Of a DNA stretch of 64,000 nt, positions 1 to 64,000 are shown in pieces; positions within the stretch are counted from its first letter, which is position 1; every line of letters begins with the position of its first letter. Source of the stretch: Macrostomum lignano (taxonomy: Eukaryota). The notes below the pieces were generated by a model that ran no database searches, had not been told where the DNA came from, and worked only from the letters and a program-made list of their open reading frames with translations. The position numbers and the translations under genes were made by a program. The DNA lies in NCBI GenBank assembly GCA_002269645.1, contig NIVC01001670.1, positions 124,001 through 188,000 of the forward strand, written 5' to 3'.

Positions 1-691
1 AATCAGCCGCATCAAGGGCAGCTTTATTGTCGGCCCTTTTGGCAGCGAAAAAGGGGCCAGACGGGGCTCCCCATCTCGAGATTCGGCTGACGACAAAAAT
101 GTCGTTGAAATGAGAGGCGCGGTGATTAAGAGCTCGACAATAAAACCCGATCTTGCTTTAGCCAGGATTTTCTGTCTGAGCTCCGCCGCGCTCTGATTTG
201 CATGGGGGGTGGCGGGGGACAGAGGACTCCACTGTCTCTGATGAGGAAGAGATGCTGAGGCACGGCAGGACTCGCCCAATGTGGCTGACCCACCCGGAAA
301 CCGGCGGAACGGCACAAAGAGAACTTCGCCCCAGCTTCAAAGCTGGAGAGTGTTGGATGGCCTTGTGGGGATATTTGTATTTTTGGGGAGAATTGGGCAA
401 AACATTTCCGCTGAATGCTGCGGCTCTCCATAGTCTACCTCTACCACCCCCGCCATTATTTTTTCTGGCGACTGCGAGAACGGATTAGATGGAGAAACGG
501 CTGGTGATGGATGGCAGTTGGCGAGGCTGGGTAGACCGAAAATCGGCGGCAATTCTGAGAAAAATATGCAAAAAATGAATTTGCTCGATTTGGGGAGACA
601 CCGCCCGGTAATAAAAGTGACTCGATAATCAAAATTAACTGATCTACTCTGCAGCTCTGGCTCAGAAATGCGCCACTCTGCAGTTACTCTG

Positions 692-1167
692 CATCACCCA
701 ACATCACCCAGCATCACTCGGAATCACCCATCATCACCCGGATCCACCCAGCATCACCCGGAATCACCCAGAACCACCCTGTATCATCCTGGTCGCTCTA
801 CATCACCAAGCATCACCCAGCATCACCCAACATCACCCAGCATCACTCGGAATCACCCATCATCACCCGGATCCACCCAGCATCACCCCAGCATCACCCT
901 GAATCAACCAACATTTTCCAGCATCACCAAGCATCACTCAGCATCACCCAGCATCACCCAGCATCACCCAGCATCACCCAGCATCACCCAGCATCACCCA
1001 GCATCACCCAGCATCACCCAGAATCACCCAGCATCACCCAGCATCATTCAACATCACCCAGCATCACCCAGAAGCCATCAATATCCCCTGCGTCACCCAG
1101 CATCACCCAGCATCACCCAGCATCACCCAGCATCACCCAGCATCATTCAACATCACCCAGAGTCACC
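692..1167. repeat. 10-bp minisatellite (catcacccag)n in KIF26 intron
   Basis: Direct reading; ends about 8 nt from the donor GT at 1175. Confidence 0.95.
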
Positions 1168-1175
1168 GAACGCAC

Positions 1176-1394
1176 CAAGCTGCTCTCCTCTGTAAAGACG
1201 GCATCGAAGGAGAAGAGTTTCGGTGCCAGTTTGCTCTGCCCGCCTGAGGTAGAGGCGGCGGTGGTGGCGGCGGGTTGCCGGTGGTGGTGCAGAGCGGCGG
1301 GGTCGAAGACGGTCACCTGGCGCCGGCGACTGTCGGCTGACATACATGCGGCACCCCCGGTCTCCTTCGACACCACCTTGACGATCACCTTCAT
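1176..1394 (-). CDS. KIF26: Kinesin-11 (KIF26/VAB-8-like) exon, start of motor domain; gene continues off the left edge
   Basis: MKVIVKV...SADSRRRQVTVFDP...PKLFSFDAVFTEESSL matches the KIF26 pattern KVKVMLRI..VDPRKKQITLYDP..PKMFAFDAVF (from memory). Acceptor ttccgcag at 1395-1396, donor GTGCGT at 1175; 219 nt, phase 0-0. Confidence 0.88.
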
Positions 1395-1649
1395 CTGCGG
1401 AAGTTTAGAGGGGTACAGTGATGATGCCAATTCAACGAAATTGTGTCAAAGGTTCCAGGCTCGATTTTAGGTCCAACCGCACAAAATCCTCACAGCTTGA
1501 CTATGAGAAATGGGCCGCTGCACAGGGTCGCTTTCACTAGCTAAAAATATTGTATTGTTAACGACTAAACAACAATGCAGTTCAAAACTTGTACCAAATT
1601 TCAGAAACTCAAAACTTCTTCGATGATGTGAAATTTTAATCATCTACAG

Positions 1650-1840
1650 CTTGTGAATTTTTAATCTTGTGAATCTTTAATATTGTGAAACTTTATTCTT
1701 GTGAATCGCTAATCTTGTGAATCTTTTATCTTGTGAATCTTCGATCTTGTGAATCTTTAATCTTGTGAATCTTCAATCTTGTGAATCTTCAATCTTGTGA
1801 ATCTTCGATCTTGTTTAATTATCAATCTTGTTAATCTTCG
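1650..1840. repeat. About 16-bp minisatellite (aatcttgtgaatcttc)n
   Basis: Direct reading; degenerate edges. Confidence 0.9.
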
Positions 1841-4263
1841 AGCTCGTGAAGATTGTGAAACCCTGCATCTGCACCCTGCACCGAACTCTTCCCAATGCAT
1901 CCGTGAACGTTTCAGATAATTCCCCCCGTCAGGGATATTCGTCTCTGCGGTTTTCATTCAGCCGCCCCTCCTCAGACCGAATTTTGACTGATGGAGGCGC
2001 CACCGGGGGACAGCGCAATCTGCGCGAGCCCCGCCTCCCCCACAGCCGTCACAGGAGAGGAAAAGCTGATTCCGTTTTTTCGTTTCAACTCCCGAAGAGT
2101 TTACAGTTTTACAGCCGGCCTGTCACCCGGGCACTGGCGGCTGGCGGCTCCCGGGTTCATCTCAGTCGAAATTCCCGTCTTAGCCGCCGGAACTGCCGGC
2201 TTGGCGACTTTGCAGGAATTTTTGCTATTTGGAAAACTTGCCAAACTGCAATCAACACCCCGAAGAAGCGGTGAAACCGCGGATGCAAATCATTTGAATC
2301 GCAGAGCCCGGCAGGAGTGATGGAGAGAGAGTGAAAGTTTAGCAAAAGGAGGCGAAAGAAAGTGGGCGAAGAATAACCTCGGACAGACCGGCTGCCGCTA
2401 GGAGGGGACGGAGATGGAGACGGAGAGGGAGAGAGAAGGCGATGGGAGAGGCATTAAGGTAGGTACAAACTTTGAGTCTTCCAGGTTGGCCCTCATAGGC
2501 GTGGCCCTCGAGGGTCCATGCCACGTGGGTGGATCGAACCCACCAGAACCTCGCCGAGAAAGAGAGGGAAGATGATGATGAAGCAGGTGCGCCAAGGTGC
2601 CAGGCCAGCAAACTTCCCACCGCCACTGCCTGAATCGTCAGGAAAAGTGCAGCGAACTCAGCCAGCCCGATGCCTGATGCACCAAAACGGGCAGCCAACA
2701 ATGCAGCGGGGAGGCGACTGGCGCTGCCTGCACTGCCTTCAGTTCTGCCTCTCCCTCCCTTCCCGCTTCTTCTCCGCCTCGCCTCCGCGCACTTCCTGTG
2801 CGCCGCCTTCAGAAGCCGCATCCGGTGCGCGCTGGTGGGGGCCACTTGGCAGCGCTTGACTGCCAGCAGGGCCAGGTGCAAATAAAGCTGAGCTGCTTCA
2901 GTTAAGTTTCTGTTAACTGCGATAAGGCAACTGCAGCAGTGCGGAGTTCACTACCTTAACTAAGGCCTAATCATTGCTTGCCAATGCTTACTCAAGCTGA
3001 GAACTATTCTTATTAATCCCTTGCGTGCCATCGCGACTCCCCGCTCCGCGGCTGCCCTCGCCTCGGGGGCGCAAATGATTGTTTCATATTCTCTTCTTTT
3101 ATATTCTCTTCGCATCGAAAAGGGCTGGCCGCCAACCTCCCCCCCCCCAGCTAATCCCAGGCAGGTTGCAGTTTTATTGAGCTGGAGAGCCGAGCTCAGC
3201 TCTCTAATTGCCCGCTCCCAGCCCCGGCTGACTGACGGGTGACGCAATAATCCCGGCCGGGTTAAAGAATTTATTGAATCCTGGCTCGAATTTATTTGGA
3301 GGCCCGAAAAAAAATTCTTTTAACTGATTGACTCCAGCTGGGAGCCGGCCAAGCGGCTGGTGACAGCCCATATGGTCCGGTCTTCATCACTCAACTGCTC
3401 TCTCGCCGGAAGCCAAGCGGCATTGCAATGGCAGGGGGCGAGCAGTTTTTACAACTCTGAAAGCGAGACGCCAATTATGCAATAAAAACTCGCCCTGCCT
3501 GCTGCGCCGTCAGTTGAGCATGAGTTGATCAGTTTTTAGATCCAACCGGGCCAGCGGAAAGTGCTGAGCAGTGCGTTTGAAAATTTTACGACTTTGTTTA
3601 TTGCGTCTAACTGATGCATCTCTACCTTAGCCCTGCCTCTCCATGCTCTCTCTATGCCGCAAGTCGAGGCGACAGTCAACCCGCTGTTATGTCAGAAGTC
3701 CTGCCCCACAGACCGCACTTGAGTCAAGTAGAGCTTGGAAACTACCTACTAGGGACCGCGGCTGCGGCTCCCCCTTACTCTACATGTCCCGATTCTCTTT
3801 TCCCCGTCTCTTCATCTTTCAACCGCCAAAGTGATTCCAGTCTCACTATTCTGTCCTGTAGAGCCACCTGGCTCAGTAGGGAATTTCCACTCCATCCTCA
3901 TCTGAGCCTAGTCGCAAGTTCGATTCCCTCTCTCTCCCCCTGTGTTGACCGGCCCGCCCTGGGATGGGAGATTTAATTCCCATTGCGCAAACACCAGTTG
4001 GCAGCGCCCTCCTCTCCCCTTTGAGAAGCGGCAAGATGGAGCTCCCCCAACACCCAGAAGCGGCGGCTCTCTTTAAAAAGGCTTTGACCAAACAAGCAGT
4101 TTTGAGGCTCCTGTGAGCGATGGGAGAGAAGGGAAAGCGATTGAGCAGCTTGTTGGGCGAAATTTAAAATTCACAAAAAGCGCGCAGAAGCCGACAGGCC
4201 CTCAAAAAAAGAGCATGAGAATCGGTTGCTGGGCGAGCAGCAAAAGCAGCAGACGGGACTCAC

Positions 4264-4558
4264 CTTCGCAGCGGAGGTGCAGCTGGCGGCCGGCTCCGGT
4301 GCAGCAGGCGGCAGCAGCGGCGGCGGCGGCGGCCCCCCGGCCGTCCTGAGCAGCTCAGCAAATCGAGTGGCGGAAGAAGCCGCGGCCCCGCAGCCGAAGC
4401 CCCGGTTTGCTGTCCGCTGCTTCCGCTGACCGCGGCCGCCGGGCATCGGCGAGGTCGGACTCTGCATCAGGCTGCTGGCTGCTGGCAGCCTGGAATTGAC
4501 AGCGGCAGCGGCACTGCAGCGGGGAAGAGGATCGGACAGGATGGGGAAGAGGAGCCGG
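4264..4558 (-). CDS. KIF26: KIF26-like exon immediately N-terminal to the motor domain
   Basis: ATRFAELLRTAGGPPPPPLLPP resembles the KIF26 pre-motor motif [21 protein letters not shown]. Strong donor AAG|GTGAGT at 4263 joins in phase 0 to MKVIVKV. The 5' boundary (ccccgcag at 4559-4560) is tentative. Confidence 0.72.
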
Positions 4559-4904
4559 CTGCGGGGGAGGCTGGCAGGGTGGCGGAAGACAAAAGCCGGA
4601 CAGCTGGCGTCGGGCCGTCAGCATCTCCGGTTGGCGCTCCAGGGAACTGCCTGTGCCTCCAAGCCCTCCAAGTCTTTCAGACTTTCAGGTATCAAGAGGG
4701 ACGGACCGGTTCGCGTTCATTCTTAGTTCGGTTTTCAGTCCCCTAATTGCTGGCTCATATTTGGCTTTTTGATTAGCAAACAGTCGAATTTTTTTAGACT
4801 GCAGCTTGATGTTCTTGCCTTCAGTTCAACCCGCTTTCACACAATGTCTTCGATCTTTTCATTCGTGTCCACGTTTTTGTGTGAAATCATCCTTTTCACT
4901 CTTT

Positions 4905-6355
4905 GTTTGTATTCTTGTCATTTCACTGTCTGCATTCTTGTCACTCACTGTCTGTATTCTTGTCACTCACTGTCTGTATTCTTGTCACTTCACTGTCTGT
5001 ATTCTTGTCACTTCACTGTCTGTATTCTTGTCATTTCACTGTCTGCATTCTTGTCACTCACTGTCTGTATTCTTGTCACTCACTGTCTGTATTCTTGTCA
5101 CTTCACTGTCTGTATTCTTGTCACTTCACTGTCTGTATTCTTGTCACTTCACTGTCTGTATTCTTGTCACTCACTGTCTGTATTCTTGTCACTCACTGTC
5201 TGCATTCTTGTCACTCACTGTCTGTATTCTTGTCACTCACTGTCTGTATTCTTGTCACTCACTGTCTGCATTCTTTTCACTCACTGTCTGTATTCTTGTC
5301 ACTCACTGTCTGTATTCTTGTCACTCACTGTCTGTATTCTTGTCACTCTTTGTCTGTATTCTTGTCACTCTTTGTCTGTATTCTTGTCACTCTTTGTCTG
5401 TATTCTTGTCACTCACTGTCTGTATTCTTGTCACTCTTTGTCTGTATTCTTGTCACTCACTGTTTGTATTCTTGTCACTCACTCTTTGTATTCTTGTTAC
5501 CTTTTGTCTGTATTCTCGTCACTCACTGTCTGTATTCTTGTCACTAGCTGTCTGTATTCTCGTCACTCACTGTCTGTATTCTTGTCACTTCACTGTCTGT
5601 ATTCTTGTCACTCTTTGTCTGTATTCTTGTCACTCTTTGTTTGTATTCTTGTTATTTCACTGTCTGCATTCTTGTCACTCACTGTCTGTATTCTTGTCAC
5701 TCACTGTCTGTATTCTTGTCACTTCACTGTCTGTATTCTTGTCACTTCACTGTCTGTATTCTTGTCACTTCACTGTCTGTATTCTTGTCACTCACTGTCT
5801 GCATTCTTGTCACTCACTGTCTGTATTCTTGTCACTCACTGTCTGTATTCTTGTCACTCACTGTCTGCATTCTTTTCACTTCACTGTCTGTATTCTTGTC
5901 ACTCACTGTCTGTATTCTTGTCACTCACTGTCTGTATTCTTGTCACTCTTTGTCTGTATTCTTGTCACTCACTGTCTGTATTCTTGTCACTTCACTGTCT
6001 GTATTCTTGTCACTCACTGTCTGTATTCTTGTCACTCACTGTCTGTATTCTTGTCACTCCCTTTCTGTATTCTTGTCACTCACTATCTGTATTCTTGTCA
6101 CTCACTGTCTGTATTCTTGTCACTCACTGTCTGTATTCTTGTCACTTCACTGTCTGTATTCTTGTCACTCACTGTCTGTATTCTTGTCACTCACTGTCTG
6201 TATTCTTGTCACTCACTGTCTGTATTCTCGTCACTCACTGTCTGTATTCTTGTCACTCACTGTCTGTATTCTTGTCACTCATTGTCTGTATTCTTGTCAC
6301 TCACTGTCTGTATTCTTGTTACCTTTTGTCTGTGTTCTCGTCACTCACTGTCTTC
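4905..6355. repeat. 22/23-bp minisatellite (cactgtctgtattcttgtcact)n
   Basis: Direct reading; source of the spurious 542- and 558-aa ORFs. Confidence 0.97.
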
Positions 6356-6961
6356 ACTTTCCGACTATTGCTTTCACTCGCTACCTGTATTCTGTAGGGA
6401 GACTTTCGCCATTCCCAACCCATTCCTCAATTTCCAGTCGGCATTCTATTCAAAGCGTCAACGAGATGACAAGAGCTACTAAAAGTACATCGGGGGCTAC
6501 CGCTACTCTCAAAGTCTCAATTCCTCATCGAAATTCACTCCCGTCCATCCATCTCTCTTACCCGTCTTCAAGAGTTGCTTCCGGTTGGCATTCGCGGTGT
6601 CCACCGCTGCTTCTCAAACTTCTGCTCTGCACTGTTCTCAGCCTATTTCGCCTCCAAAGAAGTGTGTCGGTAAAGCTGCTTACTCAAGTTATCGTGAGTA
6701 GAAGAACCCGGATATCCGTCAGACAGATTGGGGGAGCAGAAGAGAACGGGAGGGCAGCTGAGCGAGAGGGCTGGCCCGGTGGATTTTGCTTGCTTTGGCC
6801 TGAAGCCTGAGGAGATTATGGAGTGCGCGTATTAATCCTGCCGTACTGCCAGCCCTGATTGGCTGGCAACTCGCTGCCAACCCTCAGTGACCTCCGGGCT
6901 GACAGAGCTGTCTGGCCAGGCGGGCTGGACCTCCGCTGCTCTCCGCTCCCTAATCTCATTG

Positions 6962-7527
6962 CCTTATTCTCATGTCTACCTCTCTGTCTCACTCTACCTT
7001 ATTCTCATGTCTACTTCTCTGTCTCACTCTATCTTATTCTCATGTCTACCTCTCTGTCTCACTCTACCTTATTCTCATGTCTACCTCTCTGTCTCACTCT
7101 ATCTTATTCTCATGTCTACCTCTCTGTCTCACCCTACCTTATTCTCATGTCTACTTCTCTGTCTCACCCTACCTTATTCTCATGTCTACATCTCTGTCTC
7201 ACCCTACCTCATTCTCATGTCTACATCTCTGTCTCACTCTACCTTATTCTCATGTCTACCTCTCTGTCTCACTCTACCTTATTCTCATGTCTACATCTCT
7301 GTCTCACTCTACCTTATTCTCATGTCTACCTCTCTGTCTCACTCTACCTTATTCTCATGTCTACCTCTCTGTCTCACTCTACCTTATTCTCATGTCTACA
7401 TCTCTGTCTCACTCTACCTTATTCTCATGTCTACCTCTCTGTCTCACTCTACCCTATTCTCATGTCTACCTCTCTGTCTCACTCTACCTTATTCTCATGT
7501 CTACCTCTCTGTCTCACTCTACCTTAT
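6962..7527. repeat. 35-bp minisatellite (cttattctcatgtctacctctctgtctcactctac)n
   Basis: Direct reading; about 16 copies. Confidence 0.95.
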
Positions 7528-8124
7528 CTCACCAATCTCACTCCATCAGCCCAATTGTGTTTTTGTTGCTCCCAAAAGTTTCTTTTTTTCTTTTCAGGCC
7601 GTGCACCAGCCCCGTCCGGGGCCCCGCGCCAGCGCAGCCATCAAATAAGATGAACGAGCGGCCGCCCTGCCAAACCCCTCGGATGGCAAAGGTGGGCGCT
7701 GACGGGGGGACAGCCGGGCCAAGCCGGGAGATGCCCGCCCAGAACAACAGCTTTCGTCTCTGCAAATGAATGGTGGAGAGCGCAGAGGCCCCCCAATCCT
7801 GGCTAGAAATGAAATCAGTTGGCGCTAAGGGGACGAAGGCCGGCCATCGAGTTCGAGTAGCCATCCAGGCGGCGAGGTGCGTGGCCCGATGGTGATTAAT
7901 GGCTGGAAGTCACTGGCGGCTTCGCTGCCCTCGCTGACCTACCGCGGTAACTCAGTCTGCCGTTTCTGCAACAGCTGCTGCTTCTTCTAGGAGAAGACTT
8001 GGATCTTTATGATCTTAGGAGCGGAATAAAACCTACGTAATAGCTGCTGGATCTATAGGTGCTTAAGAAATATTGCTTTTAGATAGAAGGCTAGGAGCTG
8101 AGAGCGTTGAGACATAGGATATTC

Positions 8125-8470
8125 AGAAGCAGCAGCGTTCCCTAGAAGCAGCGGAGTGTTCCAAAGAAGCAGAAAAAAGTGTCCCTTGAAGCAGCAAGGT
8201 GTTCCCTATAAGCAAGAGAATGTTCTCTAGAAGCAGCAAAATGTCCCCTAGAAGCAGCAGAATGTTCTTCCCGAGAAGCAGCAGAGTGTTCCCTAAAAGC
8301 AGCAGTGTTCCCTAGAAGCAGCAGAGTATTCCCTAGAAGCAACAGAAGGTTCCCTAGAAGCAACAGAAGTTTCCATAGAAGCAGCAGAGTATTCCCTAGA
8401 AGCAACAGAAGGTTCCCTAGAAGCAACAGAAGTTTCCATAGAAGCAGCAGTGTTCCCTCGAAGCAGCAGA
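8125..8470. repeat. Degenerate 20-21-bp repeat (gaagcagcagagtgttccct)n
   Basis: Direct reading. Confidence 0.85.
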
Positions 8471-9051
8471 ATGTTACGAAGAATCCACCGAATTCATCTT
8501 AAATTTCTAAAAGCCTAATAATTTCCGCAAAGCACTAAAACATCTCCACTCGGTCGCAGCTTCCGTAATTGGAAAAAGACAGAGCGTCAAGGGCCGAAGC
8601 CGCCCTATAAGCTGGCCCGCTATACACGGCTTCGCATGGGTTGGGATTTGGGAAGAGGACAGACGGGGACCGGCGGGCAAATTCTGCTGGCAGGCAGAGC
8701 CGGTTTCGGGGTGGAAGGAAAAAAGCAGACGGACTGGTGGCGTCGCCTTTCTGGACCCCTCCTTCGTTTCTTTGCCCCCGTGCCCCCTCCCCTGCTCCCC
8801 CCTCTCTCGCCTTCTGTCAAGAACAACTTGGCAGCAAAGTTGATCCACCGGCGCAGCGGTGCGTCTTGAGCCGCCCACCCCCAGTGTATTGAATCTGCAT
8901 ATCTAGAACTGTATTGAGAATCGATATTTACTAGCAATTGAAGCTGTAGGAATTAACGCTCGTTAAAAAACCACATCAATTTCAGATTCCAGAAACTCTA
9001 ATTGATTGATATTCAGATCCCATGAAGTGCTGAAGGTGTGTCAATTCCCGA

Positions 9052-9955
9052 AATGTCAGATCTCTGGTGTTCCAAACTCAAAAAATGTCAGTTCTCTGAT
9101 GTTCAAAACACAAAATGTCAGCTCTCTGATGTTCCAAACAAAAATGTCAGCTCTCTGATGTTCCAAACAAAAATGTCAGCTCTCTGATGTTCCAAACAAA
9201 AATGTCAGCTCTCTGATGTTCCAAACCCAAAAATGTCAGCTCTCTGATGTTCCAAACACACAATGTCAGATCTCTGGTGTCCTAACCCTAAAAATGTCAG
9301 ATCTCTGATGTCCTAACCCTAAAAATGTCAGATCTCTGATGTCCTGACCCCATAAATGTCAGCTCTCTGATGTCCTAACCCTAAAACTGTCAGATCTCTG
9401 ATGTCATAATCCCAAAAATGTCAGATATCTGGTGTCCTAACCCAAAAATGTCAGATCTCTGATGTCCTAACCCTAAAACTGTCAGATCTCTGATGTCATA
9501 ATCCCAAAAAATTCAGATCTCTGATGTCCTAACCCAAAAATGTCAGATCTCTGATGTCCTTACCGAAAAATGTCAGATCTCTGATGTCCTAACCCAAAAA
9601 AATCAGATCTCTGATGTCCTAACCCAAAAATGTCAGATCTCTGATGTCCTTACCGAAAAATGTCAGATCTCTGATGTCCTAACCTAAAAATGTCAGCTCT
9701 CTGATGTCCTTACCGAAAAATGTCAGATCTCTGATGTCCTAACCCTAAAAATGTCAGATCTCTGATGTCCTAACCCTAAAACTGTCAGATCTCTGATGTC
9801 ATAATCCCAAAAATGTCAGATATCTGGTGTCCTAACCCAAAAATGTCAGATATCTGGTGTCCTAACCCAAAAATGTCAGATATCTGGTGTCCCAACCCAT
9901 AAATGTCAGATCTCTGATGTCCTACCCCCCAAAAATGTCAGATCCCTGATGTTCC
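9052..9955. repeat. 30-31-bp minisatellite (aaaaatgtcagatctctgatgtcctaaccc)n
   Basis: Direct reading; variant gradient along the array. Confidence 0.95.
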
Positions 9956-10679
9956 ACAATCCAACAGGCTCACCGCAAATGTTTGTGCTTAAACTGTTTT
10001 ACGGCGCCGCCGCTGTCAAGGAAATCAGAAAAATCCGCCCGCTCCCCCACCACGCGCGGTCAGAACTCGCGGGCCGATAAAAGCCCCGGAGGTCACCGGC
10101 TGGCGGCCGCCGAATCGCCGGAGTTGTAAAAGCCGCCGCGGCCGGTCGTAAACGCTGAAAATCTTCTCTCCGCTCTCCTTGCCGACTTCAGAGCTAAAAA
10201 ACACGCTAGAAAATCACCTTCTGTCCTCCCGAAATCTATTGGAGAATTTTTAGAGCCCTTTGGCAGCCTGCCAGCGCAGGCGAAGGGCGAGAAGGCGAGA
10301 GCGGAGCGACTAGGGAGGGGCGCGAGCCCCAGACAGTCGCCATGAGGGCGGAGGGGGCTCGTAAACCCGATGAGCTGAGATGGGATCGGGGATTTGGGGA
10401 AATTTTCCGGGGCAGCTAAGGCCAAGAACGGGATGGGGGAAGTTAATAGCGACTTTATGGCCGGCGAGGGACCCGCGGGGACTGGGTGGAGTGGGGAGGC
10501 AGAGGGTGCAGCTCCGGCTAGCATCCTAGGAGAGCACACTATCTCCATGCTGCAGAGTACTAACGCGTTTGCATTACTGATTTGTCTAAATTTGTGCCAT
10601 GGGAATGCGGCCTGCCGAGTTGTGTAGGAGCAGCCGCTGGACACTGATCCATCTCTTTACTCATCCTTATTCTCCTGGT

Positions 10680-11185
10680 CCCTTAGCCTATACGAGTCTT
10701 CATTATCTTTGAGTCCTTAGTCTATACGAGTCTTCATTATCTTTGAGTCCTTAGTCTATACGAGTCCTCATTATCTTTGAGTCCTTAGCCTATACGAGTC
10801 CTCATTATCTTTGAGTCCTTAGCCTATACGAGTCCTCATTATCTTTGAGTCCTTAGTCTATACGAGTCTTCATTATCTTTGAGTCCTTAGTCTATATGAG
10901 TCCTCATTATCTCTGAGTCCTTAGTCTATACGAGTCTTCATTATCTTTGAGTCCTTAGTCTATACGAGTCCTCACTATCTTTGAGTCCTTAGCCTATACG
11001 AGTCCTCATTATCTTTGAGTCCTTAGCCTATACGAGTCCTCACTATCTTCGAGTCCTTAGTCTCTATGAGTTCTCATTATCTCTGAGTCCTTAGTCTATA
11101 TGAGTTCTCATTATCTCTGAGTCTTTAGTCTCGATGAGTTCTCATTATCTCCGAGTTCTTAGTCTCTATGAGTCCTCATAATCTC
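10680..11185. repeat. 34-bp minisatellite (agtcctcattatctttgagtccttagtctatacg)n
   Basis: Direct reading. Confidence 0.95.
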
Positions 11186-13055
11186 AAAATTTATTACAGA
11201 CATTATACTCATGCATTAGATTGCCTCATAGGTACTTTAGTGCACTTTGCCAACAAGTCCTGCTCCCGCGACACTGACAGAGTGAAGAAATCGGCACATA
11301 TTATTCGTCGAAGAGGACCCAGAAGATGAGGGAAGTGGGGCCTCTCTAAGCTGGGAGGCTGGGCTTAATTTGGACCGCTACTGTCGTTGGGATAAATATG
11401 CAAAGCAGCGGTGGTGGGTGGCGGCACTCCCAATTCACTTGGTGTGTCCGCCCCCCCACTCTGGCAGCTGGGCGGCAGATTTCGGCTCCCTGGCAGAATT
11501 TCCCAACCGGTATCCCCCCGAGCCTGCCAGTTTTCTGTGCAAACCGCAAGGTCTCTTCTTCTTCTCCTAGATGATAAGGAGAGAGTGAGCAGTTATTCCG
11601 GAGAAGCCAGCTGATGAGGCGCGGGTTGCTCTGTGGCTGCAAACGGAGCTCTCTTCCCCCTATTTACTAACTATATCAGCTATAATTTTCCCACTTTTCG
11701 TGGAACTCCAATTCAGAAACTGGGGGCGGCCTAATCCATAGCGAGAAGCTCGAGCCACAGATTGCTGGCTGTAAATCAAGTGAAATATTTCTGTATGGGA
11801 AAAAATAAAATAGAAGACAGCTCAGCACCAGCCCGAATGGCTGACCGGCCGCTCTGCGGGAATTCCCGCATTTCAGTTGGCTGTCATGGCGATGCGGCTG
11901 GGGGTCAGGCGGGTCGGGCAGCGGAGATTCCGGCCCAGATAGTCGGGCGCAGGCCCGGCAGCTGTGGTGGCTGCAGGACACGCCGAGCAGCTGGAAGCCG
12001 CAACCCCCCCCCCCCTACAGTTGCAGTTTCGCTCACCTGGTCACGCAGCGAAGGTCGCCCGGATCTACAGTGACCGGCGGCGGCTGCAGAGTCTGGAGAA
12101 TTTGATAGCGGAGCATAAATCAGTGATGAGTCACCAGTTCTTGCCGGGGGATCAAAGCTCGGGCTAGACCGGATTTAAAACCAGCATTCATTTTGGGATT
12201 CTTCAAGCGGCCGAAGTAATTCTTGAGCAGCGGTTTTAATTTTGATCCCGACCACCAACTGACCTCCGGCTGACCCCTCTCGGCAGCCGAAGGAATCGCC
12301 TTGTGGCACCCAGGGGGGGCAGTTTTTCCTCCACTGTTTTCCTCCTCATCCCGGGCGCCTGTTGAAAGCCGAAAATTTCTCAGCACGGGAGAGGCCTGAG
12401 CTCGCCTTCCTTCTTCCCCAGCCTCCGCCCGCGGGTTCCCACGGCTGGCAGCATTTTTGCCGGCATGAAAAATTCAGCACAAAATTAATCAAGGAAAATT
12501 GGGCCCGGGTGCCGGCCAGAAATATATCTGGCTGATGACGCACGGGAGGCTGGGCCCGCCGGCTGTTGGGTTGGCCGGCGACTTCGAATACGAAAATGCA
12601 AAAACTGGAGCTGCGCTAGACGGGAGGAGGCAGACTGGAGGATCCTCACGAATTGAACTCATTTTTGCGACCCGCTGTGCAGGCGTGAAAAGAACATTCG
12701 CCAGGGACTCGCAGGGAGCTGATGAAGGATGAGAGGCTGGATGGGACGCAGCTGCTTTCAGCTTGCAGTCTGGCGAGCTGAGGGGATTATCCGGTAAGTC
12801 GATACTCCCGACTGATGAGGGAGGCTGCAAGCTCCACTCTGCAGCTCACTTTCTCTGCGACTCGAGCACCAGGCATGGCGCTCTTGGCTGCCCCCCCCCC
12901 CAGTGCAGCTTCATGCATTGCACTGCAGATAACTGAATAACTGCGATGATGCGCCGGGAGGTCGGCTCGGAATTAATGTACGGGACATGAAAGAATAGGA
13001 GAAACTGGCGATCAAGCTCAAGGTCATGGGATATGAGTGGAGCGCGAAAGAAAAA

Positions 13056-13612
<557 letters not shown>

Positions 13613-13944
13613 ATAACAATGTTAGTAAATGTGCAACAGCTGCTGAGAAGAGGCAGTCGGAGACTTTACTCAAACGTAGGAAGTTGGAAACGGATCACTT
13701 CCGCATCTCCATCTGGCAGCGCTGTCCAGTTTCTGGGATAAAATGATTATTCGAGTAGCGGCTCGAGTGGCAGTTTTCAGTTGCCAACCAGACAATATTT
13801 TGGATCTACTTGAAAAAAGATTAACTGGAATTCAGATGGTTTTTAACGAGTACAAAAGTCAGAGTTTCTGGTTGTGCCATGAAGTAGCGGAATGCGATGA
13901 TGCTCAAAAATTGCAGTAAGTACAGACAGTCGAGGCATAGAGTG

Positions 13945-14220
13945 AGCGAGGGGTGTGAGGAGTGAGGTGGTTGCGGAGTGAGGTGGGTGGGGTGTGAGAT
14001 GGGTGCAGAATGAGGTGGTTGCGGAGTGAGGTGGGTGAGGAGTAAGGTGGTTGCGGAGTGAGGTGGGTGAGGAGTGAGGTGGTTGCGGAGTGAGGTGGGT
14101 GAGGAGTGAGGTGGTTGCGGAGTGAGGTGGGTGCGGAGTGAGATGGGTGCGGAATGGGGTGGGTGGGGAGTACGGTTGGTGCAGGTTGAGGTGGGTGCGT
14201 GGTGCGTGCGTGGTGAGGTG
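13945..14220. repeat. G-rich about 32-bp repeat (gtgaggtggttgcggagtgaggtgggtgagga)n
   Basis: Direct reading. Confidence 0.85.
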
Positions 14221-15055
14221 TTCTGTATTTTCAAAGAAATTCTCAATAATTTTGCAGACACTAAAACTTCTTCAGTTAAATAAAACCCGCAAATTTTTGT
14301 TCCGTTTGATCACGCAGATCTTCGCTCCCTTGCAGTTGAATTACGTTGCGGAGATTTTGGAGGCGATTCCTCAGATCCGAATCGAATCCCTGGCTGAGCC
14401 CTGGGTGCCCAGCAACGCTCCTCAGTGAGTAATGACTTTGGCTGCCCAGTGCCCCACATCGCCTTCATTCGTCAAAAAGTCGCTTAAAGTGCAAATGAGC
14501 GGCTTTGGCGAGAGCGGATTCTGGCTGCGGTTTGCACTGTGCAGAGTTGGGCGGCCTCAGCCTGGGATGAGGCGTGGAGCAGCAAGCGATACCAGACTCC
14601 AAGAAGTCATCGGCAGCGGCCAGCGCAAATATGGCGGGTCCGGGGTGGCTGCAGTTTATCATAAATCCTCGATCACAAATTGATTAATCGTGTTCGCATG
14701 TGACTTTTCCGCAAGTTTGGCACTTTTCACTGTGGGAGCAGAGACATTCGGAATCGCACTTCCCTGCAAGTCGCTCACTCAGACACTGTGTCGGGCATTG
14801 CATTTCATTTTCTTCAATTTTTTGCATTCCTTTGGCTTGAAATTAGTTTTTTTGTAGTTGAAATTATACCAAATTTATACTTTCAGAGGTTACAATTTTC
14901 TCTCAAAAAAATTCTGAATTCCTTAATTCCATATTTCCGAAAAAGTTTTATGCAAAAGTTTTAGGATAATAACGAAGTATGAGTGCTTCGAATTCCGGAC
15001 TGGAAACTGTGGCATTTAAAAAATGAATTTTTTTAGCGCTATTCAACTCATGAGC

Positions 15056-15061
15056 TATAAA
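15056..15061 (+). promoter_or_regulatory. Candidate TATA box for the Cys-rich gene
   Basis: TATAAA 339 nt upstream of the ATG, with a 13-bp array in between. Confidence 0.3.
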
Positions 15062-15099
15062 GGAGCAGTTGCTTCAGCCGGAAACCTGCCTAGACAGAA

Positions 15100-15360
15100 G
15101 CTGCTCACAGAAATTACTCACAGAAATTACTCATAGAAACTACTCACAGAAACTACTCACAGAAGCTACTCACAGAAACTACTCACAGAAGCTACTCACA
15201 GAAGCTACTCATAGAAACTACTCACAGAAACTACTCACAGAAACTACTCACAGAAGCTACTCACAGAAGCTACTTATAGAAACTACTCACAGAAACTACT
15301 CACAGAAGCTACTCACAGAAACTACTCACAGAAGCTACTCACAGAAACTACTCACAATCA
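15100..15360. repeat. 13-bp minisatellite (ctactcacagaaa)n just upstream of the Cys-rich ATG
   Basis: Direct reading. Confidence 0.95.
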
Positions 15361-15394
15361 CAGAAGCGACGGTACACGAGCTTAAACTCTCAGC

Positions 15395-16333
15395 ATGAAT
15401 TTTTCTCTGCTAGTGGCTGCGGCTCTGCTGGCCGCCCTGACCGGGTCGTCGGCTGACCGGAACCTGCAGAGAGGCAAGCGGCAAGACCACAAAATGTGCC
15501 TGCCAGGCCACCAGCTAAGCGAAGACTCGGACCGCATGTGCGAGCCCTGCAGCGCCGGCACCCATAGGGAAATAGCCGTGAATTCCAAGTGCCAGAAGTG
15601 CCCGCCAGGCTCATACAGCCGCGCCGGCGCCGCCGCCTGCTCCAAGTGCTGGCCGGGGAGCTTCGCCGCCAGCTCGGGCTCCGCGAGCTGCCAGAAGTGC
15701 GCCAAGGGCTCCATTGCTGCCACGGACGGCTTGTCGAGCTGCACGCCCTGCCCTGCCGGCAGCTTCGTCCGTTTTAGCGGCTCCCCAGCCTGCGTGAAGT
15801 GTCCCGCCGGCACCTCGAGCAAGGCCGGAGCAGAGGAGTGCAGCAAGTGCCAGCCGGGCCACTTCTCCCCACCTGGAGCGGCCGCCTGCAAGCCGTGCCC
15901 AGCCGGCAGGATCTCAACTGCGGGCGCCTCCGCTTGCCACCGCTGTCCGGCCGGCAGCTTCTCAGTTGCGGGCGCCTCGGCTTGCCACCGCTGCCCGGCC
16001 GGCAAGTTCTCAGCTAGGGGCGCCTCGATTTGCACCCGCTGCCCTGCGGCAGCTTCTCTGCTATGGGCGCCTCCGCTTGCACCCGCTGTCCGGCCGGCAG
16101 CTTCTCAGCTATGGGTGCCTCGGCTTGCACCCTCTGCCCGGCCGGCCAGTTCGCCTCCTCAGAAGGCAGCAAGCAGTGCAAGGCCTGCCCTCCGGGCACC
16201 TTCTCTGACGCGGCGGGCGCGGCTGAGTGCCAAAAGTGCGACCGGGACTTCGCCCTGGCCATCAAGTCCGGCATGACTAAATGCGACCTTTGCCCCAACG
16301 GCGGCGCCGCCCTTCGGGACAACCGCTGCTACA
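15395..16333 (+). CDS. Secreted Cys-rich protein, exon 1: signal peptide plus 16 CxxC(P)xG repeats (GCC2/GCC3, ephrin-receptor-like type); -1 frameshift near 16046
   Basis: MNFSLLVAAALLAALTGSSA signal peptide; CxxCPAGxFS repeats of 16-17 aa. The reading continues in ORF 16030..16377 after one missing C (cctgcggc where cctgccggc is expected). Donor a|GTGAGC at 16334, phase 1. Confidence 0.82.
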
Positions 16334-16546
16334 GTGAGCTCCCGGCAGTTCCCTTATTTCTTACCTCAAGCTCATAAAACCTCGAAAAGTTTTAGCACTA
16401 GTTACCGCTAAACTATCGAGATTGTTTAATTTCTTTCATTTTATTTTCCTTCAATTTGGTAAGCCTAGACTGAACATAACGGAAGGTCGAAATAACATTT
16501 TTAAGCCTCTCTAGAACCTCACTCGACACCAAAACCGGCATTTCAG

Positions 16547-16974
16547 GAAAGCTGAAAGTCTCCTGCTGGGTGAGCTGGCCGGACTGCGAGCGCACAATCG
16601 ACAATGACGTGTACTCCTACGGACAGGCGCTGCACAAGAAGTTCGCCAAGCCTTCGACTCCAGTGCATGAGACGTATTTTCACTACAAATTCGATGCTCC
16701 AGTGAACTTGAGGGGCTTCGCTGTCTGGGGCAAGTACGGATGCTGCTTAAAGAGCATCAGAAATTTCAAAATAGTTGCCAGCACTGAAGGGCAAACGCAT
16801 TCCTGCTTCTTTGATGGAAAATATGATGTAGGCAAATTTGAGTTCAGCAACTATTCTGGTACTCATCGCAACTGCAAATACGACTCGGTCACGGATTTAA
16901 AAATTGAGCACAGATACAATGATGCAGCCAATAAAATAATAACAATAGCTGAGGTGGCGTTCTATGCTTATTGA
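16547..16974 (+). CDS. Exon 2 of the Cys-rich protein: galactose-binding-like / F-type-lectin-like jelly-roll domain
   Basis: Acceptor tttcag at 16545-16546 matches in phase 1, giving DNRCYRKLKVSCWVSWPDCERTIDND. Pattern TIDND...F.F..PV.L.GF.V...RNFKI...C...ITIAEVAFY. AATAAA at 17003-17008. The fold assignment is by motif recall. Confidence 0.68.
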
Positions 16975-17744
16975 CTCCGATTGGACTTGGAAAAAGATCG
17001 GAAATAAACCAGCGCGCCAGCTGCTTTGCTGAGAATCGAGTTTCAATTTTGCTCTGTTATTTGTCAGAAATGATCCTACGCGTATGTAGATTGAACAGTT
17101 CAAAACAGTTCTTCACCTCAATAAGCTGCAAAATAAGAGTCGATATCATTAGTTATGGTTAAAGTGCACAGAGCGGCAAGATGGCCTGGAAGCGGGCGGC
17201 CCGATAAAGCAGATAAAAAGCATACCCCCCCCCGAGAACCAGCGGAAAGTGAGGAGAGATGAAGGCGGGTAGGAGGCTGAGCAGTGCATGCAACCAGAGC
17301 CCTGGCTGCCGGCTGGTATCAGTTTAGTAATGAATTATTGATCCACAATCAACAGACCGGTAGCCGGGCGGGCAAAGATTCGTCTCCTAGAAGAAGAAGA
17401 CGGGAGCTGAGGGTAGGAGACTCTGCCGCCTCTGCCTCCGCCGCCGCCCTTTTAAGTTTCGGGACTTTAAAGCGACCGCCGATCTTTTTAGTCAAACAAA
17501 AATGAGAAAAACCCGAGCTGAAGAAGCAGAAACAGTGGGGAGGCCAGAGTAGGGAGCACCGCAGCTGATAAGCTGGCAGAAGATCCGCGCCAACACTCCC
17601 TCAATGTGCCTCCCTTTTCTGCAGATTTTTGTCTTCTTCTCGATCGCCATTTCCCTCTGCGTTTTTTTCTTGCACTCTCCGATTCTTTGTCTCGCCTCTG
17701 CTTTTTCTCCTGGCCTTCGTCTTTGTTTCTGCACCTTTCTCGAT

Positions 17745-19000
17745 TCCCTTCTCTCCCTTTCCTCTTTACTCTCTTCTCTCCCTTTCCTCTTGACTCTCTT
17801 CTCTCCCTTTCCTCTTGACTCTCTTCTCTCCCTTTCCTCTTGACTCTCTTCTCTCCCTTTCCTCTTTCCTCTCTTCTCTCCCTTTCCTCTTGACTGTCTT
17901 CTCTCCCTTTCCTCTTGACTGTCTTCTCTCCCTTTCCTCTTTCCTCTCTTCTCTCCCTTTCCTCTTGACTCTCTTCTCTCCCTTTCCTCTTTCCTCTCTT
18001 CTCTCCCTTTCCTCTTGACTCTCTTCTCTCCCCTTACTCTTGACTCTCTTCTCTCCCTTTCCTCTTGACTGTCTTCTCTCCCTTTCCTCTTGACTGTCTT
18101 CTCTCCCTTTCCTCTTGACTGCCTTCTCTCCCTTTCCTCTTGACTGTCTTCTCTCCCTTTCCTCTTGACTCTCTTCTCTCCCTTTCCTCTTTCCTCTCTT
18201 CTCTCCCTTTCCTCTTGACTCTCTTCTCTCCCTTTCCTCTTGACTGTCTTCTCTCCCTTTCCTCTTGACTGTCTTCTCTCCCTTTCCTCTTGACTGTCTT
18301 CTCTCCCTTTCCTCTTGACTGTCTTCTCTCCCTTTCCTCTTGACTGTCTTCTCTCCCTTTCCTCTTGACTGTCTTCTCTCCCTTTCCTCTTGACTGTCTT
18401 CTCTCCCTTTCCTCTTGACTGTCTTCTCTCCCTTTCCTCTTGACTGTCTTCTCTTCCTTTCCTCTTGACTCTCTTCTCTCCCTTTCCTCTTTCCTCTCTT
18501 CTCTCCCTTTCCTCTTGACTCTCTTCTCTCCCTTTCCTCTTGACTCTCTTCTCTCCCTTTCCTCTTGACTCTCTTCTCTCCCTTTCCTCTTTCCTCTCTT
18601 CTCTCCCTTTCCTCTTGACTCTCTTCTCTTCCTTTCCTCTTGACTCTCTTCTCTCCCTTTCCTCTTGACTCTCTTCTCTTCCCTTTCCTCTTGACTCTCT
18701 TCTCTCCCTTTCCTCTTTCCTCTCTTCTCTTCCCTTTCCTCTTGACTCTCTTCTCTCCCTTTCCTCTTGACTCTCTTCTCTTCCCTTTCCTCTTTACTCT
18801 CTTCCCTTCCATTTCCTCTTTACTCTCTTCTCTCCCTTTCTTCTTTACTCTCTTCTCTCCCTTTCCTCTTTACTCTCTTCTCTCCCTTTCTTCTTTACTC
18901 TCTTCTCTCCCTTTCCTCTTTACTCTCTTCTCTTCCATTTCCTCTTTACTTTCTTCTCTCCCTTTCTTCTTTACTCTCTTCTCTCCCTTTCCTCCTCTCT
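17745..19000. repeat. 25-bp pyrimidine minisatellite (ctcttctctccctttcctcttgact)n
   Basis: Direct reading; degrades into CT-rich sequence to about 19130. Confidence 0.96.
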
Positions 19001-19226
19001 CACCTCACCTCTCTCTCTCCCCTCTCCCTATCCTCTCTCCCCTCATCTCTCCTCTCCCGTCTCCCTTCTACTCTTTTTTCTCTTCTCTCATCTCCCCTTC
19101 GATCTCCTTTCCCCTTCTTTCCTCCATACACTACATGTATCTCCATCCTATCGCTTAGAGCCTGATTCACGTTTCATTTTCTCGCTCTAAGTTACGGATC
19201 CCAGCCGATGAGAGCCTGAAACTTAC

Positions 19227-19311
19227 TGCTGCTGCTGCTGCTGAGCTGAGGCGGGGCGGGCGAGCGCCAACGTTCCGAGCGAGCTCATGCGGCTGGCCGT
19301 TGCTGAGCAGT
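19227..19311 (-). CDS. Candidate small upstream exon (possibly KIF26-like gene)
   Basis: ccccgcag acceptor and a perfect GTAAGT donor; open frame LLSNGQPHELARNVGARPPRLSSAAAAA, phase 2 to 0. No homology recognised. Confidence 0.25.
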
Positions 19312-20479
19312 CTGCGGGGACAGGATTTGACTCGAGTTATGCCGCCTGCGCGATGGCTGGGAAGCTGTGCAAACTTGGAGCTCGCAAATTCGACACCCAA
19401 ACTGACCCTCCGAATGCACCGGGACTGCAGCCGTTTCTTAACCACAGATTAATGCGGGATTAAAGCCCACCCGCTCTAGACTTCCTCTACTCCCTGATGA
19501 AGGCGGAGGGGAGGGGCAGCCTCTCCCGCCAGCCCGGCAGGGGATTTGCGATTTGGAGAGATTATGGTAGAATGCGCGAGAGAGTTGAGTGAGTGGCTGG
19601 GCTGAGAGGCCAGCTGAGCTGAAATGATGACGCACTGGTAGAAAAAACAATAGGGAGGCTGGACTCTCGCTTTCAGCGCTTTTGTTTAGCCAGCTGGCAA
19701 TCAGGAAGTCAGGCCTCAGCGGACGGGCGACTGAGAATATTATAAACACATTAATAAAAAGATGAGGCCTGCCATAAGTAAGAAGCTGGGGATTTGGAAA
19801 ATAGGGATTTTTTGGCCCAGTTCGGGATTTGAGAGAGCACTTGCTCAGCTGCAAGGAGGGGGAGTAGATGCAGCAGAGATGCTGGCACAGGACCCCTGCA
19901 CTTCAGCCTCCTCCATTCCTACCCGCTTCGCATCAAGTCCGGACCTGCTGAATTTACATTAGGGGGAGGAGGGGTGGGTTTAGGGGATCATGGCCGGTGC
20001 GTACGCCAAGTTCTCCCGCCAGTCAGAAATTTATTTCGTCTGTTGCAGTGACAGGCAGCCCGGAGCTGTCAGCGCTGCCTGCTCTGGCGGTCTGGCGAGG
20101 CGGGGGATGGTGCTAGAATGCAGATCCGCCCCAGCTTCCCCATGGCCAGGGCGAGAGCTGCTGCTGGTGCTGGTGGTAGGGGGGGGGGGGGCTGCGGCAG
20201 TTCCGCCGACTCAAGTGGTGGCCGCGGCTCTGCGAGGCGAGCGAACTCGGGCCGGCATTGGAGAAGGGGGCGGCCGACGGAGAGGAAAGAGAGAGGGAGA
20301 CAGAAATATCGAGAAGACACAGATTCCTGACGGGTCTTCCACTCTGCATGCTCGCAAGCTGAGCAATGAAAACTCTTCTCATTAAACCTTAATGTGCTCA
20401 TAATACCCTCGTGCTACGCTCAATATTGCAGAGGTGTCTTCAACTGTTTCCTTCCTCTACTTTTGGTTGAGACTGCCTT

Positions 20480-21960
20480 CGCCTCCCATTTCTCTACTTC
20501 TCCCACTGTCTCTAAATTACCCTCACCTGCCATTTCTCTACTTCTCCCACTGTCTCTAAATTACCCTCACCTGCCATTTCTCTACTTCTCCCACTGTCTC
20601 TAAATTACCCTCACCTGCCATTTCTCTACTCCTCACACTGTCTCTAAATTACCCTCACCTGCCATTTCTCTACTCCTCACACTGTCTCTAAATTACCCTC
20701 ACCTGCCATTTCTCTATTCCTCACACTGACTCTAAATTACCCTCACCTGCCATTTCTCTACTTCTCACAATGTCTCTGACCTACTCTCTACTGCCATTTC
20801 TCTACTTCTCACAATGTCTCTGACCTACTCTCTACTGCCATTTCTCTACTTCTCACAGTGTCTCTGACCTGCCTTCACCTGCCATTTCTCTACTTCTCAC
20901 AGTGTCTCTGACCTGCCTTCACCTGCCATTTCTCTACTTCTCACACTGTCTCTCACCTTCCTTCACCTGCCATTTCTCTACTTCTCACACTGTCTCTCAC
21001 CTTCCTTCACCTGCCATTTCTCTACTTCTCACACTGTCTCTCACCTTCCTTCACCTGCCATTTCTCTACTCCTCACACTGTCTCTAAATTTCCCTCACCT
21101 GCCATTTCTCTACTTCTCACACTGTCTCTAAATTTCCCTCACCTGCCATTTCTCTACTTCTCACACTGTCTCTCACCTGCCTTCACCTGCCATTTCTCTA
21201 CTTCTCACACTGTCTCTCACCTTCCTTCACCTGCCATTTCTCTACTTCTCACACTGTCTCTCACCTTCCTTCACCTGCCATTTCTCTACTTCTCACACTG
21301 TCTCTCACCTTCCTTCACCTGCCATTTCTCTACTTCTCACACTGTCTCTCACCTTCCTTCACCTGCCATTTCTCTACTTCTCACACTGTCTCTCACCTTC
21401 CTTCACCTGCCATTTCTCTACTTCTCACAGTGTCTCTGACCTGCCTTCACCTGCCATTTCTCTACTTCTCACACTGTCTCTCACCTTCCTTCACCTGCCA
21501 TTTCTCTACTTCTCACACTGTCTCTCACCTTCCTTCACCTGCCATTTCTCTACTTCTCACACTGTCTCTCACCTTCCTTCACCTGCCATTTCTCTACTCC
21601 TCACACTGTCTCTAAATTTCCCTCACCTGCCATTTCTCTACTTCTCACACTGTCTCTAAATTTCCCTCACCTGCCATTTCTCTACTTCTCACACTGTCTC
21701 TCACCTGCCTTCACCTGCCATTTCTCTACTTCTCACACTGTCTCTCACCTTCCTTCACCTGCCATTTCTCTACTTCTCACACTGTCTCTCACCTTCCTTC
21801 ACCTGCCATTTCTCTACTTCTCACACTGTCTCTCACCTTCCTTCACCTGCCATTTCTCTACTTCTCACACTGTCTCTCACCTTCCTTCACCTGCCATTTC
21901 TCTACTTCTCACAATGTCTCTGACCTACTCTCTACTGCCATTTCTCTACTTCTCACAGTG
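20480..21960. repeat. 44-bp minisatellite (cacctgccatttctctacttctcacactgtctctcaccttcctt)n with a 528-bp higher-order duplication
   Basis: Direct reading; identical ORFs at 20902 and 21430. Confidence 0.96.
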
Positions 21961-22529
21961 TCAGCAACTAAAATTATATATTTTTCCCTCTTTAAAACCT
22001 AAAACCCGACCAATGCTTAAAATTGGCCAATGACTTTACTCACTGTGTCCATCTTGGCACTGGGAGATGAACCTTCAGTTGAAATTTTGTTCCTTAAAAT
22101 TTTCAGGTCTCAGCCTGATCTTAGCCGTGCAAATCTGCACTGCATCCTTGAAATTAGAACCCAGGGGCGCTGCCAGTCCCGCCGCCAATGGCTCCGAGCC
22201 GTCGGGTTCACGCTGGGGCAACAGCTGAGCCGGACAATTGATGGGGAAGCGGAGAGGCTGGGCCGGTGAATTTTCCCGCCTAAATCCCCCTCCCCCATTT
22301 CAATAAGGTTTCTCTCTGCTTCTCTCGCCTATCGAGGTGTCAAGCAGTTGAGTGATACTCAAATGACCCGGGGCTGAGTGGATTCATGAGCAGCCTCTGA
22401 GGAAGCTGGACTGCCTGTTGCGTCACTCGCTACAATGGGGCTTTGACCCCCCACCAGTAATTGTTGCTGGGCTTGAACTCCAGCAAATTTAGCACTGAGC
22501 TGCTCTTAGCTGATGGACACACAAGCGGA

Positions 22530-23325
<796 letters not shown>

Positions 23326-23814
23326 AGAGAATAATACAAAGCACAAACGCATTAATAGCAATACAAGAACTATACTCAACCGGTGCGATGGGAAATAATT
23401 TTATTGAATCGCTCATTCAAAACTCCGGGCGCGTGAGGCTCTCAGTCCGATCTTCACAATCGCGCATTTTCTGACCCGTTTGAATTTCCGCCTGTGGGTC
23501 TGCGGAAGATGCCCCAACCCCAGTTCTTCAAGCCTAACCAACAACCTGATGTAGGCGCTTTGACGCCGAAATGGGTTCTTTTTATTAACGAAAACTCTGC
23601 TCCACTTTGTAAAGCTACAGATTCTAGACGAATAGTTTATTGCCGTTGGATATTCCGAATTATATCACGATCTTGAGATGCCAAAACTCTGAAGCAATCG
23701 AGAAAGAAGTCATGAGCCAATCTAGAGGGACGAGGTGACAGAAGGAAATGCAATAGAAGAAAGCAATAAACACGAGCGGAGAAAGAGAGTAGAAAAGAAA
23801 AGGATGTGAAAGAG

Positions 23815-24450
23815 AGGGTGTGAATGAATAGGGTGTGAATGAACAGAGTGTGAATGAATAGGGTGTGAATGAATAGGGTGTGAATGAATAGGGTGTGAAT
23901 GAAAAGGGTGTGAATGAAAAGGGTGTGAATGAAAAGGGTGTGAATGAATAGGGTGTGAATGAATAGGGTGTGAATGAATAGGGTGTGAATGAATAGGGTG
24001 TGAATGAATAGGGTGTGAATGAATAGGGTGTGAATGAATAGGGTGTGAATGAATAGGGTGTGAATGAATAGGGTGTGAAATAATCGGGTGTGAATGAGTA
24101 GGGTGTGAAATAATCAGGTGTGAATGAGTAGGGTGTGAATGAATAGAGTGTGAATGAGTAGGGTGTGAAAGAAGAGGGTGTGAAAGAATAGGGTGTGAGT
24201 GAATAGGGTGTGAATGAATAGGGTGTGAATGAATAGGGTGTGAATGAATAGGGTGTGAATGAATAGGGTGTGAAATAATCGGGTGTGAATGAGTAGGGTG
24301 TGAATGAATAGAGTGTGAATGAGTAGGGTGTGAAAGAAGAGGGTGTGAAAGAATAGGGTGTGAATGAATAGGGTGTGAATGAATAGAGTGTGAATGAGTA
24401 GGGTGTGAATGAATAGGGTGTGAAAGAATCGGGTGTGAATGAAGAGGATG
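23815..24450. repeat. 15-bp minisatellite (gggtgtgaatgaata)n
   Basis: Direct reading. Confidence 0.96.
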
Positions 24451-24549
24451 TGAAAGAAGACCGGTGGGAAAGAAGGGGCGCTCCAAAAAGTTTTGCAGCC
24501 AAAAATCTATATCAAGCAACAGAGCCCATTGCCACGGACAGGCCCCTAC

Positions 24550-24794
24550 CTGGAGGTCTCAGAAGTGGCGAACACACTCGTGCCGGAAGCTCGCTTAGCC
24601 AACATGGGGTTTGGCTTGTAGCACATTCGCTGCTGCTGCTGCTGCTGCTGTGTCCTTCTGGCCAGCAGATGTCGATACTTCCCATAGAGCAGCGGTGGCG
24701 CAGGCGGCGGCGGGCACGGCGCGGACAGGCAGCGGCAGTCGCCTCCTCCGCCGCCTCCGCAGACGCGACAGCTAGACGCTGGCAGCGGCTGCTC
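24550..24794 (-). CDS. Candidate exon with Gly/Pro/Gln low-complexity runs (possibly KIF26-like N-terminus)
   Basis: Long polypyrimidine tract plus gcag acceptor, donor CAG|GTAGGG. Open frame EQPLPASSCRVCGGGGGGDC...TQQQQQQRMCY...SETS, phase 0 to 2. GC-rich like the confirmed exons. Confidence 0.4.
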
Positions 24795-25344
24795 CTGCGT
24801 GGCGAAGCGGGAGCGAACAGGAAAAAAGCAATTTATTTGCCATATGCTAATTTTGCTACTTCTAGTAGGGCAGCCTGTTAAAATTTTAAATCTTTCATGC
24901 TAGTTCATGCGAAAGTTCCTGAATTTTATCGCTTTTCCTCCTCAATATACCGGATGAATTTGTTGTTAAATTTCAACTAAAATTGCTTTTCTCTACGCTG
25001 GTGTACGGAGATGACTAATTGAATAGCAGCTGTCCTGACATTTTCGAGTAATTCGCATTGATCTGCCAATGGCATCTGCACTGAAAGTAGTCGCCCCTGT
25101 GCTTTTCTTAAGTTTTCTATTGCCGCCTATAACGGGATGGCGGGCAGCGGAAGGCAGCGGAAGGCACGGCGGACTTTGACGAGTCAGCGACAGACGCTGC
25201 GGACTGTGCAGTGAAATCCGGCCACCAGCGGCAGTCAGGGTGCCTGCTTGAAGATGGCCGGGGATGGCTTTGGAAATGAATTCGATTGCAGAAAAGTGCA
25301 CGAGCCGCATGCTTTGTACCTTGTTTGAATGCAGTGCCGAGCGG

Positions 25345-25625
25345 AGAGTGGAGAGTGGAGATTAGAGAGTGGAGAGAAAAGAGTGGAGAGTGGAAAGTGG
25401 AGAGAATACATGTAGATAGTAGAGTGGAAAGTGGAGAGAGTAGAGGGGAGAGTGGAGGGGAGAGCGGACAGGGGAAAGAGTGAGAGGGGAAAGGAGAGAG
25501 GGGAGAGGGAAGAGTGGTGTAGAGAGGAGAGGGGAGAGGGAAGAGTGGTGTGTAGAGAGGAGAGGGGAGAGGGGAGAGGGGAGAGGGGAGAGCGGAGAAC
25601 AGCGAGTGGGAAGCAGAGAGTTGAG
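25345..25625. repeat. AG-rich low-complexity tract
   Basis: Direct reading. Confidence 0.8.
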
Positions 25626-26269
25626 AGGGACATCAAAGAGGGGGGCGGGGTCCTAATTTAAGTAAAGCTGTTAAGTCCTTATGGTGGCGGGTGAGTTAAG
25701 CTTAGACTAGCAGCTGTCAGCAGAGAATGGAGAGAAATGAGATGGCAGGTAAGGGAGACAAACACAGGCGACGTAAAGGAATTTACAGAATATAGCGATA
25801 TTCTGACCTGCATGCAGAAGGATGTAGCCTCTATGCATGTAAAGACAGTATTGGTGAGGTGAGGCTGGAAAAGATATGGAGAGTCAGAGCTTCATGGCAG
25901 CGTTGCAGTTGCGGGCTTCACCCAAGCGGAAATGTCCTGTCCTCGCTGATGAACTCCAACAGACCCCCCGAAAAAAACTTCGGGAGCAGTGAGGCGCAGA
26001 GTGATCAGTGTCTGGCTCTGTTTGGTTTTCACCTGGTGCTGGACAAGCACTATTCACAAGGCCCTGCCATCATTCTGGAGAGAGTTGGCGAACTTCTGGT
26101 GGTGGGTGGGTGGCCGCATGACCAATTTCATAATCCAGCCAGTGCAAAGGTGAGTGAAATTGGTGCACGTTCTAATCAATAAAATAATTAGCCAATATCA
26201 GGAGTGAAAAAGTGCAAAGTATTATCGGATAGTATCAAGGGTGCTAATAGTTCTTATCAGTAAATACGC

Positions 26270-26717
26270 TTTATCAGCAAACGTAGGATATTGATATCAA
26301 AGGTGCGAAATCTTATCGGCAAACGTAGGATGATAATATTTGATATCAAAGGTGCGAAATCTTATCGGCAAACGTAGGATGATAATATTTGATATCAAAG
26401 GTGCGAAATCTTATCGGCAAACGTAGGATGATAATATTTGATATCAAAGGTGCGAAATCTTATCAGCAAACGTAGGATGATAATATTTGATATCAAAGGT
26501 GCGAAATCTTATCAGCAAACGTAGGATGATAATATTTGATATCAAAGGTGCGAAATCTTATCGGCAAACGTAGGATGATAATATTTGATATCAAAGGTGC
26601 GAAATCTTATCAGCAAACGTAGGATGATAATATTTGATATCAAAGGTGCGAAATCTTATCGGCAAACGTAGGATGATAATATTTGATATCAAAGGTGCGA
26701 AATCTTATCAGCAAACG
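26270..26717. repeat. 49-bp minisatellite (ttatcggcaaacgtaggatgataatatttgatatcaaaggtgcgaaatc)n
   Basis: Direct reading; about 9 near-identical copies, no spacers. Confidence 0.96.
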
Positions 26718-27339
26718 CACTCAATAATAAAATGATTGCTCTGAATTCCAATGATCATCAGAGTCGGTGCCCACAGATGGCAGCGGCAAACCGGAAAAAC
26801 TTACTCTGGTAGCCATTCGGTGTCTCTTGCCAGTTGAGTTGCATGAGGCAGTGCGTCTCAGCAGCCGTAGTCCTTAACAGGCCACTCTTTGCTTAAATAC
26901 TCTCCAAGCAGGAAAGTGGTCCTGCAGCCCTGGTAGAAAAATCCCTACCGCTCGGGAATTCCTGCCTCTCGCCGGCGGTTATTGGCGACGGGATCGCTGC
27001 GAAATTCCCATTCCCATTTGCTACGGACACTGGCTGCATGGACCGGCCCGACCCGACCGCGCCTCGGAACTTCAAGCCCTCAATTAGCACTTTGATTCGC
27101 TATGGGGACTTTGCTGGCCACTCAAAACAGGGTGGGTGATATGAGAGGGAAAGTGAAGATAAATGGGAGGCATAAAAGAGAAGGGAGAGCAGCTCAGCGT
27201 GAGGAGAAAGACACCAGATGGGGGATAGAAAGTCTCATAGATGGGGGTAGAGTAGGGGAAGTATAGTGGTAGGGCGGTGGATGGGCATTAAGAGACCTAA
27301 GGAGAGGGTTAGAGAGACATCAGGGAACGCGAGTAGAGA

Positions 27340-28185
27340 TGCACCAGAGAGAGGGGTAAAGATACATTAGAGAGGGTAAAAATAAACCAGAAAGGGGTAG
27401 AAGTACACCAAAGAGGGGGTAGAGATACACCAGAGAGGGGGGTAGAGATACACCAGAGAGGGGGTAGAGATACACTGCAGAGAGGGGGTAGAGATACACT
27501 GCAGAGAGGGGTAGAGATACACCAGAGAGGGGTAGAGATACACCAGAGAGGGGGTAGAGATACACCAGAGAGGGGGTAGAGATACACCAGAGAGGGGGTA
27601 GAGATACACTGCAGAGAGGGGGTAGAGATACACCAGAGAGGGGTAGAGATACACCAGAGAGGGGGTAGAGATACACCAGAGAGGGGGTAGAGATACACTG
27701 CAGAGAGGGGATAGAAGTACACCAGAGAGGGGGTAGAGATACACTGCAGAGAGGGGATAGAAGTACACCAGAGAGGGGGTAGAGATACACTGCAGAGAGG
27801 GGGTAGAGATACACTGCAGAGAGGGGTAGAGATACACTGCAGAGAGGGGGTAGAGATACACTGCAGAGAGGGGGTAGAGATACACCAGAGAGGGGGTAGA
27901 GATACACTGCAGAGAGAGGGTAGAGATACACTGCAGAGAGGGGATAGAAGTACACCAGAGAGGGGTAGAGATACACTGCAGAGAGAGGGTAGAGATACAC
28001 TCCAGAGAGGGGATAGAAGTACACCAGAGAGGGGGTAGAGATACACTGCAGAGAGGGGGTAGAAGCACACCAGAGAGGGGGTAGAGATACACCAGAGAGG
28101 GGGTAGAGATACACCAGAGAGGGGGTAGAGATACACCAGAGAGGGGGTAGAGATACACCAGAGAGGGGGTAGAGATACATCAGGG
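27340..28185. repeat. 22/24-bp minisatellite (gggggtagagatacaccagaga)n
   Basis: Direct reading. Confidence 0.95.
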
Positions 28186-29204
28186 AGTGGACGGAGATGC
28201 ATTGAAGATGGAGGTAGAAATCGACATCTCTTAAAGATAGAGGTGGAATAAAAGTTGTGGAGCAAGAAATCAATCGGAAAAGAAGGAGATGAAGAAGGGG
28301 ATCTGTGTCAATTATTGCATTTAATTAACCAAAAAATAGTTTATGACTACTAAATAATTTCAGCTTTAGTGCAACAATGTTCCATGAGACTGCCAATCTT
28401 TTCATCACCTAGGAATTGAATTTCATTTCCCTCTCCACCCATACCTCCGCCCTGGAGTGTGCAGCTATATTCCATGTTGCACTTTTCAGTGTTTTTATTC
28501 TCCCAACGCCCCGGGTTTCGGGGGCCGGGCGATAAGGACTCAACAAGAGCCACGCCACTCACTGGAGTCCCCCCCTCCTGGCTACTCCACAGCCCCTGTC
28601 GCTCCTCAATTCACAGACTTCGGTCACTCGCCACAGTTTCATGGCTGAATAATTGTGGCTGAGAGGACCGGCTTCGGCGAGTGTGAATGGGGAGAGGGGG
28701 GAGAGAGTGGAGATCTGACAGGCGGACAGCAACAGTCTCGAAGAGGAACAGCGGCAGCCCCGCGGTGAGTCATCGGCAACTCCAGTCGGCAGAGACAACT
28801 GAGCAAACTCTGCAAAAGGTCCGACAGGCCAAGCAGCTGCGGCCCGAGCCTCTCAGAGCCACTTTTGTCAGGGTGCTGAGTAGTGCTGCCGGGGCAGAGG
28901 GGAGCGAGAGACAGTGCGGCCGTCAAATCTGTCTGGGCACCTTTAGACTTTCTTTGGAGGGCCGCGGGGGAGGTGTCGGAGGGTTCAAGCAGCAGCGTGT
29001 CCTGAGCCGGAGAGGTCAATTGTGCAGGGTCCGGGTTAGACTTCGTTTTTCTTGGGTTTTTTGAAATTTAAACTATTTTTAAATTTTATGCCAGGTAGTT
29101 TCAGTTGGGATAAGGCTAAATAATCACCAGCGACTCAAACAGTTTGCGAGTTCTGACGGCGAGAGTCGTGATGAAACTTTGGACTCCGTTTGAGGAGCAG
29201 TTTT

Positions 29205-29705
29205 CATGGTGGGCTGCTTGTGGTGGTTGTACGTGGGGGTTGTTCGTGGAGGTTGTTCGTGGGGGCTGTTTGTAGGGCTGTTGGAGGGGGTTGTTAGTGT
29301 GGGGCTGTTGGTAGGGTTGTTAGTGGGGGATGTTGGTGGAGGCTGTTTGTGTGGCGCTGTTGGTAGGGGCTGTTGGAGGGGGTTGTTAGTGGGGGCCTGT
29401 TGGTAGGGGGCTGTTGGAGGGGGTTGTTAGTGGGGGCTGTTGGAGGGGGCTATTGGAGGTGGTTGTTAGTGGGTGTTAGTGGGGGGCTGTTGGAGGGGTT
29501 GTTAGTGGGGGCCTGTTGGTAGGGGGCTGTTGGAGGGGGTTGTAAGTGGGGGGCTGTTGGAGAACTTGGAAGGGGTTGTTAGTGGGGGCCTGTTGTTGGG
29601 GGGCTGTTGGTAGGGGGCTGTTGGAGGGGGTTGCTAGTGGGGGGCTGTTGGTAGGGGTTGTTGGAGGGGGTTGTTAGTGGGCGGCTGTTGGGGGGGGGCT
29701 GTTGG
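29205..29705. repeat. G-rich degenerate repeat (ggggctgttggagggggttgttagtg)n
   Basis: Direct reading. Confidence 0.85.
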
Positions 29706-30125
29706 CGAAGCTTTACTCTTTATCACCAATAATTCGACATATGTACGACTCGTAATTAAAAAACTCGAGAACACGAGCAAATCGCTTAATTGTAGCAGCG
29801 AAATAATTTTATGCACTGAGCAAATTCATCAGCATTAGAAGCTGCTCAATCAGGCCCCTGAACTTTTGTTGAACCCCTGAAGTCGAGTGGCATTTACTAC
29901 TTATTTTAGTAGTATCTGTAGCTTTAGAATGTTTATTAAATAGCGCAGTAGATGGAACGAATATTTTTCAGAGCAACAACACATTGAGTCACGTGACTTT
30001 TTAACTGTCGATTCGCAATAGTAGTTAAAGAGGACAATAAAAATATCGAATCGATACAACATAGAGGTGAGTTTGCATGTCCACTCATTGTACAATTTCC
30101 GCGCGAGTGCAAAGAATCGTGCAAG

Positions 30126-31267
30126 TCAAACGTCCGTAGAGTTGACGGCCCGTTCCGGCTCGGACTTGATGGAGCTGCCCAGACTCGCCAGTCGGGTCGG
30201 CCGATCGGCCGCCAAGTCGCTCCCGGCACCGTTGCTCACAGCCGACTCGCTGAACTGCCGGATTAGCGGCGCTTTTGATCTGTGCTCTTCCTGCCGCTCC
30301 GCCTGCTGCTCCTCCTGCCGCTCCGCCTGCCGCTCCGCCTGCTGCTCCGCCTGCTGCTCCGCCTGCTGCTCCGCCTGCTGCTCCTCCTGCCGCTCCGCCT
30401 GCTGCTCCGCCTGCTGCTCCTCCTGCCGCTCCGCCTGCTGCTCCGCCTGCTGCTCCGCCTGCTGCTCCGCCTGCTGCTCCGCCTGCTGCTCCGCCTGCTG
30501 CTCTGCCTGCTGCTCCGCCCGCTGCCTCTTAGCATATTTATTTGGCTCCTTTGTCGAGGACGCCAGCCGACCAGACGAGATGACGCTGACGGTGGCAGCT
30601 GTGGCGGCAGTGACGGCAGTAGCGGCGGCGGCATCCTTCCCGTTGACGCCGACAGTTGTTGGGTTGAACGCGGTGGCGGCAGCGGAGGCCGGATGCAGCA
30701 GGTGCTGGCTGGCTGCGGCAGACGGCAGCACCTGCAGGTTGACTCCACCAGCAGAAGTCACTGCGTAGGTTGGCAGACGGCGCAGGCTGATGGCGTCCAG
30801 AGTCTGCTGCTGCTGCTGCGGGTGCCAGCGGAGCCAGTGCAGCGGCCGCAGCCCGCACCGGTCGCCATTGGGCGGCTCTTCGGATTCTTCAACTGCCGTC
30901 GTCGTTGCCACCGCGCTCGCCTGCTCGTCGATGGCCTCGAGGGCGCGCTCCTCGGCGAAGCGGCGCTGCAGGCAGGCGAGTCGTGCTTGGCGCTCCTCCA
31001 GGCAGATGGACATCCGAGAGCCTCGCGCGTACTCCCTGTAGATCACAGTGCCGCTGGACTCAGCGCACACCTGCACTTTGTCCAGATTCTTCGGACGCAG
31101 GTGCCGGGCTCTGTCGGATCGGCTGCCGCGCGACAGGCGCAGGCTGCCCAGCTTGTGCAGGAAGACGGCCACCGCGGCGGCCCAGGCGCCCAGCACCAGC
31201 AGGAAGATGAGCGCGTCGGACACCGTCCAGCGGGGCGGGGAGTACTTGGCCGGAGCGGCGGTCGGGG
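30126..31267 (-). CDS. FN3-TM gene, exon 3: TM helix, conserved juxtamembrane region and low-complexity tail with EQQA repeats
   Basis: DALIFLLVLGAWAAAVAVFLHKLG TM, then PKNLDKVQV...VIYREY, resembling invertebrate FNDC4/5-like proteins. Acceptor accacag, phase 1. The three exons total 1638 nt (545 aa). Confidence 0.82.
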
Positions 31268-31439
31268 CTGTGGTTGTAAATATGATTTTTTTATGCATGT
31301 TTAAATATGTTGAAACTTCAGTTTTTATCATTTAGCGAAAATTCTATCAAAAACACTTTAAAGCTACTATCAGTAGTCTGCTTTGAATGAGTGGGTGAGC
31401 GGGTAAAACGGGGATCAGTTATTGAGCAACGCAGGCACA

Positions 31440-31660
31440 CGAAATTCCCGAACACAGGCTAAATTTCTGTTGCGCACCTTCCCAAGCAAGAATCAAGCCG
31501 CCAGCCCTCCGGACCGTCGAGATATTCAACGATTCTGCCATAAGCGCTAGCGTATTCAATGCACCCTGTATTCTAAATTTCATCAGCACGTTGACCACGT
31601 GTCGGCATCAGATCTGACTTCGTTGGTCACCGGCCTTCACCCAGGCGGAGCTTCTGGACC
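31440..31660 (+). mobile_element. Possible degraded CR1/L2-type LINE 3' fragment in FN3-TM intron 2
   Basis: Translation HRLNF...ALRTVEIFND..SVFNAPCILNFISTL loosely resembles the CR1 RT tail (RVVNIWNSLP..VV.A.SV..FK..L). Weak. Confidence 0.25.
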
Positions 31661-32404
31661 TTCAACAGATGGCACCAGGTGACTATGGACACCCTATTGC
31701 ATTCCGCCACCCCCTTGGTGTACTGCTAATGATTGCGCAATCCAGCTGCTGCAGCCTCTGAGCACGGATTTAGCTTCCCTCGCTTACCGAACCACCTGAT
31801 CTCAGCTCGTAATGGACAATCTCTAATGGACTCATAAAGCTACTCTCCTTTCTTCCTGGGATTAATTTTTTTCCAGGCTGGCAGTCACAATCCGGCCACG
31901 CCCAAAAGCTTCAGCCACGCCCATTGGGCCGGCCATTTATAGGCCTGTCCGAGCCTGTCCGGTGTCTGGCCGGTTTCCCATCTCATTATTTTTCTCTCTA
32001 TGCCTCCAGGCAGCCCGGGCCGGCTGGGAGGTTGGGGCTGAACGCCATGCGAACCGGATTTACACGCGCGGGCTCTTGCCGGCAGAGGAAATTAACTGAT
32101 GTTTTCTACTTTAATCCAGTCAAAAAGCTGAGTAGCAATATGAGCTGATTGACTATTCATGCGAGCCCAGATCCCAGTCTCCCCGGCCTAACTGCCATCG
32201 AGCAGCTCGGATGAGGCCTGTCGCCTCCCCCCCCAGCCTCCGCAGTGGGAAGCCGATGAAGCCCAACAGATGTCGGTCGACAGTCGGCATGCAACTCAAA
32301 GGATCGATTTCCGCCTTCTTCTCTGCATTTTTTACACCTCCATTGCTTCTTGGGCCAAAATTGTTGCTTTTTGCCTCGCTATTGCCGGTGCCTCTGATGA
32401 CTGT

Positions 32405-32935
32405 GCTCACTGCCATCTGTCTCCACTGCCATCTGTCTCCACTGCCATCTGTCTCCACTGCCATCTGTCTCCACTGCCATCTGTCTCCACTGCCATCTGT
32501 CTCCACTGCCATCTGTCTCCACTGCCATCTGTCTCCACTGCCATCTGTCTCCACTGCCATCTGTCTCCACTGCCATCTGTCTCCACTGCCATCTGTCTCC
32601 ACTGCCATCTGTCTCCACTGCCATCTGTCTCCACTGCCATCTGTCTCCACTGCCATCTGTCTCCACTGCCATCTGTCTCCACTGCCATCTGTCTCCACTG
32701 CCATCTGTCTCCACTGCCATCTGTCTCCACTGCCATCTGTCTCCACTGCCATCTGTCTCCACTGCCATCTGTCTCCACTGCCATCTGTCTCCACTGCCAT
32801 CTGTCTCCACTGCCATCTGTCTCCACTGCCATCTGTCTCCACTGCCATCTGTCTCCACTGCCATCTGTCTCCACTGCCATCTGTCTCCACTGCCATCTGT
32901 CTCCACTGCCATCTGTCTCCACTGCCATCTGTCTA
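32405..32935. repeat. 16-bp near-perfect minisatellite (actgccatctgtctcc)n in FN3-TM intron 2
   Basis: Direct reading; about 33 copies, ending about 32 nt from the donor. Confidence 0.98.
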
Positions 32936-32967
32936 TCGCCAGCCCCCAAAAGTGCATTTGTGCTCAC

Positions 32968-33420
32968 TGGAGTTCGCACCGGTCAGGTTTGCCTTGGCCG
33001 CCATGTCCTCAGCAGCGACAGCGGCGCTGAGATTCCAGACGCTGAAGACCAGCGACTCCGGCCAGCGGCAGAAGAGGCCCGACGGCTCCTGAAGCACAGA
33101 GACGGAGGCCCGGTAGACCACTTCCGGTCGGAGGTGGTCCACGCGGTGCCCGCTGGCCGAGCAGCTGAGATGCCAGACGCCGCGGAAGCTGAGGCGGCCA
33201 GCCGGCGGCCCAGTCGAATCGAACAGTCGCAGCTCGAGCTCGCGGCAGAAGCGCCGCGCTGGCGGAGGCAGCGGCTGCCACTGGAGTAACGCGGCGGATC
33301 CCGGGGCTGGCGCGGCCCGGACTCGAAGCTTCAGCCGGTGCCGGCAAGTCTGGGACGGGACAGCGAACTCAGGCTCAGGCTTGGCCTCCGCTGCCGTGTC
33401 TGCAGCTGCTAGCGGCACAA
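32968..33420 (-). CDS. FN3-TM gene, exon 2: fibronectin type III domain
   Basis: LKLRVRA..ALLQW...HRVDHLRPEVVYRASVSV fits the FN3 W and L.P...Y.V.V signature; several N-glycosylation sequons. Acceptor cctggcag, donor a|GTGAGC at 32967, phase 1-1. Confidence 0.82.
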
Positions 33421-34394
33421 CTGCCAGGGGTGATGAAGATAACGGAGGGGATGGGGGAAGCTGCAGAGAAGCTCTGTGTGAGTCTCATTGGTCAGGCGTT
33501 GACTGGCTCTCTGACTAGTTCAGCTGATGAAGCTGAGAATCTGAGAAGCAGATTTAAATAGAATAATTTAGAGCTGAAAATGCTACAGTAAAGAAATTGA
33601 TAACTACATTTGAGTTCCTTTGTAAACTTCACTAATGATTTACATTTCATTACTTTTGGATAAAATAATTAGTTTGACTTTTTTCAGGTACAAGTCAGAA
33701 AAGCATCGCGAGCTGAAAGCAAAAGGAAGCAGACCCAGGCGTACATTGCTGTGAGATATCAGGATCAGTACACATCAGCCTGACTGATTCGCGCAAACAC
33801 TATTGTCTACTGTTAGTAAACTATACGGAAAAAGAAATGCTAGAAATACTTGAAATTTGCAAGGACTTCTGCGAGCATGCCAAAAATCAATATTCTCATT
33901 CATCAGTTCACTCAAAGACTCGGACATTAAATTATGACTTCACTCATATCCTCACTCATAAACTCGCTCATGAACTTGTCGCAGTCTCTCCTCCCGTAAT
34001 ATGACGGCAACCGGGAATCAATCTGACTGTGAGCTGAGTGCCTGAGTACTCCCCCCCCCCTCTGAATTGCGGGGCGCGAGCAAACTGCTTCTATTGATTG
34101 CAGCCCGAACCGGGAGCTGAGTGCGCTGAGTAGTGCGGGATTTGGGAGGCAACGAGAGGCAGAACTGAGATGAGGGATTCGAGATTGCGGATGCTGAATG
34201 CCTGCGGATGCAGATGATGCATAAAGACAATTCTCGCTACTCAAGCAGTGTTTTGTGCGTTTCGGCGGCTTCTCACAATTCTGTTCCGCCTGAATCCCGT
34301 GCTGGCTTGCCCTGAGGCGGATTTGCCTTCCCTTCACCTTAGTTCACGGCTTCATCAGCTGCCATGCTGGGGCACCGAGATGGAGCTTCTGACA

Positions 34395-35170
34395 GTGTGG
34401 CTGTGCTTGTGTGTCTGTGTCTGTGTGTCTGTTTGTGTGTCTCTGTTTGTGTGTCTGTTTGTGTGTCTGTGCTTGTGTGTCTGTGTCTGTGTGTCTGTGT
34501 CTGTGTGTCTGTGTTTGTGTGTCTGTTTGTGTGTCTGTGTTTGTGTGTTTGTGTTTGTGTGTCTGTGTTTGTGTGTCTGTGTTTGTGTGTCTGTGTTTGT
34601 GTGTCTGTGTTTGTGTGTCTGTGTTTGTGTGGCTGTGTTTGTGTGTCTGTGTTTGTGTGGCTGTGCTTGTGTGGCTGTGCTTGTGTGTCTGTGCTTGTGT
34701 GTCTGTGTTTGTGTGTCTGTGTTTGTGTGGCTGTGCTTGTGTGGCTGTGCTTGTGTGGCTGTGCTTGTGTGTCTGTGCTTGTGTGTCTGTGTTTGTGTGT
34801 CTGTGTTTGTGTGGCTGTGTTTGTGTGTCTCTGTTTGTGTGTCTGTTTGTGTGTCTGTGTTTGTGTGTCTGTGTCTGTGTGTCTGTGTTTGTGTGTCTGT
34901 GTTTGTGTGTCTCTGTTTGTGTGTCTGTTGTTTGTGTGTCTGTGTTTGTGTGTCTGTGTCTGTGTGTCTGTGTTTGTGTGTCTGTGTCTGTGTGTCTGTG
35001 TTTGTGTGTCTGTGTTTGTGTGTCTCTGTTTGTGTGTCTATGTTTGTGTGTCTGTGTTTGTGTGTCTGTGTTTGTGTGTCTGTGTTTGTGTGTCTGTGCT
35101 TGTGTGTCTGTGTTTGTGTGGCTGTGCTTGTGTGTCTGTGTTTGTGGTGTGTCTGTGTGCCTGTGTGTAT
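34395..35170. repeat. About 12-bp TG-rich repeat (tgtttgtgtgtc)n in FN3-TM intron 1
   Basis: Direct reading. Confidence 0.95.
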
Positions 35171-35290
35171 ACGTTCTTTGTGTTTGTCTTTCTGGCTGTC
35201 TCATCGCATGTCTTCTATCACCTTATTTACGCTCAGAAAATGCGTCATTTATCACTGAATTTTGGTTGGTATGCATAACAAGCAACTCAC

Positions 35291-35333
35291 CAAGCAGAGC
35301 CAGGCAGCCGATGGGCAGCCAGATGCTCGGCAT
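35291..35333 (-). CDS. FN3-TM (FNDC4/5-like) gene, exon 1: signal peptide
   Basis: ATG at 35333 gives [14 protein letters not shown], then G|GTGAGT (phase 1). Splicing to 33420 gives [26 protein letters not shown], a convincing signal peptide. Confidence 0.8.
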
Positions 35334-35779
35334 CCCCGTCAGCGGACTCTGTCGCTAGTGCTCTGGAGCCTGTCCCATCGGAGTTGACTCAATCTTGTGA
35401 GGATGGCCTGCGGACCGCTAGGCAGTTGTTTGCTCAGTGCAATTTGAAATTCTGACTAACAGGCGGGGACGCGGATGCTGAGCCAGCGAATGACAGCCGG
35501 GCGAGAGTGGGCGGCCGCGCCGGAGCAGGGAGTGAGGAGTGGGAGGCGGCCGGCCACACTGAGTGGGGGCTCAAAGTCCATCTTTGAAAGCGCAGCAGCA
35601 GGCAAGCCAGCCACGGTTAAAGTGGGTGTGAAGGGGAAGCAGAGAGCTGGCAAAGAATAGAGAAATAGAGAACAGGAAGTCCGGCACTCGGGAATAATTT
35701 ACTAATAGATTGCTGCATCAATTTCCCAGACAACTCAGCTTTCAGCTTTCACACCAGGCACATCTTATAGTTGAAACCA

Positions 35780-36255
<476 letters not shown>

Positions 36256-37539
36256 GAGCATATTTACTGCCATCAAGAGCATGGACAATACCATGTATGC
36301 AATGAATTGATTCCAGCTCATATTCAAAGTTGGAGACTCAAAGACGCGTAAGCAGATCTCAGCTTCGTTAGCCTCAGCTTCGAGACAATTGAGATCAGGT
36401 TGAAAATATTGACTGCATGCCCAGTATCGTGACTTGAATGGCTTGGAGACACGGGAGACGCAGCTTCACAAGAAAAGCCAGCCTCCGTTAGAGAGTATAC
36501 AGTGGCATGGAAGCCTCTGCGCTAATGCCATATAAAACTGCCTTTTGTGCTTGTAAGCTGTTTCCCCATGCAAGCCCCCTGCCTGCTTTGTGTATCATCT
36601 CTGTGCGTGCCTGAGCTGAGGAGAGGAGTGTGGGGGATGCGTCTGTCCCGCTGGGGAGTTCGGGGGGGGGGGCGGACGGACTTTGCTGCAGGGTGAAGCT
36701 GGAAGCGATCGACGTTTCTTTTTTAAAGTTGCAGAAAAGGCACAGGTTCGCACCTGGGGGTCACCCAGAAATCCCAGAAAGCCATTTTGGGCGGTCCCTC
36801 TGGACTAATTATTGGCGCGCCTATTTAGTAAAATTATTGGATAATTCAGTAAAATTATTGGCCTATTTAGTGAAATTATTGCCCAATGGCCTAATTTCCT
36901 AATAGGCTGGAGTGGCATAATTTCAGAAGAAAAAAACAGAAAATTTCCTATCTCGATGGACCTTCAAATAAATTGAATTCGCCAGTTAGCTAGCCAGCCA
37001 GTCGTCCTTGTCTAGCCTCGTAAAGGCGCCGGTAGATTAGTTCTTAATAAATCATTGTCGCTACTTAGAACAGTAGGCAGATGAGCCCGTAGGCGGCCAT
37101 CTGTCGCCCTACTTTCTAATTAACCCCTGAGCTGCGGGTCAGTAATCAATTGACGTCAGAAAATTCGAGCAGTTAAGGTAAGAAAGCTGTTGGATAAGGA
37201 CTTAAACCAGGGCGGGATAAAGTGAATTTGGGGATTGTTTTGAAGATTAGAAAAACAAAACGCGAACTCGATGACCAGTTTCTAATTATTGCTTGCTTGT
37301 GTTGTCTCGCTCTTGCCCTAGAAGTGTCCTTAAAATCAGGTGTTTACTGATGCTGATGGCCCTTTGCGCGAGCGTCAGCTTTTCTAATTTTAGACTAAAC
37401 ACTTGCAAATTGCTTTTGCAGGTGTTTCACATAGTCGAGCGATAGGCTGTAATTATTCCCTTCAGAATTTGAATGCAATGTTATTTTCACGTTTGGGAAG
37501 TCAGGATCTGTGAGTTTTTTATTTGCAAACGGGTTAAGT

Positions 37540-37982
37540 GTAGAGGGGCTGAGACAGTGTACATTGAGGCCAGACGGAATGTAGAGTGACTGAGCCAGTG
37601 TACATTGAGGCCAGACGGAGTGTAGAGTGACTGAGCCAGTGTACATTGAGGCCAGACGGAGTGTAGAGTGACTGAACCAGTGTACATTGAGGCCAGACGG
37701 AGTGTAGAGGGGCTGAGCCAGTGTACATTGAGGCCAGACGGAGTGTAGAGTGACTGAGCCAGTGTACATTGAGGCCAGACGGAGTGTAGAGTGACTGAGC
37801 CAGTGTACATTGAGGCCAGACGGATTGTAGAGGGGCTGAGCCAGTGTACATTGAGGCCAGACGGAATGTAGAGTGACTGAACCAGTGTACATTGAGGCCA
37901 GACGGAGTGTAGAGTGACTGAGCCAGTGTACATTGAGGCCAGACGGAGTGCAGAGTGACTGAAACAGTGTACATTGAGGCCC
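37540..37982. repeat. 41-bp minisatellite (cagtgtacattgaggccagacggagtgtagagtgactgagc)n
   Basis: Direct reading; a partial solo unit lies near 38163-38181. Confidence 0.96.
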
Positions 37983-39406
37983 GACATCGGATGAAGCTGG
38001 TGAGGGTTGAATGCAGAATGCTCTCGGTGACTGTCTCGAGGAGCGATTCAAGCAGCCTATTCAGCTTCGTACTAACCGCGGTCAACTCTGCTTAACTTGG
38101 AAACTAAAATCTGCTAACGGCAAATGTGCTGACCCAACTGGTCTTGCAACCCGCCAGTCAGTGAGCTGAGCCAGTGTACAGTTAAAATCATTGCTTGATC
38201 GAAATTGCGTATTCAAAGTAGGGAATTTTTTCCATTAAAAAGATTAAAAAACGCTATTTTTGTATTACAAGAGCAAGCAACCATGGGCGCAGTAATTAGT
38301 TATTAAAGCTCTCCCCCGATCTGGGGACAAACAGAGAGCAAATCTTTTGCTTCACGGCTAGCCGCAGACGAAGCAGAAAGAATGCTGCAGAAACTGGTCA
38401 CGGATCAAAGAAGATCTCGGTTGGGTTGCCTCATCATGCTGGGAGCTTCTGGCCCGTAGCGAGCCCTTGGTCATGGGAAAAGCCGAGGGCAAAAAACTCA
38501 ATCCGAGTGAATGAGTCCTCGCTGCTGCTTCTGCTCAAAGCCATTCAGCCTGAGTCAGAGCACAGCGGGCGACTAGCGAACTGTGAGCAGCTCTCTATAC
38601 TGATACAGCAGAGATGCTGGATGAAGCGACTGACGGAAACAATAAGCAGTTCCTGCCTGCTCCAGATTCCCCCTGACAGCGAGGCGTGTCTTTTTTCGGT
38701 GTCAGCTCGGCAGGCAGTTTATTTGGCTGAGGGACGGGGCGGGCTTGAGCACAATGACAGAGAAAACCCAATAAAACATGATGAAGCAAGGCTGAGCTGG
38801 ATAGACCGCCTACAGTCGTTGCGCGCCCTGTGACGCAAGAGATGAGGGCAGACGGTGCTTGAGATTTCGATAAGCTAAATTTCAATTTCAGACAAGAATT
38901 ACAATGCAACTTTTCTTAGAAAAAGTTTGTTTGCAAAAAATGGCAAACATAATCTAAGCTTCCTAAGCCCTCATGAGGTACCATGAAATGCCAGGTGGGC
39001 AGCCGCTTCATCACTCACAGCTGCATGGATGAAGCGAAGTGAAAGGTGTGACGAAGGTGGCCTTTCTCTGCTACAGCAGGATTGGGAAGGAGGAGAAAAG
39101 AGGAGGAGGCTGCGGCAGACAGATGAGGGGGAGGAGTTGGGATGGAGATGAGGGGGCCCTGCTATTATTAAGGCACAAAAATAATAATTAAGCAGCGATC
39201 AGCTCTGTCGGGGATTGGGCGAATCCCAGTGGAGTGAGATGGCGGAGAGGGAGGCTGAGCGGGCTATGAGGGCGATGGGTGCGCTGCCTCAATATAGAAT
39301 AAAAACAGCCGGAGACACGGAAAAGCTGGGCCGGTTTTCTAAGATTCGCGCAGAGCGGCAGTTACGGCAGCAGCTTGAAGAGCTTCGCTTGGTTGTGACC
39401 GGCAAT

Positions 39407-39410
39407 ATGG
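39407..39410 (+). CDS. GPCR probable first coding bases (ATG G), or the 3' end of a longer first exon starting near 39239
   Basis: ATGG|GTGAGC donor joins ttgcag|CCTCT in phase 1 to give MASAAQKQFLHTQEVIDLL; 80-nt intron. Confidence 0.5.
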
Positions 39411-39490
39411 GTGAGCTTGTGACTGATTTGACTGCTTTGAATACGAATGGAGCTGAAAGCAAATTAATCACAGTTCCCTCATTCTTGCAG

Positions 39491-39811
39491 CCTCTGCTGC
39501 ACAGAAGCAATTCCTGCATACACAGGAGGTGATCGACCTGCTGAACCGGCGACCGCTGGGCCCGCTAGAGTACATCCTATTCGCCGCCTACGGAGTAGCC
39601 ATGCTGTGGTCGCTGGGCGCCAACGGCCTCTTCATCGCGATGGGCCTGCGGTACAAGCAGCTGAGGCAGCGCCTGCCAAAGCTGATGGTCAGCCTCGCGG
39701 CGTCCAACCTGCTGGTCACTCTGGTCTGCATGCCGGCCGCCGTCTGCTACCTCGTCTACCACACCTGGCCTCTGGGCAAGGTCGGCTGCAAGCTGATGCA
39801 CTTTACTGAAG
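39491..39811 (+). CDS. Class A peptide-type GPCR, exon covering TM1, TM2 and the start of TM3
   Basis: GANG (N1.50), LAASNLLVTLVCMP, TWPLGKVGCK (C3.25); donor G|GTGAGG at 39812, phase 1. Confidence 0.9.
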
Positions 39812-39954
39812 GTGAGGCAAGTGGGGGAACCGGGAGGTTAAAACACCGAGCTGCGCTAGAAAGAGAGATAGACGAGAGGAAAGGAGACGGAGAGAGGGAA
39901 AAGGAGGCATGGGAATAGAAGAGGGGTGAGGAGAGGCAGGAGGCAGGGAGAGGA

Positions 39955-40445
39955 AAAGGGAAGGAAGGTAGGGGAAGGCACAGGAAGGTAGGGGAAGAGG
40001 CAGGAAGGTAGGGGAAGAGGCAGGATGGTAGGGGAAGAGGCAGGATGGTAGGGGAAGAGGCAGGATGGTAGGGGAAGAGGCAGGATGGTAGGGGAAGAGG
40101 CAGGATGGTAGGGGAAGAGGCAGGATGCTAGGGGAAGAGGCAGGATGGTAGGGGAAGAGGCAGGATGGTAGGGGAAGAGGCAGGATGGTAGGGGAAGAGG
40201 CAGGATGGTAGGGGAAGAGGCAGGATGGTAGGGGAAGAGGCAGGATGGTAGGGGAAGAGGCAGGATGGTAGGGGAAGGGGCAGGATGGTAGGGGAAGAGG
40301 CAGGATGGTAGGGGAAGGGGCAGGATGGTAGGGAGATGAAGGAGCGGGAATGGAGAGGAAGGGGCGGGAATGGAGAGGAAGGGGCGGGAATGGAGAGGAA
40401 GGGGCGGGAATGGAGAGGAAGGGGCGGGAATTGAGAGGAAAGGGC
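39955..40445. repeat. Two adjacent 20-bp purine arrays, (ggtaggggaagaggcaggat)n then (aatggagaggaaggggcggg)n, in GPCR intron 2
   Basis: Direct reading. Confidence 0.95.
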
Positions 40446-40647
40446 AGGAAGGTTGGGGAAGTGCAGGAAGGGGGAGGAAGGCTGTCGGGAAAAGAAGGAG
40501 CGACCAGAAGAGACGTGAAATGGCAGTCTAGTTCGTATATGCATTTGTTTGCAATGCACCTTGACTAAAATGTGCCCAAGGACCACTAGGAACACTTCGT
40601 TATAGTCTAGTAGTCTAGTAGTCCTTGAATGCGCCCAGAAGGAAGTT

Positions 40648-41445
40648 CTAAAGGAATCTAAAGGAAGCTAAAGGAATCTAAAGGAATCTAAAGGTATCTA
40701 AAGGAATCGAAAGGAATCTAAAGGAATCTAAAGGAATCTAAAGGAATCTAAAGGAGTCTAAAGGAATCTAAAGGAATCTAAAGGAATCTAAAGGTATCTA
40801 AAGGAATCGAAAGGAATCGAAAGGAATCTGAAGGAATCTAAAGGAATCTAAAGGAATCTAAAGGAGTCTAAAGGAATCTAAAGGAATCTAAAGGACTCTA
40901 AAGGAATCGAAAGGAATCGAAAGGAATCTAGAGGATTCTAAAGGAATCTAAAGGAATCTAATGGAATCTAAGGGTATCTAAAGGAATTTAAATGAATCTT
41001 AAGGAATCTAAAGGAATCTAAAGGAATCTAAAGGAATCTAAATGAATCTAAAGGAATCTATAGGAATCGAAAGGAATCTAAAAGAATCTTAAGGAATCTA
41101 AAGGAATCTAAAGGAATCTAAGGGTATCTAAAGGAATTTAAATGAATCTTAAGGAATCTAAAGGAATCTAAAGGAATCTAAAGGAATCTAAATGAATCTT
41201 TAGGAGTCGAAAGGAGTCGAAAGGAATCTAAAGGAATCTAAATGAATCTAAAGGAATCTAAAGGAATCTAAAGGAATCGAAAGGAATCTAAAGGAATCGA
41301 AAGGAATCGAAAGGAATCTAAAGGAATCTAAAGGAATCTAAAGGAAGCTAAAGGAATCTAAAGGAATCTAAAGGAATCGAAAGGAATCGAAAGGAATCTA
41401 AAGGAATCTAAAGGAATCTAAAGGAATCTAAAGGAAGCTAAAGGT
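40648..41445. repeat. 10-bp minisatellite (aaggaatcta)n in GPCR intron 2
   Basis: Direct reading; about 80 units. Confidence 0.98.
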
Positions 41446-42359
41446 TCTGCAGTCTCGCTCGTAGAGTGTCATAACAAGCGCAGGTGCGTCCCGACTAACA
41501 TGCAGTAGCTTGACACTTAGCGTGTGTGCGCTCTCATTTTTAGTGGAGTTAAGAGCTGTTGCAGCCTGCCCTGGGGGGAATTCAGAGGGAGAAGGGAAGG
41601 GGAGAGGTGAGGAGAAGCATTAGGAGGAAGCAGCTGCGTCAAACAGCAGTTTAGCTGTGGGGACTCAACATTTCGCCTCGGGGATTCTGTTCTTGTCCTT
41701 GATCTGTCTGCCGCGCGGTGATTCGTGAGCTGTCAAAGGAAGTCCGTTGAGTCGAACTGGCCTGGCTGATAGCGATATAGATCTATAATTAATTTGCCTC
41801 TCAGCACAGCACAGGCAGCTAGCAAGGCTTTACTAGAATATAAAATTCCTCAAACGAAAGCCAAGTGCCGCTGGAATACTCAGTCACGTGCGAATAGGGA
41901 AGCTGAGATTCAGCTCCCGCCAAATCGTCTTCATCAAATTGCCTACTCGAATTTCGTCGAAACGAAGACTGTATTAATCTGGGGGTTCGGAGCTTTGGGA
42001 TTTGTCTTGCCCATTCTTCTATCCGACAGGAATACTGATGGCCGCTCCCTCTCTTGGCCCCCATTGCTGCGGCCCGCGATGTAGAGACCTCATCGATGAT
42101 GCTATCAGAGAGGCAGCTAGCGAGGGCTCACGTGAGCACAAATAGTAATTTTACCCGCGAGTGCCATCAAACACTGCTTAGTGTGTTTGACTGCTGGAAT
42201 CCAGCTGAGTCCCCTCACGCTACATTGCTCAAAGACATCGGATACTCGAATGCGGATTAGTGTACTCAGCTCAGAGAGGCTGCTTCCTGAACAACTGACA
42301 AAGTTACATCGAGTCTGTGTTGCAGATTAGACGGAAACAAAACGAAGAAGCGCCCTCGT

Positions 42360-43180
42360 TAGGGTTGTCAGAGAGGGAGTTGTCAGAGAGAGGGTTGTCA
42401 GAGAGGGAGTTGTCAGAGAGAGGGTTGTCAGAGAGGGACTTGTCAGAGAGGAAGTTGTCAGAGAGAGGGTTGTCAGAGAGGGACTTGTCAGATAGGGAGT
42501 TGTCAGAGAGGGAATTGTCAGAGAGGGAGCTGTCAGAGGGAGTTCTCAGAGAGGGAGTTGTCAGAGAGGGAGTCGTCAGAGAGAGAGGGAGTTGTCAGAG
42601 AGGAAATTGTCAGAGATGGGACTTTTCCGATAGGGAGTTGTCAGATAGGGAGTTGTCAGAGAGGGAGTTGTCAGAGAGGGAGTTGTCAGATAGGGAGTTG
42701 TCACAGAGGGAGTTGTCAGAGAGGGAGTTTTCAGAGAGGGAGTTGTCAGAAAGGGAGCTGTCAGAGGGAGTTGTCAGAGAGGGATTTGTCTGAGAGGGAT
42801 TTGTCAGAGAGGGAGCTGTCAGAGGGAGTTGTCAGAGACGGAGTTGTCAGAGGGATTTGTCAGAGAGGGAGCTGTCAGAGGGATTTGTCAGAGAGGGAGC
42901 TGTCAGAGGGAGTTGTCAGAGAGGAGGGAGTTGTCAGAGAGGGAGTTGTCAGAGAGGGAGCTGTCAGAGAGGGAGTTGTCAGAGAGGGAGCTGTCAGAGA
43001 GGGAGTTGTCAGAGAGGGAGCTGTCAGAGAGGGAGTTGTCAGAGAGGGAGCTGTCAGAGAGGGAGTTGTCAGAGAGGGAGCTGTCAGAGAGGGAGTTGTC
43101 AGAGAGGGAGCTGTCAGAGATATTTGTCAGAGAGGGATTTGTCAGAGAGGGAGCTGTCAGAGGGAGTTGTCAGAGAGGGT
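42360..43180. repeat. 15-bp minisatellite (gagagggagttgtca)n in GPCR intron 2
   Basis: Direct reading; ends about 50 nt before the acceptor. Confidence 0.96.
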
Positions 43181-43231
43181 TACCCTAGTTGACCTCAGCT
43201 CACCGCCCCAGGCCGGCCCAACCGATTCCAG

Positions 43232-44763
43232 GCGTGGCCATCATCTCAAACGTGTTCTCCCTGGTTGCCATGGCGATTCTACGCGCCAGGAGTTTCCGCC
43301 GTCAGGAGCCGGTGAAGCAGCGGCTCTGGCAGGGCCGGCGACTCGTCCTGCTGCTTCTGCTGGTGTGGGGCGGCGCTGCCGCTCTCGCCTCGCCGAACAT
43401 CTTCATCCGGTCTACCGTGACCTTCGGCGTGCAGAGCATGCAGGAGTTCATGCAGGGCCGCAACCGCGGCGGCGGCGGTGAGGCTCTCAACGCTACTGGC
43501 AGTCCCAGCGACGCGCCCGAAGACCAGCAGTGCGGCGAAATCTGCGTCACATTCTGCGACGAGTACTGGGGTGAAAACCCGTGGGCGAGGCGGCTGTACT
43601 CCGTGCTGCTGCTGCTGCTGGTATTCTGCATGCCCTGCGCCGTCATCTCAGCTTGCTACTGCTTCATCACCGCTAGCATCGCGGCGCTGGCCCGCCTGCT
43701 CAGCCAGTCGGAGCAGCAGCCTGACGGTGAGGAGCTTCAGCTGTGGCGGCTGCAGCGGCATCAGCAGCGTCCACCGACGCCCCAGCATCCGGCGCCGCCG
43801 AGTCCGAATCTGCTTCATCCAAACAGGTGTCTCATGCTCAACCTGAGCCAGCATCAGCACCAGCGTCATCGTCAATCTTTGCAGTTCTCCAGCAGCGCTC
43901 CGGTCAGCCCGACAACTGGCGGTGGCGGTGGAAGCGACGCCGTCGGTCCCAGCAGCCCCGTGGGTGCGGAGGGCCCTGGCGGCGGCAACGTAGGCGGGCT
44001 CAGCCGCTTCCACAGCCACGACCGCTTGAACCCGTGCGTGTCCTCCTACACGGACCAGATCCAGGCGAGCGAGTCTCACAGCAGCGTGCCCTCTCAGTAC
44101 CAGGCCAGCGTCGCGCACCAGTCCACGAAGCGCGCCGTGCAAACGCTGGTGCTCCTTGTCGCCTGCTTCGTTATCTGCTGGCTGCCGGTGAATCTCGTCG
44201 GAGTCTGGATCGACTTCTCCTCTGCTGGCGGCGGTCACCAGCGCCGCGATCCGAGGCCGCCATTCCGGGGCGGGCTGCAGCTGGTGGCCGGGCGGCCGGA
44301 GGTCATGCGACCGCTGGAGGAGAGCATCTACAGCGTGGCGCTGTTTCTCGGCCACCTGCACAGCGCGGTGTCGCCTATTTGCTACTGGTGCCTCAACAAG
44401 AGCTTTCGGCGCCACCTGAGCGCCCTGGCCTCGCGCATGTGCTGCCGGGTATTCAGGCGGTCCGGCAATCGGCAGGACGAGCAGCGCCGAGGAAGAGGCG
44501 GCGGCGCTGGAGTCGGAGCAGGCGGCGGAGCTCGTGGGGGCAGAGGAGACCCTTGCGGCGGCGGCGGAGGCGGCGGAGGCGGCGGCGGCAGGGCGGAGGG
44601 AGCCTGCGCAGTTCCGCTCGTGATCCCTGACGACGCGCCGGACGGACGAACCACAGCAGCGGTGGCGGCCGCTGTTGCCGCCGGCGGGTACATCGGCAGC
44701 CGGTCCTCGGACACGGAGTCGGCCAGAGTTCTCGCTGGAAAATTGCGCCTGATTGGCCTGTGA
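43232..44763 (+). CDS. Class A peptide-type GPCR (orexin/CCK/QRFP-like group), TM3 to C-terminus
   Basis: Acceptor attccag, phase 1. VWG (W4.50), CDEYW in ECL2, MPC..CY in TM5, FVICWLP in TM6, HSAVSPICY..LNKSFRR in TM7/H8. About 618 aa from ATG 39407. Confidence 0.92.
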
Positions 44764-45635
44764 TCTGGGTGAAACTGCGCCTGATTGGCCTGTGATCTGG
44801 GTGAAACTGCGCCTGATTGGCCTGTGATCTGGGTGAAACTGCGCCTGATTGGCCTGTGATCTGGGTGAAACTGCGCCTGATTGGCCTGTGATCTGGGTGA
44901 AACTGCGCCTGATTGGCCTGTGATCTGGGTGAAACTGCGCCTGATTGGCCTGTGATCTGGGTGAAACTGCGCCTGATTGGCCTGTGATCTGGGTGAAACT
45001 GCGCCTGATTGGCCTGTGATCTGAGTGAAACTGCGCTTGATTGGCCTGTGATCTGGGTGAAACTGCGCCTGATTGGCCTGTGATCTGGGTGAAACTGCGC
45101 CTGATTGGCCTGTGATCTGGGTGAAACTGCGCCTGATTGGCCTGTGATCTGGGTGAAACTGCGCCTGATTGGCCTGTGATCTGAGTGAAACTGCGCCTGA
45201 TTGGCCTGTGATCTGGGTGAAACTGCGCCTGATTGGCCTGTGATCTGGGTGAAACTGCGCCTGATTGGCCTGTGATCTGGGTGAAACTGCGCCTGATTGG
45301 CCTGTGATCTGGGTGAAACTGCGCCTGATTGGCCTGTGATCTGAGTGAAACTGCGCCTGATTGGCCTGTGATCTGGGTGAAACTGCGCTTGATTGGCCTG
45401 TGATCTGGGTGAAACTGCGCCTGATTGGCCTGTGATCTGGGTGAAACTGCGCCTGATTGGCCTGTGATCTGGGTGAAACTGCGCCTGATTGGCCTGTGAT
45501 CTGGGTGAAACTGCGCCTGATTGGCCTGTGATCTGGGTGAAACTGCGCCTGATTGGCCTGTGATCTGGGTGAAACTGCGCCTGATTGGCCTGTGATCTGA
45601 GTGAAACTGCGCCTGATTGGCCTGTGATCTGGGTG
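44740..45635. repeat. 28 x 32-bp array (aaactgcgcctgattggcctgtgatctgggtg) beginning in the last GPCR codons
   Basis: 896 bp equals 28 units; the first unit encodes KLRLIGL*. Confidence 0.98.
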
Positions 45636-46105
45636 TTTCAGTTGCTCAAAGCTTCACAAACTCGAAACTGTCAAGCTGAGAGCTTCTTGAAAATTTTGAG
45701 TTAGTGAGGCGCACAGTCAGTGACTATCCGGGAATACCCGGGGAATAAAGCCGTGGGAATTCAACTGTCCAGTCCTGGTGTTGCGGCTAGTTGTCAGGCA
45801 AAGAGATTGGAAATTAATATCACTACATAACTATTCGTGTTCTGAATGGATTCAAGTATAGCATACCGCTTTTTTAATGCAATCGTATGTTCTCTGATAA
45901 TTTGATCGTGACTTGGAGAAACTGCGAGTCTAAACTTCCTTTGATGAGTTCTTGGAAATGAGTTCTGAAAAGTGAAAGCCCTTTTTATCGCATAAATTAC
46001 TTTTATTGTTTATTTTTGTCACTTCGTTAAGATTTTGCTGAAGGTGGAATCTATTTGCAGTAATTAGTTCAAGTAATGAAATTCTGTCATTGATGTTTGT
46101 TTAAT

Positions 46106-46580
46106 ATGGGGTCGGCGAACTCTGGCCCGAGGGCCACATGCGGCCCTCAAAGCCTCTCTACCCTCTCCTCTCTCTCCCTTCTCTTCTCTTCTCTCCTCTT
46201 CTCTCCTCTCCGCTCTCCTCTCTCCTCTCTCTCCTCTCTCTCCTCTCTCTCCTCTCTCTCCGCTCTCTCCTCTTCTCTCCTCTTTTCTCTTCTCTCATCT
46301 CTCTCCCTCTCTCCTCTTCTCTTCTCTTTTCCTCTCTCCCCTCTTCACTCTCCCCCCCTCTCTCTCCTCTCTCCTCTCCACTCTCGCCTCTCTCTCCTCT
46401 TCTCTCCTCTTTTTTACCATTCTCTTCCCTTTCTCCTCTCTCCGCTCTCTTCTCTCCCCTCTCTCCTCTCGTCTCTCTTCTCTTATCTTTATTCCCTCTC
46501 CTTTCCATTCTCATCTGGCCCGCAGCCATGAGCTGCATTCTCTATCTGGCCATTGAGGTAAGAAAGTTTGCCAACCCCTG
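46106..46580. mobile_element. Charlie-type hAT MITE with a CT-rich interior
   Basis: Ends tggggtcggcgaact...agtttgccaacccctg, subterminal ggcccgagggccacatgcggccc; flanks share only gtttaa, so the TSD is degraded. Confidence 0.65.
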
Positions 46581-46898
46581 GTTTAAGCTGAGCTCGTCTG
46601 TTAGCCCGACAAGAAACTCGCATGCTCGTCTTCGTGAGGTTTCAGATTTTTTTACATTGAAATCAACAAAATCCTTGCCCCTGTCATAACTATTTGGTGT
46701 TGTGTGCTCTGCTTGTCTGCTCCAAAGAAACCGCTTTTGGCTTAGAATTTTTTCACCTTAATCCTCTCTTGTGTTTGCACCTTTAACTGTATGGTTAATT
46801 TTGAAGAAAAACACAGAAATATTAAATCGAACCGATCTCCAAGTTGAAAAGCTCGAATCCGCTTTCATAAATACCTGACTCGCCATAAGCCACTAAGA

Positions 46899-47584
46899 CA
46901 CGTCAGGAGCCTTCATGATAGCTAATAGTCTTTAGGATGCGAAGTAAACACACGTCAGGAGCCTTCATGATAGCTAATAGTCTTTAGGATGCGAAGTAAA
47001 CACACGTCAGGAGCCTTCATGATAGCTAATAGTCTAGGATGCGAAGTAAACACACGTCAGGAGCCTTCATGATAGCTAATAGTCTTTAGGATGCGAAGTA
47101 AACACACGTCAGGAGCCTTCATGATAGCTAATAGTCTTTAGGATACGAAGTAAACACACGTCAGGAGCCTTCATGATAGCTAATAGTCTTTAGGATACGA
47201 AGTAAACACACGTCAGGAGCCTTCATGATAGCTAATAGTCTAGGATGCGAAGTAAACACACGTCAGGAGCCTTCATGATAGCTAATAGTCTTTAGGATGC
47301 GAAGTAAACACACGTCAGGAGCCTTCATGATAGCTAATAGTCTTTAGGATACGAAGTAAACACACGTCAGGAGCCTTCATGATAGCTAATAGTCTTTAGG
47401 ATACGAAGTAAACACACGTCAGGAGCCTTCATGATAGCTAATAGTCTTTAGGATGCGAAGTAAACACACGTCAGGAGCCTTCATGATAGCTAATAGTCTT
47501 TAGGATGCGAAGTAAACACATGTCAGGAGCCTTCATGATAGCTAATAGTCTTTAGGATGCGAAGTAAACACACGTCAGGAGCCT
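46899..47584. repeat. 52-bp minisatellite (cacgtcaggagccttcatgatagctaatagtctttaggatgcgaagtaaaca)n
   Basis: Direct reading; about 13 copies, some 50 bp. Confidence 0.97.
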
Positions 47585-48707
47585 TTGCGTCACGCGAGTG
47601 TGTTTTTAGCCAAAGTAGTTTGTGTAGAAGAAGTGCATCATATTTCTCAGCGCATCTGCAATGATATGCATGACTGAGGCACAGGCCTTCCCTTTATTAA
47701 TATGAAGCCCCAGATCATTTACATCAGAGATGTAAAAGTGATCGCGAACTGATTGAGACTTGCATGCAGGCTGAATGTTGGAGCAAATACGAAATGCATT
47801 AGGAGAGGCTGAGGTCTGCGCTTCAGATGGGATCGAACGATGCAGAGTCTCAAAACCAGATTGATTAGTTCTGACCAGTAGCCATTTTGTTCCTAACGGA
47901 ATTCAATCTGTTAGGATACACCTCAACCTGCAGCTGAGTACAGAAGCTTGTCCGCGCCAACAGCCAGACAATTGGGGCGTGGCTGGAGAGGCCGGCCGGC
48001 CTTTCGCGAGTTTCAACTGCGCGTAGGTGGGCAAAAATAGCCGAGCAGATTCGATGGGAGTGGCTCACATGGAATGAGACTGAATAAATTCGGCTGCTGA
48101 ACAGCAGACAGTGGCCCTGAAAACTGACATAATTAATGATCAAAGGCACATAACCAAGGAATGACCTGAAGGAACTAACTGAATGATCAGAGGAAACTGT
48201 GCTCAACAACAAAACAACTATAAACTACTACTGTAGTTTCGCGGAAGCAGAATGGCCCACCTGATATTTCCTGCGCAGTGCACCGCCGGTCCGACAGGGA
48301 GAAAGTGGCCAAACTGAGCGCTTTTGGCTTTGATCGAATCGCCAATTAGGGAAGCGCAATTAGCGGCGCGACAGCAGGAGAGTCTTGATGGGGAATAGCC
48401 AGGGGCGGTTCTGCAGCGCAAAGCAGCTTCCTTTGCGGCTTCGCTTACTGCCGCGTTACAGAGCCGGATTTAAAATAGGCTCTGTGTGCTGACGCCATGT
48501 AGTTTTGGAAAAGCACTTGAGTAAAAGATCTGGGGGCAATCTAACAGACAGGTTGCTCTTCTCAAAGAGAATCTGAGCACAAAAGCTGTCGTCCTTGGTC
48601 TGTCCAGGGGTCTCAGGCTTCACCTGAACAAATGGGCACTCTATAAGCCAAGGCGTCCAAAATAGCAAAAAAATTTTGCTTGTTGCAATTTTAGTTCAAC
48701 GCAAAGA

Positions 48708-49815
48708 AACTCCCGATCCACTCCAGAGAGTCACTCCCGAACCACTCCAGAGAGTCACTCCCGATCCACTCCAGAGAGTCACTCCCAATCCACTCCAGAG
48801 AGTCACTCCCAATCCACTCCAGAGAGTCACTCCCGATCCACTCCAGAGAGTCACTCCCGATCCACTCCAGCGAGTCACTCCAGATCCACTCCAGAGAGTC
48901 ACTCCCGATCCACTCCAGAGAGTCACTCCCGATCCACTCCAGAGAGTCACTCCCGATCCACTCCAGCGAGTCACTCCAGATCCACTCCAGAGAGTCACTC
49001 CCGATCCACTTCAGAGAGTCACTCCCGATCCACTCCAGCTAGTCACTCCAGATCCACTCCAGCGAGTCACTCCCGATCCACTCCAGCGAGTCACTCCCGA
49101 TCCACTCCAGAGAGTCACTCCCGATCCACTCCAGAGAGTCACTCCCGATCCACTCCAGAGAGTCACTCCCGATCCACTCCAGAGAGTCACTCCCGATCCA
49201 CTCCAGCGAGTCACTCCCGATCCACTCCAGCGAGTCACTCCCGATCCACTCCAGCGAATCACTCCCGATCCACTCCAGAGAGTCACTCCCGATCCACTCC
49301 AGAGAGTCACTCCCGATCCACTCCAGCGAGTCACTCCCGATCCACTCCAGCGAGTCACTCCCGATCCACTCCAGCGAGTCACTCCAGATCCACTCCAGCG
49401 AGTCACTCCCGATCCACTCCAGCGAGTCACTCCCGATTCACTCCAGCGAGTCACTCCCGATCCACTCCAGAGAGTCACTCCCGAACCGCCCCATAAAATC
49501 ACTCCCGATCCACTCCCGAACCACTCCAGAGAGTCACTCCCGATCCACTCCAGAGAGTCACTCCCGATCCACTCCAGAGAGTCACTCCCGATCCACTCCA
49601 GCGAGTCACTCCAGATCCACTCCAGCGAGTCACTCCCGATCCACTCCAGCGAGTCACTCCCGATCCACTCCAGCGAGTCACTCCAATCCACTCCAGCGAG
49701 TCACTCCAATCCACTCCAGCGAGTCACTCCCGATCCACTCCAGCGAGTTACTCCAATCCACTCCAGCGAGTCACTGCCGATCCACTCCAGCGAGTCACTC
49801 CCGATCCGCTCCAGA
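48708..49815. repeat. 24-bp (later 23-bp) minisatellite (cactcccgatccactccagagagt)n
   Basis: Direct reading. Confidence 0.97.
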
Positions 49816-50439
49816 GAGCCAAATTTGAATCCCGATCCCTCCCGATCCCTTCTCTCGATCCCCAGACAATAGCGAATCTGATCCTACCATAGCATAGCGC
49901 ACAAAAAAGAGAATCGAAAGAGATGGAACCGGATTTTTAAGTGAAACAATTAGAGTAGGAAAGTCGACTGCGTCCTGTAAACTTCAAACTGCAACTTATC
50001 GGATTTCTCAAATTACCAAATCCACAGCCGCGGAAGCTGGGAACATAAAGCCCAACCAAATGATTCTTTTTGATTGATCCACTGATCCACTGACCAAATG
50101 ATTCCACTTTCAGCTGATTGCAGAGAAGAAAATTGTTTTGCATCTTTAGCAGTCAACACACGGCTGTGCTTGCCGGCTTGCACTTACACAAGGAGTTCTA
50201 CATGCAGCATCAGGATAGGAAATTGACTGCAGTAAATTGATTAGCGCTCAAATTATAGCCGGTCTCAAAGCATGCGTGGTTGGATTTGCAAGAATTTAGT
50301 TTGCGCTTTCTTTGAAAGCAGATATTTATTTTTATTCGAGGCAGGGGCTGCGTGCACCCTGGCGCACTTCAAGCGACATTGTCACACGTTCCGCAGACTC
50401 CCCTGAGCAGGCACACAAGCACAAGCACACACAAGAGTG

Positions 50440-50620
50440 TGCAGCGGCCATAACTTAGCATGTACACAGGTACACTTCACTGTGCCTTGGGGGTTGGCCC
50501 TCAAGGCCGTTAATTGCACGAGCAGACCCAGGCCGAGATTCCAATTTAGCCCCAAATCAACGACTGCACTTGGAATCGAGCCTGGGCCGTTGGAGCGCCA
50601 GGCTTATTTATGCGGATTTT
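50440..50620 (-). mobile_element. Possible degraded tRNA-derived SINE
   Basis: Minus strand carries a B-box-like ggcccaggctcgattcc; no clear A box or TSD. Confidence 0.2.
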
Positions 50621-51519
50621 TCGGTTCCCAATCCAAATAGGCTGCTCCAGAGCTCCCTGACTTACTCATCAGCCGGGAACTAGGATTCGGGAAGAAGGGA
50701 CACAACGAAAGGGGAGTCGCAGGCGCACCGGGGAGGAAATTAACTTATTTGGCCCGGCCACCTGGCAGCAGGTTGCATCAGAGACTCAAAAAGCTTCTTA
50801 AACGGACAGTGAAACCTTGAAATTAATCAAAAAATACACCCAGAAAGCTGCACTATTTAGGATTCGTTTTCCTAAGAGGCGAGGCAAGACAGCGACGCGC
50901 AATTATAAATTTCAAATTCCAATCTATTTATTTAGTTATAAGCAGCAAAGAACAATTCTGACAGACAAGAGTGAGACAATATTGCTACTACTAAATATAT
51001 TACAGAATTTCTTCTCTATAGAAATATTTTGGTGCATAGCTCGTAGTGAAACGTCCAATAAGTAAATATGATTCTAACTGCACTACTGCTACGAGTAGTA
51101 GGACAGTTCGAGAGCCCATCAACTAAATGAAACACTGTAATTTAATAAAGAAGGGCTAATATTCACAGAGACCCAAACCCCCTGGGGTGAACATCTTTGG
51201 CCCAGGTCTCAGAAATACATTTAAAACACTGATGGGCCCACAGATACTAAAATAACAGGATATATCACTCGCAAAAGTGCGATCATTTACAATATATATA
51301 TATATATATATATATATGTTTTTTGAAGCTGCAACAGTCGCCACTGGCTTTCTACAATCAGACACGTTAAACTGGGATATTCATCCTGTTTTGCCGACTC
51401 TAGACTGAAGATTACAGAAGAACTTGAAAAAAACCTAATCCAGTGCGTGCATAGCGAGCAATCGAGAAAAGTGGTAGCGCCCCAGCCAGGCCGATAATGT
51501 TTGGCTTTCCTCTTGCCGG

Positions 51520-51880
51520 CTTGCGCCTGACTTTGACCTCTTTCCTTACTGCTCTCTCATTGGCTGAGCTAGATTGGGCCTGCCCCTGGCTGGGTTTCGT
51601 CCGTCTGACTTTGACCTCTTTCCTTACTGCTCTCTCATTGGCTGAGCTAGATTGGGCCTGCCCCTGGCTGGGTTTCGTCCGTCTGACTTTGACCTCTTTC
51701 CTTACTGCTCTCTCATTGGCTGAGCTAGATTGGGCCTGCCCCTGGCTGGGTTTCGTCCGTCTGACTTTGACCTCTTTCCTTACTGCTCTCTCATTGGCTG
51801 AGCTAGATTGGGCCTGCCCTAGGCTGGGTTTCGTCCGTCTGAATTTGAACTCTCTCCTTACTGCTCTCTCATTGGCTGAG
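51520..51880. repeat. 78-bp tandem repeat, about 4.5 copies
   Basis: Direct reading; 26-aa period in ORFs on both strands. Confidence 0.95.
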
Positions 51881-52468
51881 TTTCGATCGCTTGTGTACAT
51901 CGAGTTACATGCTTGTTGTTCATTCTTAACCCCGTATGCTCTTGAGGCCATAAACCCGGAAGAGAGGAAAGGAAATTTTAGCTACCACAATAACGTTAAG
52001 AGTGATACTGCGTTTAAAAAAAGAGCAGACGCTCTAACTCTCACAACTGTAATTGCGGATGACATTTAGTTACTCTATCTACTAAGCATCTGTGAAATAT
52101 ATTGGCCTTTCTCCTTGTGCGACTCTATTGGCTCATTTATCCGCCTCTTAACCCATCCAACACGACCGCGTCTTCCAATAGTGAACCCCTCTACCCCCAT
52201 TTTATTGCCTTCCTCAGCTATGTACATTGAGTGACGCTAGCCAATTTACATTATGACTGGCAGGCCTAGCCTACAATATTATTTCACTTTACTAGCGCAA
52301 GCAACCGAATTGCCTTTTTTCATCCAAATCAAACAATAATTCTGTCGTGGCATAAAAATTTAGAAATTCATGCGCACTCATATGCCCAAAAGAAAGTAGA
52401 CTGATTGCATTTTGCAAATAAAATTTAACAAACGACCTAACTAGTGTTTCTACTAACTAAGGCTCAAG

Positions 52469-52799
52469 TTAATCATCCAGTCCCAGCTGCAGCAGATCCG
52501 AGCCCACTATTGGCGGTGTCGGTGCAGCCGCTGCAGCCGCCGGGGAGGCCGACACGGGCCCAGACAGTCCCAGCAGGGGATTCTCCATGCCGACAGTCAC
52601 GGAGCCCAACAGGGCGGCAGCTTCGGCGTGGTCGAATCGTCTGGAATCGACGGTCAGACCAAGGCGGACCAGCGGCGGCTCCGGACTGTCGCTGCTGACG
52701 CTCGCTGACGGAGTGCCGACAGTCAGCAGCAGGGGGGCCTCCGGATGCAGCACAAAGTGGGCGAACTGAACGGCCGGCTGGTCGGAGAGGTCGCACACT
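52469..52799 (-). CDS. PDHX: PDHX-like last exon, C-terminal non-catalytic core
   Basis: Acceptor attcag, phase 2. LLLTVG...LGLTVDSRRFD..A..L..V...MENP; DSR replaces the catalytic DHR, as in PDHX. Confidence 0.85.
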
Positions 52800-52927
52800 C
52801 TGAATTTTTATGAAACGCGTTCGATTTTTCATTAAACCTACTAACAGTAGTTTGCAAAAACAGTAAACTAATTTTTTAAATGGTTAACGAAGAAAAAATC
52901 TTTAACAATGAATCTAGTCAATGTATG

Positions 52928-53470
52928 GGAATTGCTGAGATTCAGTGGCTCAAGGGGGAATTGCTGAGATTCAGTGGCTCAAAGGGGAATTGCTGAGATT
53001 CAGTGGCTCAAGGGGGAGTTGCTGAGATTCAGTGGCTCAAAGGGGGAATTGCTGAGATTCAGTGGCTCAAAGGGGGAATTGCTGAGATTCAGTGGCTCAA
53101 ATGGGGAGTTGCTGAGATTCAGTGGCTCAAGGGGGAGTTGCTGAGATTCAGTGGCTCAAGGGGGAATTGCTGAGATTCAATGGCTCAAGGGGGAATTGCT
53201 GAGATTCAGTGGCTCCAGGGGGAATTGCTGAGATTCAGTGGCTCAAAGGGGGAATTGCTGAGATTCAGTGGCTCAAGGGGGAGTTGCTGAGATTCAGTGG
53301 CTCAAGGGGGAATTGCTGAGATTCAGCGGCTCAAAGGAGGAATTGCTGAGATTCAGTGGCTCAAGGGGGAATTGCTGAGATTCAGTGGCTCAAGGGGGAA
53401 TTGCTGAGATTCAGTGGCTCAAAGGGGGAATTGCTGAGATTCAGTGGCTCAAAGGGGGAGTTGCTGAGTT
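52928..53470. repeat. 29-30-bp minisatellite (ggggaattgctgagattcagtggctcaa)n filling the PDHX intron
   Basis: Direct reading; about 540 of the 759 intron nt. Confidence 0.96.
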
Positions 53471-53558
53471 CAATGCCTTTTGGCCCGAGACTAACTGTAA
53501 TAAAAGCATCTGTCATGACTCATGCGATAAACAGCTCGGAGATCGCATGCCAACTCAC

Positions 53559-54582
53559 ACAGCCGCTAGCGGGCCGGAGTCGCTGCTGGCAACCACCGCC
53601 TCTGCCAGGCGCCTGTCAATCTCGCGCAGGCCCATCGCTTGGGCGCGCGGCAGCCGGACTAGTCTGGGCAGAGCCGGCGCCGCCAGCAGCAGGGCGCCAA
53701 TGTTCACCGGATCGCCCCCGGAGCCACCGCCGGACAGCGCGCTGGCCAGGGCGCGCACAGCCAGGGCGACAATCGAGGAGGGGGCGCCGGAGGCGGGCAG
53801 ACGCGGCCTGCAGGAGGCGGTGGCGTAGGCGTGCGGCGCGGCCGACTTGATGGCCGCCTGGAGGGCCGCCCAGTCGCGCAGGCCGGGCGCCACGGGATGG
53901 TCCAGGTAGCCCGGCTGGGTCCGCGGCTCCAGGGGCCGCATCGACGGCCGGCTGGCGGAGTCAGCGGCGGGGGCGCCGGGGACAGCGGCGGGGGCGGCGG
54001 GGACAGCGGCAGGGGTGGCGGGGACAGCGGCAACCCCTGCAGACGGGGCGGAAGCGGCAGCAGCTACGGCAGCAGGCGGAGCGGATTTGACCTGGGCGAG
54101 AACGTCTGACTTCAGCAGGGTGCCGTGCGGCCCGGTGGCGCGCAGGTCGGCAGGGGTCAGGCGATGCAGCCGAATGAGCAGCTGGGCGGCCGGGCCGATG
54201 CGGCGAGGCGGCGAGGCTGTTGACGATGGTGGCGGCGTCGACGATGTTGAAGGCGAAGTTGAAGGCGGGGCAGCGGCAGAGGGCGGCTTATCGGCTGCAG
54301 TGGCCAGCTTGGCGGCCTCTGAAGCCACGGCTTGCCAGTCCTCGCCGGGGTCGGCCATAATGGCGATGACGTCGCCAACTGAGCCGGCGGAGCCGTCGGC
54401 GCGGAGCACCCGGGCCAGGACGCCTTCGTCGTCAAATTCGAAGGACACGACCGCCTTGTCGGTTTGAATGTCGCACAGAATGTCGCCGGGCTGCACCGTA
54501 TCGCCCTCGGCTTTGTGCCACTTCACAATGGTGCCCTCGGACATTGTGGGAGACAGGGAGGGCATGCGCACGCTGGTGGAGT
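53559..54582 (-). CDS. PDHX: Pyruvate dehydrogenase complex E3-binding protein (protein X): lipoyl domain, subunit-binding domain, start of core
   Basis: MPSLSPTMSEGTIVKW...IQTDKA (lipoyl Lys); GPAA..L...ATGPHGTLLKSDVL; PHAYATASC matches PDHX PHAYATADC. Acceptor gcacag (phase 1), donor gt|GTGAGT at 53558 (phase 2). Confidence 0.9.
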
Positions 54583-55659
54583 CTGTGCAGTTGGGGGGGG
54601 GGGCGGAGTAGCGGATTGTTAGAATTTGTGAGGGCGAGGCTGTTACAGAGTTCGAGTCTGATTTCTATTTGGTTGCATCATATCCTACTGGCACCTTTTT
54701 GGACCAAGTGGCTTTGCAGTATGCTTATGCTAGTTGTGTTCAATTCCATTGCAGAGGCCATGGCAAGGCAAAGTTACCCCACTACTTTCTGCATCGCAAG
54801 AAAAACATCTTCTAACACATATAGCATACAACACAATGTAGCATATTGAGACATCTGGCACTAGCATCAAGCTAGTAGGTACACTACTTATTCTTTCTAT
54901 TAACTTAAAAAAAGCATTTATAGATCTAGGAAATATGTTTTATAAAATTTTAAAATAAAGAGGACATTTAAACTACACTAAACACTAGAGATCATATAGG
55001 ATCATTTTGAGGATTAGGAATTTATCTTTACCGCTACTAAGACCTAATAGATTTATTAAAGACTTAGTGAAGGTTACATTTTTTGTTTCTTTATTAAAAA
55101 CCAACAAAAATGTCTTAAAAAAAATATTAGCCAAAATAAATCATAAATAATATAACCAAGGCAAGAAATTTCCTTATTTTGCTTTAGAACTAATATTTTA
55201 TCTAAATAAAAGCCAATCCCTTCTTTACTTTTTCAATATTGGACTAAAATTTACCAATTTATAAGTTTCTAAGTAGAGCTAAGTGAGCAACATAGATTAA
55301 AATTTTTTTTTTAAATTGCAAAAATGTAACATTTTCCTAGTATAGACTTTAGTAATTGTTCTTAATTTATTGTAACTGTATTGTATATACTTTTAAATAA
55401 TAAACTACAAACTAAGATTAGATATGGCTACTAAAGTTAAAATTGGATTGCTTATCAAAAAGCATAGACATCAAAATGTCAAATTTCTAATAGATGTCTA
55501 CACAATCCTAATAAATATTGAACTTGTTTTAATATTGAGAAAATAGCTTAGCATTTTAATGATTCAAATTAAGCTATTTTTACTAAATCTTAAGTATGAG
55601 GGTCAGTCAAAAAGTAATGATAATTTTGTTCTCACGAGTGTCAAACTTTAAATGGAAAT

Positions 55660-56878
55660 CTACTTTTCAACATAGTCCCCCTCAAGGGTCAGGCACTTCT
55701 CCATGCAGTATTGCCATCTCTCCGGGCTGTTTGCGTAGAACTCAGGAGGCTGTGCAGCAAGCCACTGTACAGTAGCCTTTTTGGCAGCCTCTTTGTCCTC
55801 ATCTTGGACTCCTTTGATTGCTTCCTTCAGCTTGGGAAGCAAAAAAAGTCCAAAAGAGCCAAACCAGGGCTATATGGAGGATGCTGGAGGATTTCCCAGC
55901 AGAAATCTTGCAGGGCTTCATGGCAGAACCAAGAAGTGTGAGCTGGTGCATTGTCATGGTGAAAGAGAATCCCAAGGTGCAACTTGCCATGTTGCTTTTT
56001 GGCCAGTTTGGTGTGGAGCTTTTACAGAAGCGACTCATAATAGGTGGCATTGATGATCTTCTGGCTTTCCAAGAAGTCCACCATCACCACTCATTCAACA
56101 TCCCAGAGAATTGTTGCCAAGACTCATAATAGGTGGCATTGATGATCTTCTGGCTTTCTAAGAAGTCCACCATCACCACTCATTCAACATCCCAGAGAAT
56201 TGTTGCCAAGACTCATAATAGGTGGCATTGATGATCTTCTGGCTTTCCAAGAAGTCCACCATCACCACTCATTCAACATCCCAGAGAATTGTTGCCAAGA
56301 CCATTCCGCATGGAACTTCTTGGGGCCTGCTGAATCTTGTGGCAGCCACTCCTTGGAATGGACCTTGGACTCGGGATTGTACTGAAATATTCATGTTTCA
56401 TCCTTGGTCACTAAGCGCTGGTAACTGTTTTCTGAATCAGCGTCCAAGCGGTTCAGCAGGTTGATGGTGCACTCAGTGCACTGAACCCAGTGTTCAGGCC
56501 GCAACAGCCGCAGGACCCAGCAAGCACTCAGCTTGCTCAGACCAAGATAGTCGATCACAATGGAGTGAGCACTGCCATGGGAAATGCCCACTTTGTCAGC
56601 AATATTGTCTATGGTCACGCGCCGATCCAGCTCAATCACTGGCTACATAGCTACCACATTTTTTCCCCTGTGCGCAATTTTGTGGGCCTTCCTGACTGCT
56701 AGGCATCTTCTGTGGACTCTCAGCCTTCCTTAAAAGCCTGAATCCAGCAGTAAATGGTTGGATCTAGTGGAGCAATGTCCCTATAGACCTTCAAAGCGTC
56801 AATGATTTTGGCTGGCTTCCAACCAAGCTATACAAGAAATGTCACATCATTACAAGCTTTGATTTTTGAATTTTCCAT
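55660..56878 (-). pseudogene. Mariner transposase pseudogene
   Basis: Stops and frameshifts split it across ORFs 56391-56639, 55799-56050 and 55660-55842; the third catalytic Asp reads Gly; 89-bp segment triplicated at 56032-56298. Confidence 0.92.
56032..56298. repeat. 3 x 89-bp tandem triplication inside the mariner transposase
   Basis: Copies start at 56032, 56121 and 56210. Confidence 0.95.
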
Positions 56879-56941
56879 TGTTTAAAGGGTATACTATGGT
56901 TAGAGTGTCACCATGCAGGCATCAATCACTTTAGAACAGGG

Positions 56942-58329
56942 CCATAGTCAGGAAGGTGGCAAGTGCATGCGGGAATCAATTTATGGAAAAATCCTTGGTG
57001 CACACCAATGTACGCCAATTTTTTAAAACCCTTAACATGATGTTTCTGTTGCACGCCAAAAATCTTGAATACCAAAAATCATGTACGCCTCATGTACGTG
57101 TGATTTGAATATTAACCGTATCAAGGACGACTTAAGTAGAAGGACGGGAAACCTCGTTTCTTAGAAAAGTTTTGAAGGCACTTTTTCCCGAAAAAATACA
57201 CTACGGAGATAGGAAGTTTTCATTTTTTCAGCACAAAAATTGTTATTGCGTTTGATAGGAGGCAGATCCAGTGTTTATCTTTTAATATGTTGTGCCTTTT
57301 TATTGCTCTATCAATATTTATAAAGCTTTTCGTTCAAAAAATTAGGATTCTATGTTAATTTTTTATTCTACATATATTTCCTGTATCTAAAAATCACAAA
57401 AATGCATAACACAGCTCCAATATTTGGTTTTATGAACCTATTTTATCATCTCTGTTACAAATATTTGCTACACAGTCGGGTAAGAATGATAAAAAAGACT
57501 CATGAAGCTAAAGAGCCGAGCTGTGGCGTTCTAATGTATTTCAAGCACAAGACACGCGAAAATATACATAGAATAAAAAATTACCATAGAATCCTAATTT
57601 TCTGAACAAAAAGCTTTATAAATATCGATAGAGCAATAAAAAAGGCAAAACATATCAAAAGATGAACACTGGATCTGCCTCCTATCAAACGCAATAACAA
57701 TTTTTGTGCTGAAAAAATGAAAACTTCCTATCTCCGTAGTGTATTTTTCGGGAAAAAGTGCCTTCAAAACTTTTCTAAGAAACGAGGTTTCCCGTCCTTC
57801 TACTTAAGTCGTCCTTGAACCGTATTAGATACTATTTTTAAATAAATTTTCTACTTACGTTAAACAAAGTTTATATAAAAAAGGAAATTCGCTACAAAGA
57901 ACATAGTGAGTATCAAAAACTTTTTCTTCACATTTCAAGAAACAAATAAACTAAAAGTCTACAAGAGTCACAAAATAAGAGCATTTAAAAGTTATTGGAT
58001 ATTTTAATTTTAATGTAGGCTGTAGAGTGTAGGCCTGGCTGTAGGCTAGGCTGTAGCCTCAACTAGTTGGTTTAATCAATATTCAAATTCAATTGTTCAC
58101 GTTTAACTTTATATATTGTATATAGTGTATACATCTATATCTGACTTGTTGATATACTGTCAGTTTGTAATTGCACGCCAAGGTTACATGTCAAGTAAAA
58201 AACTTGTACGCTGAAAATTTAGGCGTGGCTTGAGACCCCTATTTGCACGCCAATTTTGCACGCCAAAATTTTAGCGTGGCTTGTGCATGCGGGAAAATTC
58301 TCACGTGCAGGCTACCTTCCTGAGTATGG
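56942..58329. mobile_element. Non-autonomous TIR element with CC..GG ends, inserted into the hAT left TIR
   Basis: TIRs ccatagtcaggaaggtggc / ccatactcaggaaggtagc (17/19 identical); 8-bp TSD GAACAGGG (56934-56941 and 58330-58337); repeated subterminal TGCACGCCAA-like motifs at both ends. Confidence 0.85.
57122..57817. mobile_element. Foldback/MITE with about 258-bp TIRs (CAAGG ends), innermost nested element
   Basis: Arms about 57122-57379 and 57559-57817 are near-perfect reverse complements; 8-bp TSD AACCGTAT (57114-57121 and 57818-57825). Confidence 0.92.
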
Positions 58330-58639
58330 GAACAGGGTCGGCAAACTTTTTATCTGTGCAGGCCGGATTGAATTCTGGGACAGTACCACGGGCCAGAGAA
58401 AGAACTAATTTCTTGTTTTCTTTATCCACATTCAAAGTTCAGTGAAAATTGATTGAAAATGATGTTTTATTAAGTATCTATATTGTTTATTTATTAAATG
58501 ATAGCAAGAACAAGCACACAAAAATGAAAATTATGCACTAGTCTAATGACATACATTGAATGCAGTACAACTTACTTAATGCATCATCGAAAAAGTTCAT
58601 TTTCCACATAATTTGACTGAAAATTAGGACTACATGTAA

Positions 58640-58850
58640 GTCAATGAGATTGATGGTGCTAGTGCTTGCGGATGAGGGACTCCAAGTTGGGAGCCAGAGA
58701 AGTGGAAGCCAGCAATAGCACGGTGTTAAGATTGTCATCAGTCAGCTAAGTGCGCAGGCGGCTCTTGTCTTGGCATACTTCATTTTGCTAAACAGCTGCT
58801 CGCAAATATATGTGCTACCAAAGATAGCAACTACACTGCAAACATGAGCA
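58640..58850 (-). pseudogene. hAT transposase C-terminal dimerisation-domain remnant
   Basis: FGSTYICEQLFSKMKYAK, then after a frameshift KSRLRT*LTDDNL..LLASTSLAPNLESLI..HQSH, a Charlie/SPIN/GTF2IRD2-type C-terminus. Confidence 0.85.
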
Positions 58851-59230
58851 GAGAGGACTAGAAAAAGCTCTCTGTCCAAATGTGCACACAAACCCTTCCT
58901 CTCCCCTATCCTTCTGTGGAAGAGTACAGTAGGGCCTTCTCTCTCCCACAGCCCTTTTACCCTCCCTTCATTCTTCTGCCCTTGGTTGGGCCTTGCTTGG
59001 GTAGTGAGTATGGAGTTTGTGAAATCTGTTTGTGGGCCATATTAACATTAAGGAATAGCAAAGGGAAATGGGCCAGATAAGGAATCCTTGCAGGCCAGAT
59101 TTGGCCCGCGGGAGTTTGCCGACCCCTGCTTTAGAAGAACCAAAACTCTGTCAAAAAAGATCAAAAGATGTTTTTTTCAAATGAAACCAGTTGCAGTTCA
59201 ATAACTCTAATTTTTTAGGTTAGGCGGTAC

Positions 59231-59453
59231 CAGGTTTTTCTTTTTCGCCAGAGACAAGGTGCAAAATTGCACCCTATGCTCACTTTCATGGTGCAATTTC
59301 TCTTTTTTCTTATTTTAAGGCAGTGCGAATGAGGCTTAAATAGAAAAATAGGTTATGAGACTGCACCTAAACCGTACCAACATTTCAATTTCAAGGTGCA
59401 ATTTTAAAATTTAAGGTGCATACGCACACTTTACGCACAAAAAATAAACCCAG
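59231..59453. mobile_element. Small hAT-like MITE abutting the inner edge of the mariner TIR
   Basis: 8-bp TSD GGCGGTAC (59223-59230 and 59454-59461); imperfect ends CAGGTTTT / CTGGGTTT; internal inverted AAGGTGCA motifs. Confidence 0.65.
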
Positions 59454-61261
59454 GGCGGTACAACAAAATTATCATTACTTTTTGACTGACCCTCATATTG
59501 TAGAATTTTAATTTAAATATACTTAAAATATTTCCAAGAGAAAACTTGCAAAAACATGACTCTTACTTAGTCTTAAGTCTTATTATCAATGGACAATGAG
59601 TAGATATGAGACAACCAACCGACAGCTATAGGAGTCAACATATTTCTATTAATAATACCATTGAAGTAAAAAACGAACTGTTAAAATGTTTACAAACTTA
59701 TTTTAACTTACAACGATATTGAGGAGTCTTATTGTATTCAGTATAAGTGAGACCAATTTGTTTGAGAAGTTGCTTTTGATGGAGATGGCAATGCCATTGG
59801 ATTGGTATTTGGTTTGATTTATGAAGCCGACAACACAAACTCTTGAATATAGGGCTCGCTTTTCCTCGAATAGTTATAAACGATATCATTTTATTAGTAG
59901 CTATTACTTTCACCAAACTAGTGTTTGCACTAATACGATAGTTAGCTTAACTTAAAGTATTTATATTTTCTTGATTCAGTTCCTCGAAAATTCCGAGTTA
60001 AGATGTTGCAGTTAAAAAGGAATAAACAAAGGGTTTGCTTGTAAGAGATAAAAATACGATTACACTCGGTTTTAGAAAAAATTAACTGACTAATCTTTAA
60101 AATCAGGAAAAACTTGCGAATAAATATAACGTTTTAATTTCAAGATAAAATTCTAGCAAGTTCCTGAGTTAAGATGAAGGAATTAAATTTTTCGGCTTGG
60201 AATCATTTAAACCTTAATTCGACAATTGCGGTAGACAGTTTCATTTTTTTCAAAACATTTCGAAAAGTATATTTAAGGCTTTAAGGCCCAATAAGCAAAA
60301 AAGAGTCATCATATCGCACGATTGATATATAATGCAATGAAAAATATATGTACTAGCCGTGTAATCAAGAAAATGTTGCCATACGTACTGGAGTGGCGGC
60401 CGGGTATGAACGTTGCTTAACATTTCTTGATGCAGATTACATTGTATAGTTTACAGGTTCATTTAGTCCTATCTAGCACATATTTTTACATGTTTTCCGG
60501 GCGTGTCTTTTAAGCTTTCGTGTGATGTACGGTACCGTATATTGTTGCATTGGTCTGGCCCAGTGGCTCCATGTTCAATTCTCTCATTATCTTGACTTTC
60601 ATAAAGTGAATCTGATGTTTACAATAACGTAATAATAATAATGCCTTACTCAATTGAAGGTACAAATACTTATCTAGATACATATCGTAGCGCTATGCTG
60701 CTATGCTGTCTCTCTCCTTATCCTCGCTCTTGTTGGGCCGGTGGATCAAGCCGGGTTTGGGGGGCTATGGCCTTGGCCTACGCTCCCCGCCCGTTATAAA
60801 AGCTACATGTAGGACCAATCTTAACTTATAAGAGATAAAAAACCGTGCAAGAGTGCACATGCAGAGCATGCAAGCAATTAAATGCTAATTGACAGGACTT
60901 CAAACCTGCCAAAAAGTTTTCTGCTTTTATTCAAATAATTTTGAAACTGCTGTCAATGAAGACTGTTTGTTAAAGATAATGGAAGCACCGGAAGTAGAAA
61001 AGCCGCGTTAATATTGCATGCAGTAGAGCTGACAGATTCATTTTTAATGGTAAATCAAATAAAAAAAGCATTTTCCCACTACGACATGAATAGAACAATC
61101 TAATGGTTTCGATTGTAATTTACATGCAACACAGCGACCAATCAAACGGGAAAAGTTAGTTATGAATGCATCTATATTGCATTGTAAACTGGTAAAATAC
61201 CGAGCCCACTTGGGAAGAGCCAATGTGGGAGAGCTTATGTAGGAAAGACCTGTCATCAATT

Positions 61262-61915
61262 TTAGCGACTGGCCTCTCCGTTGCTACTCGACACTGGCCG
61301 AGGGGTTGCCAGGTGCCGCGCCACGGCCTCCTCGCCGAGGGCGGCCAGCTGGCCGGGCGAGCAGCAGTCGTCCAGCCAGTCCAGGACGCCGTCCAGCAGG
61401 CTGCCGCAGTCGGCGGTGGCGCCCAGCCGGCTAGCAAAGGAGCCGGCCAGATGGTCCGCGACGTGCCGGAAGACGGCCAGCTTGGCAGCGTCCGCGCTCG
61501 CTCCGGCGGCTGACTGGCCGCCGTCTCGGCTGACCCGGCGCTGATAAACTCGATTGATGAGGCGCGCAGCTTCCGTCTGTTTGCGCAGGGCGGCCAGCTG
61601 TCTATCGAGCTGATCGCGCTGGCGCATCAGCGCCTCAAAGTGGCTGATGGCCGCCTGAAGGGTGGCCGCCCGGCTCGCCCGCCCAGCCGGAGACAAAGGC
61701 GCCTCTCCAGAGCCGAAGGCCGGCTCCTCGGCGCTGCTGCCGCCAGTCAGGGCGGCCAATTCGGCGTAGGCGGCCTTGATGGAGTTGCGACGGCGCTGCT
61801 CCGACTGCGAGTGGGCGCGACGCTTCTGCAGGTCGTCGGGGCTGCCGCCACCGCCCCCGCCGCCGCCGCCGCAGCCGTGTGTCTCCGGCTGCTGCTGCGA
61901 CTGCGACTTGCGACT
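61262..61915 (-). CDS. MLX: Max-like protein X (MLX/Bigmax): bHLH-ZIP plus DCD domain; 5' exon not located
   Basis: RRAHSQSEQRRRNSIKAAY basic region (H/E/R intact), SRAATLQAAISHF, a zipper, and KLAVFRHVADHL..SF...WLDDCC DCD resembling MLX KFNVFQGIMDSLFQSF..WIEEHC. Acceptor cacttcag, phase 0. Confidence 0.9.
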   Translation of the reverse strand, partial: SRKSQSQQQPETHGCGGGGGGGGGSPDDLQKRRAHSQSEQRRRNSIKAAYAELAALTGGSSAEEPAFGSGEAPLSPAGRASRAATLQAAISHFEALMRQRDQLDRQLAALRKQTEAARLINRVYQRRVSRDGGQSAAGASADAAKLAVFRHVADHLAGSFASRLGATADCGSLLDGVLDWLDDCCSPGQLAALGEEAVARHLATPRPVSSSNGEASR

Positions 61916-63142
61916 CTGAAGTGCAAGAAGGGAAGTCAGCTCGGAGGGACTCTCAAGTGGTATAAAGTACATCCAAATCCAACTGGTACTAACATGATCT
62001 GTTTCTGTCCCTGTAGACCAAAATGCTATATTTCGACCATTAAAATTTTTCCCGCCGTGCAAGCTTTTAGCGCTACAATTCTATACTTTCTACTTATCAG
62101 TAGATGATCTCTACAACTCCCTAAATTTATTTTCTACCCTAAACCTAAATTATTGTGCAATCTAATATAGAAACAGAAAAAAACCTTAAGTGGGCAGGTG
62201 TGCAGCCAACGGCACAGCCGCTGTGATTGTGTACTGTTAGGGGGAGGCGCTACCCTATCACAGAGAGACAAACTAGTTCAACAGCGCACTAACCGCAGCC
62301 AACAGCATAGAAAATAAATAAAATTCACAGTCTAGGATGCCCTCTTCGACAACTGCATAAAAATGATGAAATACATTTGCTTATTATATTTCCGAATGAT
62401 TGGAACGCAGCTAAAGCAATATAAAGCATCAGTGAAAAAAAGAAGCTTTCTTGAATAGATGGCCGAACATAGCCATTTATATTACTAATGTAAGTAGTGT
62501 GACTCAATTATTTCTTAGATAAATATGTCCGCAGAAGTGCAATTGAGCGCTCACAGCAGGTGCTCAAACTGGTGCTCAAATTAGCACTCAGAATCGATGG
62601 GAAAAATTGCCTAGAAAAGCAGCTAAGGCAACGCCAGACACTGTGAAGCATTTAAAACTAGTAATCCAAGAGCCAGAGTTTTTAGCACAATGGACCCGCA
62701 TCTGACTACTGTAACTAGTAGGAGTGAAGAGCAGAGATTAAAACCAACAAAAGACTGCAGTGAAAGTCTGCTATTAAAAAAGTAAGAATAAAACATATTG
62801 TAAGAAAATAGGAGTTAAACTCAAGAGTAAGATTCTCATTGGATTCTTTGAGACAGAGCAGAGCAGAGCAAAATAATAATATAATTAGTTCCAAGAATGA
62901 ATAGCAAACACATTGCACTATTGACAATGCCTAACTCTCTACTGAAACTGTCTTTTAAGCAGTATATAAGTAATATAGAGCAGTTTGAACCAGTATACAG
63001 AAATCTATGGAATACTCACTCCAAGCTCTACCTCCAGTCTGTTCCAACCAAAATTGTACTAGTGAATGAAGACGCTGTCGTCTTCAAAGGTGGGACGATG
63101 GTTTATATATTGTGTTTTTATCCTTTTATGGCTATGACATAT

Positions 63143-64000
63143 GCCCCTGGCATTAGTTAGTCTAGTGGTCTAGTGGGGGCTGGCCGCCCCCACGCCCCTG
63201 GCATTAGTTAGTCTAGTGGTATAGTGGGGGGCTGGCCGCCCCCACGCCCCTGGCATTAGTTAGTCTAGTGGTATAGTGGGGGCTCGCCGCCCCCACGCCC
63301 CTGGCATTAGTTAGTCTAGTGGTATAGTGGGGGCTGGCCGCCCCCCACGCCCCTGGCATTAGTTAGTCTAGTGGTATAGTGGGGGGCTGGCCGCCCCCAC
63401 GCCCCTGGCATTAGTTAGTCTAGTGGTATAGTGGGGGGCTGGCCGCCCCCCACGCCCCTGGCATTAGTTAGTCTAGTGGTATAGTGGGGGGCTGGCCGCC
63501 CCCACGCCCCTGGCATTAGTTAGTCTAGTGGTATAGTGGGGGGCTGGCCGCCCCCACGCTCCTGGCATTAGTTAGTCTAGTGGTATAGTGGGGGGCTGGC
63601 CGCCCCCACGCCCCTGGCATTAGTTAGTCTAGTGGTATAGTGGGGGCTGGCCGCCCCCACGCCCCTGGCATTAGTTAGTCTAGTGGTATAGTGGGGGGCT
63701 GGCCGCCCCCCACGCCCCTGGCATTAGTTAGTCTAGTGGTATAGTGGGGGCTAGCCGCCCCCCACGCCCCTGGCATTAGTTCTTCTAGTGGTACGCTCGT
63801 ATAGTGGGGGGGGGCTTGCCGCCCCCCACGCCCCTGGCATTAGTTAGTCTAGTGGTATAGTGGGGGGCTGGCCGCCCCCCACGCCCCTGGCATTAGTTAG
63901 TCTAGTGGTGTAGTGGGGGCTGGCCGCCCCCCACGCCCCTGGCATTAGTTAGTCTAGTGGTATAGTGGGGGGCTGGCCGCCCCCACGCCCCTGGCATTAG
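63143..64000. repeat. 52-53-bp hairpin-containing minisatellite, running off the right edge
   Basis: Unit gcccctggcattagttagtctagtggtatagtggggg(g)ctggccgccccc(c)ac; each copy has an 8-bp GC stem. Confidence 0.96.

What the first reader, a model, noticed from the sequence alone, without database searches (positions are those of the whole stretch)
55597..59495. Four-level nest of DNA transposons, fully reconstructable
Seen: mariner (TA TSD, 34-bp TIRs) contains a Charlie-type hAT (TSD CTTTAGAA), whose left TIR was hit by a CC..GG element (TSD GAACAGGG), which contains a long-TIR foldback (TSD AACCGTAT). A fifth MITE (TSD GGCGGTAC) sits beside the mariner TIR. Subtracting the guests with one TSD copy each (2200 + 231 bp) and two extra 89-bp copies (178 bp) from 3899 bp leaves 1290 bp, the canonical mariner size. 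Both direct insertions into the mariner landed in its roughly 186-bp 5' leader. Inference: this leader, or TIR ends generally, is an insertion hotspot shared by unrelated transposases, and the nest fixes the relative activity order of several families.
Basis: partly seen in the sequence, partly recalled or inferred. Interest (0 to 1): 0.8.

Follow-up and report, generated by a model that had tools for sequence, protein, structure and literature searches.

The report
Nested DNA transposons in flatworm intron
This is a real but ordinary pile-up of cut-and-paste transposons: a dead mariner carrying four smaller elements, three of them stacked inside one another, in the first intron of a Macrostomum lignano gene and missing from the duplicated copies of that gene in the same genome.

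Summary
A mariner (55597-59495, TA duplication, perfect 34-bp terminal repeats) holds a Charlie/Buster-type hAT deletion derivative. That hAT holds a 684-bp element, which holds a 696-bp foldback. A 223-bp element sits just inside the mariner's terminal repeat. Each guest has an exact 8-bp target duplication. Removing the guests and two extra 89-bp copies leaves 1290 bp, which aligns end to end with intact 1300-1303-bp relatives.

The window is Macrostomum lignano assembly Mlig_3_7, contig NIVC01001670.1. The nest lies in intron 1 of a PDHX-like gene. Two 95-98% identical homeologous contigs lack the whole nest, so an empty site exists for the outermost level. The mariner reading frame has 5 stops and 3 frameshifts, so it was probably dead when it arrived.

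The hotspot inference rests on two insertions (p about 0.02, post hoc). "Unrelated transposases" is not shown, because all four guests make 8-bp duplications. The nest fixes the order of these insertion events only, not of family activity, and it may have been built elsewhere and moved as one mariner-bounded unit. Nesting of this kind is well known. Interest is low.

The parts
55597..59495 (-). Outermost element: a dead DD34D mariner copy with all its cargo (3899 bp; 1290 bp of its own sequence once the 89-bp tandem is collapsed). The transposase runs on the minus strand.
   Evidence: TA on both sides and 34/34 terminal repeats. Pfam PF01359, E = 1.1e-12. 68% identical to the intact 351-aa P0001. 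Absent from homeologs L003, L006 and L007.
55595..55596 (.). Left copy of the mariner TA target duplication. The right copy is at 59496-59497.
55597..55630 (.). Mariner terminal inverted repeat at the 3' end of the transposase gene. Its partner is at 59462-59495.
   Evidence: 34/34 complementary. Homologous to the termini of L001 and L002.
55660..56878 (-). Decayed mariner transposase reading frame.
   Evidence: 5 stop codons and 3 frameshifts in the stitched translation. Frame-breaking indels of +2, -13 and -1 nt, plus an in-frame -3, relative to intact relatives. tblastn with P0001.
56032..56301 (.). Tandem triplication of an 89-bp piece of the transposase gene. It adds 178 bp.
   Evidence: A single copy aligns to the intact relatives, with a 13-bp deletion at its edge.
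56937..59128 (-). E2: a non-autonomous Charlie/Buster-type hAT. Its own sequence (56937-56941 plus 58338-59128) is 796 bp. 8-bp duplication CTTTAGAA at 56929-56936 and 59129-59136.
   Evidence: The two termini match 14/15 with one indel. Termini CAGGG(G)TCGGCAAAC are about the same as those of the full-length element in L008.
58644..58969 (-). Remnant of the hAT transposase C-terminus (last ~97 codons, one frameshift) inside E2.
   Evidence: tblastn with P0243 residues 534-630, E = 1.8e-19. P0243 has FAM200/ZBED5/GTF2IRD2-like domains. Related proteins are named GTF2IRD2B-like and EPM2AIP1-like. The Pfam hAT dimerisation domain scores only E = 0.14.
56942..58329 (.). E3: a 684-bp non-coding element (own sequence 56942-57121 plus 57826-58329), inserted 5 nt inside the E2 terminus. 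8-bp duplication GAACAGGG at 56934-56941 and 58330-58337. Terminal repeats CCATAGTCAGGAAGGTGGC match 17/19.
   Evidence: Seven ACGCC subterminal motifs against 0.4 expected.
57122..57817 (.). E4: a 696-bp foldback element with arms of ~330 nt. 8-bp duplication AACCGTAT at 57114-57121 and 57818-57825.
   Evidence: Arms 100%, 95% and 93% complementary in three segments. Scan hit against 0.03 by chance. Folds into one long hairpin, -438 kcal/mol.
59231..59453 (.). E5: a 223-bp non-coding insertion directly inside the mariner's 34-bp terminal repeat. 8-bp duplication GGCGGTAC at 59223-59230 and 59454-59461. Its terminal repeats are weak.
   Evidence: The leader of the intact relatives is continuous over this site. 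Terminal repeat 11/15, at chance level. Six GGTGCA/TGCACC motifs.
59713..59889 (-). Exon 1 of the host gene (PDHX / E3-binding-protein-like, a paralogue of BOX15_Mlig031052). The nest lies in the intron that follows.
   Evidence: tblastn with P0121 residues 1-59. Gene model L004 12024-19444 corresponds to window 59889-52469.
53555..54571 (-). Large GC-rich exon of the same host gene (lipoyl and E3-binding domains).
   Evidence: (97% identical to P0121).

Best explanation
This is a genuine nest of class II (cut-and-paste) transposons in intron 1 of a PDHX-like gene of Macrostomum lignano.

The outermost unit is a non-autonomous, already decayed DD34D mariner. A mariner transposase supplied by another copy inserted it at a TA dinucleotide. 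Its 5' untranslated leader carries two guests: E5 (223 bp) and E2 (a 796-bp deletion derivative of a Charlie/Buster-type hAT). E3 (684 bp) later split the E2 terminus after its fifth base, which should have immobilised E2. E4 (a 696-bp foldback) then landed in E3. Each guest insertion duplicated 8 bp of target. An 89-bp piece of the dead transposase gene was also triplicated.

Shown:
- every boundary, every duplication and the order of the insertion events;
- the identities of the mariner and of E2;
- the absence of the whole nest from the homeologous copies of the locus.

Inferred:
- the mariner was dead on arrival;
- E3, E4 and E5 are hAT-like MITEs;
- no special hotspot is needed, because nesting in non-functional transposon DNA inside an intron is the usual neutral outcome in a repeat-rich genome.

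Not resolved: whether the guests entered at this locus or travelled in with the mariner.
For: - Boundaries and duplications are exact. The combination of duplication and terminal repeat is far above chance for E3 and E4.
- The rebuilt 1290-bp mariner aligns end to end with the intact elements L001 (1303 bp) and L002 (1300 bp). Both have TA duplications and start codons at nt 184 and 182, against 187 here. There is no gap at either guest site.
- Pfam Transposase_1. 626 homologues, the best 68% identical over 100% of the query. The D-34-D spacing is readable in HHDNAPAHT...LLD.
- E2's termini are restored by removing E3 and match the termini of a full-length 630-aa hAT element.
- Host and locus: the window is 100% identical to NIVC01001670.1. 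Homeologs NIVC01001256.1 and NIVC01005034.1 join window 55593 directly to 59495.
- M. lignano carries three subgenomes with about 2% SNP divergence and 32-36% divergence once long insertions are counted (PMC10733133). More than half the genome is repeats (PMC5730564). Such insertion differences are therefore routine.
Against: - No second copy of E3, E4 or E5 was found, so their mobility rests on structure alone. This covers the 64-kb window, about 25 kb of homeolog and two JGI metagenome scans.
- E5's terminal repeats are no better than chance.
- The empty site in the homeologs is not clean. It has 3 mismatches and 1 indel within 17 bp of the insertion point, so which state is ancestral is not proven.
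- Five transposon insertions into one 1.3-3.9-kb spot, against none elsewhere in the ~14 kb of aligned window flank, is unlikely under uniform targeting. By my rough calculation it is of order 1e-3 to 1e-4. That favours either a preference for nesting or arrival as a composite.
Confidence: 0.88

Rival explanations
1. Composite move. The nest was built up elsewhere in the genome during a long residence of the dead mariner. The whole 3.9-kb unit, bounded by intact mariner ends, was then mobilised here in one step by a mariner transposase, carrying the hAT-type elements as cargo.
For: - The whole nest is missing from homeologs that are 95-98% identical in the flanks.
- The mariner ends are 34/34 identical although the gene has 5 stops, 3 frameshifts and a triplication. 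The copy was therefore mobilised long after it died.
- Every guest spares the 34-bp terminal repeats.
- Four further hits into one small target since subgenome divergence are improbable under uniform targeting (my estimate).
Against: - No second copy of the composite was seen, and the genome could not be searched.
- By my recollection mariner transposition efficiency falls with element length. I did not check this against the literature.
- M. lignano homeologs differ by very many long insertions (32-36%, PMC10733133), so repeated local hits are less surprising than in most genomes.
- All guest duplications are still perfect, which fits young insertions made in place.
Confidence: 0.3
2. The mariner 5' leader, or transposon ends in general, is a preferred target that draws insertions by several different transposases.
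For: - Both direct guests of the mariner lie in the 186-nt leader (p = 0.015-0.02).
- All four guests lie closer to an end of their host than a uniform model predicts (Fisher combined p = 0.014).
- The leader is 33% GC against 48% GC for the gene.
Against: - The sample is 2, or 4 counting all guests, and the pattern was noticed first and tested afterwards.
- All guests make 8-bp duplications, so they may share one kind of transposase rather than being unrelated.
- The duplicated sequences share no motif (CTTTAGAA, GGCGGTAC, GAACAGGG, AACCGTAT).
- AT-richness or plain chance explains the pattern as well.
- No other mariner copy was available for a test.
Confidence: 0.12
3. The nest, or at least the mariner, predates the split of the subgenomes and was lost from the other homeologs by transposase-mediated excision or by deletion. 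The nest then had much longer to build up in place.
For: The 'empty' site in L003 and L007 differs from the window flanks at 4 positions within 17 bp of the insertion point. That is denser than the 3-5% seen in the adjacent flanks, as if the site had been repaired.
Against: - By my recollection, a typical mariner footprint keeps both TA copies plus a few element bases, about +5 bp. The homeolog site is only 1 bp longer than a clean empty site.
- The surrounding AT-rich intron is generally diverged and rich in indels (88.9% identity in the 100 bp to the left).
Confidence: 0.12
4. Assembly artefact or chance resemblance. The segments are not separate mobile units but a chimeric join in a difficult PacBio assembly.
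For: 36% of the Mlig_3_7 assembly length is in scaffolds that are chimeric between subgenomes (PMC10733133). REAPR rated only 64% of bases error-free (PMC5730564).
Against: - Five independent pairs of exact target duplications sit exactly at terminal-repeat boundaries.
- Removing each inner element restores the host element's sequence, checked against elements from other organisms.
- Misassembly does not produce such structures.
Confidence: 0.02

Closest known systems
Nested transposon insertions used for relative dating (transposition-in-transposition / TinT, PMC3014933; by recollection also the 'defragmentation' studies of mammalian repeats and the analysis of nested maize and rice MITEs)
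   Same: An inner element bounded by its own target duplication must have inserted after its host element. Stacks of several levels are routine in repeat-rich genomes.
   Different: Those methods use thousands of nests to order family activity. This is a single locus. It also involves cut-and-paste elements, whose composite could itself have moved.
Mariner (DD34D) elements of the Tc1/mariner superfamily. The nearest sequences are the intact 351-aa transposases P0001 (ENA metagenome, L001) and P0005 (GCA_013332775.1, L002).
   Same: TA duplication, terminal repeats of about 30 bp beginning (T/C)GAGGG..AGTCAAAAAGTAAT, length of about 1.3 kb, a leader of about 185 nt, and a single transposase gene with Pfam PF01359 and D-34-D spacing.
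   Different: This copy is dead: 5 stops, 3 frameshifts, a conserved SPDL motif changed to SPGL, and an 89-bp triplication. It is only 64-71% identical in DNA to those relatives. No intact Macrostomum copy was seen.
Buster/Charlie-type hAT elements and their MITEs, for example Mar of Drosophila willistoni (PMC3517528)
   Same: 8-bp duplication fitting nnnTAnnn (CTT-TA-GAA), termini CAGGGGTCGGC like Mar's CAG(G/A)GGTAGGC, transposase related to the TFII-I / GTF2IRD2 group, and short internally deleted derivatives.
   Different: E2 keeps about 330 bp of the transposase 3' end, so it is a deletion derivative rather than a classic MITE. One of its termini is split by E3.
Foldback-type and long-terminal-repeat MITEs
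   Same: E4 is almost entirely two inverted arms of about 330 nt with a short loop and no coding capacity.
   Different: Its superfamily is unknown. The 8-bp duplication and CAAGG terminus fit hAT, but no transposase source was identified.
Composite transposons, or cargo carried between intact terminal repeats
   Same: Intact outer mariner ends enclose unrelated DNA, and the whole unit is present or absent as one block between homeologs.
   Different: Movement as a unit is not demonstrated. Only one copy is known.

Membership tests
Tc1/mariner superfamily, mariner (DD34D) family | TA target-site duplication | tested here: met
   TA at 55595-55596 and 59496-59497.
Tc1/mariner superfamily, mariner (DD34D) family | Terminal inverted repeats of about 30 bp and an element of about 1.3 kb | tested here: met
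   34/34 repeats. 1290 bp after removing the guests and the extra tandem copies. Intact relatives are 1300 and 1303 bp.
Tc1/mariner superfamily, mariner (DD34D) family | Transposase with the mariner catalytic domain and D,D(34)D spacing | tested here: met
   PF01359, E = 1.1e-12. 68% identity to a 351-aa homologue. 34 residues lie between the D of HHD and the D of LLD/PSD, read.
Tc1/mariner superfamily, mariner (DD34D) family | Intact reading frame (autonomous element) | tested here: not met
   5 stops, 3 frameshifts and a 178-bp tandem gain. This is a non-autonomous copy.
hAT superfamily, Buster/Charlie group (E2) | 8-bp target duplication; for Buster the consensus nnnTAnnn | tested here: met
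   CTTTAGAA at 56929 and 59129. Consensus taken from PMC3517528.
hAT superfamily, Buster/Charlie group (E2) | Short terminal inverted repeats beginning CAG..., shared with autonomous family members | tested here: met
   After removing E3 the two termini match 14/15 with one indel. The L008 element 453-2998 has CAGGGGTCGGCAACCT at both ends.
hAT superfamily, Buster/Charlie group (E2) | hAT transposase sequence (C-terminal dimerisation region) | tested here: met
   The remnant at 58644-58969 matches residues 534-630 of the 630-aa P0243, E = 1.8e-19. P0243 has FAM200/ZBED5/GTF2IRD2-like domains. Direct Pfam PF05699 on the remnant scores only E = 0.14, below the cut-off. Related hits P0267 and P0244 pass PF05699.
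hAT superfamily, Buster/Charlie group (E2) | Other copies in the same genome with different flanks | not testable with these tools
   The M. lignano genome cannot be searched by DNA here. No copy in the window or in L003.
hAT-type MITEs (E3, E4, E5) | 8-bp target duplication | tested here: met
   GAACAGGG, AACCGTAT and GGCGGTAC, each occurring only at its two sites in the 64 kb. By recollection an 8-bp duplication is not unique to hAT, so this does not prove the superfamily.
hAT-type MITEs (E3, E4, E5) | Significant terminal inverted repeats with a hAT-like terminus (recalled consensus YARNG) | tested here: inconclusive
   E4: 75/75 and CAAGG, which fits. E3: 17/19 but begins CCATA, which does not fit. 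E5: 11/15, at chance level, with CAGGT and CTGGG.
hAT-type MITEs (E3, E4, E5) | Multi-copy family with a matching autonomous partner | not testable with these tools
   No copies in about 90 kb of M. lignano sequence. The two JGI metagenome scans, one with the E4 terminus and one with the mariner terminus, found nothing. ORFs from the nest are absent from the protein collection.
   Only this copy is available. 2 of 2 guests in the leader gives p = 0.015-0.02; 4 of 4 near host ends gives p = 0.014. Both are post hoc.

The most novel reading that the evidence does not exclude
The 3.9-kb nest is a functioning composite. A dead mariner with perfect ends has carried three or four hAT-type non-autonomous elements into a new locus. 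These include one whose own terminus is destroyed and which can no longer move by itself. Elements of one superfamily would then spread by hitch-hiking on the transposase of another, during the recent burst of insertions that separates the M. lignano subgenomes.
Probability: 0.25. Interest if true: 0.35.

Novelty: new member of a known kind. Interest (0 to 1): 0.15.

Why it matters
Its value is mainly as annotation. It gives base-exact boundaries for five DNA-transposon units in Macrostomum lignano, a flatworm model whose repeats have only been annotated automatically (PMC5730564). It also gives a clean example of a transposon presence/absence difference between the S, L1 and L2 subgenomes, the kind of long insertion reported to dominate their divergence (PMC10733133). 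A dead mariner with perfect ends, absent from 95-98% identical homeologs, implies that a mariner transposase source was active recently, as was at least one hAT source. That is relevant to transgenesis work in this species. The nesting itself and the dating logic are textbook.

Tried and rejected
- **Other copies in the window:** blastn of the five excised units against the window found only self-hits. Against the homeolog L003 there was only a 44-bp weak hit.
- **Exact protein look-up:** ten ORFs from the nest were looked up in the 15-billion-protein collection. None is present, because repeat-overlapping transcripts were removed from the M. lignano annotation (PMC5730564).
- **Word-indexed protein search:** the stitched 77-aa hAT remnant found no candidate. 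The exhaustive representative search with the 49-aa ORF then did find hAT relatives.
- **JGI metagenome scans:** searches with the E4 terminus and the mariner terminus returned 0 matches.
- **Rfam and tRNA scans of 54500-61300:** nothing found, so E5 is not a tRNA-derived SINE.
- **E3 against the L003-specific 1.1-kb element:** no alignable similarity beyond the shared ACGCC motif, so the two cannot be called one family.
- **Host identity:** my first guesses from the GC-rich exons and AT-rich introns (a vertebrate such as lamprey, or an alga) were wrong. The flanking gene is 97% identical to a Macrostomum lignano protein, and the contig match is 100%.
- **Excision footprint in L003:** considered and judged unlikely, because the site is only 1 bp longer than a clean empty site.


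Full report

Yes.

| Unit | Coordinates | Target duplication |
|---|---|---|
| Mariner | 55597-59495 | TA at 55595-55596 and 59496-59497 |
| E2 (hAT) | 56937-59128 | CTTTAGAA at 56929 and 59129 |
| E3 | 56942-58329 | GAACAGGG at 56934 and 58330 |
| E4 (foldback) | 57122-57817 | AACCGTAT at 57114 and 57818 |
| E5 | 59231-59453 | GGCGGTAC at 59223 and 59454 |

- The mariner's two 34-nt ends are perfectly complementary.
- E3's target was three bases of mariner plus the first five bases of the E2 terminus.
- Three of the four 8-mers occur nowhere else in the 64 kb. CTTTAGAA occurs four times on the + strand.
- The 89-bp unit is present three times at 56032-56301.
- The arithmetic 3899 - 2200 - 231 - 178 = 1290 is correct.

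As a chance control I scanned the region for an exact 8-bp duplication with at least 11 of 14 matching terminal inverted bases. The scan finds E3 and E4, plus trivial palindromes inside the foldback. Locally shuffled sequence gives 0.03 hits per region. E5 passes only a loose threshold that chance also passes (2.7 hits per shuffle), so its terminal repeats prove nothing by themselves.

**2. Do the excisions restore real elements?**

The rebuilt mariner encodes, on the minus strand, a transposase with Pfam PF01359 (E = 1.1e-12). It has 626 homologues, and the best is 68% identical over its full length (P0001, 351 aa).

Two intact relatives were fetched as DNA:
- L001, from an ENA metagenome: 1303 bp, TA duplications, start codon at nt 184.
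- L002, from GCA_013332775.1: 1300 bp, TA duplications, start codon at nt 182.
- Both have termini CGAGGGG.AGTCAAAAAGTAAT.

The rebuilt element is 1290 bp with its start codon at nt 187. The three-way alignment runs without a gap across both guest sites. TTTTGTT|GTACC aligns with TTTTGCTGTACA at the E5 site, and TTTTGGTTC|TTCTAAAG aligns with TTTTGGCTTCCCCTAAG at the E2 site. One copy of the 89-bp unit aligns with the relatives, so the triplication is derived.

The reading frame is dead. It has 5 stops, frame-breaking indels of +2, -13 and -1 nt, and a conserved SPDL motif changed to SPGL. The D-34-D spacing is still readable.

Removing E3 with one copy of its duplication gives E2 the terminus CAGGGTCGGCAAAC. 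The other end of E2 reads CAGGGGTCGGCAAAC.

An exhaustive protein search with a 49-aa ORF from E2 found the 630-aa protein P0243. That protein carries FAM200/ZBED5/GTF2IRD2-like domains. tblastn aligns its last 97 residues to window 58969-58644 with one frameshift (E = 1.8e-19). Related hits are named GTF2IRD2B-like and EPM2AIP1-like, and two of them pass the hAT dimerisation model.

P0243's own element (L008 453-2998) ends in CAGGGGTCGGCAACCT on both sides. E2 is therefore an internally deleted Charlie/Buster-type hAT. Its duplication CTT-TA-GAA fits the Buster consensus nnnTAnnn, and its terminus resembles that of the Buster MITE Mar (PMC3517528).

E3, E4 and E5 are non-coding:
- E3 has 17/19 terminal repeats and seven ACGCC subterminal motifs, against 0.4 expected.
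- E4 is a foldback that forms one long hairpin.
- E5 has six GGTGCA/TGCACC motifs.
- None hits Rfam or a tRNA model.

**3. Where is this?**

The flanking ORF 53555-54571(-) is 97% identical to Macrostomum lignano BOX15_Mlig031052g1, a PDHX / E3-binding-protein-like protein. Looking up the neighbouring bHLH-zip protein (window 61262-61912, minus strand) returned contig NIVC01001670.1 of assembly Mlig_3_7. That contig is 100% identical to window 51262-64000.

Exon 1 of the PDHX-like gene is at 59713-59889 and the next exon starts near 54590. The nest therefore lies in intron 1, with the mariner gene on the same strand as the host gene.

**4. The empty site.**

Two other contigs of the same assembly carry the same gene pair at 95-98% identity. 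They are NIVC01001256.1 (L003, L005, L006) and NIVC01005034.1 (L007), and the two are 99.98% identical to each other. In both, window 55593 is joined directly to window 59495, so the entire nest is absent.

These contigs in turn carry a 1.1-kb element that the window lacks. It sits at the position equivalent to window 55493-55500, has terminal repeats CAGGATGGAATTCTTGC, and has nine ACGCC motifs.

M. lignano line DV1 holds three subgenomes. They differ by about 2% in SNPs, but by 32-36% when long insertions are counted (PMC10733133). A difference of this sort is therefore the norm.

The empty site is not perfectly clean. It reads CTTAAAATATAGTCGAA, against CTTAAG-TA-TTGTAGAA expected from the window flanks. 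That is 3 mismatches and 1 indel in 17 bp. It is only 1 bp longer than a clean site, so it does not look like a typical mariner footprint (recollection, not tested).

**5. How it most likely came about.**

*Shown.* The order of events is mariner copy, then E2, then E3, then E4, with E5 some time after the mariner. All four guest insertions made 8-bp duplications. The outer unit is an insertion relative to the homeologs.

*Inferred: the mariner was dead on arrival.*
- The homeologs differ by only a few percent. Five stops and three frameshifts imply roughly 3-10% decay by my estimate.
- The mariner was therefore already dead and was moved by a transposase made elsewhere.
- Its ends were kept perfect because only copies with good ends keep moving.

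*Inferred: the composite could still move.*
- E3's insertion 5 nt into the E2 terminus should have immobilised E2.
- No guest touches the mariner's 34-bp ends, so the whole composite remained mobilisable.

*Not resolved.* I cannot tell whether the guests entered here or rode in with the mariner. Four further hits into one spot of 1.3-3.9 kb, with none in about 14 kb of neighbouring window-specific flank, would be improbable under uniform targeting. That favours either a tendency to nest (neutral landing sites, AT-rich targets) or arrival as a composite. I give the composite reading about 0.25-0.3.

**6.

- *Hotspot.* Two of two guests in the leader gives p = 0.015-0.02. All four guests lie nearer a host end than uniform expectation (Fisher p = 0.014). 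Both patterns were seen first and tested afterwards, and no other mariner copy could be examined.
- *Unrelated transposases.* This is not shown. All guests make 8-bp duplications, and only E2 can be assigned to a family.
- *Fixing the activity order of families.* This needs genome-wide nesting counts (TinT, PMC3014933). One locus orders events only.

**7. Novelty and verdict.**

Multi-level nests of transposons and their use for relative dating are well established. The families are uncharacterised members of known superfamilies in a genome whose repeats were annotated automatically (PMC5730564). The finding is correct and careful, but ordinary.

The useful additions from this work are:
- the identity of the host and locus;
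- the empty site in the homeologs;
- the family assignment of E2;
- the dead-on-arrival mariner;
- the open question of whether the composite moved as a unit.

Nothing here required a referred step.

Noticed in passing
window 1-53500: 38 different minisatellite arrays (units of 4-95 bp, arrays of 0.25-1.5 kb, many strongly strand-skewed) make up 39% of the sequence. There is no dispersed repeat between them. The same arrays sit at the same places in the homeolog L003 with different copy numbers.
   Followed up: partly
window 53555-54571 and 61262-61930 versus 54600-61260: There is an extreme compositional contrast. The GC-rich exons lie in 1-kb windows of 56-63% GC and encode Ala/Pro/Gly-rich protein. 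They are embedded in intron and intergenic DNA of 29-35% GC.
   Followed up: no
L003 10508-11624 (equivalent to window 55493-55500): A 1.1-kb element with terminal repeats CAGGATGGAATTCTTGC and a duplication of about 8 bp (ATGTCTA) is present in both nest-free homeologs and absent from the window. It carries nine ACGCC subterminal motifs, the same motif that is enriched in E3.
   Followed up: partly
window 55590-55596 / 59496-59510 versus L003 10385-10410: The empty site in the homeologs differs from the window flanks by 3 mismatches and 1 indel within 17 bp of the insertion point. That is denser than in the nearby flanks. It is neither a clean pre-insertion site nor, as I recall them, a typical mariner footprint.
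   Followed up: partly
window 56032-56301: The 89-bp triplication inside the dead transposase gene lies directly next to a 13-bp deletion relative to intact relatives. The three copies differ by a single base, so the triplication is young.
   Followed up: partly
window 63143-64000 (continues in L004 to at least 5853): A 52-bp satellite (GCCCCTGGCATTAGTTAGTCTAGTGGTATAGTGGGGGGCTGGCCGCCCCCAC) runs off the end of the window. It continues for at least 2.9 kb in the source contig.
   Followed up: no
window 61262-61912 (-): This exon encodes a bHLH-leucine-zipper protein (RRRAHSQSEQRRRNSIK..., resembling Mlx/Max by my reading). The 216-aa product is identical in all three homeologous contigs, although the flanking DNA differs by 2-5%.
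   Followed up: no
L008 453-2998: A full-length Charlie/Buster-type hAT (630-aa intact transposase) lies in an ENA metagenome contig. It has clear terminal repeats but no matching 8-bp duplication (ATTTAAAC on one side, CCCTATGT on the other).
   Followed up: no
window 57122-57817: If transcribed within the host intron, the E4 foldback would form a hairpin of about 330 bp (predicted -438 kcal/mol). That would be a possible source of small RNAs.
   Followed up: no
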